This document shows, piece after piece, positions 1 through 39,191 of a DNA stretch of 39,191 nt. This DNA is from Neoconidiobolus thromboides FSU 785 (taxonomy: Eukaryota > Fungi > Entomophthoromycota), in contig MU626436.1 of the NCBI GenBank assembly GCA_025603075.1, positions 1-39,191 on the forward strand, written 5' to 3'. Below the pieces are notes generated by a model, which saw only the letters and a list, made by a program, of their open reading frames with translations, made no database searches and had not been told where the DNA came from. Made by a program: the position numbers and the translations under genes. Each line of letters begins with the position of its first letter. The stretch's first letter is position 1.

Positions 1-521
1 CTATCTTGAACTTTTAACCATTCTGTATTGAGTTCATTAAGTCTATTTTGATCAGCATTTAATAATTCAGTATAAGCAGTACTACAAGAAGCTAAAATAG
101 GATCAAAATCTTCTCTCTTTTGAACAGTTGAGATTTTAGCTTCCATATTACAACGTTGTACAATAGTTTGACCAGGTTTAGGTGGGTTAACACCACCATT
201 ACCATCAGTTGGATGGGTTAAGAAATAATTATCTTTATATTTAGCAAAGTTTTCCTTGATGGCAACAATTTCATTTTGTAAAGCGATAGCATTTTGTTGG
301 GATGGGTCTCTGTTTAAAAGGGTGCTGTAAGCATTATTACAATCATCCATGATGTTTGAGAAAGCTTGTTCAGTAGTAGCTTGAGGTAATCTTGATTCAT
401 ATTTACATTCAATAGCAATAGGACCAAATGCTCTTCTAGCTAAATGATTGTTGGAAGTAATAGCATAAGAATTAGTACTAGCAATAGCAAGTAAAGTGAG
501 GAAAGAGTAAGATAATTGCAT
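1..521 (-). CDS. Secreted protein with two internal C-x21-C repeats; 3' end runs off the window
   Basis: ATG at 521, open frame with no stop down to position 3. Translation begins MQLSYSFLTLLAIASTNSYAITSNNHLARRAFGP (hydrophobic signal-like N-terminus, dibasic RR). Repeats are CKYESRLPQATTEQAFSNIMDDCNNAYSTLLNRD and CNMEAKISTVQKREDFDPILASCSTAYTELLNAD. Absent from the ORF track, probably because it has no stop in the window. Confidence 0.8.
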   Translation of the reverse strand, partial: MQLSYSFLTLLAIASTNSYAITSNNHLARRAFGPIAIECKYESRLPQATTEQAFSNIMDDCNNAYSTLLNRDPSQQNAIALQNEIVAIKENFAKYKDNYFLTHPTDGNGGVNPPKPGQTIVQRCNMEAKISTVQKREDFDPILASCSTAYTELLNADQNRLNELNTEWLKVQD

Positions 522-1680
522 TATTATTATAATTGTTATTATTGATTTAAATTTGATATAAAATTATGTTATATTTCTTAAGGTATTTATATTATTTCTT
601 ATATTTGAGCTTTATAGAACAATATAACAAATATAACTAATATTATCATTTATTCTAGATGTTTTCTAATTTTAAATTGTAATCTTCCGCTATTTTTTTA
701 TTTTTGCGTAATAAATGTTATTTTTAGTAATGAAATTAATTTCTTAGAAATTATGTATATTTATTGATTGGTGGTGATAAAATGCTAAAAATAAACTTAA
801 AAATAAGACTCAAAGTATATTTAAAATTATACACAAATATTTAAAGTAATAGTAGATTAAATATTTATTTATAACATGATAATAATAGTCTTTAATTTTA
901 AATGATAAATGATATAATATTTACATAATTAATTTATTAATCTTATTATAGCTTAAATGTGACTTTGATAGTAATGTATTAAATTTTTATCTTTAATTAA
1001 TTTTTACCATCATTTTAATTTTATTGAAAAATAATATTATGTATTGTATTTAATTTCAGATGATTTAATAATTTGCTTCGAAAAAAAGTTAATGTTGCTA
1101 TTGTGATTTATTTAGTTATTATTACAGTTTCTAAAGCAACTTGTATTTAAATACAAACTACCTTACATTTACTATCACATATTTTATCTTAATATGCTTA
1201 AATATTAGTATTAAAAAATAAGGTTAACAAAAAATTGATTTGATACTTTAAAATAGTAATAAAAGGTCTTCAAAACAAATTTATACCTATTTGGTATTCG
1301 AAATTTAGTAGATAATGTAATTTTTTAATATTTTCGATCAAGTTTTAACACCATTTTGTTATTTCAAACACTGCCTCTTTACCACACATATTGATAATAA
1401 AAGCTGCAATAGTAGATTGGCTTTATTAATACTTATAAATGGTAATTCATGTTAGTATTATCTGAACTGCTTATAATAGTTTCATTTTAACTTAAGCTTA
1501 TAACTTTAAATAAAAGATATGTATAATTTTATCAAAATAATAGTTCACAGTAATAAAAAACATCCAAAACATTGCAATAAAAGTTAATTTAAAAAATAAC
1601 TATATACTATGTTTTTACAAATTATGTTATAATAAACCCTATTTGTAAATAGTAAGCAAAAATGTGTTTCAACAAATTAA

Positions 1681-1752
1681 AGGTCCCACCGAGAATCGAA
1701 CTCGGATTACAAGGATCAAAACCTTGGGTGCTAACCATTACACCATGGAACC
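1681..1752 (-). tRNA. tRNA-Gln (anticodon TTG), intronless
   Basis: Reverse complement GGTTCCATGGTGTAATGGTTAGCACCCAAGGTTTTGATCCTTGTAATCCGAGTTCGATTCTCGGTGGGACCT. It has an acceptor stem, the anticodon arm CAAGG-TTTTGAT-CCTTG and a T-loop GTTCGATTC. Confidence 0.97.
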
Positions 1753-2076
1753 CGATGTAACTGTCCATACTGGTTTTGAGAGTATATAAATCACAACTCT
1801 ATTAAGCATCTCAAGTATGTTTAAAATGACTTAGTGAGCTATGAATTTTAAAGTAGTATCAAAAGATAAATCAAGAGCATTTTTAATATTATTAATTTAA
1901 GGTTTGAATTATATGTTTGTCATTTTTTTCAAACATTATCCAGCTAAATTGTACCTTTGTTTTATTAATTGATGCTAAATAAAACATTTAGTAGGTTAAA
2001 TTCCAATTTTCTATTAACTAGGTTTAATATGTAAATTATTTATACTTCAAATAGTACTATTTGAAAAAATGATTAA

Positions 2077-2184
2077 TATATGGGGGGGTGTTTTTATGTT
2101 TGAGAATTTTACTAACAATCTCTCGACTCAAATAGCACTTAAAAAATGGAAAAAACAATGAAACCAAAAAAAACACTCCTATAT
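2077..2184 (+). mobile_element. MITE-like TIR element, copy 1
   Basis: Ends TATATGGGGGGGTGTTTTT and AAAAAAACACTCCTATATA are imperfect inverted repeats. The internal core AGAATTTTACTAACAA...CTCAAATAGCACTTAAAAAATGGAAAAA is shared with five other full copies. Confidence 0.75.
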
Positions 2185-2339
2185 AGATTTATAGCTAATG
2201 GCGAAATAGTAAAAAGTATTTTTTGATAGATAAAACATATCAATTCTCTTCATTTATCAACTATTTGTATTAACGCGAATGCTAAAAATCAATGAAAAAT
2301 TAGAATAAAAAATCATTTTATAAAAATCAATTGTTAATT

Positions 2340-4498
<2,159 letters not shown>

Positions 4499-4740
4499 TT
4501 TATTATTATATTAATAGTTTAAAAAACTTTTAGTTTGATTTTTGACTATTTTAAATCCATTTTATTTTCACTTTTAGTCGATTAAACTAAAGTCCACGAG
4601 ATCCAATTTAATTGGCTACGTTTTATATTCGAAAATTTTTAGGTTTATTTAATAAGCTATGGAACAATAAATTCTATTTTAGAATAACAAAAATAAAACA
4701 CATAATACTAATATCATAATTAAAAGCTAAATATTAAACT

Positions 4741-5398
4741 TTATTTTGTACGTTTATAAATCTTATTTAAGAAAGTAGAAAATATTTCTGGTTTTAAGTT
4801 TGATTCACTTATAGCATCGATCTTCATAATTAATTCCTCATAAATATTTTGTTCATAAGTTAAATACTCATTTTCTAAATCTAATTCTTTATAAATTCCT
4901 TTAACAATAGTTGCTTTAGCATCATCTTTTTGACCATAGTTTTCCTATTAATATTTGTTTAAAATTCAATTATTTAATTACTATTACAAATAGCTTACAT
5001 GTAGTACTTTCTTTTGTTCTTCATTAGCTTTTAATAGTGCTTTACCAATTAACCAACTACATTTGTTATCTTGAATATCGGTACCGATTTTACCAATAAA
5101 TTCTGGATCTCCATAACAATCTAAATAATCGTCCTAAATTAAAAAATAACAAATAAATAAAATAATATTAATATTAATAGTAACTTACTTGAATTTGGAA
5201 ATATTCACCAATAGGTATTAAAATATCTTTAGCAATTTTATGACTTTCTTCATCTTTAATCCCTTTCTATCATAATATTTTGTGTCAATATCATATAATG
5301 TCAATAAAAATAATCCATTTACCATATAAAGAGCTAAAGCAACTGGCAAATAGAATGAGTAAAAAGCAGTCTTATATTTAGAAATAAAATGTTGTCTA

Positions 5399-5430
<32 letters not shown>

Positions 5431-6058
5431 AAAGTATAACTCTATAAATATAATAAATAACCACTTACTTTTCAACACTAAACCTGTTTAGATCGACATC
5501 GTCTTCAGGAGCAGTAAGTAAATCGACTAACTGACCTAATTCCGTTTGCCAAGAAACCTAAGTTAAAAAATTAAAGGCTAATAAAATAATTATATCATAG
5601 AAATTTACTTGATGAAAAGCTTCTAATAATTCGACATAATAATCTTCCGTCTTGAAATATTTCTTCAAAAATACATAGATACAAGATTCCAAAATAAAGG
5701 CATCATTAACAGCAATAGTATTAACACCAGGCATTCTATACCAACATGGATTTCCACGACGAGTGATAGAGGAATCCATTAAATCATCAGCAACTAAAAA
5801 GAAAGCTTGTAAAAATTCAACACACCATCCCAATACAATGGCTTGTTCAATTTCTTTCTCGGTGTTATTGGAAGAGATAATTTTAAGTGTATCAACAACG
5901 GAGAGACCACGGTTGAGTTTACCACCGGGTACATTATGGTATAACATTTTTTTAACCCATTCAACACTCTCTTCGTTCATCCCAGTCGTTTTGACTTCGG
6001 AGATAATGTCTTCAGCTAATCGATCAAAATGGTCAATAAATTGTTGCTTGCTACTCAT
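4741..6058 (-). CDS. ERG20: Farnesyl pyrophosphate synthase (spliced)
   Basis: Exon 1 contains GGKLNRG and the first Asp-rich motif [17 protein letters not shown]. Later exons give [17 protein letters not shown] and [28 protein letters not shown], ending NKIYKRTK* at 4741. Confidence 0.97.
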
Positions 6059-6380
6059 TTTTTGTAGTTAATAAAATTCAAACTAAAAATGAACTTTAAA
6101 AATGAACTTTGAGTTTTATAACTGGGAGTTATCGAACCATTTTGAATTTTACTAAATTTGGGATTTTTTATCCCTCTTTTTTTGAAATTCACACTTTTAT
6201 TTGCTCAAATTATAAAATAGGATGAGTTGAATTTCTTCTGATGACTTGGTGTGATATAATTTATCAGTTTATAATATTTTTTTAAATAATAATTTAAAAA
6301 GTTGACTATAAAACTCTCAATGAAGATTCTTAAATATAGAAGAATAAAAAAGTCATCCAAAAGGGATGATGAGCAATATA

Positions 6381-6463
6381 TGATCAGGATGGGATTCGAA
6401 CCCACGCCTCCGAAGAGACCGCGGCCTTAACACGGCGCCTTAGACCAACTCGGCCACCTGATC
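6381..6463 (-). tRNA. tRNA-Leu (anticodon AAG), long variable arm, intronless
   Basis: Reverse complement GATCAGGTGGCCGAGTTGGTCTAAGGCGCCGTGTTAAGGCCGCGGTCTCTTCGGAGGCGTGGGTTCGAATCCCATCCTGATCA. Acceptor stem GATCAGG/CCTGATC; anticodon loop TTAAGGC. Confidence 0.97.
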
Positions 6464-6849
6464 TTTGCTTAGATTTATAAATTTATCAATGTACTATTTT
6501 TTATTTATTAATAAAATTTTAGGTAAAATAGGGAATGAAACTAAATAGATTTAAAATTGTACTGAATTTTCAAAGTGAAATTTTCAAGCTTATTTATAGA
6601 CTGTTATTTTTTTAATAAAGTAACTATCTATATTTGTTAAGTAATTTTTTAATATATATATTTATCAAATTAAATTATTAAACCTATACTATTAAAATGT
6701 CCCCTTTATTATTTATCATTGGGTTTAATCTTAATTTTCAAATATCAATTTTAAAAAAAAATCCCATATCTGTTTTGAAACTCAAATTTTAACGTCATTT
6801 AATTATTTTCTAAATAATTCTCTTTCAATCAAAAGAATATATCTAAAAA

Positions 6850-8166
6850 ATGAGTCAAGCAAGCAAAGTATTTATGCAAATTGCTATCAATGGAAAGAAA
6901 GGTAATAATTTAGTTATCAATAATCAAATATATTCTAGTTTATTTTTTTTATTACTACAATTTATTTACTCATTCTTTCTCTCTTTATATAAAGCTGGCA
7001 AATTAACTTTTAAATTATTTTCGGATGTACCAAAAACTAGTGAAAATTTCAAAGCTTTATGGTAAAATTTTAACATTGACTAAATTTTATTTCCTTATGA
7101 TAATCAATAAATTCATAATAGTACTGGTGAAAAGGGACGTTGCTCAAGAACCAATTATGATTTAACTTTTAAAGGTTCTGTATTGTAAGTTTTAAAACTT
7201 TTACTTTTTGTTATCCTTTAATTTTGATTTTTTTTCTTATAGTCATCGTGTTATCCCTGGTTTTATATCCTTTTTTTATTATTTTATTAGATTATTTTAT
7301 ATATTATTGACTTTAACTTTATTTTTTTATTTAATTTTAATAATATTACATGGCTCAAGGTAGGTTTTATAATAATGTAATAATATTTCTTTTTTTTCTA
7401 ATAGTATTTTATTTTATTTAGGTGGTGGTAAGTAACAATATATTAATTACAACTTAAGATAGTAGTAAACTTTAATTCAAAGACTTCACTCGTGGTAATG
7501 GTACTGGTGGTTTATCTATTTATGGCGAAAAATTTAAGGAGTAAGTTTTATTAGTTAATATTTTATTAGTGTATATTAAATTTACTTTTATTACTTTTAT
7601 TACTTTTATTTAGTGAAAATTTCATTCACAACCATAGCAAAAGAGTAAATTAAGAATATATTATGTTAATAGAATATTAGAATTTCGAACTTTCTATTAG
7701 GGTTTATTAAGTATGGCTAATGCTGGACCTGTAAGTCAATACAATTTTAAATAATATTCGTTAATAATTTTATTAATTTCCAATTAGAATACTAATGGTT
7801 CTCAATTCTTTATTTTATTTAAAGATGCTCCATGGTAATTAATAATAACATTCTATTATAATAGAATATTAATTAAATTCATCAAAAACAAAAATAGGTT
7901 AGATGGTCGTCATGTTGGTAAATAGCTAATTAGAATAAGAATAGAATTAATATATATTTAATAATTATTTTATTAGTATTTGGAGAATTAGAATCCGGTT
8001 TTGAAACTTTAGATGAAATTGAGAAATTAGGTAGTAACAGTGGTACTACTAAAGTAAGTTGTTAAAATAGAACTTCATATAAAATCAATTAAAATTAACT
8101 TTTATTTTATTAAATAAATAGGCTACTATTAAAATTGAAGAATGTGGGGAAGTTAAAGAAGAATAA
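6850..8166 (+). CDS. Single-domain cyclophilin (peptidyl-prolyl isomerase) of the divergent-loop type; 13 exons
   Basis: Spliced product [175 protein letters not shown]. This requires 11 GT-AG introns plus one AT-AC intron. Confidence 0.96.
7265..7349 (+). other. U12-type (minor spliceosome) AT-AC intron, 85 nt, phase 0
   Basis: The 5' end is ATATCCTTTT (U12 donor consensus RTATCCTTT), there is a branch-like CTTTAAC at 7311-7317, and the 3' end is ...ATATTAC. Removal joins CCT GGT TTT to ATG GCT CAA and restores [13 protein letters not shown]. Confidence 0.9.
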
Positions 8167-8208
8167 ATTTTATTCTTTATAATGACAATATAAAATAGCA
8201 AGGTTTTT

Positions 8209-8812
8209 TTATTTAATTAAAAAATAAACTTGAATTTGATTACTTAGTTTATAATATTCATTCTTGATTTTTCGAATTAAATAACATTCAACAAAATAAG
8301 CAGCTGAATAGAAAATAGAAAATTATTAATAAATATTATAACTTATTAAAATAGAAATAAAAGAATCTTACTATTTTGAGGGATTAATTCAATATTAATT
8401 GTAGTATCAAATTCAAAATAATAGTTATCACACCAAATAATATCTTTCTTATTTAAATTATAAACTATTTGTCTTTCATCTGGATATTTTATCTAAAAAA
8501 TAAAAAATAAAATAATATTAATATTAATATTAATATTAATATCCTATTTTTTTGTTAATAATTTAATATAATTATTATATTACCATAACTTTTAGTTCTT
8601 CAAAATTTATTAAATTTATTACATTTCCACTCAATTTTAAATTAAATTTGGATATCAAATTTGATACTATAATTGGGTTTAATTTATTTGGTATTGGTTC
8701 AATTATTAATTCAGATTGAACTTGATATATATTTAATAAATTAAATGGAGGTAATTGAAATTTAATATACTATAATAAATAAAAATAAATTAATATTAAT
8801 ATTTTATATTTA

Positions 8813-8879
<67 letters not shown>

Positions 8880-11800
8880 AAATAGCTTACTTGAATAGAT
8901 TGTATAAATTCATTTTTTATATTATTAAAATAATTTATAAGATTAAAATTATTGTTAATCTTTTCTTTACATTCCTTTAATTGTGTTGTTACCCATTCCA
9001 TCCATTTTTCAATTTCAAAACTAATATTATAATTTAATAATTATAATTTAATAATTACAGGGTTGAAGTTTACCTTTTAAGTTCTTCCAATTTGTTAATT
9101 AAATTATTAATTAATGTTTCTAAATCAATACATTCCGATTCCTCATTATCACTAAAAAAACATTCATTAATTAATATTAAATATAAAAATTGTAACTTAA
9201 TTTTCAAAATAATTACTTACTCAACAATACATTTTAAAATGTTATTAATTCCTTCATTATAACTTGAAAATCTCATATTATTTCCATTTAAGGCATAAAT
9301 CAAATTTAAATATTGTATTAGAAATTTGAACTTTTTAAAGAATAGACTAAAATTAGCAGAGATACCGTTAAATCCTAAGTATAATTCACTATAAATTTGT
9401 TGTAATTCAATATCAATTCTTTTTGTTATTCCAAAACTTAAGATCATATTACTATTGAATTGGGGGTCTTGGATCTATTATTGATAATAAGTTAATTATA
9501 TCATATTATATTATTCTTATAATAAATAACAAATTACTTTAATAAATAAGAATAATAAGTCAATTAATTTTAATAAAAAAGCAACACCATGTAATTGAGT
9601 TACGCTTTGATTGATTTCCAATAATTCTCTAATTAAAAAAATAAACATTGGGTATAAAATAAACATTTGAGTAAACATTTACTTACTTTTGTATAGAATA
9701 AATTTTAGGTATTAAATTCTCTTCCTTTTTTTGAAAACATTCTAAAAACAATTGAACAATTTGTTGATGTTGTTTTTTTAATGGGGAACTTAAGATTTCT
9801 AAACAAAAAAAAATAAAAAACATTGATATAATATTTATAATCAATTTTCTTACCCCTTTGATTTTTAAATTTATTATTATTATTATTATTATATTCCAAA
9901 TACTTATACTAGATAGAAAATAGATATTAATAAACTCATACAATACTCTTTTAAGTAAGTAATTCACTTACTTCCAAAATCAAATTTTTAGCATCTAATA
10001 ATGTTGGATAATCAACTTTAATAATATTAAAATGATTTGTAAAATAATATGGAAAATATGTTTTAAGTTGTTCATTTTTAAATGAAGCATTTAAAATCAT
10101 TAAAAAATCGGCTATATCTATTAATATAGTATAATGTTAGTATAATATTAATATTAATGTTATTATTATTAATATCATTATTATTATAACTTACATGTTT
10201 CACTACCAATGTATTTTTCTTCTACCATATAATGATTACTCCAATCAAATAAAGAATTAAAATAAGATTGATCTAAATAAACATAAAAAACAAATTATTT
10301 ATTAATTTTAGAATTCTTTCCAAAATAAGGATATTAAGACTTACCAAAATAATTAGCATGATTTAATCCTAATCCACGAAAACAAGTATAAATTGAAAAT
10401 TTATCTTTTGGATATTGTGTTAAATTATTAAACAGTTTACTTCTTATTAAACTTAGGTTTTGAAATTCGTTTAGTTTAATCGCTCTAAATTTAAAATAAA
10501 TAAATAAAAATATTATTAATATAATACTAAGTTACTTACCCCAACGTTCTATGAGCATGAAACCTTATTTCATAATCATTATCTTTTAGTAATACTAAGA
10601 TATCATTTACTTGTTCTTCATTAACTTTTAATTCCATTTTATTTGCTATTTTATATAAACTTAATATTGCATTAAATCTCAATCGATCAATTTCATCATT
10701 TAAAGCATCTAAAGTATTAATTGTATTAGTTAATAATGATAATAATAATATTATTATGTTATATATATTAAATAATTTCCTTACCAATTAAAAAATCCAT
10801 AGCATTTTCAGCAAATGTTGGTACTTTTAAACTTAAAAAACATAAAGAATCTAAAAATAGAATATTATAATTAATTGTTTTCTTAATAAATTAAATTAAA
10901 TTAAATTAAATCGTATAAATAAATTATTACCAATGGCAGCTTCTCTAACTTCTTCAAATTCATCTTCTAAACCATGAATAAAAGCACCAAATTCTTTCGA
11001 TTTTAATACGGATAAAGACACCTCTTCCTTATCTAAATCAATTTCTCCTTCAGCATCAATTTCTTTCTATAAGTTTATTATTATCATTATTATTGATTAT
11101 TATAGTTTATTATTAATTGATTTTACCGTAACAGTATTAGGAACTTGTGCAGCCTTTGTCTTAAATAGCAAAATTATTAGAAATAAAAATAAAAATAAAT
11201 AACTATTTAAGTTTTTACTCCATTAAAATCCATAAATGATTTTGGCTTATACTAAAAACAAATAAAAGTAAAGTTAAATTTCTATTTAAAAAGACAGTCG
11301 ATTGTTATTAATTTACCTGACTGTTATTAGGTTTTTGAATCGATTTAATTAATGTAGAATTTAATATAGTTATACTTAATTCTTGAAATATAGCAAAACA
11401 TTCAAATACCTAATTTGATTTAAAATTATAAATTAGTTTGAAGAAAAACATTAAGAGTAACACAGTTTAAAAATAGCTTACTTTAACTCTCACTTGAATC
11501 GAATTATCCAATACTCTTTGACATAATAATCTAAAAGCAATTACACAAAACTTTTCTTTTTGTTCATTTAATGTCATTATAATATTATAGTTATCAATTG
11601 TTAAACATCTAAATGATATTAAAAATCATTTGTTAATAACCATAACAAAACGTATATAAAATAACTACAAAATAGTAGCAATAGTTAATACTTACTTTAA
11701 CAAACAAACGGCTTGTAATCGAACTTCTTCATAATCATCTTCTAAACATTGAATAATATTGTTAACTTTTTCAAGCGGTATTGATTCATATTCATAACTT

Positions 11801-12464
11801 TGAATTAAACTTTGTAATACTTTCTAAACATAAAATAATGTTAATTTTAAATCCTCTTTAAATTATTTAAAAAAAGCTAATAATCTATAACCTACAGTTC
11901 TAACCCTTGGATCGATATCTATTAATTGGTTAAGAAATAATTGTTGAAATTGATCTAATTTATCATATTCTTCTCCTCCATTTAACTCCTGCATTAACCT
12001 TCTTTTTTTACTTATTCCTTTCTTTAATTTGATATTTTCAATCCAAAGATAAGTTAACAACTCTAAAGCTTCTAATCTTAACTTAAAATTGGTTTGTTTT
12101 AATTCGTTTAATAACAAAGATAGTAAAGGTAACCAAATGGATAACTCCAAATCAGGGTAGATTTGACTAATTTTTTTTAAAAGATGATAATAGTCGAGTT
12201 TAAGTTCATCACTAGGTTGAGAAAATTGAAGCTTTGTTTTTTTAATAAATTAGTATTAGTTTTTTTATTAAGATTTAAAAGAGAGATTGTAAATTTACTT
12301 TTTCTATTATCTTCGGTATTAATAAGGCACAATTAATAGTTACTAATAAAGTTTCCACTCGATTATTACAATTTAATAAAGTTTCCTAATGATAAAAATT
12401 ATATTTTATTATTATTATTTATTTGTTTATTATTATTATTATTTACTAATTGAAATTCATCCAT
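8209..12464 (-). CDS. INTS4: Integrator complex subunit 4 (HEAT-repeat), multi-exon
   Basis: Spliced segments CLEDDYEEVRLQAV, FGAFIHGLEDEFEEVREAAIDSLCFLSLKVPTFAENAMDFLIDALNDEIDRLRFNAI, NNLTQYPKDKFSIYTCFRGLG, YIADFLMILNA and C-terminal IKYPDERQIV...LSNQIQVYF match metazoan INTS4 as I recall it (AFVHGLEDEMYEVR...DFLVDMFNDEIEEVR). The start codon is inferred. Confidence 0.85.
8814..8878. repeat. (ATT)n microsatellite, ~21 units, in an INTS4 intron
   Basis: Perfect trinucleotide run. It explains the poly-Ile tail of the ORF at 8810..9001. Confidence 0.95.
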
Positions 12465-12620
12465 ATTTTTTTATGAAAATTATAATAACGTAATTAAAAA
12501 AATTAAGAATAAATCTAAAATTCAATTTTATAATTTTAAATCTTTAAAGAAACTTAAAAGCTAAAAAATTAAAACAAACTTTGAATTTGAACTTTTAAAT
12601 AAATTAATAAAAAGTAAAAG

Positions 12621-13000
12621 ATGGAAGCTCAAGGAAGAAACCCCACCGATTTTATATCAAATTTGATTGGTAAACCAGTGATGGTAAAATTAAACTCAGG
12701 GATTGAATATCGTGGTAAGTTATTTATTAACAAAACATAGAAAAACAAGCAAACAAACGAATCAATAAAAATGATGATTACTAACATTTTCTTCCAAATA
12801 GGAATATTAGCTTGTTTAGATGGTTATATGAATATAGCTTTAGAACAAACAAAGGAATTAGTTAATGGTAAAATTAAAAATGATTATGGGGATGCTTTTA
12901 TACGTGGGAATAATGGTAATTAATTTTAATGATGAATTTAAATAATGATCAAAGTTGATTTATTAATCTATTTTTAGTTCTTTATATTTCAGCTAAATAA
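12621..13000 (+). CDS. LSM6: Sm-like protein LSm6; 3 exons
   Basis: Spliced product MEAQGRNPTDFISNLIGKPVMVKLNSGIEYRGILACLDGYMNIALEQTKELVNGKIKNDYGDAFIRGNNVLYISAK*, with Sm1/Sm2 motifs typical of LSm6. Confidence 0.96.
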
Positions 13001-13339
13001 AAATTGGTACTTTATAGTATATATAAGATTTTGGTTTTATGAGTGGCAAGTCTAAATGGAATATTAAAGAAATTTCCATGTTTTAAAGTAGCATTTTTAA
13101 AATTAATTGATATTTCATCCTATTTTTGATATAAAAATAACAATATTAAGTGAAGCTATTGTTTATCAAATACAATACTATTTTATTAGTTTTTTATCAT
13201 TTATTATATACAAATTCAATAATTAGTATTTGATTAAAGCCTTTTTTATTTTATTTCTATTTCTAATTTTTGCAATAAAAACCAATCTTTTTTCAACAAA
13301 AATTGATTCACTTTTTCTCTTTTTCAACAAAAAAATAAG

Positions 13340-14764
13340 ATGTTTCAACACTATTTACTAATTAAAAATCAACATTTGAAACAAGTTAAAACGATCAATG
13401 CTAATAATATAATAAAAATATATACTTTAAATCAATTCAATATCAATCTAGATGAATTTAAAGATTATAAAGCAATTTCTTTGAATTTTAATTTTTTATT
13501 AAAAAATAAAACTTTAGTTTATAGAGATGATGAAAAGGATATTACTATTTATAAGACCATTGAAAATTTAAATATAACAACACAAAAGGATGAGAATTAT
13601 GTATTAGAATTAAACTTAAAAGAAGATGAAAGTAGGTCCAACTTAGAACTAGATAAAAAATCCAGTCCATATCAACAATTATTAACTTTAAGTTTCAATT
13701 ATTTTCAATCAAAAACTAATTTATCAGAATCCGAGTTACTTCAATTATTACAAAAAACATTGCCAAAAAAATGGGAACTCTACAATCAATTCTTACTCTT
13801 ACCACTTAATTGTTTCCACCAACATGATTTAGTCCCGTTAAACCCTTCCTTTTCCTGGACCGAGTTTTTTACTTCCTACATGCACCACGTCTTCTTACCC
13901 TTATTTCAGGTAACTCATATAGCCAAAAAAGTATCAATAACCCCAGATGATGTCTTACGGCGACCAACCATTCAAGCCTATTACGGTAACTTTGATCATT
14001 ATTTCAATCTCGTTACACAAAATTCTATAACTTATTGTTGGGCCCCTAAATATACTATGTTTTCTCAAGGGAATATCAAAGAAAAAATTCGAGTTACTAA
14101 AGAGAAAATATTTCAATTGGAAAATCAGATTGTATTGGATTTATATGCTGGGATTGGTTATTTTACTTTACCTTATTTGTTAAAGTGTGGAGCAAAAAGA
14201 GTGTATGCATGTGAATGGAACCCGTATTCCGTAGTCGGATTAATCAAAGGAGCAGAAATCAATGGAGTGAGTTATGAGTTAGTAAAGGAAATCAAGAATG
14301 AAAACAATCAACATATGTTTCAAGTTATTGATAAATATGTTAAAAAAATAGAGGATGATAATAAGGATGATAATAGAATTAGTAATAGTATAGAGAATAT
14401 AGAAAAAGATATAAAATTAATAATATTACCAGGAAATAATGAAGATTTTATTAATTATTATCAAAATAAAGTGGACCGAGTTAACTTGGGCTTAATACCT
14501 ACTTCCTTTCAAGGGTATGAATTAGCTATCTTAGCTTTAAATAAACAATGTGGGGGTTATTTACATATTCATGAGAATGTAGTTCAAAATGAAGAAAATA
14601 ATAAAATTCAACAAATTCAACAAGAATTAAAACAGATCTTTAACAAATATAATTACTTTAATTGGACTATTTTATTAATCAATGCAGTAATTATAAAAAA
14701 TTATGGACCTTTAGTTTATCATATGGTATTTGATTTCCAGTGCTTGCCGGGAAAAGAGGAGTAA
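13340..14764 (+). CDS. TYW2: tRNA wybutosine-synthesizing protein 2 (TYW2/Trm12, Met-10+ family), intronless
   Basis: 474-aa ORF with DDVLRRP, MFSQGNIKEKIRV, SAM-binding VLDLYAGIGYFTLPYL, ACEWNP, VNLGLIPTS and LHIHENV. Confidence 0.9.
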   Translation: MFQHYLLIKNQHLKQVKTINANNIIKIYTLNQFNINLDEFKDYKAISLNFNFLLKNKTLVYRDDEKDITIYKTIENLNITTQKDENYVLELNLKEDESRSNLELDKKSSPYQQLLTLSFNYFQSKTNLSESELLQLLQKTLPKKWELYNQFLLLPLNCFHQHDLVPLNPSFSWTEFFTSYMHHVFLPLFQVTHIAKKVSITPDDVLRRPTIQAYYGNFDHYFNLVTQNSITYCWAPKYTMFSQGNIKEKIRVTKEKIFQLENQIVLDLYAGIGYFTLPYLLKCGAKRVYACEWNPYSVVGLIKGAEINGVSYELVKEIKNENNQHMFQVIDKYVKKIEDDNKDDNRISNSIENIEKDIKLIILPGNNEDFINYYQNKVDRVNLGLIPTSFQGYELAILALNKQCGGYLHIHENVVQNEENNKIQQIQQELKQIFNKYNYFNWTILLINAVIIKNYGPLVYHMVFDFQCLPGKEE

Positions 14765-14792
14765 TAACAAAAAAAGATAGAGAAATGAAAAG

Positions 14793-16657
14793 CTATTCCA
14801 TATCAGAAGAATAATATTCGATATCTTCAATTTCTTGTTGATTTCTATTACTGGATACATAATTATTATAATAAATTTCATTGAAATCTAATTCATTTAA
14901 TGAATAATTATTTAATGTTGATAATTCACTTGTTACACTATTAAAATGATGATTATTAGAAATAGGACTTAATTTTGTATATACACTATTATTACAATAA
15001 TCGTTATGATTAGAAATGTGTATTTTATAATTATTAATATGATTTAAATACAATTTTAAATCTTTTTGTAATTGTAGTTTTATTTCACGTTTAATATTCA
15101 ACTTAAGTTCATTATAATTACCATTAAATAGTCTATAAAATTCAAAACTTTGTTCTGTTGGATTGATTATTAAATTAATATAATAATTTTGTAAATAAAA
15201 CTCTTTTGAATTAAATGTATTACATTTCCTTACATCTAAATAATTTAATTTATATATTATAGATTGAATTATATGTTCATATTTATTAAAATTATTTTTA
15301 ATATTGTTAATTAACCCTGCATTAGGTATACGAATAGTAATATATCTTTGATTTAATTGATTTTCATACTTTAACCCGTTCAATGCATTCGATAAATAAA
15401 TCTGATTGAAAATAGGTATCAAATCTAATTTATTAAATGATTGAAATGAATTTAGTAATGACATACAATTACAACATTCACTAATATTATAAATATCTCT
15501 TAAAAATAAACTTAAATTTTCGTTAAAATAATTTTGCACTGTATCATCTCTTAATTTAACTTTTTCAAATAAAAATTGATAATCGATATTTATTTTATCA
15601 AAGTTCATAAATATTTGTTCCAATAGTAAATTCATATTATTATTTATCATTTGTGTATTATTTTCGATATTATTGACTTTATTAGCTACTAACACTTTGG
15701 TCATTAAATCACTTCGATTATATTGATTAATTTCTTTAACTCCTAAGAATAAATATTGTAATTGAATTATTGCTGCTCTTAAATCAGCATTACAATCTAA
15801 ATAAAGTTGATTGAATAATTGACAATAGCCTTTATCACGACTTCTATTAAGTTGTTGATTGAATTCTTTTTCAATTATTTTTTTTAATTGTCTTTCAAAA
15901 TAGGTAATTGGCATTGCTTTGAGATAATATTTAATTATATATTCTGGATTATTGATTATTTTTGGATACCATTGATTAAATCCAATATAACTTTGATTTT
16001 GATTTTCATAATTATTAGCTTCATTATAAATTATTATCATTTTATTTTTAACTGTATTATCGATTCCATATTCAATTAACAACTTTTTGAATTTATTTAA
16101 TATTAACTCATTATTGATATTTGGTAACTCATCTAATAATAGTATACTTTGTGAACTTTGTTTTTTGTCTAAATTATTATTTCTTTTTCCTTTACTAATA
16201 AATGTTTTGAATCTCTCAAATACACTTAAATCATCTAAAAATAATTTCAACTATTTTCATAATTTAAATTTAAATTACTTACAATCATAGCCTAAAGTCA
16301 AATTCTCATTTAAATCGCGATTTTCAACATATTCCATTATATTTAAATTGTTATTTTTACATGTTGCTTTTACTAAACATGTTTTACCACTTCCAGTAGG
16401 TCCAAATAATACCAAGATATTGGGGGTCTAAATAAACATGAAACTTATAAATTATTCCTTTCTCATTAAAATTATCTCTTACCCCTTTTTCAACAAATTT
16501 TCTCAATAAATTATCAAATTCACGTATTTTCGTTTTATGTATGATTAATTCTTGCTATTATAAAGCAATTCTTTTAATTAATTATGCTATATAGGTTATT
16601 ATCTATGGAACTTACCACTGTTTCCGGTGCATACTTCTCATGCCACATTAAAGACAT
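14793..16657 (-). CDS. RAD17: Checkpoint clamp loader Rad17/Rad24 (AAA+); three 5' introns then one long exon
   Basis: MSLMWHEKYAPETV/QELIIHKTKI, Walker A LVLFGPTGSGKT, Walker B ILLLDELPNI and CNADLRAAIIQLQ. The frame is also open upstream to 16798, so an additional 5' exon cannot be excluded. Confidence 0.85.
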
Positions 16658-19100
16658 CTTTTTTTGATGATTGAATCTAAAAAATAACTCATCTATTTCT
16701 TGATGACTTGAAAGATTAAACTTTTTCCCAATTTTTGGATATTTGCCATATTTAAACTTTTGCAATATTTCAAAAACATAAAAGAAAAGTGTTTCCAAAT
16801 AATCTGTTTTTTTTGATAAAGAACCAATATTAAATATAATTGTAACATTAATATGTTATTACTTGAAATTAATTTTATTTTTAGCTGGAAAAAAGATGGA
16901 ATATTGTAACTAATAAAGTGGTATTTTTAACTGAAGAGCAATATTATTTGGGAAGTATCTTTAGTCTTTATGATTGGATTTTTATCAATAAATCATACTT
17001 AATCTGTTTCATGCTAATTATCATATTTCTTTTAACAATTTTGGCTAAAAATATAATGGTTAATATGAAACAAACTGAGTAAGAACTTTATATACTATTA
17101 TATATTGCTATAGAAATTTAGTTACGTGTTTATTAAAAATATGAAATTTTTTAAAAAGTTATTAAACTTTTATTTTTAAAATAATTGTAATTAAATACTG
17201 CTGCTTCTTAATATTTTTAATAAGTTAAAAGCCTTCTATCTATAAAAAATTATACTACCTTTATGAATGCTACAGCTACAACTTTGATATACTCACAAGA
17301 TATCATTTTAAAATTAAAACACAGTGTATCAATTTTTAACACTATGTTCATTAAGTAACTCGCCTTATTTTTTTAAGAATATAATTAATTTAACCAAATA
17401 CTGCCGTTTCATATCTTCTATTACCTATAAAATAGGTTAAACTGACAACTAGAAATATTCTTATTAGATACTGCTATAGAATATGCTTAACTTATAGCTG
17501 TTAAAGCACCACTTACTTATAAGATAAATTACATGATTTAACTGATTAAGAGTTCTTATACGATTTAGTGATTCCAAGAATAAAATCCTAATAAATGTTG
17601 GCATTATCAATAGCAATCCTTAAAGGTAATATATTAGATTATAATTAAAGGAATTAACGTATTATATTAGTAAAGCAAATGTAGCGGATAGGGGCAATAT
17701 TAATAGTAATGTCAGTAAATGATATGATAATATTTTATAAAAGTTGGTGGTTATATTTAGTAAGTTTCAAACTAAATTTGAAAGTCCACTAAATTTATAC
17801 TTGAAATTAAATTTTATTAATGAAATGTTTCATTATCTTGTTATAATAAGTTATCTAATTAAATACTTGTAATTATTAATCTTCAGCTAATTACTAAATT
17901 AAAATTTAATACTCATATCTTTCCAAAGACACTGTTACTAATTTAAATTATGTGACTGTTTTTCAATAGCATTTAATTTATAATAATCATTTTATATTTT
18001 GTCTTTTAAATTTATCTATTATTTAGTTTAATAATAGAAACAAAATCATCATTTATAAACATATTAAGTTTAATTTAGTCAATTAATATACTTATTTTTA
18101 ATTTTCAATTTTTAATTTATATTTGAGTATATTAAAAATTAAACTTTAAATAGTAAATTAAAATGTGGCTCTTGTTTAATAAAGAATAAATTTTAATTCA
18201 TTGTTATAATAATACTGATATTTATTTAATATCTTTATTCATTATTTACTATTATATAAAATATTAAAAGTAAATGTTTATTTTCAACCTCATAGGTGAC
18301 ATAAAGTAAACATACTTAGTCAATAAGTAGTCAACCATAAGTACCCCAAACCAAAGCAGATATAAAGAAGTGTTGGATTAAATTATGGGATTTTATAGAA
18401 TTATTTTGAAATATGAAATTGAAAGGTTAAGTTTCGAAATTAGCGGTTAAAATCGAACCCAGAAAAATGGCAATCTAAAAAATAAGATTTTGGAATAAAC
18501 TTAGAATGGAGGTTCCCAATAATTGAAGAATAATATGCATTAAATCAGCCAATAGTTAGATCGAATTTGAAGAATAAATAATAAATTGGAAGAATCTATG
18601 ATAATTGAAAATTATAATAGATAATATGAAAAGTTAATTGAAGTTAATCGGACTATTATTGGACAATATAGTGGTGAAGTGCCAATAAGCTGGAGCTTAT
18701 AGTATAAATTTTGGGAGAAATTAGTTGGTATGATAAATTCTCAGTCACATAAAATTATTTGACAATAAAGCACCATTTCTAATTTTATTAATCAATTATA
18801 CAATAAAATAAGATATATTTTCCAAATATAGCAAATCTAGTCACATAAAAATAAGAATAGTAAAGTAAAGAGGAGAAATATAAATATAACAACAATGAAC
18901 ATTTTATCTCAAAAAGTTACTAATATTTCTTAATTTCTTTTCATATAAGACTGGTTTCTTAGCTTCAGAGTTTTTTTTACTTACATTTGATACTCTTTTT
19001 CTTAATAGAACTTTACATTATAATAGAATATACCCTAATCTAATATACTATATCCTAATTTAATCTAATATCGATTTAATATAAATATCAATTTTAAAAA

Positions 19101-19850
19101 ATGCCAATTCATATCACATCTCCTTTAGTTTCACCAAGTTTAAAACCAAACTATTGTAATAATAACAATGTCAACTTCTATGAAGATATCGAAAGTTTAA
19201 CCTTAAATCAAAAATATAATTCATGTCCTCATAAGAGATTACAAAACATCCGATATAAGACTTCTTCTCCATTATCTTTGTTGAAACCAGGGTCTGTATT
19301 TAGTGGAGTACAAAAGAGTGGCACTGACGAATATCCAGTAACTATTGAGGTCCAATCAGTAGATATTGAAAGATCTAAATTCTGTGGTTACTTAAGTATT
19401 CAAAATTTAACTGAAGAGTTTCCCTCTGTATCAACTTATTTTGAATCTGAAATTATTGGGGATCGTTATTCTTTTATCACTAATAAATGGGAAAGCGATT
19501 ATCAAAATGATATGGAACATTGGACTAAATTTAGTGAAAGTAAACAGGAAAATTGTATCTTAAATACTGTTTTAAATGAACATAAAGACGATATCAATAA
19601 TGTTAAATTTAATCCCATTAATAAGGATTTTATTTATATGCGTTGGAAAGAAATGTTTTTAGTACCCGATCATAAAGTTAAAAATATTGAAGGTATCTCT
19701 TTTTGTGGATTTTATTATATTTGTTTCAATGTTTCCACTGGTAATATTCAAGGCTATTATTATCATCCCTCAGCTAATGAAAAATTTCAAGAATTACATT
19801 TAAATTATCAATCTAATCAATATCAGTTTGCTGAATTCGAGTTTAGATAG
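19101..19850 (+). CDS. GID4: GID/CTLH E3 ligase substrate receptor Gid4/Vid24, intronless
   Basis: 249-aa ORF with LLKPGSVFSGVQKS, TYFESEIIG, DMEHWTKF, FIYMRWKEMFLVPDHKV and GFYYICF...IQGYYYH. Confidence 0.93.
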   Translation: MPIHITSPLVSPSLKPNYCNNNNVNFYEDIESLTLNQKYNSCPHKRLQNIRYKTSSPLSLLKPGSVFSGVQKSGTDEYPVTIEVQSVDIERSKFCGYLSIQNLTEEFPSVSTYFESEIIGDRYSFITNKWESDYQNDMEHWTKFSESKQENCILNTVLNEHKDDINNVKFNPINKDFIYMRWKEMFLVPDHKVKNIEGISFCGFYYICFNVSTGNIQGYYYHPSANEKFQELHLNYQSNQYQFAEFEFR

Positions 19851-20540
19851 TTTATTTGTTCGATTTGAAGTTTATTTATTTTTTGCAATTTATCTCTTTT
19901 AATTACCTCTCTACTCTCTTTAGACTATTGTACTATTATTATTAATAAATTTTTATAACACATTAAGTTTTAATTATTTTATTCTACTGTTTTTTCTCTT
20001 AGACTTTCTTTCAACAAGTTTTTATTTGAGATAAGTTTTATTAAAAAAGGGATTTAACCTGAATAAAGAAATTGAATGACTTAGAAAATAAAACTAAAGA
20101 CAAAAAAAGAAAAAATTGGTTTATTTAGTACATATGAAACAGTTATTTATTTCGCCCTTACTAACTTGAAGTACTTTAATTATGACTGTTAATGTTGAAG
20201 TTTGAATTTATTTTCATCGAAAAATAAAGCGGATAAAGGTCTTAGATATTTTTCCTATAAGCTTTATTCCCAATACCCCAAATTCAAATACTCTATTAAA
20301 TTGCTCTTCTTTAAAAAAATGAATTGTACCCCCATGCTTAAAATAAGCAAATCCACCAATGAAATTTTGGCTAAATAAAGGGATAAAATAATCTTGTAAG
20401 TTCAATAATAAAAAATACAAATTCAAACTAAACTAAACTTTCTTATTTATCCTTTTTGTTATTCAACTTGAACTTATTTATTTAATAGATTTAAATTGAA
20501 CAATTTTATAATATATATTATTAATTGTTATTATACGATA

Positions 20541-22017
20541 ATGTCACAAAACGCTTATAATTCAACTATAATAAATAATCAAACTAAGAGCTCAGCGACT
20601 GCAGCTATAATTAATAAACAACCATTTTTTAAATTGGATAATAACGCAGCGCTTCATTTTATTGCTGGAGGGTAAATTTAATAATTGAAGCTTAAATAAA
20701 CTAAAATAATGTTAAAAAATTTAATAGTGTAGGTGGTAGTATAGGTACTATTATATTCAGTCCTTTAGAAGTTATAAAAACAAGATTTCAAGTAAGATAA
20801 AAGATTAATATTAATACGAACTAAGCAAATGTTAAATTTTTGCTTTCAATAGTCTTCATTATATCAAGAAAATAAATTAAAACTAAATCAAAAGCTTGGT
20901 TTATGGAATTCTACTAAATTCCATATAGCTGATACCTTAAGTTCTGTAAGGTAAGTTGATAGTTTAAATCATTAACTTTAAATATTAATCATGTTAAATT
21001 ACTATTAGGAACTTATATCGTAATGAAGGTTTTAAAGCTTTATTTAAAGGCTTAGGACCTACTTTATCTGGGGTTATACCATCAAGGTAAAAAAATTCAG
21101 AATTCAAAAAGTAAGGGTTTGAGTATTAACGTTCTAAATTTTAGGTCCATTTATTTTTTTTCATATGGAAATGGTAAAAAAATGCTAAGTGATTTAAATG
21201 GCGGTAAAGAAAATGCTTTAATTCATTTGTCTTCTGCTACAATAGCTGGTAAATTTAAATAATGATATATAATAAAATGAGTAATAATGCTATTTATTAA
21301 GGCATAATCACAGCAACAGCAACCAACCCAATATGGGTAATACGTACAAGGATGCAATTACAAAATGAAACTGGAAGGTTATATAATAATTCATTTCATT
21401 GTTTATATCAAATTGTAAGAAAAGAAGGAGTTAAAAGTTTGTATAAAGGAATGAGTGCTTCTTATCTAGGTATGTTCAATGATATTATAAGTGAAGTTAT
21501 GTTAATAGTTGATATTGATTAGGTGTTGTTGAATCTGCTACTCAATGGGTGGTTTATGAACAATTGAAAGTATTACGTGGTATTCAATCTACAAGCGATA
21601 AAAATCAAAAGGATAAAACTATGAATGGTAAATACAAATTATTAGCTTAAAGTATTAATATATTTATATAATTTTTAGAATGGATGGAAACTTTATTATG
21701 TGCAGGTAGTGCTAAATTAATAGCAGCTTTAGTAGCTTATCCGCATGAAGTAAGCTTGTTATATTATATGTTATTAAAATATATTTATTTAAATGAAACT
21801 ATAGGTATTAAGAACACGTTTAAGGCAAAACCCAGTGAATTCAAATGGCACATATAAATATAATGGATTGATTTCAAGTATTAAATTAATTTATAAAGAA
21901 GAAGGTATGGTTGGATTATATGGTGGTTTAACTCCTCACCTACTAAGAGTAGTACCTAATGCTGCTGTTTTATTCGGTACTTATGAGATGATTATGTATT
22001 ATTTTTCTAAAAAATAA
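20541..22017 (+). CDS. RIM2: Mitochondrial carrier, Rim2/SLC25A33-36 pyrimidine nucleotide transporter-like (spliced)
   Basis: Three carrier signatures (PLEVIKTRFQ, PIWVIRTRMQ, PHEVLRTRLRQ), plus LHFIAGGVGG, ALFKGLGPTLSGVIPSRSIYF and GLYGGLTPHLLRVVPNAAV. Confidence 0.9.
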
Positions 22018-22311
22018 CTTATTGATGATTCCCCACTTTATGCCCTTTACTGCTTTACTATTACCCCCTTTATATTATTGCTTTATTTTATTTATTACTT
22101 TAGATGTGATATAAATAGAATTTTATTATTATATCATTATATCATTATATTACTATATATTTTGACTTTATTATTATTCATTCTTTACACGTTTTATATT
22201 CACTATTTTAAATAATTTGACTAAGACATATTAAACATCAATATTTATTTTAAAAAATCAAATATTTAAATTTCAACTAAATAAAACTTTATGTTAATAA
22301 TAATAAACTCT

Positions 22312-23423
22312 CTACATCATCTTTTTAATTTTAGCAATAGCTAATCCAGGGTTAAGACCTTTTGGACAAGTTTTAGCACAATTCATAATTGTATGGCATC
22401 GATACATGGAGAAGGGGTTTTCTAATTGTGCTCTACGTTCATCTCCAAACTCATCACGGGAATCAGCCATCCAACGATAAGCTTGCATTAAAGCGGCTGG
22501 GCCAAGATAGACATCCTGATTCCACCAGTAAGAGGGACAAGAAGTAGAACAACAAGCGCACAGAATACATTCATATAAACCATCCTGAAAAAATTAAGAT
22601 TAATTTCAAGTAATTAAGAGTTAATTAAAACCTACTAATTTCTTACGGTCAGCTATTGTTTGTAAATTCTCTCTGGCACCTTCTGGATATTCTTTCTTCT
22701 TTTGTAAATAAGGTTTAATTGATTTATATTGTTTATAAAAATTATTGAGATCAGGTACAAGATCTTTAACAATATACATATGAGGTAATGGATAAATCTA
22801 GTTTTAAGGGAAGAGATTAATGTTATATTACTATAGTGATCAAAAATCCTTTACCTTCATATTACTTTCATTTCTATCGATTTTGCAAATACAAGCAAGT
22901 GTATTACTTCCATTGATATTCATAGCACATGAACCACAGATACCTTTTGTTTTATTAGTAAATTTTATAATTATCTATGTTCTATTGTTTTACCTTCACG
23001 ACAAGAACGACGGAAAGTAAGGGTAGGATCAACTTCATTTTTGATTTTAATTAAGGCATCAAGTACCATAGGTCCACAGCTGTTGATATCGACCTTATAT
23101 TCTTGTAGTCTTGGTTTAGCACTTGGATTTTCTGGATCCTTTAAATTTCAAATTTTAGTTTTATTTTTTTGATACTATTATTATTTTACCCAACGATAAA
23201 TAGCAAAAGTTTTGTTCATTGGTGCTTTAGCTTTAACTTCTTTGACATTTGTTGCTTCTGAAGCCATAGCTTTACTTGAGCTAGAAGTAATGCTACGGGT
23301 TAAATTGGAAGACATCAACTAATAATAATTAATTTAATACATTATTCTATTAGTTTATAATATGGCTATTACTTTAGTACTATTTAAATTTTTAATACTC
23401 ATGGTAGCTGATTTAACTAGCAT
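22312..23423 (-). CDS. SDH2: Succinate dehydrogenase iron-sulfur subunit (spliced)
   Basis: Fe-S motifs [33 protein letters not shown] and [19 protein letters not shown], with a presequence-like N-terminus. Confidence 0.97.
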
Positions 23424-24140
23424 CTTTAAATTATTTATTTTCTTTTAAAAAAAATTGAAGATTCGTTTCGATCATTTAAGATAATCTATGATTACAGATC
23501 AAATTACTAGCTATCATTTTATTGGTTGCTTTTTAAATTTCAATGGAGTCAAACATGGCTTTGAATTCCAATCAATTGAATTCAACTGAGAACTTATGGG
23601 ATATCATTTGTTGGTGTTAAAAATAAGCCTAAATCAAAAGGAATTTTTTAAAAGAATCGGTTAATTTTTTTATGTTGGCTAACTGATTTTTTAATACAGC
23701 CTATGTTAATTGCTATTAAAAATATTCGCCTTTAAAGCTATTTTTTCTTTACCTCTCATCCCCTCAGAAATGAAAAAAACTTCCTTAACTTTTTGATACA
23801 AGCTTTTACTTTTAAAGTTATAGTTTTTTTATTTCTAACTATTCTGATGTAAAGATGGTATCAATTTATCAAATGCGATTAGTTGCTTAAAGCGAAACCA
23901 GCCCAAATTTGTTGCTACTTTCAAACAAATGTAAACCTAGAACACAGCATATTCAATTATAGCAACTTATAAAAGCAAACATTTAAACACTAGCAAAATG
24001 GCAAACCCTTAGCAAATTATAATTTCAATTAAGCACAAAATCAACAACTTAATTTCAATCACCAATTGTAAGAAGTGGATTGGTTGATTTTTTCTATTAA
24101 TATCATTTAATAGTGGCTTAAATTCACATTTTATTCCATT

Positions 24141-25308
24141 ATGACGATAAAGAACCGAACAACAGAGTTCCAAGCGGTGGTTAGAACTATTCGAAATCGG
24201 GAGTCTCCAACACCGCCTTCTTCTTTAAATAGTAGAAATACTTCTAGGGCAAGTACCCCAAATAAAAATTTTAAAAAGAGTGAGTTTTCAAGGCAAGCTT
24301 CAGCGATTTCTAACAAGATCCAACAGACAGCGACTAAATTACAAAAATTGACAAAGCGTAAGAGAATTGATTTTATATAGTTTCTTGTTTAAAGCCTTTA
24401 TTTAGTTGCTAAAAAGAGATCATTATTTGATGATAAACCTACAGAAGTTAATGTAATTGCTAGCTATTATTATAATTAAAAGCAAAAATTTTAAATTAAG
24501 GATAGGAACTTACGTTTGCGATTAAACAAGATATAGCTGGTATCAACCAACAACTATCTACCTTACAACAGTACACAAAAAATCAGAATAATTCTTCTGG
24601 GAAAGGACAGCAAGAAGAGCATATTTCTAATGTGGTTACTAATCTTCAATCGCAACTTGCTAATACATCAATAAGCTTTAAAGACGTTTTAGAAATAAGA
24701 AGTGAAGTAAATTAAATCGAACGAAATAGTGATTTTAGCTAATATTAAATAGAACATGAAAGTAACTAGACAACGTAAAGAGCAATTCACTTACCAAGCA
24801 GCAAGTTATAAAAATGAACAAAGTAAACAGATATATATTCCCTATTTTAATAGTTATAATAATCCTTTAATTTAAGATGGCTATATACCCGAAGCCAATG
24901 GAGGAAACAAAGAATACTTGGCTTTAGACCTTGGTGACCCAGCATTACAGCAGATGCAACTGATTGAGCAACAGGACTCCTATATTGATTCTAGAGCAAG
25001 TGCGATCACTAATATTGAATCAACGATCGCTGAGTTAGGATCTGTTTTCCAACAGCTTGCTAACATGGTGGCGGAACAAAGAGATGTGGTTCAAAGGTAA
25101 TAATTTTTCTTAATCTAATATAGAGTCTGTTAAATGAAATAAAAATTATAGAATCGATGCTAATGTAGAGAGTATGGAGTTAAATGTCACGGGAGCACAA
25201 CAGGAACTTTTAAGATATTATACATCGATTTCATCCAATCGATGGCTTATTATTAAAGTGTTTGGGCTAATCGTTATGTTCATGGTGTTGTTTGTAACGC
25301 TGAGATAA
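24141..25308 (+). CDS. SED5: cis-Golgi syntaxin Sed5/syntaxin-5 (spliced)
   Basis: N-peptide MTIKNRTTEFQAVV, SEFSRQASAIS, LAKKRSLFDDKP, SNARE motif ITNIESTIAELGSVFQQLANMVAEQRDVVQRIDANV, and a C-terminal transmembrane anchor RWLIIKVFGLIVMFMVLFVTLR*. Confidence 0.95.
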
Positions 25309-25918
25309 AAAAATTGGATTTAATAGTAAAGTTATACTCAATGTTTTTATATTACTTTTTTTGGGAGTTTGTGAATGATTGAATTTGAAGATTTTTATTA
25401 GTTGTTTATATGAACCTGAATTGGGTTTTTAGTAAATAATAAAATAATACTTAATTACAGTATTAACTTGTAAAGGTTTCGTAAAGTAATTTTAGTTATT
25501 TTAATTTTATTATCAGATTTGCATTGTGGATATAATTTTCCAAATTGGTGCTAACGCAAGCGACCCTTTATGAACTCATGAAGGTTAAGGAAAATTCGAA
25601 ATTTATTTATTTGTTACAATTTTGATATAGTTTAATTAATAGCTTAAAGTTTTGAATATATTCTACTATGTAAATAATATTTTAATTCGGCATTGCTTAA
25701 GTTATAAAAAAACAAAATATTGAAATATTAATCATTTATTTATGAGTATGGTCTTTACCTTATAGAAAATTGATTTATATAAAAAATAAACAAAACAAAA
25801 AGCTTTAAAATTTATTTTGACTTATGTGAATTGAAGAAAATCTAAAATATAATTTAAATATGATTAGACTTTTAATTTTTGACTATTTTCATTTAAAAAG
25901 CTCATGACAATAATAAGG

Positions 25919-26020
25919 TATGGGAATATATTTGTGTTTAAGAATTTTATTAAAAAAATTTCGCTCAAATAGTGCTTAAAAGATGGAAAAAGTAATAAGC
26001 TCGAAAAAACACCCTCATAT
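25919..26020 (+). mobile_element. MITE-like TIR element, copy 2
   Basis: TATGGGAATATATTTGTGTTTAAGAATTTT...CTCAAATAGTGCTTAAAAGATGGAAAAAGTAAT...AAAAAACACCCTCATAT. Confidence 0.75.
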
Positions 26021-26101
26021 GTTACGAAATCTAAAAATAAAAAAAATAACAGATTAAAGAGTTAGTCGCATTTAAGTTATTTTAGTATTGATGAAAACTA
26101 T

Positions 26102-26146
26102 TTATTATCATTGTTATTATCATTGTTATTATCATTGTTATTATCA
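26102..26146. repeat. 12-bp tandem repeat (TTATTATCATTG) x3.75, upstream of GST copy 1
   Basis: Directly visible. Confidence 0.9.
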
Positions 26147-26319
26147 ATTGAAGTACTGAGAACTTTCTTAATCTTTCTAACTAAAGCATACTTCGTCAAT
26201 TTAGTTTTTAACTAATTACTATTTTAATACAGCAGCTTTAATTACTAATTTTCTTGAACAATTGTCTAAGTGACGTAAGTATCAACTATAAATATCAACT
26301 AAATTTTGCGTGAATTATT

Positions 26320-27204
26320 ATGGCTCAACTAAAAACATTATCTTACGCCCTTTACAGTGGTGAGGAACATAATCTATGTTTTTCTCCATTTGCTTGGCGT
26401 ACCCAGTTAGCTTTAAAACATAAGGTAGTTTATAAGCTTAATATTGAATGATAACTTGACTGTTAATTAGGGCATTGAGTTTGATGAAATTAAAGTTAGA
26501 TTTAAGGATATTAATTCTATAATATCAAAGTTAACGTAAGTGTAATTCATAACCCTAGATAATTGCGAATTCTCATTTTACTAGTGATAACAAATGGAAA
26601 AAAGTTCCAGCAGTTCAATTCAGTACTGGTGAGGTAGTTTTTGACAGTAGAACCATAGCTGATGACTTGGAAAATAAATATCAAAATCAACCCAAGTTAT
26701 TTCCAAATGGTACTCAACTAGCCCACTTTTTGGAGCATTATGTAATGGCCAATTTTATGGTGCTAGGAGCTGCTGTCTTGGACACCGAATTCTTGACCTT
26801 TAAAAAAGAAGACCAAGAGTTTTTGAAACCTATTTTTGATAAACTTAATTATGTGATTAAACCTAAGGAAGAAACATATCCGAAAATTGCTAAGTTTTTA
26901 AAGCCTATTGAGTTGATGCTAAAGGAAACCCCTTTTTTTGAGGGAGAAAAACGTAATTACTATTATTATTAATCTTACATGCTATTTATCTTTTTGTTTA
27001 GCTACTTATAGCGATTATATTGTGTTTGCATTCCTTCAATGGTTTAGGGTGTTAACTCCTTTACATTACAAAAATATCATTGAAGATGCAGAAGATAAAA
27101 CTTTATTTAAATGGTTTGAAAGTATCCTTGATCTTAACAATGGTTATGCCAGATCTTTCCCAGTAAATACTCAATATGGTGAATTTGCTTTAAAAAATAA
27201 CTAA
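26320..27204 (+). CDS. Glutathione S-transferase, LigE/beta-etherase-like class, copy 1; 4 exons
   Basis: Spliced product includes CFSPFAWRTQLALKHKGIEFD, KVPAVQFSTGEVVFDSRTIADDLENKYQNQPKLFP and EGEKPTYSDYIVFAFLQW. This resembles the LigE pattern SPYVWRTKYALKHKG...VPVI...DSWVIAEYLDEKYP as I recall it. Confidence 0.88.
27086..27191. repeat. Left arm of a perfect 106-bp inverted repeat (partner at 29115..29220)
   Basis: Base-by-base comparison shows ATGCAGAAGATAAAAC...GGTGAATTTGCTTT is identical to the reverse complement of 29115..29220. Confidence 0.9.
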
Positions 27205-27399
27205 AATGATATAATAAATTAAATTCAAAATAACTTAAATTTATTGTTTCTATTCGGATAACAATGCTCCTAGGAGCATTCAAGTTGTATTTTAAAATTA
27301 AATTCAGATGCCTGTATAGGCCAAAAGGTATCTGGATTTTATAAGTGTAGTTAATCAAGTAAGATAGGTAGTGAAATAAAATAAGAATCAGGATACTGT

Positions 27400-27580
27400 G
27401 AAATCTAGTACTCAGGGTTTGGAGTCAAGAACAGCTGTTGCTGGATTAACTACACTATAAGTCGAAAGGTCTTAGTTTATGTGACTAAGATAGACTTGGG
27501 TTATGAGGAATAGCACTTAATAGGTTACAAGCTATATAAGACAAATAGAATAGACAATACTAATGTAAAATCTACGTAAA
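27400..27580 (+). mobile_element. Possible decayed Ty1/copia pol fragment (post-integrase region)
   Basis: Broken frames read LRVWS (27411) and LGYEE*HLIGYKLY (27496 onward), reminiscent of copia LRVFG...FLGY....GYRLY. Stops and a frameshift are present. Recognised by eye only. Confidence 0.3.
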
Positions 27581-27716
27581 ATACTATTAAGAAAACTTAG
27601 TGGCTTTATTAAATGTTCGAGATAGCAAAGAATAATTCAGTTAAAAAGCCTCAAGCTACTATACTCTGTAAACTCTTTTATACTCTGAAAAGTATAAATA
27701 TCAAAATGAGAAGGTA

Positions 27717-27822
27717 ATATGGGGGTGTTTTTTTGATTTCATTACTTTTTCCATTTTTCAAGTGCTATTTGAGTAGAATAATTACTAGTAAAATTCTTAA
27801 ATAAAAAAATACATCCCCATAT
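27717..27822 (-). mobile_element. MITE-like TIR element, copy 3 (reverse orientation)
   Basis: ATATGGGGGTGTTTTTTT...CCATTTTTCAAGTGCTATTTGAGTAG...AAAATTCTTAAAT...ATACATCCCCATAT. Confidence 0.8.
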
Positions 27823-28106
27823 TCTTTGGGATGGAGCTAGAAATTCTCATAGCAAATCAAAATAGGAACGTGGGATTGATTTTCTCTGAACTCGAGAACA
27901 CAACAGCTTAGGCGATTGTTATGCTATAATTAACTATGGGACTGACAAAGCGATATTTCACAATACTTTGAATTCAAATATTTTTACATGGGTATGTATA
28001 TAGCAATAATCCTAAAATACTCTAGATAGGAGTACATGTAATTAAAGTATAATATTTTTTGGAAACGGAACAATAAAGAATCGGAATCGTTAGTTCTCAA
28101 GACTTC

Positions 28107-28215
28107 TATATGGGGATATATTCTTGTATTTAAGAATTCTACTAACAGTTTTTCTACTCAAATAGTGCTTAGAAGATGGAAAAATTATTAGAGCCAAAAG
28201 AAATACCCCCGTATA
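28107..28215 (+). mobile_element. MITE-like TIR element, copy 4
   Basis: TATATGGGGATATATT...TAAGAATTCTACTAACAG...CTCAAATAGTGCTTAGAAGATGGAAAAA...AAATACCCCCGTATA. Confidence 0.8.
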
Positions 28216-28842
28216 TTATTACTACGCTAAGATACAATTTATTTATGCTATAAAAATATGATAATATGCGTATGTCTTAAAGCATTAAAGATATTTAAAT
28301 GCTCTGTAGATAGCAAATTAATGTTAGCTAGTGAAATATCTTAGGACTATAAGAATCAAATCATATTTTTCGACTTTGTCCTAAAAAGATTCTTGTTTAT
28401 TGTACAAGTTTTACTACATATTAATAGGTTTAGCGCTTCAGCCTAATAACCCATTTTGATTTTCTATGACTCGATTTTTTTCCTTGCAACAAAGTCAAGT
28501 CCATAATAGATCATGATATTTTTAAAATAAAATAGTTCATTTGCTAAGCAGCTTTACCTTGTTAAAAAAGCTACCTTTTTATTAGACTGGTAAGCACAAA
28601 GGTCCATGTTAGTATAGCATTAGTTATTATACGATTGATATCAGAGCCAACTTGTAGAATATGCTTTCTGATGGGCTTTATAATGATCTCTTAAACCCCT
28701 TTGAAAGATGCTAGTATTTATTGATGCCATTTTTTCATCTACTAAGTGATACATTAGTTTAATATCAGAATTAAAGTATTGTTTAAACAATAATCCAGAA
28801 TAATAGTGAGTTGATTTTATCTAACTACAAATAAATATAAAA

Positions 28843-28950
28843 CATGGGGATGTTTTTTTTGACTTCATTACTTTTTCCATTTTTTAAGCACTATTTGAGT
28901 GGAAAAGCTATTAATAAAATTCTTAAACACAAAAATACATCTCCATATAT
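28843..28950 (-). mobile_element. MITE-like TIR element, copy 5 (reverse orientation)
   Basis: CATGGGGATGTTTTTTTT...CCATTTTTTAAGCACTATTTGAGTGG...AAAATTCTTAAACAC...ATACATCTCCATATAT. Confidence 0.8.
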
Positions 28951-29107
28951 TAAATTGATTCAAGTCTTAATCATTATATGAAAATGATAAATATAATAAC
29001 AAAAACTATTAATATAAAATTGTTTAACTGGAATTAAGAATTTTTAAAATAGAAACTATTGTACTTTATTAGTAGTATTTAATTTAGCACTCCAAGATGT
29101 AATAAAA

Positions 29108-29989
29108 CTAATTCAAAGCAAATTCACCATATTGAGTATTTACTGGGAAAGATCTGGCATAACCATTGTTAAGATCAAGGATACTTTCAAACCATTTAAA
29201 TAAAGTTTTATCTTCTGCATTTTCAACAACGTGTTTAAAATGTAAAGGGGTTATAACTCTAAACCATTGGAGGAAGGCAAATACGATATAATCGCTGTAA
29301 GTTGCTACAAAATAAGTTAGCATTTGATCGAATTATAAATGAAAAGAAAACTACGTTGGTCCCCCTCAATAAAAGCAGAATCTTTAAGGGTCAACCCAAT
29401 AGGGCTTAAAAATTTGCTCAATTCCGGGTAGACTTCTTCTTTGGGCTTAACAAACTGTCCAAGGTGAGTAAAGAAACCTTTGGCATACTCTTGATCCTCC
29501 TTTTGGAAGATTAATTTCTCTGAGGGCAATAAGAGGGCAAAGAAAGTCAAGATATTGGTAATAAAGTAATTTTCTAAAAATAAAGCAGTGTGCTTGCCGT
29601 TTGGGAATAACTTGGGGGCCTCTGGATACTTTTGCTCCAAAGCATAAGCAATATCACGGCTATCATAAGCCTGAGATCCATCTTCAAATTTTACTAAGGG
29701 TACTTGTTTCCATTTACCATTACTATTGAATGTTAATAAGTTATAAATAGATAATGAGATTTGGTTACGTTATTTCAGATATTGTTGAGCCTACATCTTT
29801 AAAGCGGAGTTGTATTTCTTCAAAGTCGACATTCTACGTAAATAATCAATAAAATAAAATAATGATTTCTAATAGATAGTTTACTTTATGTTTCAATGCT
29901 AATTGAGTACGCCAAGCGAAAGGGGAAAGATATAAATTATCTTTGCCATTGGAAAGTAAATAGAATTCGGCTTTGTTGTCTTGAACCAT
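29108..29989 (-). CDS. LigE-like glutathione S-transferase, copy 2; 4 exons
   Basis: MVQDNKAEFYLLSNGKDNLYLSPFAWRTQLALKHK, WKQVPLVKFEDGSQAYDSRDIAYALEQKYPEAPKLFP and TYSDYIVFAFLQW. It has the same three intron positions as copy 1. Confidence 0.88.
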
Positions 29990-30339
29990 GATGTTTTTTT
30001 ATTGTTGATAGAATGCGAAATTCATGGTTTTATACTGATTTATTCAATATTAAGGTTCTTACAGTTCGGTTAAACCGTATGGTTTATTACCAATGTTTTT
30101 TAGTGTTACAAGGATACCTGTTTGCTGTTCAATCAAATGTACTTACAGAAGTTCCAAAAGGATAATTTGCTTTTTTAGTCCATTTTTATTCTTCTTTAGT
30201 TCCAATCATCATCATTTTAAAATCTAATTTAGTTTTGATATGACGTAGCGGATAAATAAAATTTTATTTAGAATAATTTACAGATGTGAAATTTAAGACC
30301 AAGTTTTATTCAATAAGTATATTCAAGTAATAACAAAAA

Positions 30340-31202
30340 TCAAATTTGATGCTCAGGATTAACAGAGAATGACCTGGTATACCCATCATAAATATCAAGA
30401 ATACTTTTGAACTATCTAAACATGGTCCTGTCTTCTATATCTTCACGATATTTAAAATATAATGGCACCATTATTCGAAGCCATTATAAACGACAAAATA
30501 TAACATAATCACTATAGCCAACTTAAAGATATTAACGGCACTAAATCAACAATTAAATGAAATCTATAATAGTCATCTTTGAGAAGTAATGATCTTTTTA
30601 GAACTTTTCTAATAGGTTGAAAATATTTTTCAACCTCATAATATAATACTTAATTAGATTCAATAAACTTTTTCAAGTTACTGTGAACTCTTTCAAAATT
30701 AACTTTGTCTTCTTTTTGGAAGATTTTATATTCCGTTTTTTATTACTAAGTCAGCAAAGGGAGAGAAATAGATGTCATAATAGCCTAATAAATTTTTTGA
30801 AAGATGTGTAGTATTTGGGGATAACTCTGGATCTGAGGGGTACATTTCATCTAGTTTGGTAGCTGTTTTCGCTATTATAAGGGATGTTATTTAGATACAG
30901 CTAAAACTGGGATTAACAATCATTTGCTATTACTAAATGAATAGTTAAACCATAATCTTATTTTGGTCATTTGGTCAATTACCTTAGTTTTAAGACTTCC
31001 TTTTTTATCTGATTAGATCTAAGTAGTATTATACCAAAGTTTAAGCCCTGTAAGTTATAAACGAAGCATTTGATAATAATAAAATTATAATCACCTTATA
31101 TTTTAAACCTAATCGAATACTTCAGCCATATGGGAATACGTGAAGTTTGTTGCATTTACCTCTGACTAGCAAATATAATTTAAATTCTAATGTACTTGAC
31201 AT
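30340..31202 (-). pseudogene. LigE-like GST pseudogene (fourth copy)
   Basis: Exon 1 MSSTLEFKLYLLVRGKCNKLHVFPYG*SIRLGLKYK; exon 2 GLNFGIILLRSNQIKKEVLKL; exon 3 LDEMYPSDPELSPN...(frameshift) IFQKEDKVNFERV...*VLYYEVEKYFQPIRKVLK; exon 4 YSDYVIFCRL*WLRIMVPLYFKY..IEDRTMFR*FKSILDIYDGYTRSF. Multiple stops and frameshifts. Confidence 0.88.
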
Positions 31203-31563
31203 TGGTAATTTTGTTAAAAATCTCAAGGGCTTCAATTTATAAATTCACATTTGATCTTATTATGGAATTATTGATAAAATTGAAAAGTGACAAATTTTAA
31301 TTCATAAGGTCTTATTACCATAGTGTATATCAAATATATGCCCTATAGTCAGATAAAATGGTCAAAACATACTCAACATGAATAAATATAAAATAATAAC
31401 TAGGTGATTTTATCGCCTTAAAGTAGCACTCATACTATTCTATTGCACCTCGCATTTATAAACATTAAAATCACTAGACTTTATATTATTAATGCAAAGC
31501 TGATCAATAAAGTCAAAGAAATTGAAGACACATACTTAGAAACTGAGGTTATTTATTTTGAAT

Positions 31564-32439
31564 TCAGATCTTTTTAGCAAATTCACCATATTGAGTATTA
31601 ACTGGGAAAGATCTAGCATAACCATCATAAAGGTCAAGGATACTTTCAAACCATTTAAATACGGTCTTATCCTCTATATCTTCAACAGTATGTTTAAAAT
31701 GTAGAGGAGTCATAACTCTGAACCATTGTAGGTAACCAAATACGATATAATCGCTGAAAGTAGCTAGATAAAAATAAAATTTAAAACTACAATAAAACTA
31801 TAAGATTTACTTTGATCTCCTTCAAGAAATTGATGACTTTTCAACATAAGCTCAATAGGCTTTAAAAATTTCGCTACTTCTGGATAAAGCTTATCCGGCG
31901 TGTCAATAGTAAACTGAAACTCTTCATAAATACGCTTAAATGCTAACTTATCTTTCTCCTTATAGGTGTCCACTTCGGTGTCTAATGCTAGGCCGAAGAA
32001 TGGTAGAGATCCATACATGGTATAATGACTTAAAAAGTTGGCCAATTGGGGACCGTTTGGGAATAACTTTGGACCGTTTGGATATCTTTTATCTAGCTCG
32101 ATGGCAATTGGTTTGCTATCAAAAAGCACATCATCTTCAGAAAATTTTATAGTTGGAACCAAGCCCCACTTCCCATGGCTTAGGGTATAAATTAGTTTAT
32201 TAAAATTGATAGTTTATGAAGCTTACGTTACTTGGTTGATTGTTTCTTTTATTTGACTAAAGCGTAAGTATTCTTCTTCGAAATTAATTTTCTAAATGTC
32301 ATTTAGTTTATTTATGTGATTTATCATTTATTACCTTATGCTTCATTGCAAGCTGAGTACTCCAGGCATAGGGTGATAAACATAAATTATCTTTTTCACC
32401 ACTGACTAATAAATATAAAGTAGGGATTTCAGTACCCAT
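31564..32439 (-). CDS. LigE-like glutathione S-transferase, copy 3; 4 exons
   Basis: MGTEIPTLYLLVSGEKDNLCLSPYAWSTQLAMKHK, WGLVPTIKFSEDDVLFDSKPIAIELDKRYPNGPKLFP and TFSDYIVFGYLQW. Same intron positions as copies 1 and 2. Confidence 0.88.
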
Positions 32440-33393
32440 TTTAATTTTAACAAAAAGGTTAAAATTCAAAATATTAAACTAAAAAAGTGAAGTTTTTTCT
32501 TATTAATCCTTTATATATCGAAATACTTATCCCTAAATTTCTAGTGACATCAAACCTACTAAATGCCAATCTCTAAAAATGGCAATTTGGTTTTCATTTT
32601 TAGCTCATTGCACAAATAATTTCTTTAGTACTTCATTGATCCTGAGTTATCATATCAATCTTATTAACTATTGTGTTTATATACTTCAAGTTATAAGACA
32701 AATAGTACTAAAGAGCCAAATTAAAAAGTGATTTAAATGAGTTTATTATGCTTCTTTGTTTTATTAAATATGGTAAGCTAACAAGTAGAAATGAAAGTAT
32801 CTTAAGTATTATAAAATTACAAAACTGAAAGAATAATTTATACACCTAACAAACATAGGATCGAATATGTTGTAATCAATAATAGGTGGTATGAACAAAA
32901 TTATGAATAATTGTCTAATAAGTTAGTTTTTAATAAAAAATGGATACTTTTAAAATTAATATATTTTTAGAAAATAAATTCCACTTTTATATAAATGAAG
33001 TGTAATCAAGATTTTCTAACAAAATATATATTGAATAGAAGGCATTGTCATGTCTTTTTACTTTGTTTCTGTTAGGGCATTTGGATACTTATAAATTCTA
33101 GAATGTTTTTCTATAGTTTGAAGGGACCCTTATTAGTGAAAAATTAGAGTTGATTAGAATATGGAAATCACAAAAGATAGGATTGTAAATGTCTATGTAA
33201 AGTGGTATTAATTGTGGTATTATCCTTGAACTTCTTTTAAATGCTATATTTCTACTCTTGTTGACAATACCCTCAAATAATATAAAGCAATTTATAACAA
33301 CTAGTCTTAATTTAAAAAAAGTTTATATTTATATAATTTCTCTAACTTTACTTGATTTTATAGTATTAAAATAAAAGATCGAATAATTCAAAA

Positions 33394-34386
33394 TTAAACA
33401 ACGACAATAGCATCTAATGGAGCACTTGATAGATCGAACTTACCTGGCGTAGTTGAAAGCGATAAAGTCTTTGTAGCTACTCTATCGGATTGAGCTGGGT
33501 CATGAGTAATCCAAACACAGATACTTTGATGTTTTTTACTCAATATCGTATTTTCTACTAAACCTACTGACTTGGGGTCTAAAGCACTCGTAGGCTCTAT
33601 TTATTTATATTAATTACAGTACCATTGGAATAATGAACATCTAATTACCATCTAATAACAAAACAGTTGGATGACATGATAATGCTATAGCCATACTGAT
33701 ACGCTGGGACTCACCACCTGAAAGCGTGTTCCACTCTTTATCCCATAAATCAGTGCTTATACCCCAACTATAAAATTAAGTAACTACTTTATAATGCTAA
33801 AATAAAATATTTACTCCCTAGCAATTTCAACCTAAAAATTAATTTAATAAATAAGCTATTTATGAGCGTAAATTAACTTACTGGGTCTCCCAACTCTTTC
33901 TTTTTATTGGAACTGAATTTGTGTACCTTTTCAAAAAAATCACGTGGGGATCCGGGTAAAATAGCTTAATGATTTCGTTTAATACTCATTATTATTTAAA
34001 TATTATAAGTAAACTACCTGGTCTTTGCGGTACATACATCACTTTACTGCGCCAAATAGGTATGGTTAATTGTTCCGGTGTTCTTTTCATACGTTATTTA
34101 TAAAATTCAATACAATTAATATATTAATTTACTGATTGTTTAAGGTAAATCCCCCCATCTCAAAAGGTATAAGCTCTGCTAAACATTTTAATATGGTTGT
34201 TTTACTAATAAATAAATGAGATTTATTATTTTATTCCTATTGTTATTGATATTACCCAGAACCACTTGGACCTTTAATTGTCAATATATCGCCCTCGTTT
34301 AATTTAAAAGAAATATCAGAAAATAATCGACTTCCTTCTTCTTGTGGTTTATCTTTACATAAATTTTGTACTATAAATTCTGCCAT
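33394..34386 (-). CDS. Stand-alone ABC ATPase (single NBD, no membrane domain), FetA/YbbL/STAR1-like; 7 exons
   Basis: Spliced product includes Walker A GPSGSGKT, Q-loop WRSKVMYVPQRP, signature LSGGESQR, Walker B/D-loop LLLDEPTSALD and H-loop VWITHD. It ends TPGKFDLSSAPLDAIVVV* if the last GTAAGT is read through. Confidence 0.85.
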
Positions 34387-34437
34387 TTCAATCGTATTTT
34401 AAATAAAAAGCTAAACCCCATCTTTTTATATTTTTAA

Positions 34438-34629
34438 TTATCTGATAAGGTTTAGTTGCATTTTCCTATGATTAAGTTTAAATCTGTAATAAATCACCAT
34501 TGTATTAAATTAGCTGTATCCTATTTGCTGATTAAATTGCTATCTATATTTACTAAAATATTTAAAAATATTATATTCTTATTATATACTAAAAAAATGA
34601 TAATCAGATAAAACTAACTTATATCTGAT
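34438..34629. promoter_or_regulatory. Cluster of ATCWGATAA-type GATA sites upstream of the ABC ATPase
   Basis: TTATCTGATAA at 34438-34448 (GATA core on both strands), ATCAGATAA at 34603-34611 and TATCTGAT at 34622-34629, lying 52-243 bp upstream of the ATG at 34386. Confidence 0.45.
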
Positions 34630-35832
34630 TATTGTTAAAGCATAAGAATAACATAGATGTATTATTATAATAACTTTGATAACGCAACTTTAATAAATTT
34701 ATAAAAAAGATTAAATTTGATCTTTTAGCCTAATTCAAACTAGTGAAACTTTAATTATGAGTTAAAACTATAGTAATTTTAAAGAAGATGTTAATAAGGG
34801 ATAACTCTATGAAAATAGATTCGGATAAAAGTTTTATTAATAAACTTTGTATCCATGTTATATCGCTTCGATAATCATTGATTATCTTTGTATATTCAAT
34901 CGAGTCCTATAAAGTAAGCATACTTTCATTTATATTAATAAAGAAACGTGTAATTATCTATAAACTAGATACAAAACATTATTAAAATTTTTAATTACAA
35001 TTTCATTTCGTATAAAATTTATACAAACTATTTTAATATCTTAATGAGTAAATAATATAATCAGCCAATATTGACTTAGGTGTTTTGTATCATTTATCTG
35101 GATAAATGGTAAAGTAAAGGTGCTAAAGACTTTGCCCAATCTAATAGAGATATTATGTTTGCAAATATTGAATATGGGCAAATTTTCTAGTTATGCAAAT
35201 TTTTATTAATGTTTAAACTTAATATATCCTCCTTAACTTATTTATATTTAAAATACTCTTTTATGATTTTAACTAAAAGAATTATTTGAAGTTATCATTC
35301 TTAGTTGTCAAATCTTATTGTTTGTACAATAAACAAAAATGACTAAACTATTTTAATAACTGATGATATACTCCCCCTACTCTTGTACTTCTAATTGTTT
35401 AATTATTGAACCAACGATAAACCTTTTATAAAGATCTATAGTTTCTTATGAATTTCATGTAAGAGATAAAAATAGAACTAATTAAATTAAATATAAATTA
35501 CATTTTTTATATAACTTAATAGAAATTAAATAGAAATTAAATAGAAATGAACCATCACATAAATCAGTTATAATTAGTATTTTAAATTTAGCAATTAAAA
35601 ACAATTAAAAAAGGGAGATAAATGGAACTGTATAACTAATAAAAAAGGCAACCTAGATTCAACTAAAAAAGAGGTTAACTTGGTAATTAAAGGATAATTA
35701 ATAAAATATATCACTATTACAATACAATTATCAAAAAGTAAAATAAAAAAATATCTTTAACATAATATAATTTATAATATATAAAAATAATCGACAATAT
35801 AGTTTAAAAAAAGATGTGCATGTGTATCGAAA

Positions 35833-36042
35833 TTAAGGAAGAAGGGCGCTTGAAAAGGAGCCAAAATATTTAAGATATTCTGGGGTATAATTAGCAGCGG
35901 TATATAAAAAGAGACCGGTACCAACTACAGCAATAGAATTAACGATACATTTCTCCCAAGGTTCTAACATATAAACAGCGGTTGTTAATTCGTATTGATA
36001 ATATTTTAATTGGACTTGTTCTTGGATAGACTTTAAGCTCAT
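35833..36042 (-). CDS. Serine palmitoyltransferase small subunit (ssSPT/SPTSSA-like), intronless
   Basis: The 69-aa ORF carries the family motif YYQYELTTAVYMLEPWEK followed by a hydrophobic segment. Confidence 0.9.
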   Translation of the reverse strand: MSLKSIQEQVQLKYYQYELTTAVYMLEPWEKCIVNSIAVVGTGLFLYTAANYTPEYLKYFGSFSSALLP

Positions 36043-37729
36043 CTTTGTTAACTAATTGAATTTATAAAAAAAAGTAGTTTCTGAATGAAAAAAGATTTGG
36101 CTTGCCTTAAATACTTTTTTTAAGGTGGGGTATTGGAACGAACTGGGTTTTAAGTAGTAATTGAATCTTAATTGGCTAGCTGAAGATTAACCAATTAAAT
36201 CCCAAATACAGATTTCCTGTTGTTAATTATTGAGTTTCATCATGAGATTTAAATGGGTCAGTCTATTGTTTACTTAAAGCAATAAAATAAGAGTGACAGA
36301 ATATTATTAAAAGGTGCAGAATATAAAATAGTTAATAATTTGTTGTATTTGATAATCTATTGAAGTCTATAACAGTGTATTTACCCTTCATTACCTCTAT
36401 TTTTACTATTCCTATTATATTATTCACTTTCCAAATATTAATTAAATCGTATCTATTGAATAATAAAATTATTAACTTAAGGCATAACTAGAATGATCGT
36501 CTGATAATTTAAATACAAGCCATTAAAGAATAAAGTAATAAATAGTAATTTAAACAACCATTTTTATGTTATTTATCCTAAATTCATTCATTATCTTATA
36601 AATCCTTTAAACATTACAAAAGTTTGGGTTGTATTGTGATGAACTTTACCCAAAGTTAAGCCTTTTGCATTGTTAAACTATTCTTTCTTATTCAAACATT
36701 CTAGAAGTTTATTTATTAAGTTTCAATATGTTTTAATGCTTCTAGTTTTTCATTGAAATAAAAATAAATCCGATTAATAGCTAATAAAAACAATAAAATA
36801 GTGAACGATTATCTCTGTATTTGCTTTATTTAGTAATTCAATAATTAAATATCATTACGCTTTTATTTATTAAATGCTGATAGATATCATAACTTCAGGT
36901 TTTTAAATTTTTTACAATGGCTGTTTTTATAACTTGTATTTTTAATAAATAGAACTAATAAAGTTATGCTTAGATAATATTTAGAAGCTAAATAAATATT
37001 AGAAACTATCACATTGCATCTTTACATAAAGCAATCAAGTTAACTCGTCATTTTTAAATAATTTTCTAACTACTATTTGGATCCGCTTAAGCTCCTTTAT
37101 AATTTATCAGTAATTAATTTACTTTTTTCCCTACTTATCCTCATTACAATATTCTTCTTTATTATAAGAACTATCAATAAAACTGATCAACAAAACTGAT
37201 CAATAATCATGATATAATTATCTAATAATTTATTATATTAAATAATTTAATACATTGTAGAATAATAAAAACCTTACATTGAAATAGAGAATTTCACAAT
37301 TTTGAATTTAGGCTAAAATCCTATTGAAGTGATGTTTTACTTTATATATAATCAACTATTTGTGATTATTTGTAATATTAATTAAACTAAAGTAAAAAAG
37401 GCGATGTTTTTTAATAAAGTGGTGGAACTTAATAAATCCTACATCTCGGTAAATAAGTAGTTGAATCGGTTAAACTAAATTTAAAGTTATTAAATAAAGA
37501 TTTTGACCTATTTAAGACTTGAGTGGGTATTATGCGTCTTTGTATATTACAACTTTAAAAATCCTTAGGAAGTTACTAAATTAAACTATATGATGCTAAG
37601 AATAAAATTACCGATAGTAACTCTAAAACCTCATAAGTATACCATTGCAAACTTGATATCCTCTAATCTCCTGAATCAGCTACTACTTCATTAGAGATTC
37701 CAATTAGCTTCGTAGAATGCCTATTTAAA

Positions 37730-38100
37730 AAATATCATATTAAATAAAGTAAACTACGAAAGTTGATATTTCTCCTTTTTATGTTAAATCCAGGTGTATA
37801 TCTTTTACTCAAGAATAGACATGAGACTATTCCCAACCTTTTATTATTTTATTACCTACTCTATCATTAACTATGATAAGATTTATAATCCTAATAGTTT
37901 TAGAAATAAATGTAATAATATCACCGATGTTATTCTCAGTGATCTATGAGCTATACATTTCTTTTATTCATTCCAAGCTATTAGTTGACGACCTTCCCGC
38001 TCTTTTATGATCTGCTATCTACCTACTGTACATTAGATAAATTCATATGAAACCGAGTATAGTTTGTTCATTATCCTTTGTGATACCCAAAACTAGGTTT
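37730..38100 (-). mobile_element. Possible decayed Ty1/copia RT-RNase H fragment
   Basis: Across shifting frames: NLVLGITKDNEQTILGF, DSRS*KSG, LIAWN, KRKCIA, KGEI and DIF. These occur in the order expected for copia RNase H. Many stops; recognised by eye only. Confidence 0.3.
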
Positions 38101-38327
38101 ATAAGTTTTACAATAACTACTGATATCTAACAGTTTTTTCTTATTCCTATTGTATAACTCCTCATTTCATGATGTTTTATATAATCTTTTCTAATAAAAT
38201 ATAACTTAAAATTTTTTAATTTATAAAATATCGCCGAACTTATCGTTTAGAATAAAAGTAATAAAAATTTAATGTTAAATTATCTATAAAGCTATTTAAC
38301 ATGCTACTACTTTCTTTTCAATTACAG

Positions 38328-38430
38328 TATATGGGGATGTATTTTTCTTTAAGAATTTTACTAACAAATTTTCCGCTTAAATAACACTTAAAAAATAGAA
38401 AAAATAATAGTCAAAAAACACTATCATATA
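38328..38430 (+). mobile_element. MITE-like TIR element, copy 6
   Basis: TATATGGGGATGTATTTTT...AAGAATTTTACTAACAA...CTTAAATAACACTTAAAAAATAGAAAAAATAAT...AAAAAACACTATCATATA. Confidence 0.75.
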
Positions 38431-38542
38431 AAGCAGAAGTTTTATATATTGGTTCGAATTAATTAGAAATCAACTGGTCTATTAAAGTCAAAAGTAGCAT
38501 ATAGTTTGAAATATTATAAAATAATTTAACAAAATAAATAAT

Positions 38543-38578
38543 ACTTGGAGATGTGTTTTTCAAGAATTTTACTAACAA
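38543..38578 (+). mobile_element. Partial MITE-like element (left end only)
   Basis: TTGGAGATGTGTTTTTCAAGAATTTTACTAACAA matches the left TIR plus the start of the core. Confidence 0.55.
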
Positions 38579-39191
38579 GTAAATTCCTTACAATACTAAA
38601 TAAATTTAAATTATATTATAACTTATCAGAGCCTATTATTGTATTAAAAATAAATTTGATAAATTTTTATAAAAGACAGTAAATATAATAATAACTAACT
38701 AAAGGATCATTTATAAGAAAAATTAAATCTTTTTAATGAAACTACTATACATGAATTTAAATAGTTATATTTAACAAAAAACATAATAGGGCATTTGTAT
38801 TATTTAATTGAAAATTAAGCTAGTAATTTTTCAAATTCTAATCTTCTTAAACAAAAATTCAAAATGAATTATTTCATTAAAAGCTACAAATGTTGTACAT
38901 TAAAGAAATTGTTATATTACTTAATAAGAGTTTGATTATACAAACAGTAGATTAAACTAATATAAAGTTTGTATTTTAATTAAGCTTTATTGTATTGTTA
39001 ATAATAAAAAGGTGTTATTATACAAAGCAATCAATTACAACAAAATATCTTTTAATTCGTTAATTATACATAATCTAATTTAACAATGATATTATTAGTG
39101 ATGGCGTGAGTTATTTTTGTAAAAAGTCTAGTAAATAGTTTTATAAAGTTATTTAATATAATATACTTAAAGTATAAATTTCGAGTACTAA

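Follow-up and report, generated by a model that had tools for sequence, protein, structure and literature searches.

A probable U12-type AT-AC intron within the gene for a single-domain cyclophilin in the early-diverging fungus Neoconidiobolus thromboides

Introduction

Minor introns and minor snRNAs are present in Zoopagomycota, Glomeromycota, chytrids and Neocallimastigomycetes, and there are none in Dikarya (PMC10639083; bioRxiv 10.1101/2022.10.12.511939). These surveys agree with the premise of the original prediction for the locus described here, namely that yeasts and most Dikarya have lost the minor spliceosome, which only some early-diverging fungi keep. Minor introns have been counted at 249 in Basidiobolus meristosporus and 205 in Rhizophagus irregularis (PMC10639083), and U12-type introns are also known in Phycomyces and Rhizopus (PMC10639083; PMC2846911). 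AT-AC ends together with a U12-type 5' splice site define the U12 class (PMC3584512; PMC2846911); its introns have either AT-AC or GT-AG ends, never a mixture of the two. The optimal distance from the branch site to the 3' splice site is 11-13 nt (PMC3584512), and the classic U12 classifiers limit their branch scan to positions -40 to -5 (PMC2846911).

Minor introns also occur in other peptidyl-prolyl isomerase genes. In human and mouse, the cyclophilin-family gene PPIL4 contains one (MIDB, PMC6717393 supplement), but the exon flank GGA/GTATCC (a slash marks the splice site here and below) puts this intron at a different site from the intron described below; it is GT-AG and belongs to a different paralogue. 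PPIA, PPIB, PPID, PPIE and PPIH are absent from the MIDB list (PMC6717393 supplement). An AT-AC U12 intron has also been reported for peptidyl-prolyl isomerase genes of Phytophthora, a distant eukaryote (Russell et al. 2006, cited in PMC2846911). The flanks printed for the two P. sojae AT-AC introns, however, are ...CTGGGG/ and ...GTTTCG/ rather than TTY/ATG, and the introns that the PMC2846911 supplement gives for Phytophthora, Phycomyces and Physarum include none at TTY/ATG. The paper on insect U12 introns says nothing of cyclophilin. No paper was found in which PPIE (or cyp33) is listed as a minor-intron gene, or in which U12 introns are ascribed to Conidiobolus or Neoconidiobolus.

The intron described here, the fourth of a cyclophilin gene of N. 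thromboides FSU 785, resembles the U12 introns known from early-diverging fungi: it is a short AT-AC intron with an RTATCCTT 5' site, it lies among major-type introns, and its host is outside Dikarya. It is unlike them in that its best branch motif is 33 nt from the 3' end, against about 11-15 nt, and in that it is in phase 0. That fungi outside Dikarya have minor introns is established knowledge, and intron 4 is already part of the public gene model.

Structure of the cyclophilin gene

The window, that is, the whole stretch of DNA that was analysed, comprises 39,191 nt and is the whole of scaffold MU626436.1 (GCA_025603075.1), with a G+C content of 24.5%. The gene model agrees exactly in span with the NCBI annotation, which gives a product of the same length with a PF00160 (Pro_isomerase) domain. 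The domain match includes the QGGDF core and identifies the product as a cyclophilin-type peptidyl-prolyl isomerase; its spliced translation is 59% identical to the cyclophilin domain of PPIE over 104 amino acids. The exons are small, just 6-77 nt. In the gene model, the 11 introns other than intron 4 are 55-93 nt long, start with GTAA or GTAG (GTAAGT-like) and end with AG. The features of the locus are collected in Table 1.

Table 1. Features of the cyclophilin locus and its surroundings, in window coordinates
Feature	Position	Strand	Description	Evidence or remark
tRNA-Gln(TTG)	1680-1753	-	farther from the cyclophilin gene	Rfam
tRNA-Leu(AAG)	6381-6463	-	start codon of the cyclophilin gene about 390 nt downstream	Rfam
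Cyclophilin gene	6850..8166	+	13 exons, 12 introns, 175-aa product	spliced gene model, RNA contigs, NCBI annotation
Exon 4	7243..7264	+	22 nt, encodes (F)HRVIPGF; final codons CCT GGT TTT, end 7264	
Intron 4, probably U12-type AT-AC	7265..7349	+	85 nt, phase 0, 92% A+T	spliced contigs and DNA contigs
5' splice site of intron 4	7265..7273	+	ATATCCTTT; 9/9 positions equal the U12 AT-AC consensus	unchanged in variant allele
Best branch-site match	7311..7317	+	CTTTAAC (consensus CCTTAAC)	unchanged in variant allele
Degenerate A/T-only branch candidates	7328..7341	+	TATTTAAT (A7334, 15 nt) and ATTTTAAT (A7340, 9 nt)	unchanged in variant allele
3' terminal AC of intron 4	7348..7349	+		window sequence, RNA and DNA contigs
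Exon 5 microexon	7350..7359	+	10 nt, ATGGCTCAAG (ATG GCT CAA G)	letters between joints in RNA contigs
Intron 5, major-type GT-AG	7360..7421	+		RNA joint
Exon 6 microexon	7422..7427	+	6 nt, GTGGTG, then another GT-AG intron	RNA contigs

The catalytic core of the enzyme is built from exons of 22, 10 and 6 nt, and both microexons are confirmed by RNA. Removal of intron 4 restores the core sequence, which makes the enzyme dependent on this splice. Several cyclophilin paralogues in the same organism, seen in DNA and RNA contigs as loose ends at 7496-7540 of the window, read contiguously ...CATGTGCCAAGGTGGTGACTTCACC and have neither intron 5 nor intron 6 of the window's gene.

Removal of intron 4 from RNA

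Assembled contigs (not raw reads) of four RNA runs with three organism codes were aligned to positions 6700-8300. Intron 4 is removed in spliced contigs of the RNA runs X1, X3, X4 and X5, and also of X11, a run apparently filed as DNA. The contigs read ...GGTTTT, then ATGGCTCAAG, GTGGTG and ACTTC, which is the predicted joining of exons 4, 5, 6 and 7; in the alignments the joint runs from 7264/7266 to 7482/7488 with GGCTCAAGGTGGT in between, or with GGCTCAAGGTGGTGATTTT in a diverged relative. The junction from 7264 to 7350, which had been proposed as the check on the intron, is thus seen in contigs from five runs. All 12 junctions of the gene are found in contigs. Introns 2-12 appear as joints in the four RNA runs, while the support for intron 1 is a loose end in X4 together with a joint in X11, whose filing as DNA is in question and which also contains the spliced form. 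The nearby GT-AG alternative (GT at 7260, AG at 7289-7290) reads into a TGA, as originally described, and no RNA contig uses it.

In DNA, intron 4 is present in contigs of X6, X7 and X9. The X6 contig, likely from the source sample, is identical to the window. The X7 contig, from an independent sample, covers 6860-7700 and repeats intron 4 letter for letter, so that the AT and AC letters, for which an assembly error had been considered, are no such error. X7, a second strain, also has a 9-nt insertion, TTACTTTTA, at window position 7581, where intron 7 contains the repeat TTACTTTTA-TTACTTTTA; this is a length polymorphism in a major-type intron.

A variant allele, found in DNA contigs of X9 and in RNA contigs of X4, differs by about 7% within intron 4. 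It has six substitutions (7277, 7281, 7286, 7301, 7309 and 7321) and an insertion in a T run. None of these changes falls in the 5' site, in CTTTAAC or in the last 28 nt. The contrast between no changes in these last 28 nt and six in the 45-nt middle part is suggestive only (Fisher p = 0.08).

One X4 contig (record 11, 7243-7457) is partly spliced. Intron 4 and the beginning of intron 6 are still in it, while intron 5 is gone, with its joint running from 7357 to 7420 (cut +2). Since intron 5 has already been spliced out, this contig represents RNA and not contaminating DNA, and the two microexons of 10 and 6 nt can be joined before the outer introns are removed. The depth of the contig is 39.8 versus 737 for the spliced contig, or about 5%. 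Minor splicing is slow, and the retention of intron 4 in a small fraction of transcripts is compatible with this; the retention is not specific to the U12-type intron, however, because the major-type intron 6 is kept too.

Splice sites and intron class

Intron 4 is therefore present in DNA, is absent from mature mRNA and has a perfect U12-type 5' splice site. It starts with ATATCCTTTT and ends with ATATTAC in the window sequence (7265-7349). The original description of its start, its TAC end and CTTTAAC placed 32 nt before the 3' end is correct in every part.

The terminal dinucleotides are AT at 7265-7266 and AC at 7348-7349, a placement in which a cut ambiguity of 2 nt is settled by consensus only. 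Because AT can be read on either side of the joint, the mRNA by itself does not fix the position of the cut, and AT..AC, TA..CA and AT..AT all formally fit; AT..AC is the sole placement that matches a known splice-site consensus. Phase 0 is the least common phase among minor introns, and the phase of intron 4 counts against its assignment to this class. On the combined evidence, 7265-7349 is very probably a U12-type (minor-spliceosome) AT-AC intron in the single-domain cyclophilin gene of an early-diverging fungus. The claim of such an intron between the F and M codons thus draws support from its 5' site, its ends and the spliced contigs.

Branch site

The distant spacing of CTTTAAC is the weak point of the U12 assignment, and the candidate branch adenosine is A7316, A7334 or A7340. 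CTTTAAC ends 32 nt before the 3' end of intron 4, which puts A7316 33 nt away. The same adenosine is obtained from the best match to UCCUUAAC, which is ACTTTAAC, with 6 of 8 positions exact and 7 of 8 when wobble is counted. The two A/T-only candidates nearer to the 3' end, TATTTAAT and ATTTTAAT, would pair with U12 only through G.U wobble; in an intron with 92% A+T, words of this kind are to be expected by chance.

Between CTTTAAC and the real 3' end there is no AC or AG dinucleotide, so the 3' site in use is the first possible one downstream of CTTTAAC. This first-AC placement favours the distal site. No RNA structure that would bridge the branch site and the 3' end was found, the fold of the intron being not above shuffled controls.

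The same site in other cyclophilin genes

Metagenome contigs were scanned at the F-M site with a relaxed pattern, HR[VI]I..F followed by RTATCCTT; the strict pattern, HR[VI]IPGF followed by RTATCCTT, gave no match in these contigs. The relaxed scan returned 27 loci, made up of 17 chance matches and 10 PPIE genes (L007, L008, L009, L011, L017, L019, L020, L022, L027 and L029). The latter read ...FHRIIPDF/GTATCCTT, with a U12-type 5' site, and represent at least four lineages with 71-81% nucleotide identity. Introns of more than 2.4 kb in some of them suggest that the contigs come from animals; the Atlas PPIE clusters list both chordate and Mucoromycota.

In L019, RRM exons are found upstream, and the exons flanking the intron align to human PPIE residues 68-196 and 197-299. 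The PPIE intron is thus between F196 and M197 in human numbering, which is the phase-0 site of intron 4. Two of the PPIE introns are complete, one of 100 nt in L019 (1972-2071, - strand) and one of 336 nt in L009. Both are textbook U12 GT-AG introns, reading GTATCCTT...TCCTTAAC and then 13 nt that end in the 3' AG.

Intron 4 and the PPIE-type introns are alike in position and phase, in the surrounding sequence HR(V/I)IP(G/D)F-M(A/C)QGGDF and in having a U12-type 5' site. They differ in that the PPIE introns are GT-AG, have the canonical TCCTTAAC followed by 13 nt and belong to a paralogue that bears an RRM. The question raised with the original prediction, whether the intron position is common to U12 introns elsewhere, is answered in the affirmative by these ten genes, the comparison being one between paralogues. 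The shared position suggests the hypothesis, drawn from sequence comparison, that the phase-0 intron at F-M is an old minor intron that has switched between the AT-AC and GT-AG subtypes.

Other U12-like sequences in the window

In this AT-rich window RTATCCTT is not rare, with 8 copies on both strands versus 5.6 expected, so the motif on its own proves nothing. The copy in intron 4 is significant because it stands exactly at an exon end and is accompanied by spliced contigs in five runs. The seven remaining copies were inspected and rejected as U12 introns, and the statement that the window has no other such intron holds under the strict RTATCCTT rule. Three of the seven are coding, and the rest are not at an intron start: they are inside an ordinary GT-AG intron, antisense to a TRM5/TYW2-family ORF, or have no reading frame leading in.

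The three coding copies, at 27122 (+), 29184 (-) and 31643 (-), belong to paralogous sequences that end ...KT(L/V)FKWFE-SILDL(N/Y)(N/D)GYARSFPVNTQYGEF; each has GTATCCTT in frame as coding sequence, with no intron. In the ordinary GT-AG intron 3 of the cyclophilin gene, GTTATCCTTTAAT at 7208-7220 combines U12-like 5' and branch words, which are probably there by chance in AT-rich DNA. The Rfam search of the window, at gathering thresholds and at E<=1, found no snRNA gene and only the two tRNAs of Table 1, and no gene for a minor-specific protein lies in the window either.

Alternative explanations

An assembly error or a pseudogene, in which the AT and AC letters or the intron itself would not be real, is hardly credible: nothing was found in its favour, and it is refuted by the independent DNA contig of X7, in which the intron is identical, and by the spliced RNA contigs of a gene that is expressed and fully spliced. 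Another reading has no canonical AT-AC intron at all: the cut would lie 1-2 nt away (TA..CA or AT..AT), or reverse transcription or contig assembly would have produced a false joint at the 2-nt AT repeat. This reading finds some room in the fact that AT fits either side of the joint and that the RNA evidence consists of assembled contigs. It is nevertheless very improbable, given that the identical junction recurs in five runs with four organism labels, two of them with diverged sequence, at a depth equal to that of the other exons. The junction is also required for the reading frame and the conserved catalytic core, AT..AC is the only placement with a known consensus, and a repeat of 2 nt is too short for reproducible template switching.

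The more serious alternative, although still an improbable one, accepts the junction and assigns removal of the AT-AC intron to the major (U2-type) spliceosome, which is known to act on rare U2-type AT-AC introns, in an organism whose minor spliceosome could be lost or reduced. AT-AC ends also occur outside the U12 class (PMC3584512), and the 33-nt spacing and T-rich 3' part of intron 4 look closer to a major-type layout. U2-type AT-AC introns, though alike in their terminal dinucleotides, are without the ATATCCTT 5' site found in intron 4, a site that fits the U12 consensus throughout and is sharply unlike the GTAAGT-type U1 sites of the 11 neighbouring introns of the same gene. The textbook U12 introns at the identical F-M site of PPIE-type genes, and the retention of the minor system by related fungal lineages (PMC10639083; bioRxiv 10.1101/2022.10.12.511939), also argue against removal by the major spliceosome.

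Proposed splicing mechanism

If intron 4 is spliced as a U12-type intron, the fungus would have a working U11/U12/U4atac/U6atac system, and the steps may be outlined as follows. The U11/U12 di-snRNP would bind across the short intron, with U11 on ATATCCTTT and U12 on a UCCUUAAC-like branch site. Positions 7265..7273 are the expected pairing site of U11 and later of U6atac, which would take the place of U11 at the 5' splice site when U4atac/U6atac.U5 joins. The branch adenosine would then attack A7265, and the exons would be ligated after C7349, in the first AC that follows the branch site.

Biological implications

The F-M minor intron may date at least to the ancestor of fungi and PPIE-bearing eukaryotes, being AT-AC here and GT-AG in PPIE. 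A tentative proposal, somewhat less probable than its opposite, is that this intron predates the split of the cyclophilin paralogues and that the minor spliceosome of this fungus tolerates either a branch site 33 nt out, with the first AC taken, or an A/U-only branch site that pairs with U12 through G.U pairs. If true, a distant or A/U-only branch site would relax a rule that is held strict in animals and plants. The F-M site shared by PPIE-type genes and a fungal cyclophilin provides a case in which deep conservation, and switching between the AT-AC and GT-AG subtypes, can be tested.

For the fungi, intron 4 adds an RNA-verified minor intron from an entomophthoralean-type species and thereby supports the retention of the minor spliceosome in the entomophthoralean lineage, as published surveys of early-diverging fungi lead one to expect. 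With its distant branch motif and the adjoining microexons of 10 and 6 nt, it is a compact natural substrate from an AT-rich fungus with short introns, on which it may be asked how strict the rule of branch-to-3' distance is, and how strict intron definition is.
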